This document shows, in pieces, positions 1 to 64,000 of a DNA stretch of 64,000 nt. The notes beneath the pieces are model-generated. The model did no database searches and was not told the origin of the DNA. It was given only the letters and a program-made list of their open reading frames with translations. Origin of the DNA: Candidatus Latescibacterota bacterium (GTDB taxonomy: Bacteria > Latescibacterota > UBA2968); NCBI GenBank assembly GCA_965232265.1, contig CBDDPH010000002.1, positions 1,595,660 to 1,659,659 of the forward strand, given 5' to 3'. A program made the position numbers and the translations under genes. Position 1 is the first letter of the stretch, and every line of letters starts with the position of its first letter.

Positions 1-607
1 CCCGTTGCATCACGGGGATTCTCCTGTGTTCCAGATGTGCCAGTCCCAACAGATAATAGGCGTCCTGATAGTCGGGATCGACCGCCAGGCTCTTTTCCAA
101 CAGCATTACGGCTTGGTCGTATTCGTTCTTGGCAAAAGTTCGAATGGCTCGCCGCTGTGGTATTACCCGATCTTTTGTGATCATGTATTCGCCGAATATA
201 TGGCGGGCAGCATCATAAGCTGCAACCGCCGCATTGGGGAATTTTTCAATGACTTTTTCGTAATGCGCCTTGGCTTCGCGCTGAAATCCCCTGTTCCACA
301 ATGCCTCGCCGTGCAAGAGCTGATATTGCAAATTCTCCGGCTCATTCCGAATGGCTTTTTCGCTGGCTTCTACTGCGCGACGCCGAAACTCAGGCGTGTC
401 CAGACGAATGTAGAGGCGGGTCAGTTGTGCAAGCGCGGGGGCGTATTTGCCATCTTTCTTTAAGACTTGCTTAAATTCTTCCACGCTTTCTTTGGGTTCA
501 ATCTCGTTCATGCGGGAGAGGGCAGCGTGATAGAGTGAATCTACTTCGCTGGTCCATGCCGGTGTTGCAATCAGGCAGGCGAGAATCAAAAGTACGAGGG
601 CTTTCAT
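1..607 (-). CDS. TPR-repeat protein, N-terminal part only (gene runs off the left edge); paralog of 637..2934
   Basis: Minus-strand ATG at 605-607 with GGAGAT RBS upstream. The N-terminus is signal-peptide-like followed by TPR-like helices. DNA 1-607 aligns colinearly with 2328-2934. Confidence 0.75.
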   Translation of the reverse strand, partial: MKALVLLILACLIATPAWTSEVDSLYHAALSRMNEIEPKESVEEFKQVLKKDGKYAPALAQLTRLYIRLDTPEFRRRAVEASEKAIRNEPENLQYQLLHGEALWNRGFQREAKAHYEKVIEKFPNAAVAAYDAARHIFGEYMITKDRVIPQRRAIRTFAKNEYDQAVMLLEKSLAVDPDYQDAYYLLGLAHLEHRRIPVMQR

Positions 608-636
608 AGTGATCTCCATGTGAAGGGTTCTTTTGC

Positions 637-2934
637 TTATTCGCGAACCCGGAACACGGCGTTGCGCTTTACTTGTTTTTTTACTTTCAAATCCGTTACC
701 GCGACTTCGAGTTTGTAAATGCCACGCGGCATCGTAGATAGGTCGATTTCTAGGAAGGTGAAGTCGTCGGATTTGTCGCCGGCATATACGGAACTGATCG
801 ATGTGCTGCTCTGCTGTCCGGCTCGGCGCAGTTCTTCGAGGGATTCGGCCTTTTGATTGCGTTCGGCCAGCACGTATCGGACTCTCAAATTTGCTCGTCT
901 TGTGCGCGTTTGTGCATTGTTCGCACTTTTTTGTTCTTTGGCCGATTGCCCAGGCGGCGACACAATGAGCAATCCGTCCAGTTCTGTAAGGTCTATGGCG
1001 CCGAACATCGAAGGATCTACTTCCTTTTTCTCTGGTACGCTGATGCTATAGACAATCTCGTATTGGGTGCGTCCAAATTCGTCTTTTTTCAGGTTGTAAA
1101 TTTCCAGATAGACAGATGCCGATTGCCCGCTGCGATACGCGCGGAGCGGATTGGGGGCAATGCGTAGATCCATGCGCGATTCGGGAAAGGGATCGACCAG
1201 TTCAATTTTCTGAGCGAGTAACAGGTCGCTCATGTCCAGACTTGATTCGGATACGGTCAAAAGGCGTTCTGTGCGGAATGTGCCGATGGAGCCACTGATT
1301 CTGTCGCCCACTTCGACCACGATATTGTACGTGCCTTGCGGAAGTGTCATGGCGCGTTGGCTCAACAGATACTGCTGTGCCTTTCTTCCCGATGGTCGTT
1401 TTTGTCCAAGCGGTCGCACTTTGCGATAAATATCTCGCCAGAGGTAGTCGAACATAAATAACCCGTCATCCATGACGATCATCTGGTCGTCGTTTGCTTT
1501 TAATTTGTCCGTGGGAATGGCATAGGCGATTTCCATGCGTATATTTTTGCCCGAGCGGAAGGCGGTGATCTGGTGCGGCATGGCGTATTTCCGGCTGTGG
1601 AATGGATCGACAAAGCGCGCTTCCACTTTCTTAAATGCCGCGCGGTTTTGTATGTCGTAATACTCGTCCAGGATTCTTCCCGCCCTCGGTATCGAACTTC
1701 TCGGCCTCGAACTACCCATCCTCCTCGGGCTGTTTCCGAACGAGCCTCTGCTGGCTGCTCGCGTCACATCTACGGTGCTGCTGGGTCCCACTTCGCCTGC
1801 AAATCCCCAACCGTCAACGCCGTTCACACTTTGAAAGACGAAGTGGTATCCGTCGTAGTACCACGTTTCCTTGAACATGGGATATACGCCCGTTGTCCGC
1901 CGCTGATATTTTCCGTATTTGATATAGGTCTGCCCGCGAATGGTCTTCCAGCCTTCGATGTTCCGCGCAGGCACGCTAAAGCGCAAATTTGAGTATGCCA
2001 CGCGGCCGTAGTGTTCCATGCGCCGCTCGTTGTGATTGGTCAAAAATAGCGGGTCGTTCTTGTTCCAGAATTGCGTCAATGCCGCAGAGTCCTTCCACTG
2101 GCCATCATCGCCGACTTGCATGGCTTTTGAGATGCGCGCACTGTCTTCTTTTGATGCGATGATATCCACGGATTCCATCATTTTGCGCTGTTCGGGTTCC
2201 ATCGCTGCAATGGCCTGTTCATACAATTTGTTCGCTTCTGGAAGATTGCCCTGAAGCTGATGGGCGTAGGCCATGAACAATTGCGCGTTGATGTCGCCCG
2301 AAAATCTTCGCATCATTCGCCGCATCACCCGTTGCATCACGGGGATTCTCCTGTGTTCCAGATGCGCCAGTCCCAATAGATAGTAGGCGTCCTGATAATC
2401 TGCATCGACCTCCAGGCTCTTTTCCAACAACATTACGGCCTGGTCGTATTCGTTCTTGGCAAAGGTCCGAATCGCGCCTCGCCGCTGAATGATCCGATCT
2501 CTCGTGATCATGTATTCGCCGAATATATGGCGGGCAGCATCATAAGCTGCAACCGCCGCATTGGGGAATTTTTCAATGACTTTTTCGTAATGCGCCTTGG
2601 CTTCGCGCTGAAACCCCCTGTTCCACAATGCCTCGCCGTGCAAGAGCTGATATTGCAAATTCTCCGGCTCATTCCGAATGGCTTTTTCGCTGGCTTCTAC
2701 TGCGCGACGCCGAAACTCAGGCGTGTCCAGGCGAATGTAGAGGCGGGTCAGTTGTGCAAGCGCGGGGGCGTATTTGCCGTTTTTCTTGAGTACTTGCTTA
2801 AATTCTTCCACGCTTTCTTTGGGTTCAATCTCGTTCATGCGGGAGAGGGCAGCGTGATAGAGCGAATCTACTTCGCTGGTCCATGCCGGTGCTGCGATCA
2901 GGCAGGTGAGGATCAAAAGTACGAGGGCTTTCAT
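637..2934 (-). CDS. Secreted TPR-repeat protein with C-terminal GWxTD-like domain
   Basis: 765 aa ORF with AAGGAG RBS. N-terminal hydrophobic signal (MKALVLLILTCLIAAPAWT), TPR-like helical repeats, and the motif EGWKTIRGQTYIKYGKY resembling the GWxTD domain signature. Confidence 0.6.
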   Translation of the reverse strand: MKALVLLILTCLIAAPAWTSEVDSLYHAALSRMNEIEPKESVEEFKQVLKKNGKYAPALAQLTRLYIRLDTPEFRRRAVEASEKAIRNEPENLQYQLLHGEALWNRGFQREAKAHYEKVIEKFPNAAVAAYDAARHIFGEYMITRDRIIQRRGAIRTFAKNEYDQAVMLLEKSLEVDADYQDAYYLLGLAHLEHRRIPVMQRVMRRMMRRFSGDINAQLFMAYAHQLQGNLPEANKLYEQAIAAMEPEQRKMMESVDIIASKEDSARISKAMQVGDDGQWKDSAALTQFWNKNDPLFLTNHNERRMEHYGRVAYSNLRFSVPARNIEGWKTIRGQTYIKYGKYQRRTTGVYPMFKETWYYDGYHFVFQSVNGVDGWGFAGEVGPSSTVDVTRAASRGSFGNSPRRMGSSRPRSSIPRAGRILDEYYDIQNRAAFKKVEARFVDPFHSRKYAMPHQITAFRSGKNIRMEIAYAIPTDKLKANDDQMIVMDDGLFMFDYLWRDIYRKVRPLGQKRPSGRKAQQYLLSQRAMTLPQGTYNIVVEVGDRISGSIGTFRTERLLTVSESSLDMSDLLLAQKIELVDPFPESRMDLRIAPNPLRAYRSGQSASVYLEIYNLKKDEFGRTQYEIVYSISVPEKKEVDPSMFGAIDLTELDGLLIVSPPGQSAKEQKSANNAQTRTRRANLRVRYVLAERNQKAESLEELRRAGQQSSTSISSVYAGDKSDDFTFLEIDLSTMPRGIYKLEVAVTDLKVKKQVKRNAVFRVRE

Positions 2935-2967
2935 GGAGAGGCTCCTTGCGGTGGGCGGTGGTGGGTT

Positions 2968-4041
2968 TTAAAAGCTATAAAATGCCTTTGCATTTTTGTA
3001 CAGAATTTTTCCTAGTAATGCATCCGATAAGCCTCTGGGAATTGCGTCTATTGGCGCGTCAAAATGCCAATGTGGATAGTCTGTGGAAAACATCAGCATG
3101 TCATCCGATTCCAGATGGTCCATAACTTGCAACAGATATTCGGCTTCTGGCGGGGCGTCCATGGGCTGTAGCGTCATCCGAATGTGTTCGCGGATATATT
3201 CCGACGGTGGGCGTTTGACCCATGGTATGTCGCGGCGCAAGCCCTTCCATTCCTTATCGATGCGCCACATGAATGCGGGCATCCATGTCCAGCCGCCTTC
3301 GATGAGTGCGATGCGTAATTCCGTAAACCGATCAAACGCGCCTTCTACGACCAAACTCATGACCTGAGACTGAAATATTTGCGCCATGTCGGCCATTTCT
3401 TCGGCGTAGGTCAAAGGCCAACCAACGGGCGTGGGCGGCAGGCTGGATGCGCCGCCATAGTGAATCCCGATCACGAGGTCGCGTTTTACGGCTGCTTCAA
3501 ATAATGGGTCGTACAAGCTATTGCCATAAGGTTGATATGATCTGACCGGCACGATGACCTGAATAAAGCCCGGGTGGTCGCCGAATCGCTCGATTTCGCG
3601 TGCGGCGAGTACCGGGTTTTGGCTGGGCACTACGAGAGAGGCGCGCAGTCGGTTGTCTTTGTTTAACCACGCGTCGATTTGCCACTGGTTGATCGCGGTT
3701 GCAAGCGATGCAGACAAGTTTTCGTTGTGTACACTTTGCACGCGGTAAGCGCAGGTTAAGATCCCGATTTCGACATCCCAGGCGTCCAGTACCTGCTTTT
3801 TTAGCAATTCAAAATCAGACCCCGGCGGCCCATTTTTCGGCTTTGTGCCTTTTCGCGCAGATGTGGGTGCTCGTGCGGGATAATCATTCGCGTTGGGTCC
3901 CACAAATGCCGATTCGTCGATGTATGCAACCCAGTGTTCTTCCAGATATGGAATCAGGGCGTCCAAACCGGGCAATTCGTTGTGAATATCACAATCGATG
4001 ATGGGATGATAAAAGGGGTTGGCAGGTGTATTGCGCGGCAT
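2968..4041 (-). CDS. Amidohydrolase family protein (amidohydrolase_2 / ACMSD-like metal-dependent hydrolase)
   Basis: N-terminal IDCDIH and C-terminal FSTDYPHWHFD metal-ligand motifs. Start moved to the ATG at 4039-4041, 1 nt after the upstream gene stop (TAA C ATG), instead of the track start at 4098. Confidence 0.75.
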   Translation of the reverse strand: MPRNTPANPFYHPIIDCDIHNELPGLDALIPYLEEHWVAYIDESAFVGPNANDYPARAPTSARKGTKPKNGPPGSDFELLKKQVLDAWDVEIGILTCAYRVQSVHNENLSASLATAINQWQIDAWLNKDNRLRASLVVPSQNPVLAAREIERFGDHPGFIQVIVPVRSYQPYGNSLYDPLFEAAVKRDLVIGIHYGGASSLPPTPVGWPLTYAEEMADMAQIFQSQVMSLVVEGAFDRFTELRIALIEGGWTWMPAFMWRIDKEWKGLRRDIPWVKRPPSEYIREHIRMTLQPMDAPPEAEYLLQVMDHLESDDMLMFSTDYPHWHFDAPIDAIPRGLSDALLGKILYKNAKAFYSF

Positions 4042-4042
4042 G

Positions 4043-4855
4043 TTAATATCCCGCACCGCGACAATACTGATACATTTTGGCACTTCGGGTCGCTTCATTT
4101 ATCGCGTCTTCACCTTCGTAAACTGGCGCGCCGGGGCAGGCTGTCACCCACCGGTCATATCCCGTGTCTTCGAGTACGTTTGCCAGGTCGGGAAAATCCA
4201 GTGCTTCGCCCACGCCTACAGAGACCCATTGGGGCGTAAATCGCCCCGCTTCATCCCGCGTGATGTTCTCATCTGCCCAGTCCTGTAAATGTACGTAATT
4301 GAGCTGGTGCTGAAAGTCGCGCAACGATTGCGCGGCGTCATAGTCCCAGAGTTGTGCGTGCGATACGTCGATACACAGTTTTGCTTTTTCGAGGTGTTGC
4401 ATGTACAGCGTCCAGTCTTCTTTGGAATCCACCAGCAGATTGGTGTGGATGTGATAACTCAATTCCAGATCGTATTGCGCTGCGTAATCAGCCCAGTTGT
4501 CCGCTGCTTCAGCCGCCTGTTTGATATCGTCTTCGGTGATATCCCGATCTTTGGGCTTGGGACCGCTCATGTACATAAAGCAATCCACTTCCATTTCGGC
4601 GGCAAAATCAATCCGCCTTCTGTTGCGCTCCTGGTGTTCCCAATCAGATATTTCGGGCGATCCCTGCGCTGTGTACACCGCCATGGGCAGTCCCACATTG
4701 TCGCATATTTGCCGAACGCGCCTCGCTGGCCCCAACCAATCCAGCGGCAATCGACATTCCCAGCCGTCCCAGCCCGATTTTTTCAGGGCCTCAAGGGCAG
4801 GCTCCAAATCTGGGTTTCTCCATCGCAATGCACAGTATCCGAGTTTAAATGACAT
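4043..4855 (-). CDS. Sugar phosphate isomerase/epimerase (xylose isomerase-like TIM barrel)
   Basis: 270 aa with alternating beta/alpha pattern and conserved H/D/E positions typical of the AP_endonuc_2 fold. Tightly packed in an operon. Confidence 0.6.
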   Translation of the reverse strand: MSFKLGYCALRWRNPDLEPALEALKKSGWDGWECRLPLDWLGPARRVRQICDNVGLPMAVYTAQGSPEISDWEHQERNRRRIDFAAEMEVDCFMYMSGPKPKDRDITEDDIKQAAEAADNWADYAAQYDLELSYHIHTNLLVDSKEDWTLYMQHLEKAKLCIDVSHAQLWDYDAAQSLRDFQHQLNYVHLQDWADENITRDEAGRFTPQWVSVGVGEALDFPDLANVLEDTGYDRWVTACPGAPVYEGEDAINEATRSAKMYQYCRGAGY

Positions 4856-4866
4856 GGTAATCTCCT

Positions 4867-6105
4867 TTATCCAAATCGTTCCCGATATTCTCGTTCATAT
4901 TCTTCCGATCCGTCATCCAGCTTTAATTCCAGACGAATGCCGGGTAGAAAGCCCGTTAGTCTGCCCGCCAAAAAGTCCTCGCGGTAGCTTCCGTCTGGAT
5001 AATGGGTCTGCCGTCCGTCGGGCCAGCATAAGGTGTGAATTTGTCGCCTTTCTTCGAGTTTGAAATCTGGATCAACGCGATAGCGTTCAATGACGTCCCA
5101 ATCCAGTTCAATACCCAATCCCGGTGCGTTGGGTACGCGAATATGTCCGCCTTCCACTTTGAAGTCTTTGACGAGTGGATGCGTCCAGATGTTCACGCAG
5201 GGGATCGCGGGCCAGCGCGCATGCGATAATACAGCGCCCAGATGCACGCCCCACATGGTGGTCAATCCCGATCCCACCAGTTGCAGCCAGAACGGCATAT
5301 TGGCTTCTGCGGCGAGGGTGCCCTGTGTCATCACGCGAGTCGCCCCACCGCCTACGACAAATCCGTCGCATACGCCTTCGCGCACGGCGGTCATAAAGGG
5401 CGGATTGCCAAAGTGCATGGCAATGGGGCTGGCGATTTTTTGCCGCAACAGGGCGTTGCCCGCGACGTCGTTTTGCGGGATGGGCGTTTCGACCATTGCC
5501 AACTGGCTATACGTGTCTTCTAACCGTCGAATCAAGGGTGCGGCGTAATCTACGCCGAGCAATAGGCCATTGAAGTCCGCGTCGATTTTGAAATAACTCG
5601 GCACGGATTTTCTTATGGCTTCAAATTGTTCTGCGGGATAAAACCAGGGGCGCGCCTTGACTTTCATTGTGGTGAATCCGTGGTCTATCGCTGCCCGCGC
5701 TTCCATAACCCATTCTTCGGGGGTGCGGTCCTGCGACCACCACGATACGGGACATGTGTCTCGATATTGCACACCCAGCAGTTTGTGACACGGCACGCCG
5801 AGCGTTTTTCCCGCTGCGTCAAAGAGTGCCATTTGCAAGCCCGCGCCCAGGCTGTCATCCCACAAATGATCGAATATGTTTTTTCCGCGCACGCGAGCAA
5901 ATTGTCTCTCATTCGATTGTCCCCACGTATATCGCGTCAGGGTTTCGCCATATCCGACCACGCCCGCAGCGGTCGTTATTTTGCACACATCCACAAGCGA
6001 CCAAAACGGTACCCGAATTTGTTTCACTTTTGCACACCGCGGATGAAATGGGACGTGCAGAAGGATGTGTTCAATATTCGCAACTTCGCAGTCTTTGGCG
6101 GTCAT
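4867..6105 (-). CDS. Enolase-superfamily enzyme (mandelate racemase/muconate lactonizing enzyme family)
   Basis: MKVKARPW (KxK motif), KIDADFNG and VETPIP metal-ligand motifs in the expected order. 412 aa. Confidence 0.7.
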   Translation of the reverse strand: MTAKDCEVANIEHILLHVPFHPRCAKVKQIRVPFWSLVDVCKITTAAGVVGYGETLTRYTWGQSNERQFARVRGKNIFDHLWDDSLGAGLQMALFDAAGKTLGVPCHKLLGVQYRDTCPVSWWSQDRTPEEWVMEARAAIDHGFTTMKVKARPWFYPAEQFEAIRKSVPSYFKIDADFNGLLLGVDYAAPLIRRLEDTYSQLAMVETPIPQNDVAGNALLRQKIASPIAMHFGNPPFMTAVREGVCDGFVVGGGATRVMTQGTLAAEANMPFWLQLVGSGLTTMWGVHLGAVLSHARWPAIPCVNIWTHPLVKDFKVEGGHIRVPNAPGLGIELDWDVIERYRVDPDFKLEERRQIHTLCWPDGRQTHYPDGSYREDFLAGRLTGFLPGIRLELKLDDGSEEYEREYRERFG

Positions 6106-6120
6106 GTTGGATTCCCTTTG

Positions 6121-6792
6121 TTATACGATTAATCGACCGATATCGCAGTTGTGCGCGTCGCAATACCACAGGACGCCGTCGTGCATGGTCATGCCGTGTA
6201 CTTCGTCGGGTGCTTCTACGCGAATGACGTCGTACACGCGGCCATCTGCTGTGCCCAGCAAGTTTACCGTGCCTGCGGATGTGTCTGCCACCCATAGTTT
6301 GTCGTCTTGCCAGGCCAATCCGTGGTTGCGGAGGCCCGGTGTTCGAAATGCGTGTTCTTCCGTCCAAGTTTCGGCATCTACCACATGTACAAATTGCGAG
6401 GGGGGAGACGCGATGTAAATTTTGCCGTCACGCCATTCCAGTCCGTGTGCGCCGGTTTCTGAGGCGTCTGGCAGGCCTTCGCGCCAGGATGCCACGCCAA
6501 CGCCGGGCGAATCGTATTTTGCAATGGTTTTGCCGGTTTTCATATCGAGTTTTGCGATTTGCAATTCAAATGTGGAGGCGATCCATACATATCCGCCACC
6601 GATTGTGATTCCGCTCGAATGCTCTGTGTCTGTTTGCGCCTCAAATAGTATGTCGCCCGTTTCCCAATCTACTTTGTATATTTTCAGATCTACCTGGTCG
6701 ATAATCCACAGGCCATCCGGCGCGGCTTGCAAACCATTGGGCTGCGGTCCTGGACTCTTGAAACGCTTTTCGACTTTTGCTATTTTTATCAT
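6121..6792 (-). CDS. Beta-propeller repeat protein (glutamine cyclotransferase-like / SMP-30-like), function unknown
   Basis: 223 aa with repeated blade-like segments (DGLWIID, GGYVWIAS, DGKIYIAS, DDKLWVAD, DGVLWYCD). Confidence 0.45.
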   Translation of the reverse strand: MIKIAKVEKRFKSPGPQPNGLQAAPDGLWIIDQVDLKIYKVDWETGDILFEAQTDTEHSSGITIGGGYVWIASTFELQIAKLDMKTGKTIAKYDSPGVGVASWREGLPDASETGAHGLEWRDGKIYIASPPSQFVHVVDAETWTEEHAFRTPGLRNHGLAWQDDKLWVADTSAGTVNLLGTADGRVYDVIRVEAPDEVHGMTMHDGVLWYCDAHNCDIGRLIV

Positions 6793-6934
6793 GGTATGGC
6801 TCCTGTTTGTAGGCTGGTACCGATCCTAAAATCACGTATGACCTAATGTAATACATCTTTTACTTGAAGCAAGACATTGTACTGTGCTACATTTTCTTTG
6901 ACTTACCGACTTTCGAGTGCCATTTTGTTTTCAC

Positions 6935-7789
6935 ATGATTCGACTTCCCGAAAATATCAAGGCGTCATTTTTTCGTTTTTGCGCGCGTTTGCAAAGCTGG
7001 CTCAGAGATGTGCGTGTGGCTTTGCGTCGCGTAACATACCTGCGTCCGTTGATGGTGACGCTGATTCTCATTGCGCTGACCGGGGCAGGTGTTGCCTGGA
7101 GCGAATACCAGACCAACTGGTTTGCGCGACGCCTGGGGGCGTTTTTGCTTTCGATCAATGCGTCGCGCCCTCAGTCGGGTGCGCTCTGGCAAGATATTCA
7201 AGCACAGGCGCGAACCCAGCAAGCCATTGATGCATCGGATCCTTTGCCTGTGCAGCGAGCGGGTTTGCCCAATGCGGTTACAAATAGCCGTTTTGAGGGT
7301 TCGCGCGTGCCCGAATCAGGTGTTCCGAGCTATGTGGCGATCTACAAGATCCCACTGCCCGGCGTTGATCTCAATACCAGACCGCTCGGCGATGTGATTG
7401 CCAGTTTGCGCGTTTACCGCCAGGGGCTTGCGATTGTCAAAGCAATACATTTGCCGGATGTGCATTTCCACGCGGCGGTACGCAAACAGATCGATTATCT
7501 CTACGCCCAGGTTGGCGATATTGAAGCTGTCGCGCCAGATAGCCTGGGGATGGTCAATCCCGATTCGCTCAAGGCTGCTGTTTTTTCCGAACTCGCCACC
7601 ACGGTTATTCCCGATTTGAGACTGCGCGAGAAAGACGCCCTGATCGACGCGTATCAAAATGGAGAGATCACACAAATTTTCCTGTACCGCGATCTCGGTC
7701 GTTTTCGCGGTGAGCTTTTCCGCGAGGGCAGTCAGGTGCCTGTTGTGTTTGAAATTGAGGCGGGCGCTGTTTCTGAGATTTTGAGATAG
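6935..7789 (+). CDS. Hypothetical membrane-anchored protein
   Basis: ORF with one N-terminal TM helix (LMVTLILIALTGAGVAW). First ATG at 6935; the track start at 6917 is GTG. No recognisable motif. Confidence 0.4.
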   Translation: MIRLPENIKASFFRFCARLQSWLRDVRVALRRVTYLRPLMVTLILIALTGAGVAWSEYQTNWFARRLGAFLLSINASRPQSGALWQDIQAQARTQQAIDASDPLPVQRAGLPNAVTNSRFEGSRVPESGVPSYVAIYKIPLPGVDLNTRPLGDVIASLRVYRQGLAIVKAIHLPDVHFHAAVRKQIDYLYAQVGDIEAVAPDSLGMVNPDSLKAAVFSELATTVIPDLRLREKDALIDAYQNGEITQIFLYRDLGRFRGELFREGSQVPVVFEIEAGAVSEILR

Positions 7790-7814
7790 TGGTCAGGCCG
7801 CCCCCTATTTTATC

Positions 7815-7850
7815 CGCAGATGAACGCAGATGAACGCAGATGAACGCAGA
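7815..7850. repeat. Tandem decamer CGCAGATGAA x3.6, followed by GAGCGGTGTACA
   Basis: Read directly: cgcagatgaa cgcagatgaa cgcagatgaa cgcaga. Related copies at 18036-18070 and, inverted, at about 25541-25600. Confidence 0.9.
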
Positions 7851-7957
7851 AAAAACGCGAGTGAGCGGTGTACAACTGGTCGCCTCTCAGACCAGTTTAT
7901 TTGAGCGTTTTACGCAAATTATTGTGATGGGCACCCTACACTTTGATTATCAATACT

Positions 7958-10036
7958 ATGAATTTCATCTCACATCGCGGCGTCTTTCTCGGCCTTTTAC
8001 TCATTGCCGATGTTGTGCTGATTGTGTTGGGCGCGGCATGCTATCTGGTGATTACCCTGCCGAGGCTGCCCGATGATCCCGATAGCTTATTGGCGGAGTC
8101 CGGGATCAATATTTACGCGGCTTCTGGGGCGTTGCTCTATACGGTTAATCAGCGTGTGGGGCGCGTTGGTCTCGATGAGGTGCATCCGCATTTTGTTCAG
8201 GCTGTGCTATCTGTTGAAGATGCGGATTTTTACCATCATCGCGGGTACAGTATTAAAGGTATGATCGGTGCTTTTTTGGGCAATATTCGACACTGGGGCA
8301 GGGTGCGGGGCGGCAGCACGATCACGCAGCAGATTGTGAAAAATATATTTCTTACGCGAGAGAAATTTTATGTGCGAAAGCTAAAAGAAATTCTTCTCGC
8401 TACGCAGCTCGAAGCCCTTTTTGAACGCCACTACGGTGCGGACTACAAAGACAGGTTGCTCGAAATTTATATCAATGGCAGTTTTTACGGTGCCAATGCT
8501 TATGGGATTGCCGATGCAGCGCAGACCTATTTTGGCAAGCACGCCGCAGATCTTACGCTTCTCGAATCTGCAATACTCGCCGGGCTTCCCAATGCGCCGA
8601 GTGTGCTCAATCCCTTTCGCAAGGACCAATCTCGCGTTCTGGCGCGTGCCCAGCTTGTCTTAAACCGCATGCAGGTATTGGGTTTTATCAGTTCAGAGGA
8701 AGTCCATGATGCGCTGAACTCGGAATTGCAACTCGTCTCTGGACGCATGCCGCAAAATCGGACGCCGTATTTTGTCGAGACTGTTAAAGCCGAGGTGACA
8801 CGCCTGTGGGGCACGTCTGCGCTGAGTTTTGGCGGGCTGAATATTTACACCACGCTCGATTTGTCTATGCAACAGGCTGCCGAGCGAGCCGTGGCCAAGG
8901 GTTTGGCGGATCTGGATGCGCGTCTGGGATTTTCAGATTATGGCAGTGCTTCATCTGAACAGCGCGCCGATTATGTACAGGGTGCGTTGATTTGCCTGGA
9001 TCCGCGTACCGGATATGTCAAAGCGATGGTGGGGGGACGCGATATTTTTATCAGCTATTACAACCGCGCCACGCAGGCGCGGCGTCAACCGGGTTCGGGT
9101 TTTAAGCCTTTTGTGTATCTGGCGGCTTTTGAAAACGGTACTTTTTCCCCGGTTTCTCTTTTTCGTGATACGCTGCGTACCTATCGCGTGAACGATGAGG
9201 ACTGGTCGCCTAAGAATTTTGCAGGCAAATATCTGGGGCTTACAACTGCGGCGAATGCACTGGTCAAGTCGGCAAATGCCACGAGTGTGCAAATTGCAAT
9301 GGAGATAGGTCCCGAAGGCATTGTCGATCTGGCGCAACGCCTGGGTATTCAGAGCAGGCTCAGACCATATCCCAGCATTGCCCTGGGCGCGCAGGAGGTG
9401 ACTTTGCTCGATATGGCGGTTGCTTATGGCGCGATTGCGCGTTACGGCTTTCACATGACGCCGACATTTATCGCGCGGATTGAGGATGCCACAGGGCAAA
9501 TACACTATGAGCATCAGCCAAATCCCAGGCTCGTTATCGATCCCGAACAGGCGGCGATCATGGTCAATTTGATGCAGCATGTTGTCAACCACGGCACGGG
9601 TCGCGCAATTCGCGCGGTTGGGTTTCAGGGTGCTGCTGCGGGGAAGACCGGAACGACAAATGACAATACAGATGCCTGGTTCACGGGGTTTACACCCGAT
9701 CTGGTCGCCAGTGTGTGGATTGGGTTTGACAACCGCGAAGGCGGCCGTCGGCTGATCGAGAAGAGGGGCAGACGCCAGATTACTGGGGGGAGTGGCGCAG
9801 CACCGATTTGGGCTGCGTTTATGAAGAGTGTAGGTAAATCATCGCGGGACTTTATCACGCCCACAGGCGTTGCCGCGCATACTGTGAATTTACGGAGCGG
9901 TATTGCCGATACGTCTGATGGGGCTGTCACCCTCGTCCTGCCCGAAGGCGTTGCACCCAATACGCCAGCAGATACGTTGCGGTTTTTGCGGTTGGAGAGA
10001 GAATCCCGTCTCAAGCCTGCGGCCACCACCCCTTAA
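7958..10036 (+). CDS. Class A penicillin-binding protein (bifunctional glycosyltransferase/transpeptidase, PBP1A type)
   Basis: N-terminal TM. GT51 motifs EDADFYHHRGYS and GGSTITQQIVKN; transpeptidase motifs SGFKP (SxxK) and KTGTT. ATG at 7958; the track start at 7943 is TTG. Confidence 0.9.
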   Translation: MNFISHRGVFLGLLLIADVVLIVLGAACYLVITLPRLPDDPDSLLAESGINIYAASGALLYTVNQRVGRVGLDEVHPHFVQAVLSVEDADFYHHRGYSIKGMIGAFLGNIRHWGRVRGGSTITQQIVKNIFLTREKFYVRKLKEILLATQLEALFERHYGADYKDRLLEIYINGSFYGANAYGIADAAQTYFGKHAADLTLLESAILAGLPNAPSVLNPFRKDQSRVLARAQLVLNRMQVLGFISSEEVHDALNSELQLVSGRMPQNRTPYFVETVKAEVTRLWGTSALSFGGLNIYTTLDLSMQQAAERAVAKGLADLDARLGFSDYGSASSEQRADYVQGALICLDPRTGYVKAMVGGRDIFISYYNRATQARRQPGSGFKPFVYLAAFENGTFSPVSLFRDTLRTYRVNDEDWSPKNFAGKYLGLTTAANALVKSANATSVQIAMEIGPEGIVDLAQRLGIQSRLRPYPSIALGAQEVTLLDMAVAYGAIARYGFHMTPTFIARIEDATGQIHYEHQPNPRLVIDPEQAAIMVNLMQHVVNHGTGRAIRAVGFQGAAAGKTGTTNDNTDAWFTGFTPDLVASVWIGFDNREGGRRLIEKRGRRQITGGSGAAPIWAAFMKSVGKSSRDFITPTGVAAHTVNLRSGIADTSDGAVTLVLPEGVAPNTPADTLRFLRLERESRLKPAATTP

Positions 10037-10054
10037 TTGTAATCCACAGCAAAA

Positions 10055-10088
10055 GCCCGACTTGGCAGAACAGGTCGGGCTTTTTTTT
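10055..10088 (+). terminator. Rho-independent terminator after the PBP gene
   Basis: GCCCGAC...GTCGGGC stem followed by T8. Confidence 0.8.
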
Positions 10089-10123
10089 CAGCGCTGTTTA
10101 AGGTGCAAGATTGAGAGACCGCG

Positions 10124-10516
10124 TTACTCATTATCTAACATATCTCGAAATGCCTCGAGGCTGGGCACCTGGACCGCCGAGCGAAGTAACTGCTTGAGGC
10201 GTTGCAAATCTTCGATGGCCAAGATACGGTCAGATATAGGATGCGCCTCGGTCAGACCAAAGCGAATCTCCAACACGTCAAGGAGATCTGCGATCGTGCT
10301 TCGTCTTTCCCCTTGTTTAATCCATTGTTCTTTGTTTTCCTCAATCTCTTGCTCAAGCAGGTACTGGGCAAAAGATGATTCTCGGATGAGATCCATCAAG
10401 CCCTCCTTTGATATAAGGTTCGCAATCATTTCCCGATCATGTACCAACCCACCCAAAACCGACAGACCCGCAAGAAAATCGCGCTTGGCTGATTCATCCA
10501 GCGGCAGGTCTCGCAC
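10124..10516 (-). pseudogene. C-terminal remnant of an Rpn-family (PD-(D/E)XK) recombination-promoting nuclease/putative transposase (DUF4351-like tail)
   Basis: The 130 aa ORF resembles only the C-terminal half of such proteins (SVLGGLVHDREMI..., IKQGERRS..LLDVLEIRFG...LQRLKQLL). No N-terminal nuclease domain; about 500 bp of non-coding DNA upstream. Confidence 0.35.
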
Positions 10517-11023
10517 GCGGTCAACACACGCACCAAACCACTATATTTGAGGAATGTGCATAAATCAAAAATCACACAACAATAGGCCATCAGCGAAATA
10601 AATCAGCCAAAACCATCGCGCACAGCGCATTAGTCCGCCTCGCAACAGACATTTTTATCCTCTCCAAACTCTGAAGGCCACCTCATGTTGCCGTGTTACA
10701 GAAACGATTTGCGCTGTGCAAGCCCCCCGCAGGGGCGCCCTTTTTTTGCTTCATTTTTTTGGGCGTGCAAAAAAATGAAGTCGCCGAAGGCATGAAAAGC
10801 AACATCATAGAAAAAAGCTTTATACATCATTCTACTACAACAGGACAATTATGCACACCCCTCATTTATCTATAAAAAGAAGCTCAAAAACCTCATTTTG
10901 TCATCAATATGAAGTATTGCATTGTCTGTTACAACTTGAATTTAAGGAACATCCTTTGAAATACAGGCGGAGCGGAACAATGTCGTGTACATTTTGAACC
11001 ATGAATGGACAGGGTAGTGAAAG

Positions 11024-11248
11024 ATATGTACCTTTGTCCAGGCTATGCCGGTATAGCTATATCCCGGGGTGCTGACCGATGGGACGGATCCCACGTTGGG
11101 CTTTTATCATTTTGACGTGACAGACGCTAATATAATCCCTACATTTATTCCTCTGACTGAAGAATCGCAATCTACCGTGGGATATGGTCCCGGGGGACAT
11201 CCCATACCTGAAGAACGCGACTATTCGCTCGCTTGGGAGAAAGGTTAG
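11024..11248 (+). pseudogene. Decayed 3' fragment of a metallophosphoesterase paralog (copy of 12860-13070)
   Basis: Colinear DNA similarity to the 3' end of 12138..13070, including the same stop context gagaaaggtTAGaggctggg. Last ~65 codons are in frame, with indels/frameshift and no start further upstream. Confidence 0.75.
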
Positions 11249-11280
11249 AGGCTGGGCAACTATGTAAAGAGGAGAGTAAG

Positions 11281-11451
11281 ATGAACCATTCGCGCGGACT
11301 CGATCCTGTTATAGAGTTGTACAAAAAGGACGTTGATCGAACACTTATTCGCAAGAATCTCAAACTTTCTCATGAGGAACGGTTGCAAAATGCGATGGAG
11401 CTCCAACGTTTCGCTTATGAATTGAGAAAAGCTGGGCGTCGTAAAAAATGA
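11281..11451 (+). CDS. Small protein, putative partner (antitoxin-like) of the downstream nucleotidyltransferase-fold protein
   Basis: 56 aa from the ATG after a GAGGAG RBS (MNHSRGLDPVIELYKKD...). Stop overlaps the next start (ATGA, 11448-11451). Confidence 0.45.
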   Translation: MNHSRGLDPVIELYKKDVDRTLIRKNLKLSHEERLQNAMELQRFAYELRKAGRRKK

Positions 11452-11933
11452 CAGATTTTACAAAGATCCTGCAATTATTGTCTGATCACCGTGTTGAATT
11501 TATCATCATCGGTGGTGCAGCAGCTATTGTTCATGGCAGTAGTCGTTTGACACAAGACCTTGATGTGGTGTATCGAAGAACGCGTGAGAATATTACACGT
11601 CTTTCAAACGCATTGGAGAAACAAAATCCCTATTTGCGCGGCGCACCACCAGGCCTTCCTTTTCATTGGTCAGAAGATACCATTCGGATGGGTCTAAATT
11701 TTACTTTGCAAACGGATCTTGGAGATCTCGATTTACTCGGTGAGGTGACAGGTGGTGGGAAATACGAAGATCTTTCGGATCACACATTTGAGATTGAGGT
11801 TTTCGGTGTTCACTGTTTATGTCTCGATCTGGAAACTCTGATCCATGTCAAGCGAGCGGCAGGCAGACCCAAAGATCTCGAAGCAATTTCAGAACTTGAA
11901 GCTATTCAAGAAGAGGAACAAAATGAGGAGTGA
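11448..11933 (+). CDS. Minimal nucleotidyltransferase-fold protein (MNT/AbiEii-like TA component)
   Basis: IIIGGAAAIVHGSSRLTQDLDVV matches the G[GS]-x9-13-DxD polymerase-beta-like NTase motif. 161 aa, translationally coupled to the upstream small ORF. Confidence 0.55.
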   Translation: MTDFTKILQLLSDHRVEFIIIGGAAAIVHGSSRLTQDLDVVYRRTRENITRLSNALEKQNPYLRGAPPGLPFHWSEDTIRMGLNFTLQTDLGDLDLLGEVTGGGKYEDLSDHTFEIEVFGVHCLCLDLETLIHVKRAAGRPKDLEAISELEAIQEEEQNEE

Positions 11934-12137
11934 TTTTCATGCCCGTTTGAACATTTGAGTCAAAAGGTTTGTCAATCTTAAAAAAAATGCCTTGGCATAG
12001 TTGATGCCGGGGCATTCTCTATTTTGAAAAGCTGTTTATAAACTGCGTGCGTGAAAGTCGTTGACAAGGCTGGAGAGCCATCCATAATTTTGATTTGAGA
12101 AAACGCATATTACACACAGTTACCCAAAGGAGACACC

Positions 12138-13070
12138 ATGGAACCCTGGTCCTTTCTCCATATCTGCGATATGCAACCCGGTTCGCCCCGGTCCTTTCGC
12201 TTTAATCAGCGAAATATGGACAACTGGCAGACGGCGTATCGGCAGATTCAAGGTATTACCGATGTCGATCTGATGCTCATAGGTGGCGATCTCACGCGGG
12301 ATGGGGCGCTCCACGACTTTGAGTATGAAGTTGCCAAACGCGAACTCGATGCCTTGCCTTATCCGCATTATGCGATTCCCGGCAATATGGATACGTGCAA
12401 CAAGCATACGGATAAAAATGGTGCGACCGGGCGCGAGGACATCCGCCTGAATGTCACTGCCGAGCAACTGGATCGGTTTGTGCCCTTTTTCGGCGATTTT
12501 CCCTGGAGCTTTGTTCACAAGAATGTGCGCTTTAGCGGATTTTATGCGGCTGTGGCGGGTTCGGGATTGCCCCATGAGACGCGCATGTGGCACTGGCTGG
12601 AGAGCGAGTTGCCGTCTCTTCCCCGTGCGGCGCATCACGTCGTGACGATGCACTATACCCTTTTTATGGATACGCTCGACGAACCCAAATGGGATATTAC
12701 AAAAGCGGACGAGTACCGGGACTGGTATTTTTCGATTGATCCGCCACACAGACAGCGCATTTTTGAGGCGTTTAAAAGATCCGGTGTATCCATTGTTCTC
12801 AGCGGACATATTCACTGCCGCCGCCCACCCCAGGTTGTTGAGGGTATTTCTTTTTACCGCTGTGCAGGTATAGCGATGCCCCAGGGGGCTGACCGATGGG
12901 ACGATGGCGATCCCACATTGGGCTTCTATCGTTTTGACGTGACAGACGCTGAGATAACCCCTACATTTATTCCTCTGATTGAGGAATCGCGATCTACCGA
13001 GGGTTATGGGCCAGGGGGACATCCCAGGCCCGAAGAACGCGATTATTCGCTCGCGTGGGAGAAAGGTTAG
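12138..13070 (+). CDS. Metallophosphoesterase (calcineurin-like phosphoesterase)
   Basis: Motifs GGDLTRDG, IPGNMD and SGHIHCRR in order. AAAGGAG RBS. Confidence 0.85.
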   Translation: MEPWSFLHICDMQPGSPRSFRFNQRNMDNWQTAYRQIQGITDVDLMLIGGDLTRDGALHDFEYEVAKRELDALPYPHYAIPGNMDTCNKHTDKNGATGREDIRLNVTAEQLDRFVPFFGDFPWSFVHKNVRFSGFYAAVAGSGLPHETRMWHWLESELPSLPRAAHHVVTMHYTLFMDTLDEPKWDITKADEYRDWYFSIDPPHRQRIFEAFKRSGVSIVLSGHIHCRRPPQVVEGISFYRCAGIAMPQGADRWDDGDPTLGFYRFDVTDAEITPTFIPLIEESRSTEGYGPGGHPRPEERDYSLAWEKG

Positions 13071-13112
13071 AGGCTGGGGACTGGGGGCTGGAAATAAAAT
13101 AAGGAGTGTTTT

Positions 13113-14855
13113 ATGTCCGTTTTACATATTACGTCACCTGGTGCCCCTCCTGAGTGGGCACTTTTGCAACGCGAACTGATGCGCGCGCAGGCCACGGCAT
13201 GCGAGGTTTTTTATCACCGCTATTTTGACAACCGGGGGTATCTCAAGTGCATTCCTCGGTGGGGAGGTAACGATGGGCCAGATGATGCGATAGAGAATCT
13301 CACCGGGTATTCGATGGTGCATACGCTGGGTGGCCCAACGCATATCCTCGATCTCTACAAGCAGGCGTGGGAAGGGCATATCGAGCAGTATTCCGAGGCG
13401 AAGACCGAAGTTGTGCCCATTGGGCGTGACGGCATGTATTACAAGGAGTTTCCCGCGTGCTTCGATTGGTTCCACCACGGGGAATCGCTCACCATTTTTA
13501 ATTTGCAGGGTCTGTCCGATCCCCATGAAGTCACTTTTGGTCATCGCGTGCGTCGCTACGCGGGTTTTTATATGGACGAAGATCCCCAAGCGAAGAATTA
13601 CGATCCCAAGCACAAAGTAATCCGCAGTCTTTTCAATGGCAGTCGGGGACCTCTGTTGCGAAAAGCTACGGGTCTTGATTGGGCAGGAGATCCCTTTGAG
13701 GTTGAAGGACGCTTTCCCGCGCCGCGCCACGGTGAGCGCAATTTTGAAGAGATGCTTATGCATTTTGAAGATTATACCGATGTGATTGGCGATCATCCCC
13801 TGAATCTGGCGGCGACTACGCTCGGTCTCAATGCGTTCGCGCTGGCTGGTGAGGAGAAATACCGCTCATGGTTGCTGGAATATGTGGAAGCGTGGTCTGA
13901 TCGCGCGGCTGAGAATAATGGTATTATCCCGTCCAATATCGGTCTTGATGGGAGTATTGGCGGCGCGTGTGATGGCAAGTGGTATGGCGGTTGTTATGGC
14001 TGGGGATTTACGGTGGTTGTGCCGCAAACAGGCGCGCTTGCCAATCGCAATTCCATAGCCCGCGGTGTTGCGGGGTTTGGCAATGCCCTGCTTCTGACGG
14101 GTGACCAAAAGTATCCCCATGTCTGGCGCACGATGATCAATGCGGTGAATAGCAATAGCAAGAATGTCGATGGGGAAATACAGTATCCGCAGATGCACGG
14201 CGACGATGGTTGGTATAGCTATAGCCTCCAGCCCTTCAATCAGGGGGCGCTCGATGTGTATTACTGGACGATGGATGATGCCGATCTTCAATATATTTCC
14301 TCAGATCCATGGATAGATTATCTCCAGGGGAATAATCCCGATCATCCTGCGCGCACGTTGCGAAATGCGTTGAGCGCGATTCGCGGGAAGATGGAGAATG
14401 TGCGCAATGATACGTCTTCTACGGATACCCGGTTGTCCGACGATCCATTGCCGTACAATCCCGCAACGACTGTGAATGCGCTTATCCAGCTCCAACTGGG
14501 TGGTCTGGCACCGCGTCACGGCGAACCCCTGCATTGTCGCGTGCGTTATTTTGATCCCGAGAATCGCCGTCCTGGATTGCCGGCGGATGTGGCTGCTCTC
14601 GTCGAATCGCTGAACGCGGATGGTGTTGTGTTATCACTCGTGAATGTCAATCAGACCGAACACCGCGATCTCATTATCCAGGGCGGTGCTTATGCCGAAC
14701 ACCAGATTATTGCTGCGGAGGTCGATGGCAATACTTATGATCTCGATGCATCGTGGATGTCCGTTCGCCTGGGTCCCGGTTGCGGTGCGCGACTTACACT
14801 GAAAACAGAACGCTATGTCAATTCCCCCACTTTTGCGTTTCCCTGGGAGAGATAA
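13113..14855 (+). CDS. Hypothetical 580 aa protein (no motif recognised)
   Basis: Long ORF with AAGGAG RBS, same strand and tightly spaced with its neighbours. Confidence 0.5.
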   Translation: MSVLHITSPGAPPEWALLQRELMRAQATACEVFYHRYFDNRGYLKCIPRWGGNDGPDDAIENLTGYSMVHTLGGPTHILDLYKQAWEGHIEQYSEAKTEVVPIGRDGMYYKEFPACFDWFHHGESLTIFNLQGLSDPHEVTFGHRVRRYAGFYMDEDPQAKNYDPKHKVIRSLFNGSRGPLLRKATGLDWAGDPFEVEGRFPAPRHGERNFEEMLMHFEDYTDVIGDHPLNLAATTLGLNAFALAGEEKYRSWLLEYVEAWSDRAAENNGIIPSNIGLDGSIGGACDGKWYGGCYGWGFTVVVPQTGALANRNSIARGVAGFGNALLLTGDQKYPHVWRTMINAVNSNSKNVDGEIQYPQMHGDDGWYSYSLQPFNQGALDVYYWTMDDADLQYISSDPWIDYLQGNNPDHPARTLRNALSAIRGKMENVRNDTSSTDTRLSDDPLPYNPATTVNALIQLQLGGLAPRHGEPLHCRVRYFDPENRRPGLPADVAALVESLNADGVVLSLVNVNQTEHRDLIIQGGAYAEHQIIAAEVDGNTYDLDASWMSVRLGPGCGARLTLKTERYVNSPTFAFPWER

Positions 14856-14883
14856 ATTCAGCAATCAATAAAAGGAGTTTCTC

Positions 14884-15834
14884 ATGTCCAGAATTAATGT
14901 TGGTCTTGCCCGCCGCGAAGATCGCCGCCAGAATGTGTTTGGCGCGCTCGATCTCATCCGCGATGACGTGGTTCCCAAACTCGCCGAGCAGGTGATGCTC
15001 AAGCCCAATTTTCTTTCGTCTAAAAATCAACTGGCGTCTTCTCATCCCGATGCGATGCGAGGCGCTATTGATTTTTTGCTTACCACGCCCAATCCTCCGG
15101 ATGAGATTCTCATTGCCGAGGGGGGTAACGAAGATATTCCGGGAGAGGCTTTTGACAATTTTGAGTATCACGCTTTGATAGAAGAATACGATGTTCCCAT
15201 TCGACTTATTGACCTCAATTCTGAGACCCGATGGGAGACTGTGCCGATTTTTCTCGATGACCGCACGGAGTACGATATACACATGCCCAAAACTGTGCTG
15301 GATTGCCCCTGCACGATTTCAATGGCGGTTGCCAAAACCCACGATGTTACCGTTGTTACGCTCGCGCTCAAGAATATGATTATGGGAACGATTCGCAAAG
15401 TGGACCGCGTTAAGATGCATGGATTTCCCTCGCATCCAGAACGCCTGCGTCCCAATGAGTCCAAACGACTCAATGTCAATCTCATTCGGCTCGCCAAGTA
15501 TTTGGCGCCGGATATCGGCGTGATCGATGGTACTGTCGGTTTGCAGGGCAATGGTCCCGGGGGGACGGACTCGGTTGATCTGGGCGTTGCTGCGGCGAGT
15601 GTAGATGTTTTTGCTGTGGATGCGGTTATGACCAGTGTTATGGGTTTTGAACCCGCCAAACAGGGGCTGCTCTATTATGCCAATCAACTCGGCATTGGTG
15701 TGACCGATCTCAACAACATCAATATTCTCGAAACCGCTATTGAAGATGTTGCCAGAGCGTTTAAGCCGCACAAGTGGATCGAAGAACAACGCCAGTGGCA
15801 CGAACCAAATGCAATGGCCGATATTTTTGCGTGA
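14884..15834 (+). CDS. DUF362 domain-containing protein
   Basis: VMLKPNFL, VAKTHDVTVVTLALKNMIMG and IDGTVGLQGNGPGG match the DUF362 family pattern. AAGGAG RBS. Confidence 0.7.
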   Translation: MSRINVGLARREDRRQNVFGALDLIRDDVVPKLAEQVMLKPNFLSSKNQLASSHPDAMRGAIDFLLTTPNPPDEILIAEGGNEDIPGEAFDNFEYHALIEEYDVPIRLIDLNSETRWETVPIFLDDRTEYDIHMPKTVLDCPCTISMAVAKTHDVTVVTLALKNMIMGTIRKVDRVKMHGFPSHPERLRPNESKRLNVNLIRLAKYLAPDIGVIDGTVGLQGNGPGGTDSVDLGVAAASVDVFAVDAVMTSVMGFEPAKQGLLYYANQLGIGVTDLNNINILETAIEDVARAFKPHKWIEEQRQWHEPNAMADIFA

Positions 15835-15850
15835 TTCAAAAAAACAAAAA

Positions 15851-15888
15851 ACGCCCGAAGCCATCGTGTAATGATTTCGGGCGTTTTT
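15851..15888. terminator. Bidirectional rho-independent terminator
   Basis: ACGCCCGAA...TTCGGGCGT stem flanked by an A-run upstream and T5 downstream, between convergent genes. Confidence 0.8.
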
Positions 15889-15967
15889 GGTCTGTGCGCC
15901 AACTATTTGAGATATGAAAAACTGTTATCTTCAATAGCTGAGAAATTCGACGCGATTGTTCAGGTTT

Positions 15968-16768
15968 TCAGTCTCTTTCCTCTTCTTCGTAGGGGGGATC
16001 TGGTTCGATTACTTCAATGCCCTTATTACGCAAAGCCTGGGCGTGACGGCTGTGGATGGCTGCCGTAGCCAGAATAACCCGCGTTGGAGCGATCCCGGTG
16101 TCCTCGGTGTACAAACGACGCTTGCGTTCAAGACGCTCCCCCATGTTTTGGCTCGTGCTGGCGGATATTTCGACGAGCACATGTTGATGATCGTAAATTA
16201 CGACATCGAGTTGTTCGCCCTGAATGACGCGCTGCTCAACCTTTACCCCAAATGATTCTTCCAACAATGTCGCAATGGTCTCCCGAAACACGGTTTCATT
16301 GCGAATGCCCCAGCGTGCGCCCAACCGATCAATGGCCCGAAGGAGTTCTTTGAAACCCGTCTCCATTCTGTGCTCAAGGGAATCCATACGTTCATCCACC
16401 TGCGAAAAACGCTGGTTCACCTCCTCAAAACGCTGCTCCACCGAATTGCGAAATTCTTCTATCTTTTGATCTACCTGTTCGAATCGTTGATTCATATCGT
16501 CACGCAACGTCTCGATCTTGTCATCTGTCTGTTCAAACCGTCGATCCACTTGCTCGAACCGCTGATTTACCTCGTCGCGCAGCGCACGCAATTCTTCCAA
16601 TATCACAGCCACTTCTTCGCGGCGGACGAATGCCTTTAAGAAGCCATTGTAAATCAACGGCTCAAGCTCTGGGCGTCGTTCCAGCAGATCGGGTAATTGC
16701 TTGCTGAATATGTCAATCAAGTCTTCATCACTGAATGTCGCCATAGATATTGCTCCTTTCCAAGCCAA
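15968..16768 (-). CDS. Coiled-coil protein with C-terminal restriction-endonuclease-like (PD-(D/E)XK, DUF3782-like) domain
   Basis: Repeated NQRFEQVD / EQRFEEVNQRF coiled-coil units, then LDVVIYDHQHVLVEISAS (D...E.S/K-like nuclease core). Confidence 0.5.
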   Translation of the reverse strand: MAWKGAISMATFSDEDLIDIFSKQLPDLLERRPELEPLIYNGFLKAFVRREEVAVILEELRALRDEVNQRFEQVDRRFEQTDDKIETLRDDMNQRFEQVDQKIEEFRNSVEQRFEEVNQRFSQVDERMDSLEHRMETGFKELLRAIDRLGARWGIRNETVFRETIATLLEESFGVKVEQRVIQGEQLDVVIYDHQHVLVEISASTSQNMGERLERKRRLYTEDTGIAPTRVILATAAIHSRHAQALRNKGIEVIEPDPPYEEEERD

Positions 16769-16952
16769 ATATAGACAATAATTGGGGCTTATGCAAGGTA
16801 GCGACAGGCTATTTTTTGCGTGATTTGGCGTTCTTTTGCGCCTATATTGTCATAGGTTAAAAAAAGAAATTCCCTTCTATGACACACCCATAAAATAAGC
16901 TGATTACTCGGTTTATGACGCGAAAAAATAACGTTATACATAGGAGACTTGT

Positions 16953-18026
16953 TTGCCTACTATCGTTCTCACTGGCGGGGGTACCGCAGGGCATGTGACG
17001 CCCAATATCGCGCTGTTACCCACTTTGCGCGATGCGGGCTACGATGTGTATTATATCGGTACGCGAGACGGTATTGAGCGAGAACTGATCACGCGGGAGG
17101 GCATTCCCTATTACGCGATTCCCGCAGGCAAGCTCCGGCGCTATCTGGATTGGCAAAATTTTACCGATCTCGCCCGTATCAAGTTTGGGTTTTTCAAATC
17201 GCTGTTGCTTCTCGCTCGTATCAGACCTGATATTGTCTTTAGCAAGGGGGGATTTGTCACGCCGCCCATTATCTGGGCTGCGTGGTTTCTGGGCATTCCC
17301 GTGGTGTGTCACGAGTCGGATCTCACACCGGGGTTGGCGAACAAACTCTCTCTTCCATTTGCAAAGCGCATTTGTTACGCCTTTGCGGAGACAGCTAAAT
17401 ATTTGCCCGCGGAGAAGGCGGTTCATACGGGTATCCCGGTTCGGACGGAGCTGGGAGAGGGAGATGCCCAGAAAGGGCGGGATTTGTGTGCTTTTTCGTC
17501 CGAGAAACCCGTTATTCTCATCATGGGGGGGAGCCTGGGATCGCGTGCAATTAACGCGGCGGTTCGCGCTGCTCTCCCCGATCTGCTTGTCGAGTACCAG
17601 ATTTGCCATTTGTGTGGGCAGGGCAATCTCGAATCGAATCTCGACCAGACCGAAGGCTACGCGCAGTTTGAATATGTCGCGGATGACTTGCCGCATCTTT
17701 TTGCGGCAGCCGATTATATTGTTTCTCGCGCAGGTGCTACCGCGCTCTTTGAATTTCTTTCGCTCCAAAAACCCGCGCTTTTGATTCCCCTTTCCCTGCA
17801 AGCCAGTCGCGGAGATCAGATCGATAATGCCGAGGCATTTCGAAATGCCGGTTATAGCCTTGTTCTCTCAGAAGAGGGGCTTACGCCGGACAGGCTTTGC
17901 AAAGCGATTCGCGATTTGTGCGATCAGAGCGACGCGCTCCGTCAATCTATGTCCGATTGGCGCAGGCGCGACGCTGTTGCGGAAATCCTCTCAATCCTCG
18001 CTAGGGAATTGAGAATTAATAATTGA
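16953..18026 (+). CDS. murG: UDP-N-acetylglucosamine--N-acetylmuramyl-(pentapeptide) pyrophosphoryl-undecaprenol N-acetylglucosamine transferase
   Basis: LTGGGTAGHVTPNIAL G-loop, C-terminal GT28 motifs (IVSRAGATALFE, Q..NA). TTG start 5 nt after an AGGAGA RBS. Confidence 0.85.
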   Translation: MPTIVLTGGGTAGHVTPNIALLPTLRDAGYDVYYIGTRDGIERELITREGIPYYAIPAGKLRRYLDWQNFTDLARIKFGFFKSLLLLARIRPDIVFSKGGFVTPPIIWAAWFLGIPVVCHESDLTPGLANKLSLPFAKRICYAFAETAKYLPAEKAVHTGIPVRTELGEGDAQKGRDLCAFSSEKPVILIMGGSLGSRAINAAVRAALPDLLVEYQICHLCGQGNLESNLDQTEGYAQFEYVADDLPHLFAAADYIVSRAGATALFEFLSLQKPALLIPLSLQASRGDQIDNAEAFRNAGYSLVLSEEGLTPDRLCKAIRDLCDQSDALRQSMSDWRRRDAVAEILSILARELRINN

Positions 18027-18086
18027 GAATTGGGGAGCGGTGTACATCCGCAGATGGACGCAGATGAAAGGCAAGAGGCCGGGAAC

Positions 18087-18107
18087 TAACCACTAACCAC
18101 TGACTAC
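18087..18107. repeat. Heptamer tandem repeat (AACCACT AACCACT GACTACT) abutting a start codon
   Basis: Read directly. The same ACTAACCACTAAC string sits just upstream of the start of the gene at 46764 (minus strand). Confidence 0.85.
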
Positions 18108-18108
18108 T

Positions 18109-20079
18109 ATGGCACAAGAAAGACATCCATCTGTTGAACCCACCCGGTTTGTAAGAGAAGCCGTTACGCTGAAGTCCATTTTGGTGGGCATTGTGGTCAT
18201 TCTGCTATCCGATGCCTATATCACATGGGGCATGTTGCATCTGGCTTCTCGTATGAATAAGTCCTATCTGCCGATGGGGCTGTTTTTTGTGTATGTGGTT
18301 CTGGTTTTGGTAAATATCGCGTTTGACCGAGCAAAGAGCAGGTGGGCACTGTCTCAGCCTGAGATGCAGGTTGCGCTCGGTATGGGGTTGATTGGGGCGT
18401 TTTTCCCATTTTTTGGTCTGGCGAGTTTTTTGCCTACGGTGATTGCGGCGCCTTTTTATCTGGATACGCCGGAGAATGGCTGGCGCGAGCTTTTGCACGA
18501 GCATATTCCCAGGTGGATTGTTTTGCACAATGAGGACGGCGCAGCAACGCTGTTTTACGAGGGGCTTGCGCCGCATCAGGCGATTCCGTGGGGTGCGTGG
18601 GTGGTGCCGCTTTTCTGGTGGGGGTCGTTGATTTTTGCCATTGGTTGGTTGACGTTGTGTATTATGGTGATTTTGCGGAAGCAGTGGGTGGAAAATGAGC
18701 GGTTGGAATATCCGTTGATGAATGTGAGTATCAAGATGGCTGCCGGGTCAGATGATGCGGAGGGCATCGCGCACATGGTTCGGCAGCGGGGGTTTAAAAT
18801 TGGCTGTTTCTTAGGTGCTATAGCTGTGTTGTGGAATATTGTGACGTTCTTTTATCCTCTGATACCGCGTTTGCCCACAACGCCAAATGCCGCCAGTTGG
18901 TTGCGCTGGATGGAGGGCGCGCCCACATTCTGGGTGCAGATCAGCATTTATATTATTGGTTTTGCGTATTTTGCGCGTGTGGAGGCACTGTTCAGTTTTT
19001 GGGTGTTTTTTGTTTTGACGGGTATTGAGATGTCCGTGTTTGACCGTCTCGGCGTGGGGTCTTCTGTTGGGCAAGGGGGATTGGAGGCAGTTCGGTCTCA
19101 GAGTTTTGGCGCGTTTGTGATGATTGTGCTGGTGAGTTTGTGGATGTCGCGGGGTCATTTGAAGGCGGTGTTTCGGAAGGCGTTTAAGGGTGATGCCGAT
19201 GTGGATGATTCTCGGGAGGTGTTGTCTTATCGCACGGCGGTGTTTGGTCTGGGGATTGGGCTTCTTTTTGTAGGTGGGTGGTTGCATCTGGCGGGTATGG
19301 AGTTGAAGGTGCTGGTGCTTTATATGTTTTTTGCTGTGGCAGCCTATATCGGCTTGTCGCGGATTGTGGCTGAGATGGGGTTGCCCTATGCGAATATCTC
19401 AGATACGGCACTGAATTTCGCGCCTATTTATATTTTGGGATCGCGTGCGATTTCAGCGCCTTCTATGGTGAGTCAGGGGTTTATCTACGCGCTGTTCGCC
19501 ACGACGCGCGGGTTTCTCGGTCCGCCTCTGGCACAGGCGCTGAAGCTGACGAGTGGGTTGAAGTTTCGGCGGAATCGCTTGATCGGTGCGATTGCGATTG
19601 CATTGGTGTTGGGGTTTTTCGTATCCATCGGCGATACGGTTTATACTGCCTATCGGCACGGGGGATATAATCTGGGGGGGTTGACGAGGGTGGCGGGCGT
19701 TCGGAATAATTATCAGAAGGCCGTGACGTGGATCCGCAATCCCCAGCCTCCGGATTGGGATAGGCTCACGTTTGCCGGGTCTGGGATGGCGATTGTGTTG
19801 TTGTTGACTTTTTTGCGGTACAATTTTATCTGGTGGCCTTTGCCCGCTGTTGGTCTGGCACTGCAGGGCATGTATATGGCGCGTCGTCTGGTGTTTCCGG
19901 TTTTTATGGTGTGGGTTTATAAGTCGCTTATTCTGAAGTTTGGGGGTGTCGGGATGTATCGCAGGGGACAGCCGTTTTTTATCGGTTTGATGGTGGGCTA
20001 TGCTTTTGCGGTGTTTTTTTCCACGTTGATCGATCATCTCTTTTTTTATGGGCACGGTCATGTGGTGCATGATTTTTGA
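18109..20079 (+). CDS. Large polytopic membrane protein, unknown function
   Basis: 656 aa with more than 12 hydrophobic segments. The minus-strand ORFs across this region are Pro/Arg/His-rich antisense artefacts. Confidence 0.6.
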   Translation: MAQERHPSVEPTRFVREAVTLKSILVGIVVILLSDAYITWGMLHLASRMNKSYLPMGLFFVYVVLVLVNIAFDRAKSRWALSQPEMQVALGMGLIGAFFPFFGLASFLPTVIAAPFYLDTPENGWRELLHEHIPRWIVLHNEDGAATLFYEGLAPHQAIPWGAWVVPLFWWGSLIFAIGWLTLCIMVILRKQWVENERLEYPLMNVSIKMAAGSDDAEGIAHMVRQRGFKIGCFLGAIAVLWNIVTFFYPLIPRLPTTPNAASWLRWMEGAPTFWVQISIYIIGFAYFARVEALFSFWVFFVLTGIEMSVFDRLGVGSSVGQGGLEAVRSQSFGAFVMIVLVSLWMSRGHLKAVFRKAFKGDADVDDSREVLSYRTAVFGLGIGLLFVGGWLHLAGMELKVLVLYMFFAVAAYIGLSRIVAEMGLPYANISDTALNFAPIYILGSRAISAPSMVSQGFIYALFATTRGFLGPPLAQALKLTSGLKFRRNRLIGAIAIALVLGFFVSIGDTVYTAYRHGGYNLGGLTRVAGVRNNYQKAVTWIRNPQPPDWDRLTFAGSGMAIVLLLTFLRYNFIWWPLPAVGLALQGMYMARRLVFPVFMVWVYKSLILKFGGVGMYRRGQPFFIGLMVGYAFAVFFSTLIDHLFFYGHGHVVHDF

Positions 20080-20153
20080 TGTAGAGGCGGGTTTCGAGCG
20101 ATGCTGCAATAGCAGTCCGATCCATCCCAACTGATAACTGATAGGAGCATACA

Positions 20154-21050
20154 ATGGGAAAGAAACGAATTAACAGATGTATCGAGCTTCTCGAGCAGGG
20201 CGAGTATCTCTATTATACGGGTGCTGGCCCTCTCACGTATGAGAATGGGAAGAAGCAGGCAAAGACGTGGGCGGATTTTTTGATGGTGGATTACGAGCAC
20301 AATCCGTTTGATGTGGTTGGTCTGCGCGCGTTTATGCAGGGGCTGGTGGATGGCGGTCCCACAAATTCGGGGCATCGCACGCCAACTGTGTTTGCGACAT
20401 TGCCGTCCAATTGTCGCACTGTGCATGAGGTTCGCGCCAATGCGTGGCAGGTCAGGCATGTTTTGAGTTCGGGGGTACACGGTATTTTGCATACGCATGC
20501 GCGGCAGGCGGATGCAGTGAGGGCGTTTGTCGAGGAGTGCAGGTATCCCTTCCAGACAGCTGGACTGGATCGCGGGCTGGTGCAGGGCCAGCGCGGGGCA
20601 GGCGGTCAGGGATATGCTGCGGGTATCTGGGGGCTTAAAGGACCGGAGTACACGCAGGTAGCGGATCCGTGGCCGCTGAATCCAGATGGGGAGTTGATGC
20701 TGGGTCTTAAAATTGAGGACAGGGAGTGCGTTGCGAATGCCGAGTATATATGCAAGGTGCCGGGGCTGGCATTTGCGGAGTGGGGGCCAGGGGATATGGG
20801 CATGTCCTACGGTTTTGCCGATGCCCACGATCCGCCGTATCCGCCAATTATGGAGGAGGCGCGAAGTATTGTGAAGGGTGCGTGCGATGAGAATGGGATT
20901 CATTTTTTGTGTTCGTGGAAGGATTCTTCGAAGAGTACGGAAGAGAATATCCGGTTTTTGATGGATTGGGGCGTTAGAATTCTCTCTGGCGGCGGAGAAG
21001 ATCAGGCGCGTATTGGTCGCGCAATTTCAGGCAGGAAGATGCCTGTGTGA
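20154..21050 (+). CDS. HpcH/HpaI-family aldolase/citrate-lyase-like enzyme
   Basis: VDYEHNPFD and LGLKIEDRECVANAEYICKVPGLAFAEWGPGDMGMS match the family pattern (DxEH; IE..a..n...i....G.D....G..DL). Confidence 0.6.
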   Translation: MGKKRINRCIELLEQGEYLYYTGAGPLTYENGKKQAKTWADFLMVDYEHNPFDVVGLRAFMQGLVDGGPTNSGHRTPTVFATLPSNCRTVHEVRANAWQVRHVLSSGVHGILHTHARQADAVRAFVEECRYPFQTAGLDRGLVQGQRGAGGQGYAAGIWGLKGPEYTQVADPWPLNPDGELMLGLKIEDRECVANAEYICKVPGLAFAEWGPGDMGMSYGFADAHDPPYPPIMEEARSIVKGACDENGIHFLCSWKDSSKSTEENIRFLMDWGVRILSGGGEDQARIGRAISGRKMPV

Positions 21051-21063
21051 GGGAGGAAGGTTG

Positions 21064-22503
21064 ATGGCAAAGCAGTCCAATATCCTGTTCATTTTTAGCG
21101 ATCAACACCGCCACGATGTGCTCGGCTGTGCCGGGCATCCGCTGGTCCAGACGCCGAATCTGGATCGACTGTCGGATTGGGGCATGCGTTTTGAGCAGAC
21201 GTGGACGCAGTGTCCGGTTTGTATGCCGTGCAGGGCTACGATGATTACGGGGCGATATACGCATGAGTTGGGGTTTACGTCCAATGTTACGGCTGATCGC
21301 AGGGATACGGTTGATGATAGTCCTTTTAAGCCCGCCTGGCCGACGATTATGAAGCAGTTGCAGGGCGGGGGATATGAGACTGCGTCGATTGGCAAGACGC
21401 ACTATCACGGACGGCCCGGTTCTCAGGAGGCGGGAGAGCGCGGGGAGCGTTTCGATACGCGGCAGTTTGGGGATTTTGTGAAGGGTTTTGGGTGGGATTA
21501 TGTGATGGAGGAATACGATCGGTATGGACATGTTCAGAGTCATGTGAAAAGTCCGTATATGGATTTTCTCGAGGCGCGGGGTCTTCTGAAGGCGCATCAG
21601 GAACAGATCCGGGGGATTTACAGGCTTACGCCCACGCACTGGCGGGGCGAGACGAGTGTGTTGCCGCAAGAATGCGAGTTGTCCAGTTTTATTGCCGATC
21701 ACGCGATGGATTGGTTGCAGTCGCGCGATTCCGAGAAGCCGTTTTATCTCCATCTGGGGTTTGTGCAGCCGCATGTTCCGCTGATGGATGATCCGATTTG
21801 GGCGGCTTATTATGCAGATGCGGATATCGAGTTGCCGGATATGACGATGCCGAGGGCTACAAATGAGGTTTGGGCAGAAAAGGTCAAACGGCTCAAAGCG
21901 CATTCTCAGGTTCAGACTATGACAGATGAGTTTGTGCGCGAGGGCATCAGGCATTATCTGGGTGCTGTTTCTCTGGTCGATCAAAAGATTGGCGAGGTGA
22001 TCGATACGCTGGATGCGTTGGGGGAACTGGATAATACATGGATTATTTACAGCGCGGATCACGGCGAGATGCTCGGTGAACATCATCTGTGGGCAAAGCA
22101 CTGTTTTTACGAGGGTTCGGTTCAGGTTCCGCTGATTGTCAGTCCACCGGATCGCAAGCGCAGAGGGGCTTGCAGCGATCTCACGCAGTTGATCGATGTG
22201 GTTTCGACAATTGCAGAGATTGGGCAGGTGGCACCACCGGAGGGTGCCCGCGGGCAATCACTGTTGCCGTTGTTGGAATGCGGTTCTGGCGGATATGAAT
22301 ACGTGTTTTCGACGATTGAGGATTGGACCGGGGTGCGGAATGAAGGCTATCGCTTTACGCTGCATGTTCCAACGGGGACACCCTGTGAGTTGTACGATCT
22401 GGCGAGAGATCCGGGCGAGTTGAATAATTATGTGGAATATCCCGCATATCGGGAGATTGTGAATCAGCTCAAAGCGGTCGTTCTGAACCATCGCACGGGT
22501 TGA
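21064..22503 (+). CDS. Sulfatase (Cys-type, formylglycine-dependent)
   Basis: ILFIFSDQHRHD and the CMPCRATMITG (C-x-P-x-R) signature; later YSADHGEMLGEH. Start moved to the ATG at 21064. Confidence 0.85.
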   Translation: MAKQSNILFIFSDQHRHDVLGCAGHPLVQTPNLDRLSDWGMRFEQTWTQCPVCMPCRATMITGRYTHELGFTSNVTADRRDTVDDSPFKPAWPTIMKQLQGGGYETASIGKTHYHGRPGSQEAGERGERFDTRQFGDFVKGFGWDYVMEEYDRYGHVQSHVKSPYMDFLEARGLLKAHQEQIRGIYRLTPTHWRGETSVLPQECELSSFIADHAMDWLQSRDSEKPFYLHLGFVQPHVPLMDDPIWAAYYADADIELPDMTMPRATNEVWAEKVKRLKAHSQVQTMTDEFVREGIRHYLGAVSLVDQKIGEVIDTLDALGELDNTWIIYSADHGEMLGEHHLWAKHCFYEGSVQVPLIVSPPDRKRRGACSDLTQLIDVVSTIAEIGQVAPPEGARGQSLLPLLECGSGGYEYVFSTIEDWTGVRNEGYRFTLHVPTGTPCELYDLARDPGELNNYVEYPAYREIVNQLKAVVLNHRTG

Positions 22504-22514
22504 GGTCTGTACAG

Positions 22515-23771
22515 ATGAGTGAAGAGACAGAGATATTGATTGTTGGCGGTGGAGCAATCGGCGTTTGCTCGGCTTATTATTTAAATGCAGCGGGTAGAGA
22601 TGTCGCGCTGGTTGATAAAGGCGATATTTGTTCGGGGTGTTCGTATGGGAATGGGGGGCTTGTTGTGCCGAGCCACAGCATACCTCTGTCCGCTCCAGGG
22701 GTGGTGTCTCAAAGTCTGAAGTGGATGTTGAATCCCGAGAGTCCGTTTTATATTAAGCCGCGTTTGGACCGGGATTTGATTTCCTGGTTGTGGCATTTTC
22801 GCCGTGCGTGCAATGAGAAGCATGTTGCGAGGGCTACGCCTGTTATTCGGGCGATGAATATGGCAAGTGTGGCGTTGTTTGAAGATATGGCATCGCTCGA
22901 GGGCATGGATTTTGGGTTTGAGAAGCGGGGGACGATCACGGCGTATAGAACCGAGAGGGGTTTGGCAAAGGCGGTTAAGGACGCGCGTTTTTTGTCGGAG
23001 GTGGGGGTTGAGACGCGGGTTCTCGATACGGATGAGATTGCGGCATTAAATCCCGGGGTTCGGATACGGGCGATTGGTGGAATATTTTTCCCCGAGGATG
23101 CCCATCTCGTGCCACATCGCTTTGTGCGCGGGTTGGCGGAGTATGTCAGTGGAAAGGGCGTTCGCATTCACAGAGAGACAGAGGTTCTGGGGTTTGAGAT
23201 TTCGCGTGGTCGCGTGGTTGCTGTGCAAACGACTCGGGGTGATTTCCAGGCGGAGCATATCATATTGGCGGGTGGATCCTGGTCGCCTGTGATTGCCAAG
23301 GATCTTCATATCAATTTGCCCATCCAACCTGCCAAGGGGTATAGTATTACTTTTAAGCGGCCTGGCGTATGTCCGACAACGCCATTTTCCCTGGGGGAAG
23401 CAAAGGTCGGTATTACGCCTATGGGTGATATGCTGCGGTTTGCGGGTACGCTCGAATTGGCGGGGCTTGATTTTTCGATCAACCAGCGGCGCGTGCAGGC
23501 TATTCTCAGGGCTGTGCCTGAGTATTTTCCCGATTTGAATCCCGACCATCTCGAGATGATAGAAACTTGGTGTGGTTTGCGACCCTGCACGCCCGATGGG
23601 GTGCCATTTCTCGGTCGCGCGCCCGGGGTTGAGAATGTGATCGTGGCTGCTGGTCATGCGATGATCGGCATTTCTCTGGGGCCTGTTACTGGGAAGTTGG
23701 TGGCAGAATTGGTTTCCGATGAAGTGTCCTCTATTGATCTGTCTGCACTGAAAGTGGATCGGTTTGGGTAG
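22515..23771 (+). CDS. FAD-dependent oxidoreductase (DadA/DAO family)
   Basis: ILIVGGGAIGVCSAYYL Rossmann GxGxxG at the N-terminus, about 419 aa, DAO-like C-terminus. Confidence 0.75.
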   Translation: MSEETEILIVGGGAIGVCSAYYLNAAGRDVALVDKGDICSGCSYGNGGLVVPSHSIPLSAPGVVSQSLKWMLNPESPFYIKPRLDRDLISWLWHFRRACNEKHVARATPVIRAMNMASVALFEDMASLEGMDFGFEKRGTITAYRTERGLAKAVKDARFLSEVGVETRVLDTDEIAALNPGVRIRAIGGIFFPEDAHLVPHRFVRGLAEYVSGKGVRIHRETEVLGFEISRGRVVAVQTTRGDFQAEHIILAGGSWSPVIAKDLHINLPIQPAKGYSITFKRPGVCPTTPFSLGEAKVGITPMGDMLRFAGTLELAGLDFSINQRRVQAILRAVPEYFPDLNPDHLEMIETWCGLRPCTPDGVPFLGRAPGVENVIVAAGHAMIGISLGPVTGKLVAELVSDEVSSIDLSALKVDRFG

Positions 23772-23834
23772 GTCGTTTTATAGAGGAGTCAAAAGAGGAG
23801 CGCACAGATGAGGTGGTCACGCGCGTGATTTTAA

Positions 23835-24182
23835 CTATCGCAAGACTTCTGTTTGCGGTTTGCGATGGGGTGAGTGGTCTGTCAAGAGCGGTTTCATGGA
23901 TTCGTTTTTAAGAATCGAAAAAATACTTGTGAGATTATCCATGGTTGGGTTGCCTTTTGGGGATAACATTCGGTGAACACTTTTTCCAGATTTGCCCAAT
24001 TTTTTTGCCAGTTGCTCGAAGCCTATGGTCGAGTTTACCAGTTCTCGAAGAACGAGACGGGCGGTTTCGGGTTCGCCATTTAAGACAGATGCAATGGCTT
24101 CATCCATGAGCGCAGTAGCAAAATTGGGATCGCGTTCAGCTCTTTCTCGAATGGTCTGTTTGTAGTCGCGTGTCAGTGCCAT
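23835..24182 (-). CDS. Addiction-module antidote protein (HigA-family HTH antitoxin)
   Basis: DPNFATALMDEAI..., LAKKLGKSGKSVHRMLSPKGNPTMDNL is typical of the putative addiction module antidote family. 3 nt downstream of the toxin gene. Confidence 0.75.
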   Translation of the reverse strand: MALTRDYKQTIRERAERDPNFATALMDEAIASVLNGEPETARLVLRELVNSTIGFEQLAKKLGKSGKSVHRMLSPKGNPTMDNLTSIFSILKNESMKPLLTDHSPHRKPQTEVLR

Positions 24183-24185
24183 GGT

Positions 24186-24497
24186 TTATCTCCTGAGCTT
24201 ATATTCTTCCAACAGTTTTTTTGCCCGATCAATATCTCTTTGTTGCTGCTTTTTTGTGCCGCCACCAAGCAATACAATAAGGTCGTCGCCATCTTGGAGT
24301 AAATAGATCCGATATCCCGGTCCCCAATCTATTTTGTATTCTCCAAGTCCATAAAACCACTTGATGTTTGATGTGTTTCCCTGTTCGAGACGAACCAAAG
24401 CGACAGCCACTTTAGCCGCTGCCTGGGCATTTAGCTTATCGAACCATTGCTTAAAGGGAATTGAACCGTCTTCTCGCCTGTATTCTGTGACGCGCAT
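24186..24497 (-). CDS. Addiction-module killer protein (RelE/HigB-superfamily toxin)
   Basis: FKQWFDKL...AKVAVALVRLEQGN...GEYKIDWGPGYRIYLLQDGDDLIVLLGGGTKKQQQRDIDRAKKL is the family hallmark. Confidence 0.8.
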   Translation of the reverse strand: MRVTEYRREDGSIPFKQWFDKLNAQAAAKVAVALVRLEQGNTSNIKWFYGLGEYKIDWGPGYRIYLLQDGDDLIVLLGGGTKKQQQRDIDRAKKLLEEYKLRR

Positions 24498-24570
24498 ATA
24501 TTAATGGTAACGTATATGTTACTTTATGTCAATGGTGTAAGATCGCATGAACTTTTTGGAGGGATTCGTT

Positions 24571-25386
24571 ATGTATAGAATTTCTTATGACGGTAGCAAT
24601 AAGAAAGTGATGTGGCAGGAGATGTGGCGGCACGAGTTTGAGGACGCTTTGGAGCGCGATCCCGTGGTGATTGTGCCGGTGGGATCTGTGGAGCAGCACG
24701 GGCCGCATTGTCCGATGGATGTGGATATTTCAGCGCCGTTCTATATGGCGGTGACTGTGGCGCAGCGCGTGGATGATTTTCCCGTGATTGTCGCGCCGCC
24801 GGTGTGGTCGGGGTTTACGCATTATAATATGGGATTTCCCGGTACGATCAATTTGCGTTTGGAGACGTTTCAGAATTTGCTGGCGGATATTTTTCGCAGT
24901 ATTTATGCCAATGGGTTCAAGCGGATTATTTCCGTAAATGGACACGGGGGCAATGCCGCGCCCTGTCGCGCTGTTTCGTGGCAGGTGGCAGAGGAGAATA
25001 TTTTTACGCTGTCATTTAGCTGGTGGGATATGGTGGATAAGGAGTTGCGGGAATGGAGCGCGACAAATGAAGGCGTGGGGCACGCTGGGGAGTGGGAGAC
25101 GGCTGTGCAGCTTCACCTGCGCGAACATCTCGTTGATAAGAGCCGTATTGACAGCGATGTGACGGGGACGAGACCCTTTAGCGATGAACTGTCATTTGCG
25201 GAATTTGCCGAGCGGCGACGCGATACAAAAAAAGATACGGGCATTATGGGCGATGCGTTTGCTGCGAGTGCGGAAAAGGGCGCACGCATTTTTGAACTGG
25301 CCTGTAAACGCCTGGAAAAGCTGGTGTGCGAGTATCACGAGTTGCCCGTGCGCGAGTACCGAGAGTTCGGGTCTCACTGTCTTTGA
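24571..25386 (+). CDS. Creatininase-family amidohydrolase
   Basis: VIVPVGSVEQHGPHCPMDVD and SVNGHGGN motifs. ATG at 24571, 7 nt after a GGAGGG RBS. Confidence 0.8.
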   Translation: MYRISYDGSNKKVMWQEMWRHEFEDALERDPVVIVPVGSVEQHGPHCPMDVDISAPFYMAVTVAQRVDDFPVIVAPPVWSGFTHYNMGFPGTINLRLETFQNLLADIFRSIYANGFKRIISVNGHGGNAAPCRAVSWQVAEENIFTLSFSWWDMVDKELREWSATNEGVGHAGEWETAVQLHLREHLVDKSRIDSDVTGTRPFSDELSFAEFAERRRDTKKDTGIMGDAFAASAEKGARIFELACKRLEKLVCEYHELPVREYREFGSHCL

Positions 25387-25421
25387 ACGCGGATTGTTGT
25401 CTCCCAATTAGGAACAAATGC

Positions 25422-27719
25422 ATGTCTCTCGCTCTTAGAATCATCCGTCTAAAGGCCATGCAAGCGATGCGCTTGCGCGGTAGGACAGCGCAAATTATTC
25501 GCTGTCTTTTTTCGCCTTTTGCCTTTTATCTGTGTGTATCTGCGAAAAACGCTCAAATTATTCTCGTTTTTTTCTGCGGATGCTTTTCATCTGTCAGCTA
25601 TGCTTCTTCTCCACCGGCCACTGATGTTCATATTTGCGAAGTTATCGATGACGAAGACATGTGGGCACGCGATAGTCTGTATGCTGCCGCAAAGCAAGCA
25701 TTAAATGTGGGCGAACCGCGCACCGTGCGGATGATCTACTTTTTGCCGAATGACCGCCCATTTCAGCAAGCTGTGGTTGATTCGATGAAAGTGACAATTC
25801 GCCAGATACAGACGTTTTATGCCGAGCAGATGGAGGCACACGGCTATGGCCGCAAGACCTTTCGCTTTGAAACCGATGCACAGGGCGGCCCAGTGGTCCA
25901 TCGCGTGGATGGGCAGCATCCCGATAGTCAGTATCTCGACAATACATTTGCCACTTTGTTTAATGAGATTAGACAAGCGTTTGATGCCACACAGAATATT
26001 TACTTTATCGTTGTTGACAACAGTACGAATCGAATTGGGCAGGCGGCCGGTAGTGCAAGACTGATGGGGAAAAATGGCGGCATTTGCTTCGTGCCTATCG
26101 GATTTCACTGGACAACGGCGGCCCATGAACTCGGACACACTTTTGATTTGCGTCACAATTTCAATGATGATACGTACATTATGTCGTATGGTCGCCAAGG
26201 ACGGTATCAATTATCTGCGTGCCATGCGGAATTTTTGTCCGTGCATCCCTATTTCAATCCCGATATACCAACTGAAGAGGCACAGCCACCAACTGTCGAA
26301 CTCGTTTCGCAGACTGGATATCCAGCCGGTTCAAAGAGCGTTTCTATCCAACTCAGAGTCAGCGATTCGGATGGGCTGCATCAAGTGATCTTATTTGTTA
26401 CTACAATCCCCCCACATTCTGCTACTGGATCTTATGAAGTGAAGTCGTGTCGTGGATTGGCAGGCGAAAGCGATGTCATTGTTGAATTTGATTACGATGG
26501 CGTTATGCCATCTGATAGCAGCACGAGTCTTTCTGATCCTGTCGAGCATCGGATTTATGTGGAGGCTGTTGATTCTTTTGGGAATGCTGGCAATGCGCGT
26601 TTTGAGCTATTTGATATTTCGACTCGGCGCAACCTCATCGCTACCTTTGAAGAACATACGGGGAATGTCTATTCGGTGGCGTTTTCACCTGATGGCACCA
26701 CTCTCGCTTCCGGGGCATCGGATCCCTCAATCAAGCTGTGGGATGTTGCGACACGGACAAATTTCGCCACGCGTACACGATTTACGAGTAGCGTTTATTC
26801 CGTGTCATTTTCACCCGATGGGGCCATCCTCGCTTCCGGGTCTGGAGACACGGTCGCTCATCTGTGGGAAGTTGCTACGTGGGCAATGATTACCACGCTT
26901 CAAGGACATACAGATGACGTCACTTCCGTGTCATTTTCACCCGATGGGGCCATTCTCGCCTCCGGGTCAGAAGATCGCACAATCAAGCTGTGGGATGTTG
27001 CGACACGGACAAATATTGCCACCCTTGAAGGGCATACGGATGAGGTCACTTCCGTGTCATTTTCATCCGATGGGGGTATCCTCGCCTCTGGGTCATGGGA
27101 TGACACAGTCAAGCTATGGGATGTTGCGACACGGGCAAATTTCGCCACGCTTGAAGGACATACGCGTGGCGTCACTTCCGTGTCATTTTCACCCGATGGG
27201 GATATTTTTGCTTCTGGGTCATGGGATGACACAGTCAAGCTATGGGACGCTGTCACGGGGACAAACATCGCCACGTTTACAGGGCATAGAGGTAACGTCT
27301 ATTCCGTGTCATTTTCACCCGATGGGGGTATTCTCGCTTCTGGGTCATGGGATCGCACAATCAAGCTATGGGACGTTGTCACAGGGACAAACATCGCCAC
27401 GTTTACAGGGCATAGGCGTAGGGTCACTTCCGTCTCATTTTCGCCCGGTGGGACCATTCTCGCCTCCGGGTCATGGGATGACACAATCAAGCTGTGGGAT
27501 ATGTCGCTGTATATCACCTCATCTATGCTGGCCCCTGCATCCGACTTTGATGGTGATGGGACTGTTGGCTTTGTAGATTTTTTGCAGTTTGTAGAAAAAT
27601 TTGGGTTAAGTGAGAAAGATAAAGCGTATCAAACGCGGTTTGATCTGGATGGCGATGGTGTGGTTGGATTTGGCGATTTTCTGATTTTTGCCAATAACTT
27701 TGGTAAGAAGGTATCATGA
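25422..27719 (+). CDS. Multidomain protein: metzincin-like Zn-protease domain + middle beta-rich region + 7 WD40 repeats + C-terminal dockerin-like Ca-binding repeats
   Basis: AHELGHTFDLRHNF (HExxHxxDxxH) plus YIMSYG Met-turn. Seven units of the type GHTDDVTSVSFSPDGAILASGSxDxTIKLWDV. DFDGDGTVGFVDFLQF and DLDGDGVVGFGDFLIF. Start is uncertain: 25422 is the first ATG after the creatininase stop, and the 5' ~180 bp overlaps a dispersed repeat. Confidence 0.8.
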   Translation: MSLALRIIRLKAMQAMRLRGRTAQIIRCLFSPFAFYLCVSAKNAQIILVFFCGCFSSVSYASSPPATDVHICEVIDDEDMWARDSLYAAAKQALNVGEPRTVRMIYFLPNDRPFQQAVVDSMKVTIRQIQTFYAEQMEAHGYGRKTFRFETDAQGGPVVHRVDGQHPDSQYLDNTFATLFNEIRQAFDATQNIYFIVVDNSTNRIGQAAGSARLMGKNGGICFVPIGFHWTTAAHELGHTFDLRHNFNDDTYIMSYGRQGRYQLSACHAEFLSVHPYFNPDIPTEEAQPPTVELVSQTGYPAGSKSVSIQLRVSDSDGLHQVILFVTTIPPHSATGSYEVKSCRGLAGESDVIVEFDYDGVMPSDSSTSLSDPVEHRIYVEAVDSFGNAGNARFELFDISTRRNLIATFEEHTGNVYSVAFSPDGTTLASGASDPSIKLWDVATRTNFATRTRFTSSVYSVSFSPDGAILASGSGDTVAHLWEVATWAMITTLQGHTDDVTSVSFSPDGAILASGSEDRTIKLWDVATRTNIATLEGHTDEVTSVSFSSDGGILASGSWDDTVKLWDVATRANFATLEGHTRGVTSVSFSPDGDIFASGSWDDTVKLWDAVTGTNIATFTGHRGNVYSVSFSPDGGILASGSWDRTIKLWDVVTGTNIATFTGHRRRVTSVSFSPGGTILASGSWDDTIKLWDMSLYITSSMLAPASDFDGDGTVGFVDFLQFVEKFGLSEKDKAYQTRFDLDGDGVVGFGDFLIFANNFGKKVS
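26647..27510. repeat. Seven tandem ~126-bp WD40-coding units with long identical DNA stretches
   Basis: Recurrent strings such as tccgtgtcattttcacccgatgggg and caagctgtgggatgttgcgacacggacaaat at a 126-bp period. Confidence 0.85.
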
Positions 27720-27761
27720 CTTGTGCCTTTGAATCCGGGTCTTTGATAAAGGAGATTTATC

Positions 27762-28658
27762 ATGCGTCACTTCACGCGTACGCCCTATTATAGCGGGCCG
27801 GATGATCCGGCTATTGGCGAGGTGCGGGGTACGCTTGCTCTGGGTGAGACTGTGGTTATTGAGACGATTGGCGGGGCTGACAATGATTTTGAGGCTGCTG
27901 GTGAGACCCGTGCGGGGATGATTACTTCTGGAGAAAGCCACCGCCGCTATGCCCGTCGTGGCGGTCCTTTTCGCATTGAGGAGATTGCGCCCGATGACTG
28001 GGTTGCTATTGAGATTATCGATATTGAGGTGGGGCCCTACGGTTTTTATCGCAATGGCGGTCCCAACTGGGGCAACTGGCGTTGCGTGGCGCCTGTGCGC
28101 GATGGGTTGATCCACTTTCCGCCAGATTTTGTGGTGCCGGTGCGGCCTATGGTTGGTGTGGTTCAGTTGGAACCGTGGGCGGCTCATTCGATTGACCACG
28201 GTGGCAATATGGATTTTAATGCGATTCAGCCAGGCAGTACTGTGCATATTCGCGCCCAAAAACCCGGGGGGTTGCTCTCACTGGGCGATGTCCATGCGCG
28301 GATGGGCGATGGCGAGTTGACCGGGGCGGGTGTCGAGATCGATGCGGCGGTTACTATAAAGGTGGATCGCTCTCCCGGGTTTCCCAATAGCAGTCCGGTG
28401 GTGGAGACAACTACGGTGGTAGAAGCCGCCGAGGAGTATCTGACCAGTGCCCGGGCGGCAGAGTGGGGCGAGGCTCTCAGACTGGCATGGCTGGAGATGG
28501 TGGCACTGATTATCGATCGCTACCATACGACGTATGAATATGCCAATATGATTGTGGGGACGATTGGCGATGCGCGGCCAGGCTATGCTACGGGCTATAT
28601 CGGCCAGGCTATGCTACGGGCTATATGGGTGGCTATGTTACGTGTCAGATTGCAGTGA
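27762..28658 (+). CDS. Acetamidase/formamidase-family protein, 3' end altered by a 26-bp tandem duplication
   Basis: DHGGNMDFN and GDVHARMGDGELTGAGVEI family motifs. C-terminal ~20 codons are read out of the ancestral frame (see repeat 28573-28624). Confidence 0.75.
   Translation: MRHFTRTPYYSGPDDPAIGEVRGTLALGETVVIETIGGADNDFEAAGETRAGMITSGESHRRYARRGGPFRIEEIAPDDWVAIEIIDIEVGPYGFYRNGGPNWGNWRCVAPVRDGLIHFPPDFVVPVRPMVGVVQLEPWAAHSIDHGGNMDFNAIQPGSTVHIRAQKPGGLLSLGDVHARMGDGELTGAGVEIDAAVTIKVDRSPGFPNSSPVVETTTVVEAAEEYLTSARAAEWGEALRLAWLEMVALIIDRYHTTYEYANMIVGTIGDARPGYATGYIGQAMLRAIWVAMLRVRLQ
28573..28624. repeat. Direct tandem duplication, 2 x 26 bp (25/26 identical)
   Basis: ggccaggctatgctacgggctatatc / ggccaggctatgctacgggctatatg, read directly. 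26 is not a multiple of 3. Confidence 0.95.
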
Positions 28659-28737
28659 CCAAGGCGTTGCGGCGCACCGGAGTGCCGTACGAGGCGTAGG
28701 GGTTTTGGGGTTTACAACATTCACGAAAGGATTTGCT

Positions 28738-29511
28738 ATGTATTTGTACGGGATTCGCAATGCGAGTTTGAATATGGATTGGGGGAAAGATGCTTTTGCT
28801 ACAGCAGGGGATATTGGATTTGATGGGGTGGAGATTGTGCTGCGAGAGGAGGAGCGGTTGGATTGGCTGTTGAGTGCAGCGGGTCGGGAGGAGATTGGGC
28901 GATGGGTTGAGGAGACGGGCGCGCAAGCGTGTTCGATCAGTTTTGCCCTGTTTCGAGAATACAAGGGAAATGAGGAAAACGAGGCTGTGCGCGACCGCGT
29001 GGTGGGTCTTGTGCAAAAGGCGATTCGCGCGTGTAAGGGGATGGGGGGTGTCGGTATTTTGCTTCCGTATTTCGATGGGGAGAATCTCGATATGTCGAGC
29101 GCGCATGCAGAATTGCTGATTGAAGACCTGAAGCGATGCGCCCCTGTCGCTGAAGACGAGGGTATTAAAGTTGCTCTGGAGACGAGTTTTTCTCCGGGAT
29201 TGTTGAGGACGATTTGCGATGGCGTGGGGTCTGAGATGGTGGGGGTGTATCAGGATACGGCGAATGCGCTGCAATACGGGTACGATTCGGTCGATATGCT
29301 CGTTACTTTACCTGAACATACCAAACTGATTCATCTGAAAGATACGCGGCGTTCAGATCTGGGCGAAGGCGATGTGGATTTTCCCGCGTGTCGAGATGCG
29401 ATTGCACAGATCGGTTATGAGGGTTGGCTGATTTTTGAAACGCCAGGAGGGTCTGATCCTATCGCATCGGGCAGGAAGAATCTGGGGTTTGCAAAAGAGA
29501 TGTTTGGGTAG
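28738..29511 (+). CDS. Sugar phosphate isomerase/epimerase (xylose isomerase-like TIM barrel)
   Basis: Starts MYLYGIRNASL. FDGVEI, ALETS and LIHLKD motifs typical of the fold. The upstream part of the track ORF is alternate-frame read-through of the formamidase 3' end. Confidence 0.65.
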   Translation: MYLYGIRNASLNMDWGKDAFATAGDIGFDGVEIVLREEERLDWLLSAAGREEIGRWVEETGAQACSISFALFREYKGNEENEAVRDRVVGLVQKAIRACKGMGGVGILLPYFDGENLDMSSAHAELLIEDLKRCAPVAEDEGIKVALETSFSPGLLRTICDGVGSEMVGVYQDTANALQYGYDSVDMLVTLPEHTKLIHLKDTRRSDLGEGDVDFPACRDAIAQIGYEGWLIFETPGGSDPIASGRKNLGFAKEMFG

Positions 29512-29513
29512 GC

Positions 29514-29599
29514 TGGCAGAGGGCGAGGGACTCGAACCCTATGCGGTTGCCCGCACCACCGACCAATGTCGGGCGGCCACCATTGACCGTTCACCCCCT
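29514..29599 (-). ncRNA. tRNA-like element, unit 1 (no canonical anticodon loop)
   Basis: Minus strand: AGGGGGT-GA-ACGG/TCAATGGTGG/CCGC - CCGAC ATTG GTCGG - TGCGG GCAA CCGCA - TAGGG TTCGAGT CCCTC - GCCCTCT-G-CCA. Acceptor, D, extra and T arms are present; a tetraloop hairpin sits at the anticodon position. Confidence 0.6.
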
Positions 29600-29620
29600 G
29601 CATTGATGCTGTTATTTTTT

Positions 29621-29713
29621 TGGCAGAGGGAGGGGGACTCGAACCCCATGCGATAATTCGCACGCGGGCTTGTGTTTTGCCGCCCGCGGCCCACCTTGGA
29701 CCGTTCACCCCCT
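29621..29713 (-). ncRNA. tRNA-like element, unit 2 (no canonical anticodon loop)
   Basis: AGGGGGT...ACGG/TCCAAGGTGGG/CCGC - CGCGGGC [GGCAAAACACAA] GCCCGCG - TGCGA ATTA TCGCA - GGGG TTCGAGT CCCC - TCCCTCT-G-CCA. Confidence 0.6.
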
Positions 29714-29734
29714 GCATTGATACTGTTATTTTCT

Positions 29735-29829
29735 TGACAGAGGGTGAGGGACTCGAACCCCATGCGACAATTCGCACGCGGGCTTGTGTTTTGCCGCCCG
29801 CCAGGTTAGCCTTTGCCTGTCCACCCTCT
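29735..29829 (-). ncRNA. tRNA-like element, unit 3 (no canonical anticodon loop)
   Basis: AGAGGGT-GG-ACAGG/CAAAGGCTAA/CCTGG - GCGGGC [12-nt loop] GCCCGC - TGCGA ATTG TCGCA - GGGG TTCGAGT CCCT - ACCCTCT-G-TCA. The 7-bp acceptor stem is perfectly Watson-Crick. Confidence 0.6.
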
Positions 29830-29865
29830 ATCTATTTTGACAAAGCTGCCCGCTCACGGGTTTCT

Positions 29866-30837
29866 CTATGAGTGAGGGCGCAGTTCGCCCAGAGATTGTT
29901 CGCCAGGTTGGATATATTCTACGGCTGGGCTTTCGACACGCCCGTAGGCATTCCACACTTTGAATCCGAGTAAAGACAGGAGATCGGGCGATGCATCAGC
30001 CAGGACTTCGGGAGCCGTGCCTATGGTGAAGTTCTCCTGCGGACGGAATTGGGGTCCGCAGAATGTGGTGAGTATGGCCCAGCGCAGTTGATCGCTTATA
30101 TTGGCTCCCGTGCCGTGCCAGATGCGTCCGTCGAGGAATCCAACTGTGCCGGCTGGTCCTTCGAGGGCGACTGTTTCGATGGTGTTGTCGTCGGGATTGT
30201 CTGGCCGTCGCCCCCACAGGTGGCTGCCGGGGACGATGCGGGTGCCGCCGTTTTCTGCTGTGAAGTCGCCGATCATCCAGACCACGTTGATGACGACGCG
30301 GGGCCAGATGGATGCGGTATCGGGTTCGTCTGTTTGCTCGCGGGTGATGGAGCCTGCGGGTAAATGCGTTCGGTCCGCATGCGTTGGCATGGGCATCCAC
30401 CACTGGTCTGTGTGCAGGCGCATGGGAACGCCGCCGGGTTTGGCGATGTTGGCCGAATGGCTCGATAGCAGATAATCATTGCCCAGTGCGTGATCTATGA
30501 TGTTGCGAACCCCTGAGTGTAATAGCATGTCTTGAAATACCCGACCTTTGTTGATCAGCATCCACACGCGCTGGTTGACGCCTCCTGCAGATTGTGTAAA
30601 CGCCCCCGTGCGTACCTGCCCGTTTTTATTTTTAAAATCCCCCCAGTTTTGTTTTGCACCCCCGTCTTCAAATGCAAGCCCGCGTTGTTTTTCGGCAAGG
30701 GCCTGTTCTTTTAGACGGGTTTTAATTTTTATGAGGCCTTCTGCATTGAGCGCGTTGGCGAGCAGGCCATAACCACAGGTGTCGAGTTGGGTTTTGACCT
30801 GTGCGAGGTCTTCGGTGGGTTGTGGAAGTTCAGACAT
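29866..30837 (-). CDS. Phytanoyl-CoA dioxygenase (PhyH) family Fe(II)/2-oxoglutarate oxygenase
   Basis: MRLHTDQWW (HxD), GGTRIVPGSH and RIWHGTGAN motifs. GAGGA RBS. Confidence 0.8.
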   Translation of the reverse strand: MSELPQPTEDLAQVKTQLDTCGYGLLANALNAEGLIKIKTRLKEQALAEKQRGLAFEDGGAKQNWGDFKNKNGQVRTGAFTQSAGGVNQRVWMLINKGRVFQDMLLHSGVRNIIDHALGNDYLLSSHSANIAKPGGVPMRLHTDQWWMPMPTHADRTHLPAGSITREQTDEPDTASIWPRVVINVVWMIGDFTAENGGTRIVPGSHLWGRRPDNPDDNTIETVALEGPAGTVGFLDGRIWHGTGANISDQLRWAILTTFCGPQFRPQENFTIGTAPEVLADASPDLLSLLGFKVWNAYGRVESPAVEYIQPGEQSLGELRPHS

Positions 30838-30849
30838 GCGTATTCCTCA

Positions 30850-32148
30850 TTATCGGGGCAAAATGCCATACTGGCGCAGGGTGCTTTCCAGTGTTGGCCT
30901 ACTAAGGCGAATGCGGTCGTCGTTTAATAAATAGGAGAAGACGTAGCCGAGGCCGAGCATAAAAATTCCGATCAAGAAGCAATAGATGACTGCGCGGTCG
31001 GGGTATTGGTCTTTCAGATACCCCACGTAGAGCGGTCCAAAGATGCCCGCTGCGGCCCAGGCGGTTAGGATTGCCCCGTAGATTGTGGACATTTTTTTGC
31101 TGCCAAAAACGTCGAGAACAAAAGACGGCATTGTGGCAAAGCCGCCGCCAAAGCACAACAATACATAACAGACAAGCGCGGAAAAGATCCAGGGGTTGCG
31201 CTCCGTCATTAAGATGCCGAAGACGATCATCTGGCTGGCGAGTAAAATTCTGAAGACGCCAACGCGACCGATGCGATCCGATAGCAATCCCCAGAAGAGC
31301 CGCCCCACGCCGTTGCACAGGGAACTGACTGCGATCAGCGTGGCACCGTATTCGGCGAGTGTTGCCGGCTCCATGGATGGATCCGCAAATCCCCAAACTT
31401 CTTGCAGGAGTTCCGACTGAAAGCTGATGACGGAGATGCCCGCGGCGATGTTAAAGAAAAATACGATCCACATGAGGGCAAATTCAGAAGACCGCAGATA
31501 AGGCGCGACAGTGTCTTCGTATTCCATCGGATCATCGTCAGAAACGGGTACGGCGGCGGCTTTGGGATCGCTTAACACAAAGCTGGAGGGCAAGAGGATA
31601 CAGGCAAATACTATGCCGAGCCACAAAAAAATAAGGGGTAGATCCGACTCTGTTCGCAGTACGAGAAAGGGTGCCAGCACTTTGCTCAAGATAAATGCAC
31701 CCACGCCAAATCCCATCACGACGATGCCTGTCACCAGACCCTTGCGATCTGGAAACCACTTTGCCGCGGTTGCAACCGGCGTTACATAGCCAAGTCCAAT
31801 GCCCGCACCGCCGATAACGCCGTATCCCAGGTAAAAGAGTGGGATAAAGTCCAGATGAAGGGCGAGGCTCGCGATCATATATCCGCCGGAAAACATGATA
31901 CTGCCCGCGACTGCGAGTTTTCGGGGTCCGAAGCGCGGCAGCGTCGCACCTGCCCAGGCCGCGGATGTGCCGAGGGAAAAGATCGCGATGCTAAAAGCCC
32001 ACGCGGTTTCTGTGAATGTCCAGCCGAGTTGCCGGACCAGAAGGCTTTGAAAGAAGCTCCACGCGTACACAGTGCCGAAACAGAGTTGCAGGAGCGTGCA
32101 CAAGAGCGCGATGACGGAACGCGGAATCTGTATTTCTCGGTTTGCCAT
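30850..32148 (-). CDS. MFS transporter (oxalate/formate antiporter-like subfamily)
   Basis: 432 aa, 12 predicted TM segments. G..LPRFGPRK loop motif between TM2 and TM3. Confidence 0.8.
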   Translation of the reverse strand: MANREIQIPRSVIALLCTLLQLCFGTVYAWSFFQSLLVRQLGWTFTETAWAFSIAIFSLGTSAAWAGATLPRFGPRKLAVAGSIMFSGGYMIASLALHLDFIPLFYLGYGVIGGAGIGLGYVTPVATAAKWFPDRKGLVTGIVVMGFGVGAFILSKVLAPFLVLRTESDLPLIFLWLGIVFACILLPSSFVLSDPKAAAVPVSDDDPMEYEDTVAPYLRSSEFALMWIVFFFNIAAGISVISFQSELLQEVWGFADPSMEPATLAEYGATLIAVSSLCNGVGRLFWGLLSDRIGRVGVFRILLASQMIVFGILMTERNPWIFSALVCYVLLCFGGGFATMPSFVLDVFGSKKMSTIYGAILTAWAAAGIFGPLYVGYLKDQYPDRAVIYCFLIGIFMLGLGYVFSYLLNDDRIRLSRPTLESTLRQYGILPR

Positions 32149-32150
32149 TT

Positions 32151-32867
32151 TTATGTGTCCGGTTGATCGCTTTTTTTACCCTCAGAAACATAGAGGAAGA
32201 GGTTGGCGAGGTGTCCGACTTCGTCGTCGCGCGATAGCAGTTTGTCGTCCGAGGCGTCATTTTCACCGTGCGCGCGACCCACTGCATAAGCGAGGAGATC
32301 GCCGAGGGGATTCGCCGCGAGGTTGACGAGCCATATCGCGGCAAAGAAGCCAACCACGAGTATGATGCAGATGAGATAGACCTGCCTTCCGATTGCCCGT
32401 TGTATTTTTAGCGCAATCAGCCCCGTGTCCATGCCCACGTGAACCGTGCCGGCAATGCCCGCCAGAATCGGACTGCCCACTTCCACGAAATCGCCCATTC
32501 CGGGCAGATTGCGCTCTATGGCTTCTGTCTTAAATGGGTCGTCTGCTCGAATGACTTCGGGAATGCCAGGCACGAATGTGTGGGCGAGAAATTCACCTGA
32601 TTCATCCGTGATATAGATGTATTTGATGCTCTGGATTTCGACAAATTGATCGATGAGCGACTGCAGTGCCGCGAGGTCCCGATTTAAGAGAATATCGACA
32701 CTGGAGTCGGCGATGGTCTTCGCGATGTTCTTGCTGTTGTTCTCGTATTCCTCCGACAAGTGTGTATCAACCGTATAAATACACAAAGCAGATGTTGACA
32801 GGCTGATCATACCAAATAGCGCGAAGATGCCAAATCGCGTTTTTTGAAAGAGTTTTTTGATTTTCAT
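32151..32867 (-). CDS. Membrane sensor-like protein: TM - extracytoplasmic domain - TM - HAMP, no output domain
   Basis: Two TM helices flank a ~150 aa domain. C-terminal PLGDLL...SRDDEVGHLANLF matches the HAMP consensus (r.DEiG.La..F). The ORF ends ~20 aa later. Start overlaps the PBP gene stop. Confidence 0.55.
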   Translation of the reverse strand: MKIKKLFQKTRFGIFALFGMISLSTSALCIYTVDTHLSEEYENNSKNIAKTIADSSVDILLNRDLAALQSLIDQFVEIQSIKYIYITDESGEFLAHTFVPGIPEVIRADDPFKTEAIERNLPGMGDFVEVGSPILAGIAGTVHVGMDTGLIALKIQRAIGRQVYLICIILVVGFFAAIWLVNLAANPLGDLLAYAVGRAHGENDASDDKLLSRDDEVGHLANLFLYVSEGKKSDQPDT

Positions 32868-34225
32868 TTTATGCCAAACCTGTCTTCCCAGTTATCCAGC
32901 GTGACAAAACGGCCGTTTTCGACAACGGTGTAATAGACTCGCTGTAGGCCCTGCCGTCGGTCTGGACCAAAAGAGACCTGTTCGCCGATGCCCAGATCGA
33001 AATCTCGAATGCTGAAGACCGCGTCTTCGAGCTGGTTTCGCTGCGGGTTGTCGCCGAGGCGGCTCAGAATTTCAACCATTAATTTGGCGTTGAGAAATCC
33101 CTCGAGGCTGACAAAGCTGTGTGCGAAGGGTGTGTAGTCTTCTTTCACCAGTTCTTCGGGCGGTTGTGGGGCGTATTGTTGCATCATTTCGCGGTACTCC
33201 TGGACGGCTGGTGTGGATATTTCTTCGTAGCTGGGCACGACCTGGGAGTTTACGAGCAGTTGCGTATATGACGCACTGTTGTCCTGTCCTTCGGTGAGGA
33301 GCTTCAAGAGGTTTTCACTGCCAACAAAGGACAGATTGGCAATGGGAACGCGCAGGCCGAGCTCAACGGCGTCGCGTGCAAAGGCCGCACAAGCCGCGTA
33401 TGCTCCGATGCAGATCACCGCTTCTGGATCTGATGCTTTTAGTATTTCGACCTGTTTCCGCATCCTGCCAGTAAATTTTTCTCCGCGGTGGTACGTGGCT
33501 TCACCCGCTATTTGTTCTCCGTGCCGCTTCAGGGCACTTCTCACGCCCGCCCATCCACTGCGACCATAAGCATCGGCTTGATAGAATACGGCAATGCGTT
33601 TTCGGTTGATGCGGATAAAATTATCCACGAGACCAGCGGTTTCCTGGCGGTAGGAGGCACGCAGATTAAAGGCAAAGTCGCCATAAGGCGGTTCTCGCTG
33701 GGGTTGCGCGCCGGTGAATGGAAAGAACAAGAAGATATTTTCGTCCTGAAATTTTTTGAGCATGGGGAGTACGCGAGTTACGGTGGGGGTTCCGACATAA
33801 CCGAAGAGCAAAAATACGTCGTCTTCCAACATCAATTGCAAGGTGTTTTTGACTGAGGGGTCGGGCTGGTAGCCATCGTCATACGTTTTGAGAACTACTT
33901 TGCGTCCCGATATGCCTCCCTGTTGATTGATGTGTGTGAAATACGCACTGGCACCGCGATACAGTTCGATGCCCAAACCCCGGGAAGGACCGGAGAACGC
34001 GGCGGATACGCCGAGTACAATCTCGGTGTCGGTGACGCCAGATGATGTCTGTGTCATGGTGTGCCTCCTTGTTTGTGGTTCAAGCTGGTCGGTGTTGGCG
34101 ACTGCTATCAGAGTTTTCAACCATGGGGCGATCGCGCAACAGGCAAGGCCGGAACGGATGAGTGCTCTTCTCGTTATTGGTTCCATACGGGATGTGCTCT
34201 TTCGATGACGCCCAAACTTGATCAT
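32864..34225 (-). CDS. Periplasmic substrate-binding protein (type I PBP, Leu/Ile/Val-binding-like) with Tat-like signal
   Basis: TRRALIRSGLACCAIAPWL twin-arginine-like leader. LIVBP-like alternating pattern (VLGVSAAFSGP..., VAVFYQADAYG). An alternative start is MEPITRR at 34186. Confidence 0.7.
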   Translation of the reverse strand: MIKFGRHRKSTSRMEPITRRALIRSGLACCAIAPWLKTLIAVANTDQLEPQTRRHTMTQTSSGVTDTEIVLGVSAAFSGPSRGLGIELYRGASAYFTHINQQGGISGRKVVLKTYDDGYQPDPSVKNTLQLMLEDDVFLLFGYVGTPTVTRVLPMLKKFQDENIFLFFPFTGAQPQREPPYGDFAFNLRASYRQETAGLVDNFIRINRKRIAVFYQADAYGRSGWAGVRSALKRHGEQIAGEATYHRGEKFTGRMRKQVEILKASDPEAVICIGAYAACAAFARDAVELGLRVPIANLSFVGSENLLKLLTEGQDNSASYTQLLVNSQVVPSYEEISTPAVQEYREMMQQYAPQPPEELVKEDYTPFAHSFVSLEGFLNAKLMVEILSRLGDNPQRNQLEDAVFSIRDFDLGIGEQVSFGPDRRQGLQRVYYTVVENGRFVTLDNWEDRFGIK

Positions 34226-35022
34226 TCCTCAAGTGTTGGGCGATTTAGCCGCGTGTGATAGGGCGGTTCCATGACCGCGCGTTGCCGTTCGTTTGCCCAT
34301 TCGGGTATGTCATGGGCGCGTACATACGCCATGTTGCCGGCGGTGTAGCGGGTGAGCGTTGACCGCCGTGGATGGTCTGCTGTCCAGGGCAGGGTGCCGT
34401 GTGTGACGGCTTCGGTGAAGATGATTGCGTCGCCTGCCTTACAGGTGATCTGGCGGATGTGTTCCTGGTGTTTCTGGTAGAGACGCATTTCTTGAGGACA
34501 GGGATAATTGCTTTTGTGCGATCCCGGGATGAGAGAGAGACCGCCATCGCCTGCGTTGACATCCGTGAGTTGGATGGAGACGACGGTGAGGCCGTTGTGC
34601 ATTTTGCCATCTCTGAATATATAATACTGGTTGGGGTCAAATCCGGGTCCAGAGGAGCCGTGAAACCGATGGCCTTCGGCTCCTTTATCCATCCAGAGCA
34701 GAAACATCTGGTGATCGATGCGAAAGCCTTTGCCGAGTATTTCGTTGAGATAGGGCACTATGCGGGGATGTGCCAGCATGTCGCGGAAGGGGTTGCACCA
34801 TGGTTCGTCCCAGTGGATGAGGCTGCCGAGTTCGCCGCGACCATGCGTGCCTTCAAGGGCTGGTGAGTCGCCGTCAAGACGCTGTTCTCTCGGGCGGACA
34901 CGCCCCTTGTCGAGGTGGCGGTCAACCGCTTCGTTCGCCAGGGCGAGTTCGTCTTCGGTCAAGACGTTTTCAACGACGAGATACCCGTTGAGGTCAAAGA
35001 GATATTTTTCATCTTCAGTCAT
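34222..35022 (-). CDS. Phytanoyl-CoA dioxygenase (PhyH) family protein
   Basis: FDLNGYLVVENVLTEDE N-terminus, GGLSLIPGSHK, FTEAVTHGTLPW. Stop overlaps the next start (ATGA). Confidence 0.8.
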   Translation of the reverse strand: MTEDEKYLFDLNGYLVVENVLTEDELALANEAVDRHLDKGRVRPREQRLDGDSPALEGTHGRGELGSLIHWDEPWCNPFRDMLAHPRIVPYLNEILGKGFRIDHQMFLLWMDKGAEGHRFHGSSGPGFDPNQYYIFRDGKMHNGLTVVSIQLTDVNAGDGGLSLIPGSHKSNYPCPQEMRLYQKHQEHIRQITCKAGDAIIFTEAVTHGTLPWTADHPRRSTLTRYTAGNMAYVRAHDIPEWANERQRAVMEPPYHTRLNRPTLEE

Positions 35023-35040
35023 TGTAAATCGTCCGATTTG

Positions 35041-35072
35041 GGGTCTTCTATATTTGTGCGGATGACGAGCGT
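35041..35072. repeat. 32-bp direct repeat, copy A (31/32 identical to 35945-35976)
   Basis: gggtcttctatatttgtgcggaTgacgagcgt. It is a duplicate of the last codons of the RDD gene. Confidence 0.95.
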
Positions 35073-35082
35073 ATGTTTGGAC

Positions 35083-35574
35083 TTATTTAAAAATTGGATC
35101 TGTTGTTCGAAATTTGAGATTGTCTTTTGTCTCAATTTCAGTGATGACTTTTCTCACATCGGGTTGCATCAAAATCTCACGTTCCCATAGTGTACGCAAA
35201 ATTTCAGTCAAGTTGACGCAATCTATTCCGTTTTCTCGACAGTGATGTTTAACCCGTCGCTCGTTGCTAACAAAGATGGCACTCAACCGTTTACAAATCG
35301 CCATTGACTCGCGCTCTCCTGAACCAAGTGTCCAGGGCAAGGTCGCCCTGAACCTTTGGTCAACAGCCGTCGGATGATATGTTACGATTCGCCCTTGAGA
35401 ATGCAACGCCATGATGTGTTGTGCAAAGTCAAATCCCTTAGCGATGCCCGTTTGGAGTTCGTTCTCTACAGCGGCGGAGATGTTGAGCGAATCCTCATTA
35501 AAGACGGTAAACAACAAGGGAAGCTGTTGAATTTTAGAGAATATGGAAAGCACATCTGTATCAATAAAAACCAC
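35083..35574 (-). CDS. PIN-domain nuclease (DUF3368-type VapC-like toxin)
   Basis: MVFIDTDVLSIF (N-terminal acidic PIN motif), later GERESMAI and DCVN. Paired with an upstream UPF0175 gene. Confidence 0.7.
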   Translation of the reverse strand: MVFIDTDVLSIFSKIQQLPLLFTVFNEDSLNISAAVENELQTGIAKGFDFAQHIMALHSQGRIVTYHPTAVDQRFRATLPWTLGSGERESMAICKRLSAIFVSNERRVKHHCRENGIDCVNLTEILRTLWEREILMQPDVRKVITEIETKDNLKFRTTDPIFK

Positions 35575-35619
35575 CCCTAAGCCCCTTTGACGCTGTCGTT
35601 TGATGAGCGAAACGCCCGC

Positions 35620-35910
35620 TCACAAAGCTTCGGTTTCATCGACTTCGACGATTTTCGAGATGCCTTTCGCTTCCAACATAGCTTCAAATTCAAAACGGTG
35701 GATTCCAGCCAATTCCGCGGCTCTGGCGAGTGTCACTTCATGTTGTTGATAGAGCAAAATTGCGGCATCAAGGCGAGATTCCTTTTTATTAGTGACCAGT
35801 TTTTCAAGGGCATCGGTCATCAATGCATGCGAGTCGGCATAAAGCCCCGCGTCAATCAGGGCATTCACCTCTTTTTCGAGGTCGGGTGAGTGAATTTCAA
35901 TCTGGAGCAT
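35620..35910 (-). CDS. UPF0175-family antitoxin-like protein
   Basis: AILLYQQHEVTLARAAELAGIHRFEFEAMLEAKGI is the UPF0175 hallmark, usually partnered with DUF3368 PIN proteins. Confidence 0.7.
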   Translation of the reverse strand: MLQIEIHSPDLEKEVNALIDAGLYADSHALMTDALEKLVTNKKESRLDAAILLYQQHEVTLARAAELAGIHRFEFEAMLEAKGISKIVEVDETEAL

Positions 35911-35929
35911 GGCTATCGCTTCCTTTTGT

Positions 35930-35976
35930 GGCGATCAATCGCCAGGGTCTTCTATATTTGTGCGGACGACGAGCGT
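35930..35976. repeat. Composite repeat, copy B: left part matches copy C (36587-36618), right part matches copy A (35041-35072)
   Basis: ggcgatcaatcgccagggtcttctatatttgtgcggacgacgagcgt. It contains the palindrome GGCGAT-CA-ATCGCC and overlaps the RDD gene stop. Confidence 0.9.
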
Positions 35977-36540
35977 GCCAGCAATAAAGTCGTGTAGTGC
36001 CCGGCGTTTCTCATTCGTGAGCATGGTAAACAATTCTACTGTATACCATAATAAAAATATTGAGGTAAGTAAGGCAAGTCCTCTTGGGGGAATACTCGTT
36101 GTTCCAATTGCGAAATAGTAAGCATGGTACACTGTGAAGGCGATGATAAATAGAGTTGGAATGCTATCCCGCATTATGGCGTGTCTGAAAGATATGGGAT
36201 TATGTGTTTTGGCATCAACGATTTTAACTCTGGTAACCATTTTGCCGATGGTTTGCCCATACGCTCCATGCAGGTATATGCTATAAATTATCCATAGAAG
36301 AGATCGTAGAGATGAAACGGTTAAGAGTAGCCAAACAGAGCTGTAGGGTTTCTGAATAAAATTGAGGATGGTGTGCAATGGCCATACTGCAAGACTATCG
36401 ACAAAGCTTGCCCAGAATCTGGGACAAAAGGTTAAATACTGTTTTTCTGAAGGAACCTTGAGATTCTTATAAAATAACCACACAATCAATGAAGGTACAA
36501 AAAAGATACATAACGCAAGCCAATTGGGAGATACATACAA
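35935..36540 (-). CDS. RDD-family membrane protein
   Basis: PRFWASFVDSLAV (R..D), three or four TM helices, and C-terminal KRRALHDFIAGTLVV typical of RDD proteins. Confidence 0.7.
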   Translation of the reverse strand: MYVSPNWLALCIFFVPSLIVWLFYKNLKVPSEKQYLTFCPRFWASFVDSLAVWPLHTILNFIQKPYSSVWLLLTVSSLRSLLWIIYSIYLHGAYGQTIGKMVTRVKIVDAKTHNPISFRHAIMRDSIPTLFIIAFTVYHAYYFAIGTTSIPPRGLALLTSIFLLWYTVELFTMLTNEKRRALHDFIAGTLVVRTNIEDPGD

Positions 36541-36586
36541 GATACACCTCCTGTTGCACCTTATTTGGTTCTACCGTTTCTTTTTC

Positions 36587-36618
36587 GGCGATCAATCGAC
36601 AGGGTTTTTATATTCGTG
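36587..36618. repeat. Repeat copy C (about 29/33 identical to the left part of copy B)
   Basis: ggcgatcaatcgAcagggtTttTtatattCgtg, located 3 nt beyond the stop of gene 36622..38067. Confidence 0.85.
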
Positions 36619-36621
36619 AGA

Positions 36622-38067
36622 TTATTTTATCAGACTCGCATACGCTTCTCGTCCTTGTCGGAAGAGGTCTTTGACTTCTTCGCGTTGCTGGTCGGTGTTG
36701 TAACGACCTGATGTGTCGATCCATTTGAGCGCGTCTTCGATGCCGTTGAGAAAATACTGTGCGGATTCGTTGCGCTCGGCAGGTGGGCGTCCGCAGGCAA
36801 AATAGACCGGGCTGCTGTGCGCGTAGATCGATTGGTCAAAGCTGTCGCGCTGGTTGCCCCAGAGACGGGCGGCGACCCAGCCGTCGCGGTCGATATTTAC
36901 CCGGTGGCGAATGGCGCCCTCGCGTTTGCCTTCGGGATAGTTTTCCCTGTGTATGATATGCCCGTTCATCGCGATTTCGGCGCAGTGAATGGGGTAATAG
37001 GATGTGAATGTGGATTCTATGTCGAGCGAGCCGCCAGAAGGCAATTCGACCGTGGCGCCCATGGGGTGGTCGTTTGCGTTCAGGTCAATGGCGGGACCAT
37101 TGGTGATAAAGGTGTTGCCCGATTTCATACCGGCTATCCAGTTTTCGTAGGAGAACGCGCCTCTGGTATTGACATAGACGCGGTTGTTGGAGCAGACGAA
37201 CCAGTCGGTGCCGGTGGAGGCGGGCAAGGCGATGCCGCAGTTGAGCAGTTTGTACCACAGGTCGTATTCGGGGTCCATCCAGAAGGGGTCGAACAGGTTG
37301 AAGGCGTCTAATTTGCCCAGTGCTGCGGCTATGGGGGCTTCCATGCCGCGACCATTGTGACACCATATTACGATGCCGCCCTGATCGCGGGCTTCGTCAC
37401 AGCAAAAGCACAGGGGGGGATAGTCGGGGTCGAATTGCGCGGTGAGGGTGTGGCCGCGGCTGACGGGTTGGATGAGGTTGCGGATGTTGAGGAACATGAC
37501 GTGCCCATATCCGAACCCCCAGGGCGAGTTTTCGCCGTAGTGGCGGTTTTCTTCGCCGATGTCGAGGACGTGATGTGCGGTGGTAAATTCGTTCATCACG
37601 CCGATGGGATATTTGTTGCTGGCGTAGGGGAGTTGCCTTCTGTCGAGGACGCTTACGACCGTGACGTTGTAGCCTTCCACGCTACAGTCAATCGCCAGTC
37701 GGTCATCGGGACGGGTCTCTTTTTCGTCGTAGTGGATGTGCGTGTTGCCCGGGTACCAGTTTTTTTCCTGTGGGATATACCAGCGGTTGAGGGTGATTTC
37801 GACGTCTTTGACGCCGTTTTCCGGCATTTCGACCACGGTGCGGATGGGTTCGTATTCCGTGCCGCGTTCGACCAATATGTCGGTGCGCCCTCGCGAGGCT
37901 TGAACTTCAAATTCGCCATCGCAGAAGAAGAAGGGCGTGCCGGGTCCGCGTTTGAGCATGGCCTCGCGCGGGTGGCAGAAACGGCCGTTGGCGGTCAGGA
38001 CGTGTACTTTGGCGTTGATGTGTTCGCCTGTGGCGCTGTCAATAATATGTCCGTGCAGAGTGCCCAT
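36622..38067 (-). CDS. Metal-dependent hydrolase, PHP/CehA-McbA-like, with N-terminal carboxypeptidase-regulatory-like beta domain
   Basis: GTLHGHIIDSATGEHINAKVHV (CarboxypepD_reg-like), GNTHIHYDE and WCHNGRG His clusters. Family assignment is tentative. Confidence 0.45.
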   Translation of the reverse strand: MGTLHGHIIDSATGEHINAKVHVLTANGRFCHPREAMLKRGPGTPFFFCDGEFEVQASRGRTDILVERGTEYEPIRTVVEMPENGVKDVEITLNRWYIPQEKNWYPGNTHIHYDEKETRPDDRLAIDCSVEGYNVTVVSVLDRRQLPYASNKYPIGVMNEFTTAHHVLDIGEENRHYGENSPWGFGYGHVMFLNIRNLIQPVSRGHTLTAQFDPDYPPLCFCCDEARDQGGIVIWCHNGRGMEAPIAAALGKLDAFNLFDPFWMDPEYDLWYKLLNCGIALPASTGTDWFVCSNNRVYVNTRGAFSYENWIAGMKSGNTFITNGPAIDLNANDHPMGATVELPSGGSLDIESTFTSYYPIHCAEIAMNGHIIHRENYPEGKREGAIRHRVNIDRDGWVAARLWGNQRDSFDQSIYAHSSPVYFACGRPPAERNESAQYFLNGIEDALKWIDTSGRYNTDQQREEVKDLFRQGREAYASLIK

Positions 38068-38167
38068 CGCACGCTCCGATTATTCGAGATGTTTTTGCAA
38101 TAGCGTTTCGAAAATTCGATCAAATATTCCTTGCAGCCCCCCTCTCAGAGCCGCAAGGAACGCCTGA

Positions 38168-38587
38168 TTATAAGTCGAGCTTGTCTGCAAATGCCAGCAT
38201 TTTTGCTTCAACCTCCTGGGCAATCGGTTGTAGTGTTTCCTGATTGACCTCGATTTGCTGTATCCTTTCATCCACATTTGTCGAGAGACAAAAACGCAGG
38301 TTGTGTGTCAGGTCGTGGATCGCGTGCTCAATATGGTCTCGAACCGTTCCGGGAGGATACATCCACTGCCTTGCCCGGGTTTGTTTCAGGTTGATGTGGC
38401 AATGGCCTTTCCCGCCGTGTTTTTTTGCCTCGCCAAAACAGTCCAGCCGCAAAACTTCCTGATTATAAGCATACACAGATGCTGCAGGACCGTAACCCGC
38501 GCGGTCATTCCGCCAATAGACTTCCAGCCGCACATCGTCTTGTATCGGATATGTAACCCGATCTTGTCTGCCTGGTTGTAAATCCAT
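38168..38587 (-). CDS. Hypothetical protein (139 aa)
   Basis: ORF with AAGGAG-like RBS (gaaaggagaactgtcATG). No motif recognised. Confidence 0.4.
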   Translation of the reverse strand: MDLQPGRQDRVTYPIQDDVRLEVYWRNDRAGYGPAASVYAYNQEVLRLDCFGEAKKHGGKGHCHINLKQTRARQWMYPPGTVRDHIEHAIHDLTHNLRFCLSTNVDERIQQIEVNQETLQPIAQEVEAKMLAFADKLDL

Positions 38588-38754
38588 GACAGTTCTCCTT
38601 TCTTGTGTGGCGTAGATGACTACCTGTTCTATAGGTCTTTCTTCAGGATATTATTAAATTTTTTTGAAGTCAAGATACATCTCTTGTGGAGAAAAAGAAA
38701 AATCCCGCTTTGACCATTGTTTTTTGGGCGGGGCGTTTTGTATTTGATCGCTGG

Positions 38755-40359
38755 CTATTGGTCGCCTGTCTGGGAGTGAGATCGTATCCCGCATTCTATG
38801 TGATCGACGATGATATCCTCTTCGGTGTTCTCCGCAGATTTTGCGATGGTCAGGCCCAAATGGTTGTCGCCATAAATAAATGGCGGGTTTGATGGCACGA
38901 CTGTACAAGATGGGGGTTGGTCGTCATTGGGCCAGGTCCATGTCAAATTTTGAGATGGGATTTTTGTTCCGTTGATGTCAACGATGAGTGCGTCGTCTTT
39001 TGACAGGCCCTGTGTAAAGAATGTCAGGGTATTTGAGGGAATGGGTTCTGAGGGGAGATGTTCACACAGGCGAAATCTGAAGGTATCTCGTTGTCCCGTT
39101 TTTTGGCGGGAGAGGACAATTTCTTCTTTTTTATAGACCTCGCCCAAACTTTTGCTATTTGCCCAGAGTGAACGGAATGTGTAGTGTCGGTCCGGGCCGA
39201 TGTTTTGCGGGTCTTTTAATTCTACGAGGTCGTTCATCGCTGCTGGATACATTGCGGGGATTTTTGCGCCATTAGTTCCCGGGGGTTCAAACTGAGGTCC
39301 CCAGTGAAAGAAGTAATTCTGGGTCGAAAAGCCATCGGCACCTGCGGCATAGAAGTTTTGCAATGCAGCGCGGTATTGGGGCATGTCCATGAGAAATTCT
39401 GTATCGATACTGAGTCTGGGTTGCACTTGAGGATAAACATAACAGTTGTGCTGCCGGGCTATTGATACAAAGTCTTCGTATTTTTCGTTGAAGTCGGTAA
39501 ATCCGAAATCTCCAGGTGCGACATAGTCGATCAGGCTCTCTTTGATCCAGGTGGGGACGTCCAAGCTCAGTTTTTTGCAGCCCGCCATTTGCTGGGGTAC
39601 GCGAACGCCGAGGATGAGGTTCCGCGCTCTGCCTGTTGGGGAATGGGCATTGTCCAGCATGTTGCGGACTTCTCGAATAAAGCCGGTCATGGTGCTGTGG
39701 CTGCGTGATAGTTCAGCTCTGGGAAAACATTCTGCCAGACGGGTGAAGTTAAATTCCATGCCGTCGATGTCGAAGCGATTGGCGACTTCTTCCATGATGG
39801 CGAGGAGAAAGGCACGCACTTCGGGTATGGCGTAGTTTAAGGAGCATCCGTATTTCCGGCTTTCGAGCGGTGCGCGTCTGGTGGAGGGTTTGAATTCTCT
39901 GAGTACCCATTCGGGTTTTTCGTCGCAGAGTTTTTTGAAAAATTCCGTGTGGTGGCCGTGACGGTCGTTCATTCGAAAACCAGCGATAAATTCCATGCCC
40001 TGCTTATGGCATTCGTCGATATAGACTTCGACGGGCATGGTTCCGCTGTCCATGATGGGTACCAGGCGTTGGTGCTGGTGCCGAATGTCGTAAGGGCATT
40101 TGTCGGTTCGCCAGAACATGGTCATTGCTTCGGCGAAGATTTCCTGCACGAGGGTATCGATACTTCCCGCAGAGGCGTAATTGCGAACGATCTGGCGGAG
40201 TTCTTCGGGTTTGGCCGCCGGGACGCTGAGGTGGCTGGTGGTGTTTGATGGGTCGCTGACGTAGATGAGACGGCGCGTGCCACGGGGTTGCAAGTGGCCC
40301 AAGCGGGGGGATGATGTTTGTGATGTTGGTATTGGCATTTGCTCCGTCCTTGTTTGCAT
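38755..40359 (-). CDS. Hypothetical protein, possibly a TIM-barrel glycoside-hydrolase-like fold
   Basis: 534 aa ORF abutting the cupin gene stop. Alternating beta/alpha segments (GMEFIAGFRMNDRH, DGMEFNF) suggest a TIM barrel. Function not supported further. Confidence 0.4.
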   Translation of the reverse strand: MQTRTEQMPIPTSQTSSPRLGHLQPRGTRRLIYVSDPSNTTSHLSVPAAKPEELRQIVRNYASAGSIDTLVQEIFAEAMTMFWRTDKCPYDIRHQHQRLVPIMDSGTMPVEVYIDECHKQGMEFIAGFRMNDRHGHHTEFFKKLCDEKPEWVLREFKPSTRRAPLESRKYGCSLNYAIPEVRAFLLAIMEEVANRFDIDGMEFNFTRLAECFPRAELSRSHSTMTGFIREVRNMLDNAHSPTGRARNLILGVRVPQQMAGCKKLSLDVPTWIKESLIDYVAPGDFGFTDFNEKYEDFVSIARQHNCYVYPQVQPRLSIDTEFLMDMPQYRAALQNFYAAGADGFSTQNYFFHWGPQFEPPGTNGAKIPAMYPAAMNDLVELKDPQNIGPDRHYTFRSLWANSKSLGEVYKKEEIVLSRQKTGQRDTFRFRLCEHLPSEPIPSNTLTFFTQGLSKDDALIVDINGTKIPSQNLTWTWPNDDQPPSCTVVPSNPPFIYGDNHLGLTIAKSAENTEEDIIVDHIECGIRSHSQTGDQ

Positions 40360-40800
40360 TTATGGTGGGGCTGTCTGCTGCGGTTGTGCGCCAGCGGGCA
40401 GTGGCGGTACGTCGATGCCCGCCTTCGGCAGGGTGCCGGTCATTTCCTGCTGCGGATGTGCCACAAAGCCAGCGGCACAGCAATAGATCATTTTCAGGGG
40501 TACGTCTCCCGTGTTGGTGAGTTGATGGTATTCTCCTGGGGGAATGTACACGGCCTGACCGGCTTTCAGGGTTTGTCTTTCGGTTCCAAGACACATTTCG
40601 CCTTCGCCTTCGATGACGAAGTAGATTTCTTCCTGTTCCTGATTGTGCCAGGGCACCTGCCCGCCGTTGGGCTCAAAGGTGACGTATCCAACAGAGAATT
40701 CCTCGGTAGGGATGGGGGTACCAGTACCTGCAACAGGCTGTGTTCTTCTGCATGCGGGAAATTGTCGGCCTTCAATCTCGCGCAGGTCTGAGATGATCAT
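40360..40800 (-). CDS. Cupin-domain protein
   Basis: GGQVPWHNQEQEEIYFVIEGEGEM...AGQAVYIPPGEYHQLTNTG is the two-motif cupin_2 signature. Confidence 0.8.
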   Translation of the reverse strand: MIISDLREIEGRQFPACRRTQPVAGTGTPIPTEEFSVGYVTFEPNGGQVPWHNQEQEEIYFVIEGEGEMCLGTERQTLKAGQAVYIPPGEYHQLTNTGDVPLKMIYCCAAGFVAHPQQEMTGTLPKAGIDVPPLPAGAQPQQTAPP

Positions 40801-40929
40801 ATACTTACTCCTCTCAGCGAATCAGCGAATCGAAGCTCGTAGTGATTTTGGGTGATAGGGCAGGGTTCGTCTATTAGTTGATCCGTCTATGAACTGGTCT
40901 GAGAAACGACCAGTTTTACCCCGCTCCGT

Positions 40930-41520
40930 CTAATCGGCGGCGACTGTTTCGCGGGTTTTCATTCTTTCGCGTTCTTCGATGAGCAGGTTCATCCAGTGTT
41001 TCATGTACTGTCCGTGATCGTTCCACACGCGGCCACTAACCAGATTGCCGTCGATGACGCATGGTTCATCCACGAAGATGCCGCCGCAGACTTCGAGGTC
41101 AAATTGGCATTTCCAAACGCAGGCCATGCGACGCCCTTTGACTACGCCTGCGCGACACGGGATTTCAACGCCGTGACAGACGCTGGCAACGGGTTTGTTG
41201 TGTTCAAAGAAATAGCGCGTGATGCGAATGAGGTCGGGGTCGTCGCGAATGTATTCGGGCGCGCGACCGCCAGAGAAGAAGATGCCGACGTATTCGGAGG
41301 GGTCAACGTCTCGAAAGGCGATGTCTGCGTTAATCGAATACCCTTTCCATTCTTCGGTGATGTCCCAGCCGGGGGAGATTTCGTGGAGTACCATTTGATA
41401 GCGCCGTTTGTCTGGACCGGCGACAACGGGGGTAAATCCGTCTTCTTGTATTCTGAGAAACGGGTATAGCGTATCGACGGTTTCTGTGGCGTCTCCAACG
41501 ATGATGAGAACTTTGTCCAT
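40930..41520 (-). CDS. DJ-1/PfpI-family protein (type 1 glutamine amidotransferase-like)
   Basis: MDKVLIIVGD..., nucleophile elbow PVASVCHG. Start set to the ATG at 41520, preceded by an AAAGGAGAA RBS. Confidence 0.8.
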   Translation of the reverse strand: MDKVLIIVGDATETVDTLYPFLRIQEDGFTPVVAGPDKRRYQMVLHEISPGWDITEEWKGYSINADIAFRDVDPSEYVGIFFSGGRAPEYIRDDPDLIRITRYFFEHNKPVASVCHGVEIPCRAGVVKGRRMACVWKCQFDLEVCGGIFVDEPCVIDGNLVSGRVWNDHGQYMKHWMNLLIEERERMKTRETVAAD

Positions 41521-41737
41521 GACGTTCTCCTTTAGTTGTCTTTCGTGTTGTCCACGGAAGAAATAATACGGGAATTCCCATTGTGTAAATCTACTATGAT
41601 GCAATCAGGAGTCAAGAAATTATCATATTGTATTGCAAAAAAATAAGCGACTAGGGAGGGCAAAGCCCAGGGTCGCTTAATATATTAAGATATGCCCAGT
41701 GCCCGCCAGATGGCAGGCACTGGGCGGGGGAGAGATT

Positions 41738-42823
41738 TTATTCTTTTAAGCCGTATTGGCGAATAAAATCACTCGTCATTTCGCGAGCTTGATCGTCGCT
41801 GAATTGTCTGGGTGGCGATTTCATGAGGTAAGACGATGGTCCCATCAAGGGGCCTTTGAGGCCGTGGTTGAGGGCGAGTTTACAGAGTCTGACTGCGTCG
41901 ATGACCACGCCCGCTGAGTTCGGTGAATCCCAGACTTCGAGTTTGAGTTCCAGGTTGAGTGGCACGCCGCCAAAGGTTTCGCCTTCCATGCGGATATGAC
42001 ACCATTTGCGGTCTTCCAGCCAGGGAATGTGATCGCTGGGTCCAACGTGGATATTGTCTTCGCCCAGGTCGTAGTCGAGTTGAGAGGTGACGGCTTGTGT
42101 TTTGGAGATTTTTTTTGATTCCAGGCGTTCGCGCTCGAGCATGTTGTAAAAGTCGGTGTTGCCGCCAAAATTGAGCTGATACGTTTTGGTGAGTTTGACG
42201 CCGCGTTCGCGAAACAGGCGGGTGAGCACGCGGTGCGTGATGGTGGCGCCGACCTGCGATTTGATGTCGTCTCCGATGAGGGGCAGGCCGCGTTTTTCAA
42301 AGCGCTCGGGCCAGTGTCCGGCACTGGCGATAAAGACGGGCATGCAGTTGACGAAGGCACATCCGGCTTGCAGGACTTGTTCCACATACCACTTGGTGGC
42401 CTGTTCGCTGCCCACGGGCAAATAATTGACGACGACATCGGTGCGCGTGGCTTTGAGGACTTCGGCAATGTCAACCGTGTCGCCTTCGGCTTTTGTGATG
42501 ACCTGATCGAGGTATTTGCCCAGTCCATCGTGGGTCATGCCGCGGTAAACGGGCACGTCGAGGTGGGGGACATCGGCAAATTTGATGGTGTTGTTGGGAT
42601 GTGCAAAGATGGCTTCGCTCAAGTCTTTGCCCACTTTTTCAGCATTGACGTCAAAGGCTGCGGAAAATTCAATGTCGCGGATGTGATAGCCGCCCAGATT
42701 GGGGTGCATCAATCCGGGGATGAAATCATCTTCAGAAGCATTTTTGTAGTATTCGATACCCTGTACGAGGGAGGATGCACAGTTGCCTGCGCCGATGATG
42801 GCGACTCGGACTTTGGAGGACAT
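41738..42823 (-). CDS. myo-Inositol-1-phosphate synthase (inositol-3-phosphate synthase)
   Basis: [29 protein letters not shown]-binding N-terminus, and [14 protein letters not shown] (the conserved SYNHLGNNDG region in variant bacterial form). Start at 42823 after an AAGGAGAA RBS. Confidence 0.8.
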
Positions 42824-42961
42824 ATATTTCTCCTTAAAGAGAAAGGTGTTTAAGGTATTGTCGAACAAAATGTCTGTGTTTTTTATTTATTCGACAAATC
42901 AATAATTACTATATTATGTATAGATAAAATCTATGGCTTGCATTCCGAATAGGAGCGAGAT

Positions 42962-43885
42962 ATGAATCTTTATCATTTGCGCTATTTTTTGTCTGTTGCA
43001 CAAACCGGGAGTTTTAGCCAAGCAGCACGGGAGATGCATGTGACTCAGCCAACGGTGAGCAGTGGTATTGCGGAGTTGGAAAAAACAATGGGGGTGAGGC
43101 TTTTTAACCGGGGTGGCAAGCGCGTGGCGTTGACAATGGAAGGGCGCACGCTGGTGAATTATGCAATGCAGATCCAGGATCTGGTCGAAGAGGTAGAAGA
43201 CCACTTGCAGCGGCGCGATGTGTTGCCGGGGGAGGGGTTTCAGTTTGGCGCGATTGATGCGGCTGTGACGTATTTGTTACCGGATATTTTGAAGGATTAC
43301 AGGCGTGCTTATCCCGATGTTTCTCTGTCTGCACAGGTGGCGCCATCGCGTTATCTGGTGGATGATCTGCTGATGAATCGCTCTGAGTTTGCGGTTATTT
43401 CACTGCCATACCATCATCCGCGCGTGGAGACGGTGTCGATTTATCGGGATTCTATGCCGCTGATGGTGGGGGCATCTCATCCTTTTGCTGCACGGAAAAA
43501 CGCGACTTTGCAAGAGGTGGTGCAAGAGCCTTTGATTCTGTTTCACACGGATTCTATATCGCGCAAAATTGTGGATGAGCGATTTGGGGAAGCAGGGGTG
43601 TCTCCCGGCGTGGTGATGGAGATGCGAAGTCCAGAAGCGATGCGAAAGTTAGTGGAGGTTGGCGTTGGGATTTCGTTTTTGCCTATGCTAACTGTGCAGG
43701 AGTCTCTGGATGCTGGGGTGTTAAATGTGGTGGATGTGGAGGGGGTGGCATTTAGCCGCGAGATTGGTGTGGCGTGGAGGCGAGGACGCTATTTTAGTGC
43801 GGCGATCCGCTATTTGATTGAGGCGATTTTTGAAGCATATCAAGGGCTGGAGGTTTGGCACGAGAAGGTGGGGAGTGCAAAGTGA
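42962..43885 (+). CDS. LysR-family transcriptional regulator
   Basis: MNLYHLRYFLSVAQTGSFSQAAREMHVTQPTVSSGIAELE HTH, followed by a LysR substrate-binding domain. Confidence 0.9.
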   Translation: MNLYHLRYFLSVAQTGSFSQAAREMHVTQPTVSSGIAELEKTMGVRLFNRGGKRVALTMEGRTLVNYAMQIQDLVEEVEDHLQRRDVLPGEGFQFGAIDAAVTYLLPDILKDYRRAYPDVSLSAQVAPSRYLVDDLLMNRSEFAVISLPYHHPRVETVSIYRDSMPLMVGASHPFAARKNATLQEVVQEPLILFHTDSISRKIVDERFGEAGVSPGVVMEMRSPEAMRKLVEVGVGISFLPMLTVQESLDAGVLNVVDVEGVAFSREIGVAWRRGRYFSAAIRYLIEAIFEAYQGLEVWHEKVGSAK

Positions 43886-44014
43886 GTGGTCTTTCAGAAA
43901 ATTTATTGACTTAAAAAACCACTGGACGTCTGCTTAAAACATGCAGGCGTGACGAGTAGCTGGCGTCATTGCGGCATGGTTTTGAGCCGCAATCCAGTCT
44001 AACTAATGAGTATG

Positions 44015-45184
44015 CTAAAACTTAAACGTTTTACATTCGGTCTGTTCAAGGGTTTGTTTGATGAGGGGGGCGAGGTCGAGCGTGGATTCGATTTCGCGGA
44101 CGCTTTCCAAATTGGCGCGCGTTTCGGGGTGTTTGGGTACAAAGACAGAACAACAATCTTCGTAGGGTTCGATGGAGATTTGATATGTGCCAATGCGCCG
44201 GGCCTCATTGATGATTTCTTCTTTGTTGTCACCGGCCAATGGTCGCAAGATGGGGAGCGGAGTAACATCTTCGATGACGCGCATGTTCGACAGGGTTTGC
44301 GAGGCGACCTGCCCGACGTTTTCGCCTGTGACGAGTGCCTGAGCATCGACTTTTTGGGCAATGGCTTCTGCAATGCGGAGCATGGCGCGGCGGTAGAGAA
44401 TGACGCGATAGCTCGCGGGTGCTCGCATCATGATGTGGCGTTGAATTTCGACAAATGGCACCAGGTACAGGTCCGACGCGTATTGATGCCGGGTGAGGAG
44501 TCGCACGAGGTCTTCGGTGTTGCGCTGGGAGTTGCGATTGGTATAGGGCTGGCTGTGAAAATGCACATAGGTCAGTTTGACACCGCGTTTCATAATTTTG
44601 TAAGAAGCCACGGGTGAGTCAATGCCCGAAGAGATGAGGCTTACAGCGCGTTCATTGGAACCGACGGGCAAACCCCCTGGTGCCGAGATTTTTTCGGCGT
44701 AGATAAATATGCGTTGTGGGGCAATTTCAATAAAACAAATGAGGTCGGGGTTGTCCATCAGGACGCGGGCACCCGACAGGGTTTGAATATGCTTGCCCAC
44801 ATCCCGATTGATTTGGTCCGAATTGTGGGGAAAGGTTTTGTCGCCGCGTCTGGTGACAATTTTGAAGGATTCGAAATCGGTTTTTTGTGCGAGTGCCCAG
44901 GCTGTTTCTCGAATGGCTTCGATACTGCGTTTGGCGACCACTGCTTCGGAAAAGTTGGCGATGCCAAAGACTGTTGAGAGTCGTTCTCGGATGACATCTA
45001 TCGGCGATTCTGAGGTGAGTGCGAGCATCATGCGACCCGATAGACGTTCGAGCTTTCCACAGGGTACGCCTTTGAGTGCGCGGTTGATGTTGGTCATCAG
45101 ATGCCGTTCAAATTTGCCCCGGTTTTTGCCTTTGAGGCCAATTTCGTGATAGTGTATAAGTATGAAGCGAGCGTTGGTCATCAT
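44015..45184 (-). CDS. thiI: tRNA 4-thiouridine(8) synthase ThiI (no rhodanese domain)
   Basis: N-terminal ferredoxin-like/THUMP region (HEIGLKGKNR), PP-loop SLISSGIDSPVA, C-terminal VTGENVGQVASQTL. Confidence 0.9.
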   Translation of the reverse strand: MMTNARFILIHYHEIGLKGKNRGKFERHLMTNINRALKGVPCGKLERLSGRMMLALTSESPIDVIRERLSTVFGIANFSEAVVAKRSIEAIRETAWALAQKTDFESFKIVTRRGDKTFPHNSDQINRDVGKHIQTLSGARVLMDNPDLICFIEIAPQRIFIYAEKISAPGGLPVGSNERAVSLISSGIDSPVASYKIMKRGVKLTYVHFHSQPYTNRNSQRNTEDLVRLLTRHQYASDLYLVPFVEIQRHIMMRAPASYRVILYRRAMLRIAEAIAQKVDAQALVTGENVGQVASQTLSNMRVIEDVTPLPILRPLAGDNKEEIINEARRIGTYQISIEPYEDCCSVFVPKHPETRANLESVREIESTLDLAPLIKQTLEQTECKTFKF

Positions 45185-45192
45185 GAGATGGA

Positions 45193-46764
45193 TCAGGATT
45201 TAAGGGCTAAATCGCGCTGGAGAATTACGAGGGTTATGTCGTCGGTGCGCCGCGCTTTGCCAATAAAGGATTTGACATTGGCGACGAGGTCGGCAATCAG
45301 GTCTGTGGGTGTCTGGTCTATGGATGCGCGTTCGAGGCAACGTATAAATCGGTCGTCGTCAAAGAAGTTGCGTTTGGCATTTTGGGCTTCGACAACACCG
45401 TCGGAATATAATATGAGGCGATCACCGGGCGCGAGTGTTAAATGCGCAACGCGATAAGGCGTTTGGGGGCGCACCAGTGCCGGGATCCCCAGAGGATATC
45501 CCGTGAGGTCGATAAATTGAGAGTGATTGGATAGATGGATCGGTGGACAGTGTCCCGCACTTGCAAGGGTGACTTCGCCAGTGGGTACGTCGAGCACAGC
45601 GATGCAGCATGTAATAAATGTGGTCTGGTCAATCTGACCTTCCAGTGAGTCATTAAGACCGTCGAGAATATCGGCTGGCGCAACGCGATTTTGGCATTCA
45701 TAGCGGAGCATTTCATTGAAACGCACGGCGGTCACTGCTGCTTCCATGGCTTTGCCAGAGACATCGGCAACGACTATGCCGAGTTTTGTTTTGTCTTCAT
45801 CCAACCAGCGGTACGCATAATAATCCCCGCCGACGCTATTGGCGGGAATACACGTTCCGTCGAGTGCAAAACCCGGCAGGTCAGGACTGGATTGCGGCAA
45901 CAGACCCATTTGCATGTCGTGTGCTGTTTGCAATTCATCGCGCATTTCCGAAAATTGTTGTTTGTAGCTTTCCCATTGTCGCGCTTCTTCGCAAAGGGTC
46001 TGGTTGTAGGCCGATGCAAAAATTCCGAGCGCGAGGGGTTGAAAGAGGACGAAGACACCGAACTGGACGAAGGCATTGTCGATGAGGCTATCGGTGAGAG
46101 CGGTTGAGCCTACGAGAATTCCGAGCGCGGTGAGTATAAGCGCGCAGTGGCGAAAAAAACCGTAGCGTTCAACGGCTTTGCGACTTTCGACATAAGCTTC
46201 ATCGATGTGTACCCCCCGGTCTGCTGCCAGAAGATAGATATAAAAACATTTGACAACAAAAATGAGGCCGGGCAAAAATAAGAGACAAGCTGCCGGAATG
46301 ACGGCATAATAAATAATATTTTTGTCTTCTAAGAATCTTCCGATGTTTTCTGGTGCAGCGGGGATATCCCAGGTCGTTTCCCGGGCAACGACCTGTTTGA
46401 ATGCATTGAGCAGGAATGCAAAGAAATCACTGTTCACAAAAACCAGCGCTACAATGAGGGCGAAGCCGAGAATAAAAAACAGGAAGATAAAAATGTTCAT
46501 CGAAAAAAAACGGACGAAACGAATGATCTGCCCAAATAGATCTCGCATGCGGGGTTTTTCCCCTTGCTGCACGCGCAAGATCACTATGGCAAAGCCAGCA
46601 TATAAGCTGCCCAGGAGCAAAGTACCCGATAGCACACTCAGGAGTATTGCCAAAAATGACGCCAGAAACAAAATGGGCAGGTGACTCGCCCAGGTGGATA
46701 TGCCGTCTTTGAGACAGCGAAAGAATTGGAGATTTGCCCGAATGGGGATATCGAGAGGTGTCAT
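45193..46764 (-). CDS. Membrane-anchored PP2C/SpoIIE-family protein phosphatase
   Basis: About 280 aa polytopic N-terminus, then SVGGDYYAY, VADVSGKAMEAA and LILYSDGVVEA motifs. The first ATG is at 46764; the track start at 46800 is TTG. Confidence 0.8.
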   Translation of the reverse strand: MTPLDIPIRANLQFFRCLKDGISTWASHLPILFLASFLAILLSVLSGTLLLGSLYAGFAIVILRVQQGEKPRMRDLFGQIIRFVRFFSMNIFIFLFFILGFALIVALVFVNSDFFAFLLNAFKQVVARETTWDIPAAPENIGRFLEDKNIIYYAVIPAACLLFLPGLIFVVKCFYIYLLAADRGVHIDEAYVESRKAVERYGFFRHCALILTALGILVGSTALTDSLIDNAFVQFGVFVLFQPLALGIFASAYNQTLCEEARQWESYKQQFSEMRDELQTAHDMQMGLLPQSSPDLPGFALDGTCIPANSVGGDYYAYRWLDEDKTKLGIVVADVSGKAMEAAVTAVRFNEMLRYECQNRVAPADILDGLNDSLEGQIDQTTFITCCIAVLDVPTGEVTLASAGHCPPIHLSNHSQFIDLTGYPLGIPALVRPQTPYRVAHLTLAPGDRLILYSDGVVEAQNAKRNFFDDDRFIRCLERASIDQTPTDLIADLVANVKSFIGKARRTDDITLVILQRDLALKS

Positions 46765-46819
46765 GATGTTAGTGGTTAGTAGTCGGACCCAGCCACCCAA
46801 CCCCGATGGGGTGAGGCGG

Positions 46820-46855
46820 GGTAACTGGTAACTGATAACTGGTAACTGGTAACTG
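46820..46855. repeat. Heptamer tandem array (GGTAACT)x5, one GATAACT variant
   Basis: Read directly, in the 57-93 bp spacer between the sigma54-activator stop and the PP2C start. Confidence 0.95.
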
Positions 46856-46857
46856 CT

Positions 46858-48267
46858 TTAAGGTTTTTCTTTGTTGAGTTTGTATTTGCGGTATAGGTGG
46901 CGAAATTGGTCGTAGCTGAGTTTGAGTTGTTTGGCGGCTTCGCGCTGGTTCCAAGACACTTTATCGAGAATGCGCCGCAATAGACTCAGTTCAAAGGATT
47001 GCACTTGTGATTCAAAGCCGTCGTTCAATTCGGATGATTGGGGCACTTGTTGAGAAACTTCGGGTGGCAGGTCGCCGGATTCAATCTCAGTTCCACGGGC
47101 GACACAGGCTGCGCGTTCGGTCGCAAATTTGAGTTCGCGCACATTGCCAGGCCAGCGATATGTCATCAGGCGTTCTATTGCCGCATCGGAAAAATCGCGT
47201 TTTTGCAGGCCCGGTACTTCCTCAACGATTTGCGCGACAAAATAATCGGCCAATGCGGGAATGTCTTCGCGGCGTTCGCGCAACGGGGGCATGTGCAAGA
47301 CTTCAAAGCGCAATCTGTCGTAGAGGTCCTGGCGAAATCGGCCTTCGGCAATTTCCGTTTCGAGGTCGGTATTCGTGGCGGCAATAACGCGAACATCGAC
47401 AAAGATGGGGGTCGCGCTGCCCACGCGCTGAATTTCGCTGTATTCTATGGCACGCAATACGTTTTGCTGAAATTCGGGGGTGGTGTTGCCGATTTCATCG
47501 AGGAATAGGGTGCCGCCACTCGCGGCTTCAAATTTGCCCGTGCGGGCTTCTGTCGCGCCCGTATAAGCCCCTTTTTCGTGTCCAAAGAGTTCGCTTTCGA
47601 GCAATTGGTCGGCAATGGCGGCGCAATTGACTTTGACAAAGGGACGGTCTTTGCGGTCACTGCCATAGTGGATGGCAGCGGCGACGAGTTCTTTGCCCGT
47701 TCCGGGTTCGCCTGTGATGAGCGCGGGTCTGGGGATGGGGGCTACTGTCTGCGCTCGCTGGAGGATTTGCTGGAGTTTGGGGCTGGAGCCGATGATTTGA
47801 TAGCGCTTGCCAAATTCGTCCCGGTAGAATTGGTTTTCGCGCCCCAGGTCCTGAACTTCGGCCCGCAGTTGGGCGTTTTCTTTAAGTGCTTGATAAACGC
47901 GGTCGAGTTTTTCAAGGCTGAGTTCGATTTTGTCTTCGATATAAAAGTCTTTTTCAATAAAGTCTGTGGCGCCCAATCGCAGTGCAGCCACGGCAGTATC
48001 TATTGTACCCTGTCCGGTGAGCATAATGACGGGCAGGTCGGGGACCGATTCGAGCATTTGTGGCAAAATTTCGAGGCCATCGGGTTCATCGGGTCCGTAA
48101 TCGAGGTCGAGAATGGCTAGGCCAATCTGATTGGGATGCTGTTGCAGATATGTTAGCGCTTCGCGCCCGGTAGAGAAGGCATGGACCTTGCGCGTGTCGT
48201 CTCGCAGGCTTCGAATCAGCATGTCGAGGACTTCTATCTGGTCGTCAGCAACGATAATTTCGGTCAT
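46858..48267 (-). CDS. Sigma54-dependent response regulator (NtrC family: receiver + AAA+ + Fis HTH)
   Basis: Receiver D (LAILDLD), Walker A GEPGTGKE, GAFTGA-equivalent ESELFGHEKGAYTGA, C-terminal HTH NQREAAKQLKLS. Confidence 0.9.
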   Translation of the reverse strand: MTEIIVADDQIEVLDMLIRSLRDDTRKVHAFSTGREALTYLQQHPNQIGLAILDLDYGPDEPDGLEILPQMLESVPDLPVIMLTGQGTIDTAVAALRLGATDFIEKDFYIEDKIELSLEKLDRVYQALKENAQLRAEVQDLGRENQFYRDEFGKRYQIIGSSPKLQQILQRAQTVAPIPRPALITGEPGTGKELVAAAIHYGSDRKDRPFVKVNCAAIADQLLESELFGHEKGAYTGATEARTGKFEAASGGTLFLDEIGNTTPEFQQNVLRAIEYSEIQRVGSATPIFVDVRVIAATNTDLETEIAEGRFRQDLYDRLRFEVLHMPPLRERREDIPALADYFVAQIVEEVPGLQKRDFSDAAIERLMTYRWPGNVRELKFATERAACVARGTEIESGDLPPEVSQQVPQSSELNDGFESQVQSFELSLLRRILDKVSWNQREAAKQLKLSYDQFRHLYRKYKLNKEKP

Positions 48268-48278
48268 GGGAGAGGGTC

Positions 48279-49532
48279 TTATTGAATAAATTCTTCAGCT
48301 ATGGGATCGCGCGAGGTGTCGGGAACGCTGTGTTGCAGGCCAATGCTGTCTTGTTGTGTTGAGACTTCAAAATCGACGGGCAGGTCAATGCGAAAAACCG
48401 CGCCTGCACCCGGACGACTAATCACGCGCAACGTGCCGCGGTGTGCCGCTGCAATGCGAGAGGTTATGCTCAGCCCATAGCCATTGCCCCGTTCTCGCGT
48501 TGAAAATCCAGGGTCAAATATGCGGGTTTGCAAATTTTCGGGAATGCCGGGACCATTGTCTTCCACTTCAATATATACCGAACTGCGCTCTGTATCGGCG
48601 CCGACCTGTACTGTTACCACGCCATTGTCTTCAATGGCTTCGATGGCGTTGAGGGTCAGGTTTGTGACGGCTTCAGATAACATGCCAGCGTCCGCTATTA
48701 CCTGAGGTACATGAGGTTCGGCAGCAAAGATGAGTTCTTTGTTCCCCACTCGTGCAGAGAGTTTTTGGGTCATTTTTTTGATGAGTTGAGGCACATCAAC
48801 CAGCGTGGGGTTCAGGGTGTCTTGTTTCATAGACCGCAAGTAGGCAACCCATTGGCTGTAGATGTGTTCCTGTTCGTGTGCGATGTCTTTCAGATCATCC
48901 AAACCGTCGGTATTTGGCGGTAAATTGCGTATGGCGCGGCGCATTCGGCTGCCGGAGAGCCCCATCAGGTTTTTGATGCGGTGACCGTGCGTGTAGAGGC
49001 TTTCATAGACCTGTGCGCGCCCAAGGTCTATGAGTTCGAGAGATAGGCGGGCGAGAATGCTCGATGCTCTGACGCCAAATTCTTCGGTGATGCTTGCGTA
49101 TTCGCGTTCCATTTGTGCCGGGCTCAGGTGTTGAAAGAGCAATCGGGCGAGGTTGCGATAAGGGAGCATGTAATCGGGTTCGAGGTGTATGGCGATTTTA
49201 AATTCGCCAAGAGCCGATAGGATTTGCCCATTTTGCATGAGCAAAACGCCCAGGTTGTTGTGCCCGGGCGCGAAGAGGGGATCGGCTTCTAAACCCCGGC
49301 GGTAAACGGCGATGGCTCGAGATGCGTTTTCCGGGAAGTCATCGAGCAGGCTGCCCAACAAAAAACAGACGCGGTCCATTTCTTCGCCTTGGTCATCGAC
49401 AGACAAAATGTATTCGAGGTGTTCAACCGCTTTTTTGTAGTCGCCCGAGCCTGGCGCTGCCCCGCGTGCGTGTTGCAGTGCCTTATGGAAACGGGATTCT
49501 ATGTCTGGGGCTATGTTCAGGGTATTGGACAT
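48279..49532 (-). CDS. Cytoplasmic sensor histidine kinase with N-terminal TPR repeats
   Basis: TPR helices, H-box-like HGHRIKNLMG, N box NLTLNAIEA, G1 DNGPGIP, G2 GNGYGL. No TM segment. Confidence 0.75.
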   Translation of the reverse strand: MSNTLNIAPDIESRFHKALQHARGAAPGSGDYKKAVEHLEYILSVDDQGEEMDRVCFLLGSLLDDFPENASRAIAVYRRGLEADPLFAPGHNNLGVLLMQNGQILSALGEFKIAIHLEPDYMLPYRNLARLLFQHLSPAQMEREYASITEEFGVRASSILARLSLELIDLGRAQVYESLYTHGHRIKNLMGLSGSRMRRAIRNLPPNTDGLDDLKDIAHEQEHIYSQWVAYLRSMKQDTLNPTLVDVPQLIKKMTQKLSARVGNKELIFAAEPHVPQVIADAGMLSEAVTNLTLNAIEAIEDNGVVTVQVGADTERSSVYIEVEDNGPGIPENLQTRIFDPGFSTRERGNGYGLSITSRIAAAHRGTLRVISRPGAGAVFRIDLPVDFEVSTQQDSIGLQHSVPDTSRDPIAEEFIQ

Positions 49533-49554
49533 GTCTGTACTTGCGCGCTATAAC

Positions 49555-51141
49555 CTACGCCTCTGCGTCTTTTGAGGTGTCGGATTTGCCGTTTTCCCCT
49601 GCCGTTTGTTCGCCGTTCATTTTGCCCAAAAATTCGGGCAATTCAAGCCCTGCCAGACGCGCCAGATCGTGCATGGGCGGTATGGCACCCATGAGGCGCT
49701 GTCCCAGGTTGGACATGCCGCTCTCGCCATTGCCGCTGTCCCAGACCATTACTTTGTCGATGGGTAAGTTGCTAATGGCTTCTGCCTGGATGTTGGCGAC
49801 TTCGGTGAGGCGTTCGATGATCAGAAAGGCCGCTGCTGCCTGGTCGTTGCTGCCACAGGCTTCAACGAGTTGTCTGTATCCTTCGGCTTTGGCATTGAGA
49901 ATGGCCTGAGTCCCCTCGGCTTCTGCCTGTTTTTGTGCGAGGATAGCAGCGGCTTCACCTTCGGCAATAAGCCGTAGCTGTTCTTTTTCGGCTTCTGCTT
50001 GAACGACCTGGCGCTGTTTTTCGGCTTCTGCCTGGACGACGATTTCTGCACGCAGGCGGGCTTCTTCGCGCAGTGCGCGGGCGTCTTCGGCTGCTTTTTC
50101 CGCGGTTTCCTGGGCAACGCGAATGGCGCCGTCTGTGGCTTTGGTCGCTTCTTCTGCTTGTCGGCGCGCTTCTTCTTCTGCCACGCGTTGTCCCGCGCGA
50201 TAGCCCGCTGTTTTTGCTTCTGCTTCTGTTTCTGATTGTACGGCTTCCGCTTCGAGAGCGGCGACATTTTGGCGTTTGTCTCGCCCGGCCTGTGCTTCGC
50301 CAATTTCGGCTTCTGATTCGAGTGCGGCAACTTGTCGTCGTCTGTCGCGTGCAGCTTCAGATTCACCGATTTCTGCTTCTGATTCGAGTGCGGCGACCTG
50401 TCGGCGTCTGTTTCGCGCGGCTTCGGCTTCGCCAACTTCGGCTTCAGATTCAGCCGCGGCGACATCCCGACGGCGGTCGCGTGCGCGTTCGGCCACGCCA
50501 ACCTGCCCGTGTCGTTCTTGTTCGGCCACGTCGATAGATGCTTGGTTCACGGCTTCAGCGGCAGCTTTTTGGCCGATGGCTTTGATGTAGCCGCTTTCGT
50601 CGTCGAGGTCTTTGATATTGACATTGATAACGGCCAGACCAATTTTTTCCATTTCAGTGGAGACGGCATCATTTACTTTGGTCATAAATGCCTGTCGATC
50701 CTGGTTGATTTCTTCAATTTGCATGGTTGCAATGACTGCGCGCATCTGGCCGAGGATGATGTCCTGTGCCTGACTCTGGATTTGATCGCGGGAAAGGCCC
50801 AGGAGGCGAATGGCCGCGTTTTGCATGACGCCGGGCTGATTGGAGATGGCTGCTGTGACTGTGGTGGGCACGGATACGCGGATGTTTTCCTGTGATAGCG
50901 CGTTGTCCAGGTCGATGGGTACGACAAAGGGTTCGAGGTCGAGGTATTCATAGTCCTGCAAAAGGGGCAGGACAAAAGCTGCGCCACCGTGTACACATTT
51001 TGCGGCTGTGCCACCCCCTGTTTTGCCGTAGATAACGAGAATTTTATTGGATGGACAGCGCTTATAACGCGAGATGAATGTGAGGAATAGCAGGCAGACA
51101 ACGGCTGCGAGGATAATGGTGAGTAAAAGTTCGGTAGGCAT
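49555..51141 (-). CDS. Flotillin / SPFH (band 7) family protein (YqiK-like)
   Basis: N-terminal TM, SPFH core, long Ala/Glu-rich coiled coil. Start set to the ATG at 51141 after a GGGAGGG RBS. Confidence 0.85.
   Translation of the reverse strand: MPTELLLTIILAAVVCLLFLTFISRYKRCPSNKILVIYGKTGGGTAAKCVHGGAAFVLPLLQDYEYLDLEPFVVPIDLDNALSQENIRVSVPTTVTAAISNQPGVMQNAAIRLLGLSRDQIQSQAQDIILGQMRAVIATMQIEEINQDRQAFMTKVNDAVSTEMEKIGLAVINVNIKDLDDESGYIKAIGQKAAAEAVNQASIDVAEQERHGQVGVAERARDRRRDVAAAESEAEVGEAEAARNRRRQVAALESEAEIGESEAARDRRRQVAALESEAEIGEAQAGRDKRQNVAALEAEAVQSETEAEAKTAGYRAGQRVAEEEARRQAEEATKATDGAIRVAQETAEKAAEDARALREEARLRAEIVVQAEAEKQRQVVQAEAEKEQLRLIAEGEAAAILAQKQAEAEGTQAILNAKAEGYRQLVEACGSNDQAAAAFLIIERLTEVANIQAEAISNLPIDKVMVWDSGNGESGMSNLGQRLMGAIPPMHDLARLAGLELPEFLGKMNGEQTAGENGKSDTSKDAEA
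50243..50490. repeat. Tandem ~60-bp (20 aa) repeats inside the flotillin coiled coil
   Basis: Peptide units AARDRRRQVAALESEAEIGE repeated 4-5 times with variation. The DNA period is visible directly. Confidence 0.8.
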
Positions 51142-51163
51142 TCGTCCCTCCCTTTGTTCAAGA

Positions 51164-51766
51164 TTAAACGGGTTCGACTTCAACTGTGGTTATGTCGAGT
51201 GTTCGCAATACGCGAACCGGTGTCTTGTTTTGAATGGATTGCCCCGATTTGCTGCGCGCAGAGATGTAGTTGACGGCTCCGCTTTCCATTACGCGAATTT
51301 GACCGGTGCCATTTTCGGGGATGTCGATATAGACTTCGCCTTCATTGCCGATGCAGGACGATAGGTTTCGGTTATGCGATTCGGAGAGGTGCTGCACTTT
51401 GTAGAAGAAGTAGGCCACCAAAGCCATGCCTGCGCCGCCCCATATAACACCACGTAAAACCGAATTTTCGATAGAGAGACCCGCATCGAGATAGAGGGCA
51501 CCGGCCCATCCAAAGAGCATCCCAAAGGCGATTACAGAACGCACCGAGAGCAACTTAAAGGCGACGATGCCGTGATCGTGGGGGCCACCATCCACATCTG
51601 GCCCCACATCGTCGGCGCTGAGGTCATCCTGGGCAATGCCATCTGCCGAATCACTCAGGCCGATGAGTGTGGTGATAAATTGCCATAGGAATAGGACACT
51701 GAAAAAGACAGCAACGCCGTAAAATGCCTGATTGAGAGGCGCGAGTTCTGACCACCATGCCTGCAT
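51164..51766 (-). CDS. NfeD/YqiJ-like membrane protein with C-terminal OB-fold
   Basis: Four TM helices plus C-terminal GEVYIDIPENGTGQIRV...ISARS...VRVLR beta-rich tail. Located upstream of flotillin, as in yqiJK. Start at 51766 after a GGAGG RBS. Confidence 0.7.
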   Translation of the reverse strand: MQAWWSELAPLNQAFYGVAVFFSVLFLWQFITTLIGLSDSADGIAQDDLSADDVGPDVDGGPHDHGIVAFKLLSVRSVIAFGMLFGWAGALYLDAGLSIENSVLRGVIWGGAGMALVAYFFYKVQHLSESHNRNLSSCIGNEGEVYIDIPENGTGQIRVMESGAVNYISARSKSGQSIQNKTPVRVLRTLDITTVEVEPV

Positions 51767-51879
51767 ATTAACCTCCAGAAATCGATTGCGCGTTCCATCA
51801 ACCATTTTGGGTGTAGGAACCTGTTATTCCCAAATTTGTCCATGCAAGGAGCGAAAAGCAAGAGTTATTTCTTATCCGG

Positions 51880-52470
51880 TCATCCGGGTTGTAGGCCGAG
51901 CTTGCGAAATTCGCTTTTGAGTTGGCGGCGCGCACGACAGAGCCAGGTTTTTACGGTTCCAAGCGGAACGCGAAGTGCTTGTGTGATTTCTTCGTAGGAC
52001 CAGTCCATGACGTAGCGCAGCCACATGGCTTTGCGATAGCGTTCGGGCAAGTTTTGAATGCTTTTTTGGACCAGTTTTATGCGTTCGCGTTTTTCGACGA
52101 TTTGGTCTGGTAGCTCACCGGGTATGAGGTCGCGGAGGACGTTGTGTACGACTTCGGGGTCTTCGGTTTGATAGACCCAGTTTTTCCGAACTTGTTGCGA
52201 GCGCAGGTGGGAGCGATAGAGGTTGAGGGCAATTTGCGTGAGCCAGGTCGAAAATGCTGCCTGCCCTTTGAATGTGTGGAGCGAGCGATAGGCGCGAAAA
52301 AATGTGTCTTGCATCAGGTCGTCAATGGTGTCGCGGTCCGAGATGCGCTGCGCGAGGGTGCCGTAGATCTGACTTTGATATTTGTGGTAGAGCGTTTCAA
52401 ATGCCCGGCAGTCGCCCGAAAGGGATGCGCGAATCAGATTTTGATCCTGTGTTTTCACTTTTTTCTCCAT
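51880..52470 (-). CDS. ECF-type RNA polymerase sigma-70 family factor
   Basis: Region 2 (DDLMQDTFFRAYRSL) and region 4 (SYEEITQALRVPLGTVKTWLCRARRQL). Confidence 0.9.
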   Translation of the reverse strand: MEKKVKTQDQNLIRASLSGDCRAFETLYHKYQSQIYGTLAQRISDRDTIDDLMQDTFFRAYRSLHTFKGQAAFSTWLTQIALNLYRSHLRSQQVRKNWVYQTEDPEVVHNVLRDLIPGELPDQIVEKRERIKLVQKSIQNLPERYRKAMWLRYVMDWSYEEITQALRVPLGTVKTWLCRARRQLKSEFRKLGLQPG

Positions 52471-52536
52471 TCGTTAAGATAATTTTTTTATTACTATCAT
52501 TTTATTTTTGCCAAGACGAAAAGACAGATTTTTCCG

Positions 52537-52710
52537 TCAGTCTTCTCTTTTGATCAATCGCCAACCGATCCCGATACAGACAACTGCGACGGCGAGTCCG
52601 ATCAGGTTGAGGATAGACTCCAATAGAGAACCGATGAGTGGGAAGAGAACGGTATAGACAATATAGCCGCCAATGATGATGAATACGATGCCGATGAGTT
52701 TTGCCAACAT
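52537..52710 (-). CDS. Small membrane protein (57 aa), below the ORF-track length cutoff
   Basis: MLAKLIGIVFIIIGGYIVYTVLFPLIGSLLESILNLIGLAVAVVCIGIGWRLIKRED: two hydrophobic helices. It fills an otherwise empty 270-bp gap on the cluster strand. Confidence 0.5.
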   Translation of the reverse strand: MLAKLIGIVFIIIGGYIVYTVLFPLIGSLLESILNLIGLAVAVVCIGIGWRLIKRED

Positions 52711-52741
52711 GGGATGTCCTTTTTATTTATGAGGTGGTCCG

Positions 52742-53098
52742 TCAATCCGAGATGGTCTGCGAAGGTGAAAGTGACTTGATGGGTGAGCGGCTTTCGAGAC
52801 GCTCGAGTTTGTCGTCGTTTGTGATGACGATGTCTTGAAGGTCAATGAGGCGTTTTTCGAGTTCTTTCACGCGTTTTGAAAGTTTTTCAGACAGGTTGTT
52901 GTTTGTCGATCTGTTTCTTTTTTTATTTTCTGACTCAAATGTGAATACGAGGGTGACAATGGTAATGGCGGCCATTGCCATCCAGGCTGTTCCCAGGATG
53001 AGACCACCTCCAAATGTTGGGTGTTCGATATAGACAATTGTACCGCCTGCAAGCGTAATCAGACTGATACCAACCGTGAGTGTAAGAAAGATACGCAT
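52742..53098 (-). CDS. PspB-like membrane protein, paralog 3 (two TM + C-terminal amphipathic helix)
   Basis: C-terminal KRVKELEKRLIDLQDIVITNDDKLERLE is shared with the two upstream paralogs. GGGAGG RBS. Confidence 0.5.
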   Translation of the reverse strand: MRIFLTLTVGISLITLAGGTIVYIEHPTFGGGLILGTAWMAMAAITIVTLVFTFESENKKRNRSTNNNLSEKLSKRVKELEKRLIDLQDIVITNDDKLERLESRSPIKSLSPSQTISD

Positions 53099-53121
53099 GG
53101 TGTCCTCCCTGTTCGTTTAAG

Positions 53122-53343
53122 TTAGCGTGCAATGGGCGATCGGTCGAATTTTTCGTCCATGGTGATGAGGATGTCCTGAATGTCGGTGAGTCTGCGGTCG
53201 AGTTCGTCCATTCTCTCATTCAAGCGTTTTTCCGCATCGCTGGGGATGGAGCCTTTTGTGCGGCGATCGATGTATTTGTGTGCCGCTGATACAATGGCTG
53301 ATACGAGGATAATCAAAGATATGCCAATAAAAAAATTGGTCAC
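53122..53343 (-). CDS. PspB-like membrane protein, paralog 2
   Basis: One TM, then SIPSDAEKRLNERMDELDRRLTDIQDILITMDEKF. GTG start at 53343, 5 nt after a GGGAGGG RBS, is preferred over the overlapping ATG at 53379. Confidence 0.5.
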   Translation of the reverse strand: MTNFFIGISLIILVSAIVSAAHKYIDRRTKGSIPSDAEKRLNERMDELDRRLTDIQDILITMDEKFDRSPIAR

Positions 53344-53353
53344 GGTGCCCTCC

Positions 53354-53551
53354 CTATTTTCTGCTGAGTTTTTCGTCAATGGTGATCATGACGTCCTGAA
53401 TGTCCGTGAGTCTGCGGTCGAGTTCATCCATTCTGGCGTTTATGCGTTCTTCTGCATCGCTGGGGATAGAGCCTTTTGTGCGTTGTTCAATATATTTATA
53501 CGCCGCTGATGCAAGAATGATTATCGCTACCATGATGCCAATTTCAAACAT
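53354..53551 (-). CDS. PspB-like membrane protein, paralog 1
   Basis: 65 aa: one TM, then SIPSDAEERINARMDELDRRLTDIQDVMITIDEKL. The architecture parallels E. coli PspB (TM + ...RMRERIQALESILD). Confidence 0.5.
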   Translation of the reverse strand: MFEIGIMVAIIILASAAYKYIEQRTKGSIPSDAEERINARMDELDRRLTDIQDVMITIDEKLSRK

Positions 53552-53572
53552 TATTTATCCCTCCCATACACA

Positions 53573-54241
53573 TTAGAGTTCATCCACGGGTCGCGCGCGG
53601 TATTTTTCATCCCAGCGTTCGATTTCCGGAAAGTAGTAAACGACCAGTCCGGAATCCGATATTCGCATTTCCGCATGACCACTTATGGTTAATTCTCGCA
53701 GGATTTCTTCGGTTTTTTCAACTGTTATTCTGGTGTCCATGGCGGCTTCTGTCACGGTGAGGCTGCCCCCTTTTTCCCGGGCGAGACGGAGTATGCGATG
53801 CTGATTTTTGGCATGTGCTTTTTTGTCTCCCGATCTTTTGACCCTGCGACCTGCCCACCATATAAGTTGAGAGAATACGATTATAAAGAGGCCAGCACTG
53901 AGTTCTTCGTGCCTGAATGGGTTTGTGTCTGCCCAGGGGGGATGTTCTACCAGTGTAATGAGTACGAGCATGAGGCCGCAAAATCCCATAAGTGCAGCCA
54001 TTCCTATTAAGCCATAAGCGAAGAGATAACGCATGGCACAGCTCCCATCGGTGGCGAGGTCAGAGAGGCGGTCGGGCACGCGCTTGAATGAATGGGTTGC
54101 GGTTTGGAAATCACTGCTCGCGCTGTGAACGCGCGCATCCCAGTTTCCCTTCCATTTCTTTTTTATTTTTCGCTCCGCATCGTTGACCGTGCGGTCAATT
54201 TTGCTGGCGATTTCATCGGCGAGTTTTTCCAGGTCACGCAT
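53573..54241 (-). CDS. PspA-associated membrane protein, unknown function (2 TM + C-terminal winged-helix-like domain)
   Basis: 222 aa. Start overlaps the pspA stop by 8 nt. The C-terminus LRLAREKGGSLTVTEAAMDTRITVEKTEEILRELT resembles a wHTH. Confidence 0.5.
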   Translation of the reverse strand: MRDLEKLADEIASKIDRTVNDAERKIKKKWKGNWDARVHSASSDFQTATHSFKRVPDRLSDLATDGSCAMRYLFAYGLIGMAALMGFCGLMLVLITLVEHPPWADTNPFRHEELSAGLFIIVFSQLIWWAGRRVKRSGDKKAHAKNQHRILRLAREKGGSLTVTEAAMDTRITVEKTEEILRELTISGHAEMRISDSGLVVYYFPEIERWDEKYRARPVDEL

Positions 54242-54911
54242 CTTTTTGTCCCATTTTCTTTTTTAGCGCACTGAGTTCGTCTTCCACTGTGCTTTTGCGC
54301 TCGAGTTTGGAAAATTCTTCTTCCAGCGAGGGATCGGCATTCGCCATTTCTTGATGGGCTTCGGCTTCGGCTTCTTCGGTTTCGATGCGCTGACGGAATC
54401 GTTCAAAGCTCGAAAAAGCGTCTTCCCCGACTCCCGAGAGGCCCCTGGCGATTTGCTTGCGGGCTTCGGCTGCACGACGGCGGGCAATCAGGGTGCCCTG
54501 GCGGGTGCGGGCTTCGTCGAGTTTGGCTTTGAGTTGGGTGAGTTGTTGTTTGAGCTGGGATGAGGTTTTATGGCTTTCTTCGAGGGCTATTTCAAGGTCG
54601 TGCGTGGCTTCCTGATTTGCCGCTTTGCGCTCGAGGGCGCGGCGGGCAAGGTCGTCTTCGCCGGCTTCAACGGCTAATTCGGCTTTTTTTTGCCATGCTT
54701 CAATCTGATCTTGTTTTTCGAGATATTGTCTTTCTAGGCGTTTTTCATTCGCTACAGCCGTGCCGACCGAGGCAGTGGCTTTGTTGACGGCTTCTTCCAT
54801 TTCCAGAATCATCTGGCGGATCATTTTTTCCGGGTCTTCTGCACGGGTGATCAGGTCGTTGACGTTGGCTTTGACGATGTCGGCCATTCTGTAAAAAATT
54901 CCGCGTGCCAT
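54234..54911 (-). CDS. pspA: Phage shock protein A (PspA/IM30 family)
   Basis: GIFYRMADIVKANVNDLITRAEDPEKMIRQMILEMEE N-terminus and a continuous coiled coil. 225 aa. Confidence 0.9.
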   Translation of the reverse strand: MARGIFYRMADIVKANVNDLITRAEDPEKMIRQMILEMEEAVNKATASVGTAVANEKRLERQYLEKQDQIEAWQKKAELAVEAGEDDLARRALERKAANQEATHDLEIALEESHKTSSQLKQQLTQLKAKLDEARTRQGTLIARRRAAEARKQIARGLSGVGEDAFSSFERFRQRIETEEAEAEAHQEMANADPSLEEEFSKLERKSTVEDELSALKKKMGQKDA

Positions 54912-54979
54912 GATCTTTTCCTTTCACAGGGTGCTGCATTTATAGGGATTCTGATGTTTTGTTGTCGCACTCTTGTTAT

Positions 54980-54994
54980 GCAAAGTCTATGCCA
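54980..54994 (-). promoter_or_regulatory. Sigma54 (-24/-12) promoter upstream of pspA
   Basis: The minus strand reads TGGCAT-AGACT-TTGCA. The GG and GC dinucleotides have exact consensus spacing (TGGCAC-N5-TTGCW). The -12 element is ~70 nt upstream of the pspA ATG. Confidence 0.65.
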
Positions 54995-55227
54995 TGAGTG
55001 CGATATGATATTAAATGTTGTTTTTTTATATACATAGATATTTTGTGAAATAGGATGGGTCGATAAAGTTGGCGAAACTTGCCATGTGTTCTGGCGAAAG
55101 AGACCAAATTTACCATTTTTACAGAGTCATATCTTGTCTTTTTTTTCTAAAAGGTCTATTATCTATCGGTCTGTCGCAAGTTGGTCTCAAATGTCATCAT
55201 TTTTTCACTCTATATGCTGAGTTTTTT

Positions 55228-56712
55228 ATGCTTCGATATATCCGAGTGTCTTTATTGGCCTGCTTCCTTTTGTCGTGTGCGGCACATGCGCCTGCTTTAA
55301 CAGAGACTTATGTGGTGCAAAGGGGAGATTCTCTGTGGGAAATTGCCGATCAGTTTTCCATGAGTGTGGCGGAACTCAAGCGGAGCAATGGGTTGAGATC
55401 GCACCACATTTATCCCGGCCAAAGACTGCTTGTTCGCTCCCAATCGCGCCCCAATCGCGCCCCTTCTGTTCGCGGGGTAGAATACGTGGTGAGAAGGGGA
55501 GATTCGCTTTCTAAAATTGCCAATCGGTTTTCCATGAGTGTGGCCGAACTGAAGCGGATCAATAAGTTGAGATCGAATAATATTTATCCGGGACAAAAGC
55601 TGCGCACGCGCGCTGATGTAGCGCAACCGTCTCGTACTGTGCAACAGCCTCGCACCCGGCCATCTTTTGACGCCGTAGAAATGGACTATGTGGTGAGAAG
55701 GGGGGATTCGCTTTCTAAGATCGCCGCACGGTTTTCCATAAATGTGACTGAACTCAAGCGGAATAATGGCATCAGATCGGATCGCATTTATGTGGGACAA
55801 AGGTTAAAGATACGGACTCGGTTGACAAAAATCACAATGGATAATGGTCCGTATTATTTTTCTCGTCCCAAAGCCGCTGTGCAACGCAGTCGGGGATATC
55901 GGGAAGTCCCCCCCAAAAAGCCGATTGAAGATTATAGGAGTGCCCGAAATTTGATGGGTGTGTTCAATGCAAGTATTAATTCTGATATGCGCCGAGAAAG
56001 CAGATCTCAGCCGTTAAAAGGCTGGCGCATTGTGCTTGATCCGGGGCACGGGGGGCGCGATCCGGGTGCGATTGTTTCCAATTTAGATGGCAATAATCGT
56101 TCGGTTTATGTGGTTGAAGACGAATTTGTTTACGATATTGCGTTGCGTTTGTACCAAAAACTGAGGGTTGCCGGTGCCGAGGTGGAGATGACGGTGATTA
56201 GTCCAAATCATCTCATTCGGGAAAATAATCCGCCAGCGAGGACTTTTGTACACGAGCAAAACGAGATCTATAATGATGAAAATGTCAACAGAAGAAATAG
56301 TTTTTCAGTGCGTCCGGGGCTTCACAATATTACACAACGGGTGAAAATAGCCAACCGTTTCTTTGCTGGGCGCGGGAAGACTCTGTTTATATCGCTGCAT
56401 GCAGACAATACGCCCAGTCGCCCAAAGGGCCCGCTGGTTATTTATTGGGGCAGGCGCGGAAAGATCGATTCGCGGTCGCGGTCATTTGCGCGTGTTATGG
56501 AAAGGGCTCTCGATCTGCCAGATGTACAGGCACAAATTGGGGGGCGCAATCTGGCGGTGTTGCGAGGCAATTCGGCGCAGGCAGAAATTCTGGTGGAGAT
56601 ACGCAATGTACACCATAAGGGCGAGGCCTGGGCGTTGCGGTCTCACAAGATACGCGACTCCGATGCGAATCGAATTTTTCGCGGGATATTAAATTACGCG
56701 AAGAGGTATTAG
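55228..56712 (+). CDS. N-acetylmuramoyl-L-alanine amidase (Amidase_3/AmiC-like) with three N-terminal LysM domains
   Basis: Signal peptide [21 protein letters not shown]. Three copies of Y.V.RGDSL..IA..F.......K.N.....IY.GQ.L. Catalytic region [12 protein letters not shown] ... SLHADN. Confidence 0.85.
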
Positions 56713-56713
56713 G

Positions 56714-58903
56714 CTATTGCGGACAAAATCGCTTTAGGCGCAGAGCATTGGTGACAACGGAGACAGAAGAGAGGGCCATAGCGGCGGCAGCGAGCATGGG
56801 ACCGCCCAGGGGATTGAGCAGGCCCAGGGCAGCAACGGGAATGAGAAGGGTATTGTAGGCAAATGCCCAGAAGAGATTTTGGCGAATGACGCGCATGGTT
56901 TGCCGCGAGAGCCGAATAGATGTGGCTATGACCGACAGGTTGCCCGACATGAGGATCATGCCCGCGCTTTCTATGGCAATGTCTGTGCCCGAACTCAGGG
57001 CGATGCCGACATTGGCCTGGGCGAGTGCAGGGGCGTCGTTGATGCCATCGCCAACCATGCCCACGGTTATATTTTTGCTCTGGAGTTGCGCGATTTTACG
57101 CGCTTTGTCTTGGGGCATGACTTCGGCAAAGACCTGATCGATGTTGAGCTGTTGCCCAATGGCTTTGGCTGTGCGCTCATTGTCGCCTGTCACGAGGGAG
57201 ACTTCAAGGTTCAGGTGCTGGAGGTCCTGAACGGCTTGCGCGGCGTCGGCTTTCAGGTTGTCTGAAATGGCGATGAGGCCCGCGGGCTGATCATTGATGG
57301 TGACGAATACGGCGGTTTTGCCCTCGGCTTCGAGTTTTTCGGCTGAATATTTTGCGCGATCAGATATGGCGCGTGGGTTGCCGAGCGCGACGCGCTGTCC
57401 GTCAATTGTAGCGGCGACGCCAACGCCGGGCCTGGCTTCAAAATCTGTGGTTGGATGCAGGGAGAGGTCGGCTTCTTGTGCGGCGTGAACAATGGCTTCG
57501 CCGAGGGGGTGTTCCGATCCTTTTTCTGCAGAGGCTGCAAGTTTGAGTATGTGATCACGGTGGTAATTTTCTGCGGGGATAATATCTGTGACAGTGGGTT
57601 TGCCCTCTGTTAGCGTGCCTGTTTTGTCCAGGACAATGGCATTGAGGCGGTGTGCATTTTCGAGCACATCGCCTCCTTTTATGAGGATGCCGAGTTGCGC
57701 GCCCCGTCCTGTGCCGACCGCGATGGCAGTGGGTGTGGCCAATCCCATTGCACAAGGGCATGCGATGATGAGGACGACCACGGCATTGATGAGGGCGATT
57801 TCGATCCCAGAGCCAGAAATCCACCACAGGGCGCAGGTCAGCAGGGCAATGGCGAATATGATCGGGACAAAGATGCAGGCGACGTGGTCGGCGAGGTGTT
57901 GTATAGGTGCTTTAGATCCCTGTGCCTGGCGCACGAGGTTGATGATTTGAGACAAGACGGTATCGGCACCGATCTGTGTTGCCTGGAAGATAAAACTGCC
58001 GGTTGTGTTGCGTGTGCCGCCTGTAACTTTGTCGCCTGTGTGTTTGTCAACGGGTAGGGATTCGCCCGTGAGCATGGATTCGTCAATTGCGGATTGTCCA
58101 TTTTGTATGAGGCCATCCACGGGGATGTTTTCACCGGGCCGAACGCGAATGCGATCGCCGACCTGGATGTGTTCAACGGGCGTTTCAACATCCCGGCCGT
58201 CGCGGACGACGCGGGCGGTTTTGGGGCGCAGGTCGAGGAGTTTTCGGATGGCGGATGATGTTTGGCCTCTGGCGCGTGTTTCGAGCAGGCGACCGAGCAG
58301 GACGAGCGTGATGATCATGGCAGAGGTGTCGAAGTAGGTCTGGATATTCTGTATGCCGAGTGGGGCAAAGGTTACCGCGGTGCTGTAAAAGTAAGCGGCG
58401 AGGGTTCCCGCAGCTATCAGGCTGTTCATGTCGGCTGTGCGATGGCGCAGTGCAGCCCATGCCCCTTTGAGAAAACGCCAGCCACAGAAGAATTGTACCG
58501 GTGTGGCCAATGCAAAGAGCAATATGTGAATGTGGTGAGGGGGTATGTTCGCGGCCCACAAAGTGCGGGTCATGCCGGTTGCCATGATGAGTGCAGAGAG
58601 GAGTGCGGCGACTGTGAATAGAGAACGCAACTTGCGATATTCGATTGTGCGTTCGATCTGCTCGACGTCTTCGGAAATGTGAGAAGCGGCTTTGTAACCC
58701 GCATTGGAGACGGCATTTACGAGTGTGTCTATCGGGACATCATTGTGATGTACTGTCGCCTGATGGGTGGCAAAGTTGACCTGGGCCTCTGCGACGCCGG
58801 GGACGGTTTGGAGTGCATCTTCAACCCGCGCCACACAGGCTGCACAACTCATGCCTTCGACGGAGAGGGTCAGGGTTTGCATAGGGTGTTCGGTTTTTGT
58901 CAT
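56714..58903 (-). CDS. copA: Copper-translocating P1B-type ATPase
   Basis: [12 protein letters not shown] metal-binding domain, CPC motif ([13 protein letters not shown]), [15 protein letters not shown]. Start at 58903 (or 58882) avoids overlap with the upstream gene. Confidence 0.9.
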
Positions 58904-58917
58904 GGCCGTTGTGAAAG

Positions 58918-60036
58918 CTATTTGAGGTTTTCGGGATTTAGACCTTTGAGGTCCTCTACGACAAAATGCCCGTCTTTGCGAATGCACTCGTCGTCAAAGT
59001 AGATTTCTCCACCGCCGTATTCGGGGGTTTGGATAAATACCATATCCCAGTGTACGGCGGAGCGGTTGCCGTTGTCGGCGTCATCGGGATAGGCATTTCC
59101 GGGTGTAAAGTGGAATGATCCCGATATTTTTTCGTCGAAGAGGATATCGAGCATCGGCGATGTGATATAGGGGTTGAATGCGATGGCAAATTCGCCAATA
59201 TAACGCGCGCCTGCATCGGTGTCGAGGATGTCGTTGAGTTTGGCGGTATTGTTCGAGGTCGCGTGGATGATTTTGCCAGCTTGAAAGGTCAGTTTGATAT
59301 CTGAAAATGTCGTGCCGCGATAGATGGTGGGAACGTTGAAATGGATGTGACCGTTTACGGAGTCTTTAACCGGTGCGGTGAAACACTCGCCATCAGGGAT
59401 GTTGCGAAGTCCCGTACACGGTCTGACGGGTATGTCTTTGATGCTAAAGGATAGATCGGTATCGGTTCCTGTGATGCGCACGCGGTCAGTTTGTTCCATG
59501 CGTTTTTTGAGAGGGGCGACCGCTTCGGCCATTTTGCCATAGTCGAGCGTGCAGACGTCAAAATAAAAATTTTCAAATGCTTCGGTACTTTGTTGCGCCT
59601 GTTGCGCCATAGAAGGCGTGGGCCATCGCAAGACCACCCATTTGGTATGCGGCACGCGGATGGCAAAATGCACGGGTTTGAGCCAGTGTTTTTCGTAGAT
59701 ATCCATCGCGGTGCTGGATACGTCTGATAATTCTGAGATGTTGCGGCTTCCGCGCAGACCGATATAGGCCTGTACGCGCTTCATTCGGTAGGCTTCACAA
59801 TCACCTGCTTGTTGCATGGTGGCGATATCGCCTGCGTGGATGAGTTCGCGTTGGATGCGGTTGTTTTTAATGGATACCAGAGGAATACCGCCCACTTCGC
59901 GCACTTTGCGAATGAGTGCGATGATCATGTCTTCGGGCATGTCGTAGCCCTGGATGAGGACGGTTTCGCCCGCTTGTAATTTTGTGGAATGGCGAATCAG
60001 GACATCGGCGAGTTTTTCAAGGCGGGGGTCTTGCAT
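58918..60036 (-). CDS. Aminopeptidase, M29 (AmpS/PepS) family
   Basis: [31 protein letters not shown]-terminus and the C-terminal HFTPGNAY...VHWDMV metal-site pattern. Confidence 0.75.
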
Positions 60037-60263
60037 GAGGTCTCCTGGGATGATTGCGGTTGCTGTTGATATAAAAATAAAATAATATATGCTATGTTAG
60101 CAACCCCCATTATTAAAATACTTTGGACAGTTTTGAAATCGGGCGCACAAGTGTCGCCCTTTTATCGCTTGGCACAAAAAGCACAGAATAGGTGCATAAA
60201 ATCCTACTATTTTTGTGATTTTTGTGCCTTCTGTGGCTAAAAAAAATAAAACAGGTATCTCTT

Positions 60264-61028
60264 ATGAAATTTAGACCGTGTATTGATTTGAAAGATGGCC
60301 GGGTTGTTCAAATCGTGGGGGGCACGTTGCGCGATGGGGATGCCCAGCACACGGTGACAAATTTTGAGACCGAGTGCTCTCCTGCGGATTATGCCCGGCT
60401 GTATCGCGAGGATGGATTTTGGGGCGGTCATGTGATTGCGCTTGGGCCGGGCAATGAAGCGGCGGCATTGGAGGCTCTAGAGGCATTTCCCGGGGGCCTG
60501 CACATGGGCGGGGGTATCACGCCGCACAATGCGGAAAAATTCTTGCGCGCGGGTGCAAGCCATGTGATTGTGACGTCTTATGTTTTCCGCGATGGGCAAA
60601 TTGATATGATGCGATTGGATGAGATGATACGGGCTGTGGGTAGGGAGCGTTTGGTTCTGGATTTGAGTTGTCGAAAGCGCGGTGAAAATTATGTTGTTGT
60701 AACGGATCGCTGGCAAAAATTTACGGATGTGACTGTCGGCGAGGAGACTTTGAGTATGTTGGCCGGCTATTGTGCTGAGTTTTTGGTACACGGGGTTGAT
60801 GTAGAGGGCAAACGAGCAGGTGTAGAAGAACCTCTGGTGGAAATATTGGGCAGATGGTCACCCGTGCCGGTGACTTATGCAGGTGGCGTGCGCGAGCTAT
60901 CGGATTTGCACCGCGTCAATGTGCTGGGCCAGGGGCGGGTAGATCTGACGATTGGCAGTGCGCTGGATATTTTTGGGGGCGATGTGGCGTATCGAGATGT
61001 TGTGGCGTGGGCGTGGGGGGAAAAGTGA
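60264..61028 (+). CDS. Eukaryotic-type HisA (ProFAR isomerase, His6-like)
   Basis: MKFRPCIDLKDGRVVQIVGGTL..., VHGVDVEGKRAGV, TYAGGV match the His6/TIGR hisA_euk pattern. Confidence 0.75.
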   Translation: MKFRPCIDLKDGRVVQIVGGTLRDGDAQHTVTNFETECSPADYARLYREDGFWGGHVIALGPGNEAAALEALEAFPGGLHMGGGITPHNAEKFLRAGASHVIVTSYVFRDGQIDMMRLDEMIRAVGRERLVLDLSCRKRGENYVVVTDRWQKFTDVTVGEETLSMLAGYCAEFLVHGVDVEGKRAGVEEPLVEILGRWSPVPVTYAGGVRELSDLHRVNVLGQGRVDLTIGSALDIFGGDVAYRDVVAWAWGEK

Positions 61029-61029
61029 G

Positions 61030-62034
61030 ATGGATCGGTTTAAGGATATCGGAGAGTTCGGTTTTATTGATCGCATTGCCGCGCACGCACAGCGCAATCG
61101 GGTTTTGTGTGGGATTGGGGATGATTGCGCGGTTATGGCTAATGGGCAGGAGCGCGTGCGATTGGTGACGGTTGATGCGATGGTTGAAGGCGTACACTTT
61201 GTGCCGCAGGCACCGCCAGAAGGTGTGGGATACAAATTACTGGCTGCGAGTTTGTCCGATGTGGCCGCTATGGGCGGGAAACCAACAGATGCTGTTGTGG
61301 CGGTTAGCGCGTCAGGTGATTGTGATGCGGGTTATGTGGAGCGTATTTACAACGGGCTTTTTGCCTGTGCAGATCGGTTTGGTGTGGCTGTTGTGGGTGG
61401 CGATACAACGCGTACGCCTGATGCGCTGGTTTTGAGTTTGACGCTTACGGGTGAGATGGCGCGAGATCAGGTGTGTTATCGGTCCGGAGCGCAAGTGGGG
61501 GATGCGGTCTATGTATCGGGCACATTGGGCGATGCTGTGGGTGGTTTGGGGGTGGTGTTGGGGAATGTCGATCTGCCAGGTGAGGTGCGAACCGCGTTGT
61601 TACAAAGGCATTATCGGCCCGAGCCGCGGTTGGATTTGGGACGGGCATTGGCGGAGACAGGTGCGGTGACAGCGATGATCGATGTATCGGATGGCTTGGC
61701 TTCGGATTTGAACCATGTTTGCCAGCAAAGTGGCGTGTCGGCTGTGATTCGGGCAGCGACGATTCCCATGTCGCGGGCGTTTATAAAATTCTGTGAAGTC
61801 AGTGGTGAAGAAAAATTGGGTCTTGCGCTCACTGGGGGGGAAGATTTTGAGTTGCTATTTTCTGTGTCTCACACACAGGTCGATAAGGTCGAAGCACTGG
61901 CAGAGCAGTATTCTATTTGTCGCATTGGCGAGGTTGTGGCTGGCGATGGCCGAGTGATGATAGAAGATAGGGATGGCAAGCGTGTGCTATTGGAACAGTT
62001 GGGATATGATCATTTTGTGAAGTGTGAAGTATGA
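61030..62034 (+). CDS. thiL: Thiamine-monophosphate kinase
   Basis: GEFGFIDRIAA..., GIGDDCAVM, AASLSDVAAMGG, VVGGDTTR, GGEDFELLF. ATG is 1 nt after the hisA-like stop. Confidence 0.9.
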   Translation: MDRFKDIGEFGFIDRIAAHAQRNRVLCGIGDDCAVMANGQERVRLVTVDAMVEGVHFVPQAPPEGVGYKLLAASLSDVAAMGGKPTDAVVAVSASGDCDAGYVERIYNGLFACADRFGVAVVGGDTTRTPDALVLSLTLTGEMARDQVCYRSGAQVGDAVYVSGTLGDAVGGLGVVLGNVDLPGEVRTALLQRHYRPEPRLDLGRALAETGAVTAMIDVSDGLASDLNHVCQQSGVSAVIRAATIPMSRAFIKFCEVSGEEKLGLALTGGEDFELLFSVSHTQVDKVEALAEQYSICRIGEVVAGDGRVMIEDRDGKRVLLEQLGYDHFVKCEV

Positions 62035-62058
62035 AGTGTGAAGTGTGAAATATGATGA
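62017..62058. repeat. Heptamer tandem array (GTGAAGT)x6 with variants, overlapping the thiL stop
   Basis: gtgaagt gtgaagt atgaagt gtgaagt gtgaaat atgatga, read directly. Confidence 0.95.
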
Positions 62059-62087
62059 AGCACCAGCCTTTGGGCGGTGTTGGGTGG

Positions 62088-62157
62088 ACTTCTTACTTCT
62101 TACTTCTTACTTCTTACTTCTTACTTCTTACTTCTTACTTCTTACTTCTTACTTCTC
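62088..62157. repeat. Heptamer tandem array (ACTTCTT)x10, overlapping the arfB stop
   Basis: Ten consecutive units read directly. The last arfB codons (AGA AGT AAG AAG TAA) are made of the repeat. Confidence 0.95.
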
Positions 62158-62492
62158 GTGACCACGCGTTGTCGCTGGCGTTTTTTTTCTGCACGCTGGC
62201 GTTTTTTTTTGAGGCGTTTTTCGATTGAAGATCGGTTGGGGCGGGTTTTGATGCGCGGTTTGCGCTTTTTGTTGCGCTCGTTCAGGCGGTTTTGCAAACG
62301 CTCGAGGGCGAGTTGTTTGTTGCGGTACTGTGAGCGGTGTTCTGTGGCAATGACTGTTATACCCGTGGGTATGTGGGTCGCGCGCACGGCGGTTTCAACT
62401 TTGTTGCGATGTTGACCGCCGGGGCCAGACCCGCGCATGGTTTGAAATTGCACATCCTTCAAGAGCGCGTTGTTGTCGGTGTTTTTAGACAT
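62142..62492 (-). CDS. arfB: Alternative ribosome-rescue factor ArfB-like peptidyl-tRNA hydrolase (GGQ domain + basic tail)
   Basis: GSGPGGQHRNKVETAVRATHIPTGI GGQ motif. Lys/Arg-rich C-terminal tail. 116 aa. Confidence 0.8.
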   Translation of the reverse strand: MSKNTDNNALLKDVQFQTMRGSGPGGQHRNKVETAVRATHIPTGITVIATEHRSQYRNKQLALERLQNRLNERNKKRKPRIKTRPNRSSIEKRLKKKRQRAEKKRQRQRVVTRSKK

Positions 62493-62503
62493 TTTTAGAT
62501 TAT

Positions 62504-62576
62504 AAAAAAATAAGCGGTCAGTTTTTGACGATCACCCAACGAGACGTGATGGCACAAAACTGACCGCTTATTTTTA
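62504..62576. terminator. Bidirectional terminator-like long hairpin
   Basis: ATAAGCGGTCAGTTTT ... AAAACTGACCGCTTAT (16-bp stem, ~31-nt loop), flanked by A7 upstream and T5 downstream. Confidence 0.6.
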
Positions 62577-62581
62577 ATAGC

Positions 62582-63859
62582 TCAGGCCAGTCCTGCACGG
62601 CGAAGGGCGTCGGCCATGGCATTGTCGCTTTGAGACTGTTGCGTTTGCTTGGATTTGAATGCGGCCATGTCCTCAATTTCGGCCGTTTGTCTGTCTTGTT
62701 CTTCAACGGCGCGCATCGAGAGTGAGATGCGTTTTTTCTTCGAATCGATTTCGCGTATCAGGGCTTTGACTTCTTGACCACTCGAAACGACTTCGCTGGG
62801 GTTTGAGATGCGTTTTCTCGAAACGAACTGCGAGATGTGGATCAGCCCCTCAATACCGGGTTCAATTTCGACAAAGGCACCGAAATTCTGGATTGAAACG
62901 ACTTTGCCGGTGATGATGCTGCCGGATTGGTAGCGCTCTGCTACCGTATCCCAGGGGTCTTTTTCCAGTGCTTTGATGGAGAGCGATATACGCTCATTTT
63001 TTTTGCCCAGATTCTTGAGGCCGATTATTTTCACGCGTACTTCTTCGCCTTTTTTCATGACACTGCGCGGATTTGCTACGCGGGTGTGGCTGATTTCCGA
63101 GACGTGTACCAGGCCTTCGACGCCTCCGAGGTCAACAAAAGAGCCGAAGCGTTCTATGCGTGTGATGGTTCCCGTTCTTTCTTCACCTTCCGAGAGTTGC
63201 TGGCGCATCTCATCGGCTTTTTTGCGATTTTCTTCTTCCAGATAAGCGCGGCGTGAAACGACGACATTGTTGCGTCCCCGCAGTTCAACAATTTTAAAGT
63301 TGTGGGTTTGACCCGCATACGAAGCCGGGTCGTCGCAATATCCCGTGTCGATTTGCGACATGGGGCAAAATGCGCGAAGGCCGCCGATATTCACCACGAG
63401 GCCTCCGGTGTTGAAGCCGGTGACTTTGCCGGCAATGGGCATGTTGTTTTGATGTGCTTGACGCAGGAGTTGACGGCTGGAAACGCGCAACGAAAATGCG
63501 AGGCGTATTTCGCCATCGGTGCTGGCGACAAAGGCTTCGATGGTATCGCCAGTCTTGTATTTCAACTCGCCCGATTCGTCGCGCAGTTCCTGAATGTCTA
63601 TTGACCCTTCACTGCGCCCGCCAAAGTCGATAAAAGCTGTAGAATCACCGATTTCGCGGAGGGTTCCGGTGACTTTATCGCCAGTAGAGACTTCGCGATA
63701 AGTCTGCTTGTCGCTTTCTTCGAGCAATGTGGCAAATTCGGTATTGGGTGTGTCTTCAGCGTATTTTTTGTCGAGTTCTTCGGCAGTGGGCGCGTCGTCT
63801 GAAGGCGTTGGGGCCGGTGCATCGCCAGCCGTTTCGCGTGTTTTGTCAGGGGTGCTCAT
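62582..63859 (-). CDS. rpsA: 30S ribosomal protein S1 (four S1 domains, short form)
   Basis: Four repeats of the S1 OB-fold pattern (G..V.G.V..I...GAFV.I..G.EGL.H.S). Confidence 0.85.
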   Translation of the reverse strand: MSTPDKTRETAGDAPAPTPSDDAPTAEELDKKYAEDTPNTEFATLLEESDKQTYREVSTGDKVTGTLREIGDSTAFIDFGGRSEGSIDIQELRDESGELKYKTGDTIEAFVASTDGEIRLAFSLRVSSRQLLRQAHQNNMPIAGKVTGFNTGGLVVNIGGLRAFCPMSQIDTGYCDDPASYAGQTHNFKIVELRGRNNVVVSRRAYLEEENRKKADEMRQQLSEGEERTGTITRIERFGSFVDLGGVEGLVHVSEISHTRVANPRSVMKKGEEVRVKIIGLKNLGKKNERISLSIKALEKDPWDTVAERYQSGSIITGKVVSIQNFGAFVEIEPGIEGLIHISQFVSRKRISNPSEVVSSGQEVKALIREIDSKKKRISLSMRAVEEQDRQTAEIEDMAAFKSKQTQQSQSDNAMADALRRAGLA

Positions 63860-64000
63860 AGTTTGTGACCTGTGGAATCGTTTTTAAGGGACGGAAGGGT
63901 TAAATAGACTGAAGAATTTATAAGTATCCCAAAAATAAGCAACCTAATTTTTTCTTCTCAAGTAGGCGTTTAAGTTCATCCCGACCTTGTGCCTGATAAA

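Follow-up and report, generated by a model that had tools for sequence, protein, structure and literature searches.

The window analysed here, a 64,000-nt stretch of a Candidatus Latescibacterota contig, carries on its minus strand (29514–29829) three tandem cloverleaf units that have the outline of a tRNA and no anticodon loop. This raises the question of what such RNAs are, and what they might do if they do not decode. Unit 1 (29514–29599) is 86 nt long, unit 2 (29621–29713) 93 nt and unit 3 (29735–29829) 95 nt, and the 3′ ends of neighbouring units are spaced by 107 and 114 bp. The discriminator G is directly followed by CCA in units 1 and 2 and by TCA in unit 3. The 21-nt spacers between the units (spacer 1, AAAAAATAACAGCATCAATGC, 29600–29620; spacer 2, AGAAAATAACAGTATCAATGC, 29714–29734; both minus strand) match the spacer consensus with 0 mismatches and are the sole two matches in the window at ≤3 mismatches (0.03 expected). 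On the positions, lengths and spacing of the units, their 3′ ends and the conserved spacers, our results agree with an initial annotation of the same DNA. The T-arm core GGGTTCGAGTCCC occurs three times in the 64 kb, always within the array (0.04 expected). A leader of 36 nt (AGAAACCCGTGAGCGGGCAGCTTTGTCAAAATAGAT, 29830–29865, minus strand) connects unit 3 to the stop codon of an upstream PhyH-family gene.

Each unit folded alone into a four-arm cloverleaf (−42 to −44 kcal/mol; z-scores −1.7 to −2.6). The acceptor and T stems comprise 8 and 4 bp (9 and 3 in some minimum-energy folds), and this 8 + 4 split is consistent across single folds, RNAalifold and pair counts. It replaces the 7-bp acceptor stem, with its implied 5-bp T stem, of the initial annotation, and the 5-bp extra arm described there proved to be a 6-bp stem with a 4-nt loop. 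Unit 1 combines an 8-bp acceptor containing G3:U70 with the T stem AGGG/CCCU, the extra arm GUGCGG-GCAA-CCGCAU and a G73-CCA end. Unit 2 also has an 8-bp acceptor with G3:U70, interrupted by a U7-U66 mismatch, a GGGG/CCCC T stem and G73-CCA; unit 3 has A3:U70 in its 8-bp acceptor, a 4-bp T stem closing the loop UUCGAGU, and G73 followed by UCA. The GG previously reported in the D loops is present, and the D arms differ between units: those of units 1 and 2 are Sec-like, with 6-bp stems and the loops AUGG and AAGGU, respectively, whereas that of unit 3 is ordinary, with a 4-bp CAGG/CCUG stem and a 10-nt loop containing the GG. The same division runs through the family described below, in which types T1 and T2 (units 1 and 2) have a 6-bp D stem and a loop of 4–6 nt, and type T3 (unit 3) a 4-bp stem and a loop of 9–10 nt.

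At the anticodon position, unit 1 has its arm replaced by the hairpin CCGAC-AUUG-GUCGG (29559–29572). Units 2 and 3 carry helices of 5 and 6 bp, respectively, capped by the 12-nt loop GGCAAAACACAA (29670–29681 in unit 2, 29784–29795 in unit 3). The hairpin and both 12-nt loops had been recognised before; the helices had been taken as 6–7 bp. The tRNA elbow is intact throughout: a T loop of the form UUCRANU, in line with the near-consensus loop noted earlier, is present together with GG in the D loop in 19/19 aligned units of the family. G73 is likewise invariant in 19/19, and the extra arm has 6 bp (5 bp in the T3 unit of L099).

The covariation set consisted of 19 units from 11 loci. In this alignment, which was hand-fitted to the structure with paralogues mixed, so that the counts lean towards the structure, standard pairs occupied 98.9% of cells, compared with 45–58% when the partners were slid; both sides had changed in 17 of the 30 pairs, and none of 500 shuffles reached any of these measures. 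Compensatory changes are present in every helix, and all 6 pairs of the anticodon-position helix co-vary. RNAalifold on an unedited MAFFT alignment independently recovered the acceptor (with 7:66 open), D, extra and 4-bp T helices, and the majority of homologues fold alone into the same cloverleaf. The compensatory changes first seen between the three copies in the window were greatly strengthened, not lost, by adding homologues. Across the 19 units there is no variation in acceptor pairs 1, 2, 4 and 5, in G73 or in three of the four T-stem pairs, and 17 units have the G3:U70 wobble; in the D and anticodon-position helices, by contrast, every pair varies.

Comparison between the window and L111 gave identities of 0.94 for T1, 0.82 for T3 and 0.69 for T2, whereas the four-fold degenerate sites of the gene next to the array gave 0.59; T1 is the most conserved type. 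For T3, the comparison with L115 gave 0.75, against 0.43 at neutral sites. That the units are much better kept than neutral sites is a clear indication of purifying selection.

Homologous units come from Latescibacterota genomes and from a small number of other metagenome contigs. Against a profile HMM built on the hand alignment, full-length members scored 48–75 bits (67.3, 73.1 and 58.8 bits for units 1, 2 and 3), partial copies 34–37 and tRNA-Ser no more than 25; a second MAFFT alignment made for the family model was misaligned, and the hand-alignment profile was used. The order T3-T2-T1 of the three paralogous types in the window recurs on two diverged contigs (L111 and L099), at 72–82% protein divergence of the neighbouring gene. 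Orthologues of T3 are present in L111, L099 and L115, and those of T2 in L028, L041, L047, L055, L057, L099 and L111, with L054 and L032 more distant. Five close relatives (L028, L041, L047, L055 and L057) have two units in the order T1-T2, L109 has T1 alone, L110 has no unit at the orthologous locus, and L112–114 have a 3′ remnant only. By these changes among close relatives the array is dispensable and unstable, which speaks against the functional reading proposed below.

The family is low-copy. The window contains the three tandem units and no further copies, and five complete Latescibacterota chromosomes have one locus each, counting copies that match the scan pattern only. An interspersed repeat of the MITE or REP type, which the initial annotation had raised as an alternative, was ruled out by this low copy number in the window and in the complete chromosomes. 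A metagenome scan for the T arm plus the acceptor 3′ strand returned mostly genuine tRNA-Ser genes and one true member, L099, and thereby identified the acceptor as that of tRNA-Ser. No match to the array was found by blastn in plasmid and phage records; the hits of a two-part viral scan (GGGTGRAC...GGGTTCGAGTCCC) were all ordinary tRNAs whose upstream part matched by chance, and other viral scans for the family gave chance coding matches only.

Standard tools do not recognise these units as tRNAs. ARAGORN found no tRNA or tmRNA in the window and 0 genes in eight related family loci, and Rfam gave no match in the window at gathering score. At relaxed thresholds, the only real matches were to tRNA-Sec (RF01852), at 29.7, 30.6 and 21.8 bits for units 1, 2 and 3, where the cut-off is 47. 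Besides scoring below this cut-off, the units have a 12-bp (8/4) branch, not the 13-bp (8/5) branch of tRNA-Sec, and no UCA anticodon loop. With canonical tRNAs (RF00005) they share the elbow, but neither the 7-bp acceptor and 5-bp T stem nor the 7-nt anticodon loop. The loops at the anticodon position measure 4 and 12 nt in the window and 4, 9, 11, 12 or 16 nt across the family. A register with a 5-bp stem and a 7-nt loop had been reported as missing from unit 2, and none exists there or in unit 3. The units are structured tRNA-like RNAs and not ordinary decoders. This bears out the earlier view of them as non-decoding tRNA mimics: neither in the window nor in the eight related loci did a standard tool find a canonical anticodon arm.

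Allo-tRNAs are known chiefly as odd working decoders and as tools for genetic-code engineering. The units have several features in common with those described by Mukai et al. (2017; Nucleic Acids Res 45:2776; PMC5389517): the 12-bp acceptor/T branch is divided 8/4 (9/3 in some folds), the extra arm is long, the discriminator is G73 (G73 or U73 in allo-tRNAs), G3:U70 occurs in some members and, in T1 and T2 though not in T3, the D arm is Sec-like, with a long stem and a 4–5 nt loop. Allo-tRNAs, too, were found as false positives of the tRNA-Sec model, and some are translationally inactive and lie in polycistrons. The published 8/4 allo-tRNAs fold into the same layout as the units. However, they have a 7-nt anticodon loop and a nameable anticodon, whereas our units have a tetraloop or a loop of 11–16 nt (once 9 nt), and in the absence of an assignable anticodon loop we class them as a derived anticodon-less variant and not as allo-tRNAs proper. 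Further differences are that allo-tRNAs were reported from Clostridia, Proteobacteria, Acidobacteria and phages, whereas the units come from Latescibacterota; that the array has no toxin–antitoxin neighbours; and that three paralogous types in fixed order are not known from earlier descriptions. A model (R1) built from 16 published allo-tRNA amber variants gave the units 33–38 bits and ordinary tRNA-Ser up to 44 and so does not tell the two apart, having kept only 14 base pairs, without those of the acceptor and extra arm, because 9/3 and 8/4 sequences were offset in RNAalifold.

Among ordinary tRNAs, the units resemble bacterial class II tRNA-Ser. The acceptor AGAGGG.../...CCCUCU-G of many bona fide tRNA-Ser genes is identical in T3, and the units also have C11:G24, a long extra arm and the T loop in common with tRNA-Ser. 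The units differ from tRNA-Ser in being 8/4 and not 7/5, in having G3:U70 and not A3:U70 in T1 and T2, in lacking an anticodon loop, and in being rejected by both ARAGORN and the Rfam tRNA model. A phage 8/4 tRNA-Ser(GGA), which ARAGORN calls and which Rfam scores, like the units, as a sub-threshold tRNA-Sec, is almost identical to the units in its extra arm and T arm. Judged from these matches, the units descend from an 8/4 "allo"-type tRNA-Ser that lost its anticodon loop. The 8/4 allo-tRNA architecture, the tRNA-Ser descent and the three fixed-order paralogous types did not figure in the initial annotation.

Serine identity in bacteria is set by G73, G2-C71, R4-Y69, C11-G24 and the large variable region, independently of the anticodon, and alanine identity by G2-C71, G3.U70 and G4-C69 (PMC9976931). 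The units keep C11:G24, G2:C71, G4:C69 and G73 and overlap with both sets. Their position 72 is a U, compared with C72 in the bacterial Ser set, and their discriminator is G73, compared with A73 in the Ala set, which makes the efficiency of charging uncertain. As a precedent, E. coli processes allo-tRNAs that have G3:U70 and G73 and charges them with Ala and Ser; inactive allo-tRNAs and polycistrons of irregular tRNAs are also known (PMC5389517).

The explanation that we consider probable is that the array is a polycistron of non-decoding allo-tRNA(Ser) derivatives, T3, T2 and T1, that would mature as tRNAs do and may carry Ser or Ala. We infer that minus-strand transcription would start at the conserved 36-nt leader or run on from the upstream gene, and that RNase P and the 3′-end tRNA enzymes would cut the transcript into units of ~90 nt; T3, which has no encoded CCA, would have it added by the CCA-adding enzyme. 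The acceptor side is retained in the form of the 12-bp helix split 8/4, the elbow, the long extra arm and the encoded CCA of T1 and T2, while the A/C-rich cap loop of T2 and T3 varies in length and sequence between relatives. The mature RNAs would be recognised at this acceptor end by a sequence-specific partner, most likely SerRS and AlaRS, the latter on account of G3:U70 in T1 and T2. Because they have no anticodon they cannot decode, and they may act off the ribosome as aminoacyl carriers or regulators. Selection maintains the same trio in related Latescibacterota, and its members are probably working tRNA look-alikes unable to read codons. Tentatively, as something possible rather than probable, they could be devoted to carrying or sensing amino acids without decoding: SerRS and/or AlaRS, neither of which reads the anticodon, would still charge them, while evolution would have removed the anticodon loop and thereby barred them from decoding altogether. 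If so, they would pass Ser or Ala to an acceptor outside the ribosome or signal the state of Ser/Ala charging, and T1, T2 and T3 would be the specialised members of a bacterial class of "anticodon-less tRNAs".

The array lies between convergent genes. On one side, a xylose-isomerase-like TIM-barrel gene (Pfam AP_endonuc_2, 257 aa; 28738–29511, plus strand) has its stop codon 2 nt away from the CCA of unit 1. No other neighbour accompanies the array into diverged genomes: orthologues of this gene with 72–94% identity have units at their 3′ end in L111, L115, L099, L109 and the close relatives, while those in L110, L116–118 (54%) and L119–120 (83%) have none and those in L112–114 only the remnant. 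On the other side, a PhyH-family dioxygenase (29866–30837) and an MFS transporter (30850–32148), both assigned by Pfam, lie upstream and co-directional on the minus strand. The initial annotation had tied the units to this PhyH-MFS operon, and the comparison with other genomes does not support that link. The upstream gene is PhyH in the close relatives of the window only and a SASA esterase in L111, L099 and L045; L041 has PhyH deleted and the array retained, and a PhyH orthologue at 82% identity is followed by no unit. The association with the operon is incidental, the two genes being mere neighbours. An exact-protein look-up of the window's PhyH product found it not on record. Among the 27 neighbouring proteins there is no synthetase paralogue, Fem-type or other tRNA-dependent transferase, Ro60, integrase or toxin–antitoxin pair, and within about 15 kb no plausible partner gene was found among the proteins scanned, which counts against the function proposed above.

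This setting bears on the reading of the units as tRNA-punctuation modules, whose RNase P and RNase Z cleavage signals would set or stabilise the 3′ end of the upstream mRNA and insulate convergent operons, the released pieces having no function. Wherever the full genomic context is available, the array lies directly downstream of a co-directional gene, often after a gap of only about 30–36 nt, and faces a convergent gene, with no intrinsic terminator between gene and array. RNase P requires a 12-bp acceptor/T helix and an intact elbow, and the units match this need. Yet a single unit would suffice for such a task, whereas three distinct types persist in fixed order in diverged genomes, and recognition by shape alone leaves the invariant pairs 1–5, G73, G3:U70 and C11:G24 unexplained when the other helices co-vary. 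The changes of upstream gene (PhyH, SASA or other), the retention of the array after PhyH deletion, and close relatives with the same genes and fewer units or none also make punctuation an unlikely purpose. Alternatively, the mature RNAs could be decoys or regulators, titrating a tRNA-recognising protein (a synthetase, EF-Tu, a modifying enzyme, or a tRNA-targeting toxin or phage factor) without being its substrates. Tertiary and acceptor identity elements are intact in the absence of an anticodon, the patchy accessory distribution suits a role in conflict or regulation, and regulatory roles and toxin–antitoxin links have been proposed for inactive allo-tRNAs (Mukai et al. 2017; PMC5389517). 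In the KW1-S15_112 MAG, moreover, a unit is duplicated along with a 60-aa ORF of no assigned role. We nevertheless regard this reading as quite improbable: no toxin–antitoxin, defence or nuclease gene lies beside the array in the window, a decoy for an anticodon nuclease would be expected to retain the anticodon loop, and a search of the window for antisense targets of the 12-nt loop gave no matches beyond chance.

It is highly unlikely that the units are decaying relics, either allo-tRNA(Ser) pseudogenes or partial duplicates of an att site, the latter being one of the ideas of the initial annotation. The differences in copy number and order among close relatives, the 3′ fragments of L112–114 and a mobile TnpB/CRISPR block that abuts the 3′ end of the T1 unit in L045 could be read as signs of decay. 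They stand against compensatory changes in every helix, including the replaced anticodon stem, conservation far above that of neutral sites, and a T3-T2-T1 order kept in diverged genomes. Unlike att duplicates, the units are full-length, with matching 5′ halves that co-vary with the 3′ halves, and the lack of a nearby integrase, which had been noted before, extends to all 27 neighbouring proteins. Scarcely credible, finally, is that T2 and T3 decode after all, reading mRNA through their enlarged loops by frameshifting or multi-base pairing, or after the loops are trimmed or edited to normal size. Allo-tRNAs with odd anticodons are translationally active (PMC5389517), and T2 of L111 can be drawn with the 7-nt loop AUUCUGA (U33, anticodon UCU, G37) over a closing C-C mismatch. 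However, the loops are conserved in neither length nor sequence, the best-conserved type, T1, carries a tetraloop, ARAGORN rejects all units, and no intron-like or bulge-helix-bulge motif is present.

Three other groups of tRNA-like RNAs invite comparison with the proposed non-decoding tRNA-Ser derivatives. The tRNA-like domain of tmRNA is an anticodon-less mimic with an acceptor stem, a T arm and G3:U70 that is processed by RNase P and charged with alanine. In contrast to tmRNA, the units, at 86–95 nt, have no tag reading frame, pseudoknots or large insertion, carry G73 and not A73 together with full D and extra arms, and gave no ARAGORN tmRNA call. YrlA and other bacterial Y RNAs are non-coding and contain a tRNA-like module, which in YrlA is internal, its RNA ends forming the Ro60-binding stem. 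In the units the two ends pair as the acceptor stem; Rfam returned no Y RNA match even at E=10, and no Ro60 (TROVE) gene is present among the 27 neighbouring proteins, so that the YrlA-like scaffold suggested by the initial annotation was not upheld. Certain tRNA-Gly species of Staphylococcus feed cell-wall synthesis and avoid EF-Tu through changes in the T stem. As tRNA-shaped aminoacyl carriers withdrawn from decoding they resemble the units in concept, charging of the latter being a candidate property, but they have a normal anticodon loop, which the units lack.

A conserved body, acceptor and extra arm, combined with a replaced anticodon loop and fixed-order paralogues, points to selection on the acceptor side, independent of decoding. 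The locus is therefore a clean natural case that bears on the role of translationally inactive allo-tRNA relatives, and short transcripts would allow a direct test of whether tRNA-shaped RNAs work off the ribosome. The findings extend the allo-tRNA lineage to Latescibacterota and draw the attention of annotators to a family missed by both standard tRNA finders and Rfam. The literature covered, which was incomplete, described neither a family of tRNA-like RNAs without an anticodon nor any tRNA-like RNA from Latescibacteria.

The regions flanking the units differ in their conservation. Spacer 1 recurs unchanged between T1 and T2 in L028 and L057, and L047 has a near-identical one. Spacer 2 is kept in close relatives only and is unrelated in L111 and L099; its lack of conservation beyond close relatives is what would be expected of sequence removed by processing. 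The 36-nt leader recurs before the first unit at the orthologous locus in L028, L041, L047, L055, L057 and L109 and at other loci (L045 and L111), be that unit T1 or T3, and is a candidate promoter or RNase P 5′ leader. A scan for sigma-70 promoters and intrinsic terminators returned nothing on the minus strand, which also counts against the proposed reading. Inspection by eye suggests a Bacteroidetes-like −7 box (yAGnTTTG) within the leader, as a candidate only.

The three tandem tRNA-like RNA genes described in the initial annotation are real. Unit 1 (29514-29599, 86 nt), unit 2 (29621-29713, 93 nt) and unit 3 (29735-29829, 95 nt) were recovered on the minus strand of the window, together with two near-identical 21-nt spacers between them. 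Across the 64 kb of the window, GGGTTCGAGTCCC, the core of the T arm, has three matches, all of them within the array, compared with a chance expectation of 0.04. Folded singly, each unit adopts a cloverleaf with four arms, with energies of -42 to -44 kcal/mol and z-scores of -1.7 to -2.6. No canonical tRNA was called: ARAGORN reported neither tRNA nor tmRNA across the whole window, and Rfam gave no match at the gathering score. With permissive thresholds, the sole meaningful Rfam matches were to tRNA-Sec (RF01852) at 30.6, 29.7 and 21.8 bits, all below its cut-off of 47 bits. The anticodon position had been described as non-canonical, and a mechanical check of it confirmed the absence of a 5-bp stem with a 7-nt loop.

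The cloverleaf, the G discriminator and the CCA, CCA and TCA ends were correctly identified at the outset, but the arm lengths required revision. An acceptor stem of 8 bp and a T stem of 4 bp (9/3 in certain minimum-energy folds) make up the coaxial acceptor/T helix of 12 bp, which is thus split 8/4 and not 7/5; in the extra arm, a stem of 6 bp carries a 4-nt loop. The D arm is Sec-like in units 1 and 2 (6-bp stem, 4-5-nt loop with GG) and ordinary in unit 3 (4-bp stem, 10-nt loop with GG). At the anticodon position, unit 1 carries the tetraloop AUUG on a 5-bp helix, while units 2 and 3 present the 12-nt loop GGCAAAACACAA on helices of 5 and 6 bp, respectively. All three units have G73. Units 1 and 2 combine G3:U70 with an encoded CCA, and A3:U70 occurs in unit 3 together with a UCA end.

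When a single genome was scanned for each species, units were detected in six MAGs or chromosomes of Latescibacterota and, in more diverged form, in the unclassified MAG KW1-S15_112. Five of these genomes match the flanks of the window at 88-94% identity, which makes a Latescibacterota origin of the window almost certain. Further loci were fetched using neighbouring proteins as anchors, and one metagenome contig (L099) was recovered by pattern scan. Three paralogue types can be distinguished, represented in the window by units 1, 2 and 3: T1, with a tetraloop hairpin at the anticodon position and a Sec-like D arm; T2, with a large loop and a Sec-like D arm; and T3, with a large loop and an ordinary D arm. 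The order T3-T2-T1 is common to the window, the related locus L111 (neighbouring protein 82% identical) and the more diverged L099. Five close relatives (L028, L041, L047, L055 and L057) carry T1-T2, L109 has T1 alone, L115 has T3 alone, and the rearranged locus L045 has a single T1. Beside the TIM-barrel gene of L112 (2350-2394), and also in L113 and L114, lies the 3' half of a unit only (extra arm, T arm, acceptor 3' strand and CCA), which is a decayed copy. L110, L116-118 and L119-120 have no unit at the corresponding position. ARAGORN called none of the homologues at eight family loci. The family is low-copy, with one locus per chromosome matching the scan pattern in five complete chromosomes and a family profile HMM finding the three array units and nothing more in the window; this is not the behaviour of a high-copy MITE or REP family.

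Compensatory changes, first noted between the three copies, persisted when homologues were added. In an alignment of 19 units from 11 loci, made by hand to fit the structure with N as filler to fix columns and with paralogues mixed, both sides had changed in 17 of 30 pairs, and standard pairs filled 98.9% of cells compared with 45-58% when the 3' partners were slid by 1-3 columns. None of 500 shuffles reached any of five measures. The D helix varies at every pair, with both-side changes at five, and the anticodon-position helix covaries at all six. RNAalifold independently predicted the acceptor (7:66 open), D, extra and 4-bp T helices from an untouched MAFFT alignment, and most homologues fold singly into a cloverleaf.

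Measured against four-fold degenerate positions in the neighbouring TIM-barrel gene, taken as neutral, the units are under clear constraint. In the comparison of the window with L111, identity was 0.94 for T1, 0.82 for T3 and 0.69 for T2, against 0.59 at neutral sites; between the window and L115, it was 0.75 for T3 against 0.43. Spacer conservation is limited to close relatives. Across the 19 units, there is no variation in the acceptor pairs A1:U72, G2:C71, G4:C69 and G5:C68 (pairs 1, 2, 4 and 5), in G73 or in three of the T stem's four pairs, and the G3:U70 wobble and C11:G24 are retained in 17 and 18 units, respectively. The T loop reads UUCRANU in all aligned units, and every D loop contains GG. 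In contrast, the anticodon-position loop measures 4, 9, 11, 12 or 16 nt and is variable in sequence save for its A/C-richness. The targets of selection are thus the acceptor side and the body of the tRNA, and not an element that reads codons. The array is a low-copy cluster of RNA genes with the shape of tRNAs, conserved and under selection.

T3 carries exactly the acceptor AGAGGG.../...CCCUCU with G73 that numerous true tRNA-Ser genes of metagenomes and phages possess. A viral scan yielded an 8/4 tRNA-Ser(GGA) at 3032-3118 (minus) of L121, an AT-rich phage-like contig of 208 kb, where it is one of 10 clustered tRNA genes. This gene is almost identical to the units in its extra arm (GUGCGG-GCAA-CUGCAU) and its T arm (AGGG-UUCGAUC-CCCU). 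ARAGORN identifies it as tRNA-Ser and, like the units, it scores in Rfam as a sub-threshold tRNA-Sec (best match, 37 bits). When folded, published 8/4 allo-tRNAs (sequences from the PMC7590224 supplement) adopt the layout of the units, differing by their 7-nt anticodon loop. The shared acceptor, extra and T arms and 8/4 layout place the units among the descendants of the allo-type serine tRNAs reported by Mukai et al. (2017; PMC5389517), and these sequence comparisons show descent from an 8/4 tRNA-Ser with loss of the anticodon loop. The units probably also work like the allo-tRNAs from which they descend. However, because they lack the anticodon loop that defines allo-tRNAs, we class them outside that family, as an anticodon-less variant. 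In membership tests, tRNA-Sec, tmRNA, YrlA and MITE were each rejected as the identity of the units, which leaves the YrlA-like scaffold suggested earlier without support. We found neither such a family nor tRNA-like RNAs in Latescibacteria described in the searchable literature, and no matching family in Rfam 15.

The array is always flanked on one side by an upstream gene of the same orientation and on the other by a convergent TIM-barrel (AP_endonuc_2) gene, whose stop codon in the window is 2 nt from the unit 1 CCA. The initial annotation had tied the array to the transcript of the upstream operon encoding a PhyH dioxygenase and an MFS transporter. The upstream gene is PhyH only within the window's clade, and encodes a SASA esterase in L111, L099 and L045. 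In L041 (~5806-5870), a recent deletion has left only the first seven codons of PhyH, which are joined to the leader of the array, with the MFS gene and the array intact, and the PhyH orthologue at locus L106 (82% identity) has no unit behind it. The association with the operon is therefore incidental. Regardless of unit type or locus, the first unit is preceded by a ~36-nt leader (GAAACYC-TTGAGCGCGCAG-nTTTGTCAA...), a candidate promoter or processing leader; neither a sigma-70 promoter nor a minus-strand terminator scored. Within the window's leader (29848-29861) lies a small hairpin, CCCGUGAGCGGG, with a weak terminator-like score on the plus strand for the convergent TIM-barrel operon; relatives carry CCCTTGAGCGCG in its place, and the hairpin is not formed. 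The 27 neighbouring proteins include no synthetase paralogue, tRNA-dependent transferase, Ro60, toxin-antitoxin component or, as already stated in the initial annotation, integrase.

We propose that the array would be transcribed as a single precursor, from which RNase P and 3'-end enzymes would release the units, with CCA added to T3. A partner with sequence specificity would then recognise the acceptor end of the mature RNAs. SerRS and AlaRS appear to be the best candidates, since the published serine and alanine identity sets largely coincide with the invariant positions of the units. In bacteria, the serine set comprises G73, G2-C71, R4-Y69, C11-G24 and a large variable region, with no role for the anticodon, and the alanine set comprises G2-C71, G3.U70 and G4-C69 (PMC9976931). 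The units depart from the former in having U72 instead of C72, and from the latter in having G73 instead of A73 (PMC9976931). In E. coli, an allo-tRNA with both G3:U70 and G73 inserted alanine as well as serine (PMC5389517). Having no anticodon, the RNAs could be charged but could not decode; after putative charging, they might serve as aminoacyl donor, sensor or decoy.

On balance, we favour a cluster of non-decoding allo-tRNA(Ser) derivatives with tRNA-like processing and acceptor-end recognition; that they act as charged carriers is a tentative and rather doubtful extension. A pure processing or punctuation module would suit a site between convergent genes, but leaves the three fixed types and the sequence-level constraint on the acceptor unexplained, and we consider it unlikely. 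A decoy or regulator is, in our assessment, quite unlikely. Decaying pseudogenes, or remnants of serial integration at a tRNA-type att site as initially suggested, are contradicted by covariation and conservation, and we consider them very improbable. Exotic decoding is hardly credible, given that the loops are not conserved and that the best-conserved type, T1, has a tetraloop.

Several further observations were made on relatives, phages and the window. At L045:5056-7398, on the Latescibacteria chromosome OY282377, the single T1 is followed on the same strand by an IS4-like transposase fragment, a 442-aa TnpB/Cas12f-like protein (Pfam Cas12f1-like_TNB, OrfB_IS605 and HTH_OrfB_IS605) and a CRISPR array of 11 repeats of ~36 nt that recur every 72 nt. 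In the examined part of this 8-kb locus, neither a cas1 nor a cas2 ORF was noticed, and the mobile/CRISPR block occupies the exact place of the TIM-barrel gene in other genomes. In KW1-S15_112, the 3' two-thirds of a unit and a downstream 60-aa ORF (beginning MLETPPQTVQDRLRRQL..., no Pfam match) are duplicated on two contigs (L054:4126-4494 and L032:3905-4312; 342 bp, 92% identity), and the L032 copy has a 39-nt structured insertion within the anticodon-position loop. Three ORFs of the window, at 13113-14855 (+), 36622-38067 (-) and 51164-51805 (-) (580, 481 and 213 aa), had no Pfam match at E<=0.001. A 797-aa ORF at 25326-27719 (+) shows, as read from its translation alone, a metalloprotease-like HExxH motif (HELGH), an extended series of WD40-like repeats and, at the C-terminus, DxDGDG repeats (dockerin or EF-hand-like). 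Two viral contigs (L128, ~1697-1782, and L144, ~3274-3359, minus) share an irregular tRNA-like gene, not called by ARAGORN, with the acceptor AGAGGGUG/CGCCCUCU, a short Sec-like D arm and a long extra arm. Its loop CUUCAAA can be read by eye as carrying a UCA anticodon, although the minimum-energy fold draws a 9-nt loop; possible identities are an opal-suppressor allo-tRNA and a tRNA-Sec-like gene.
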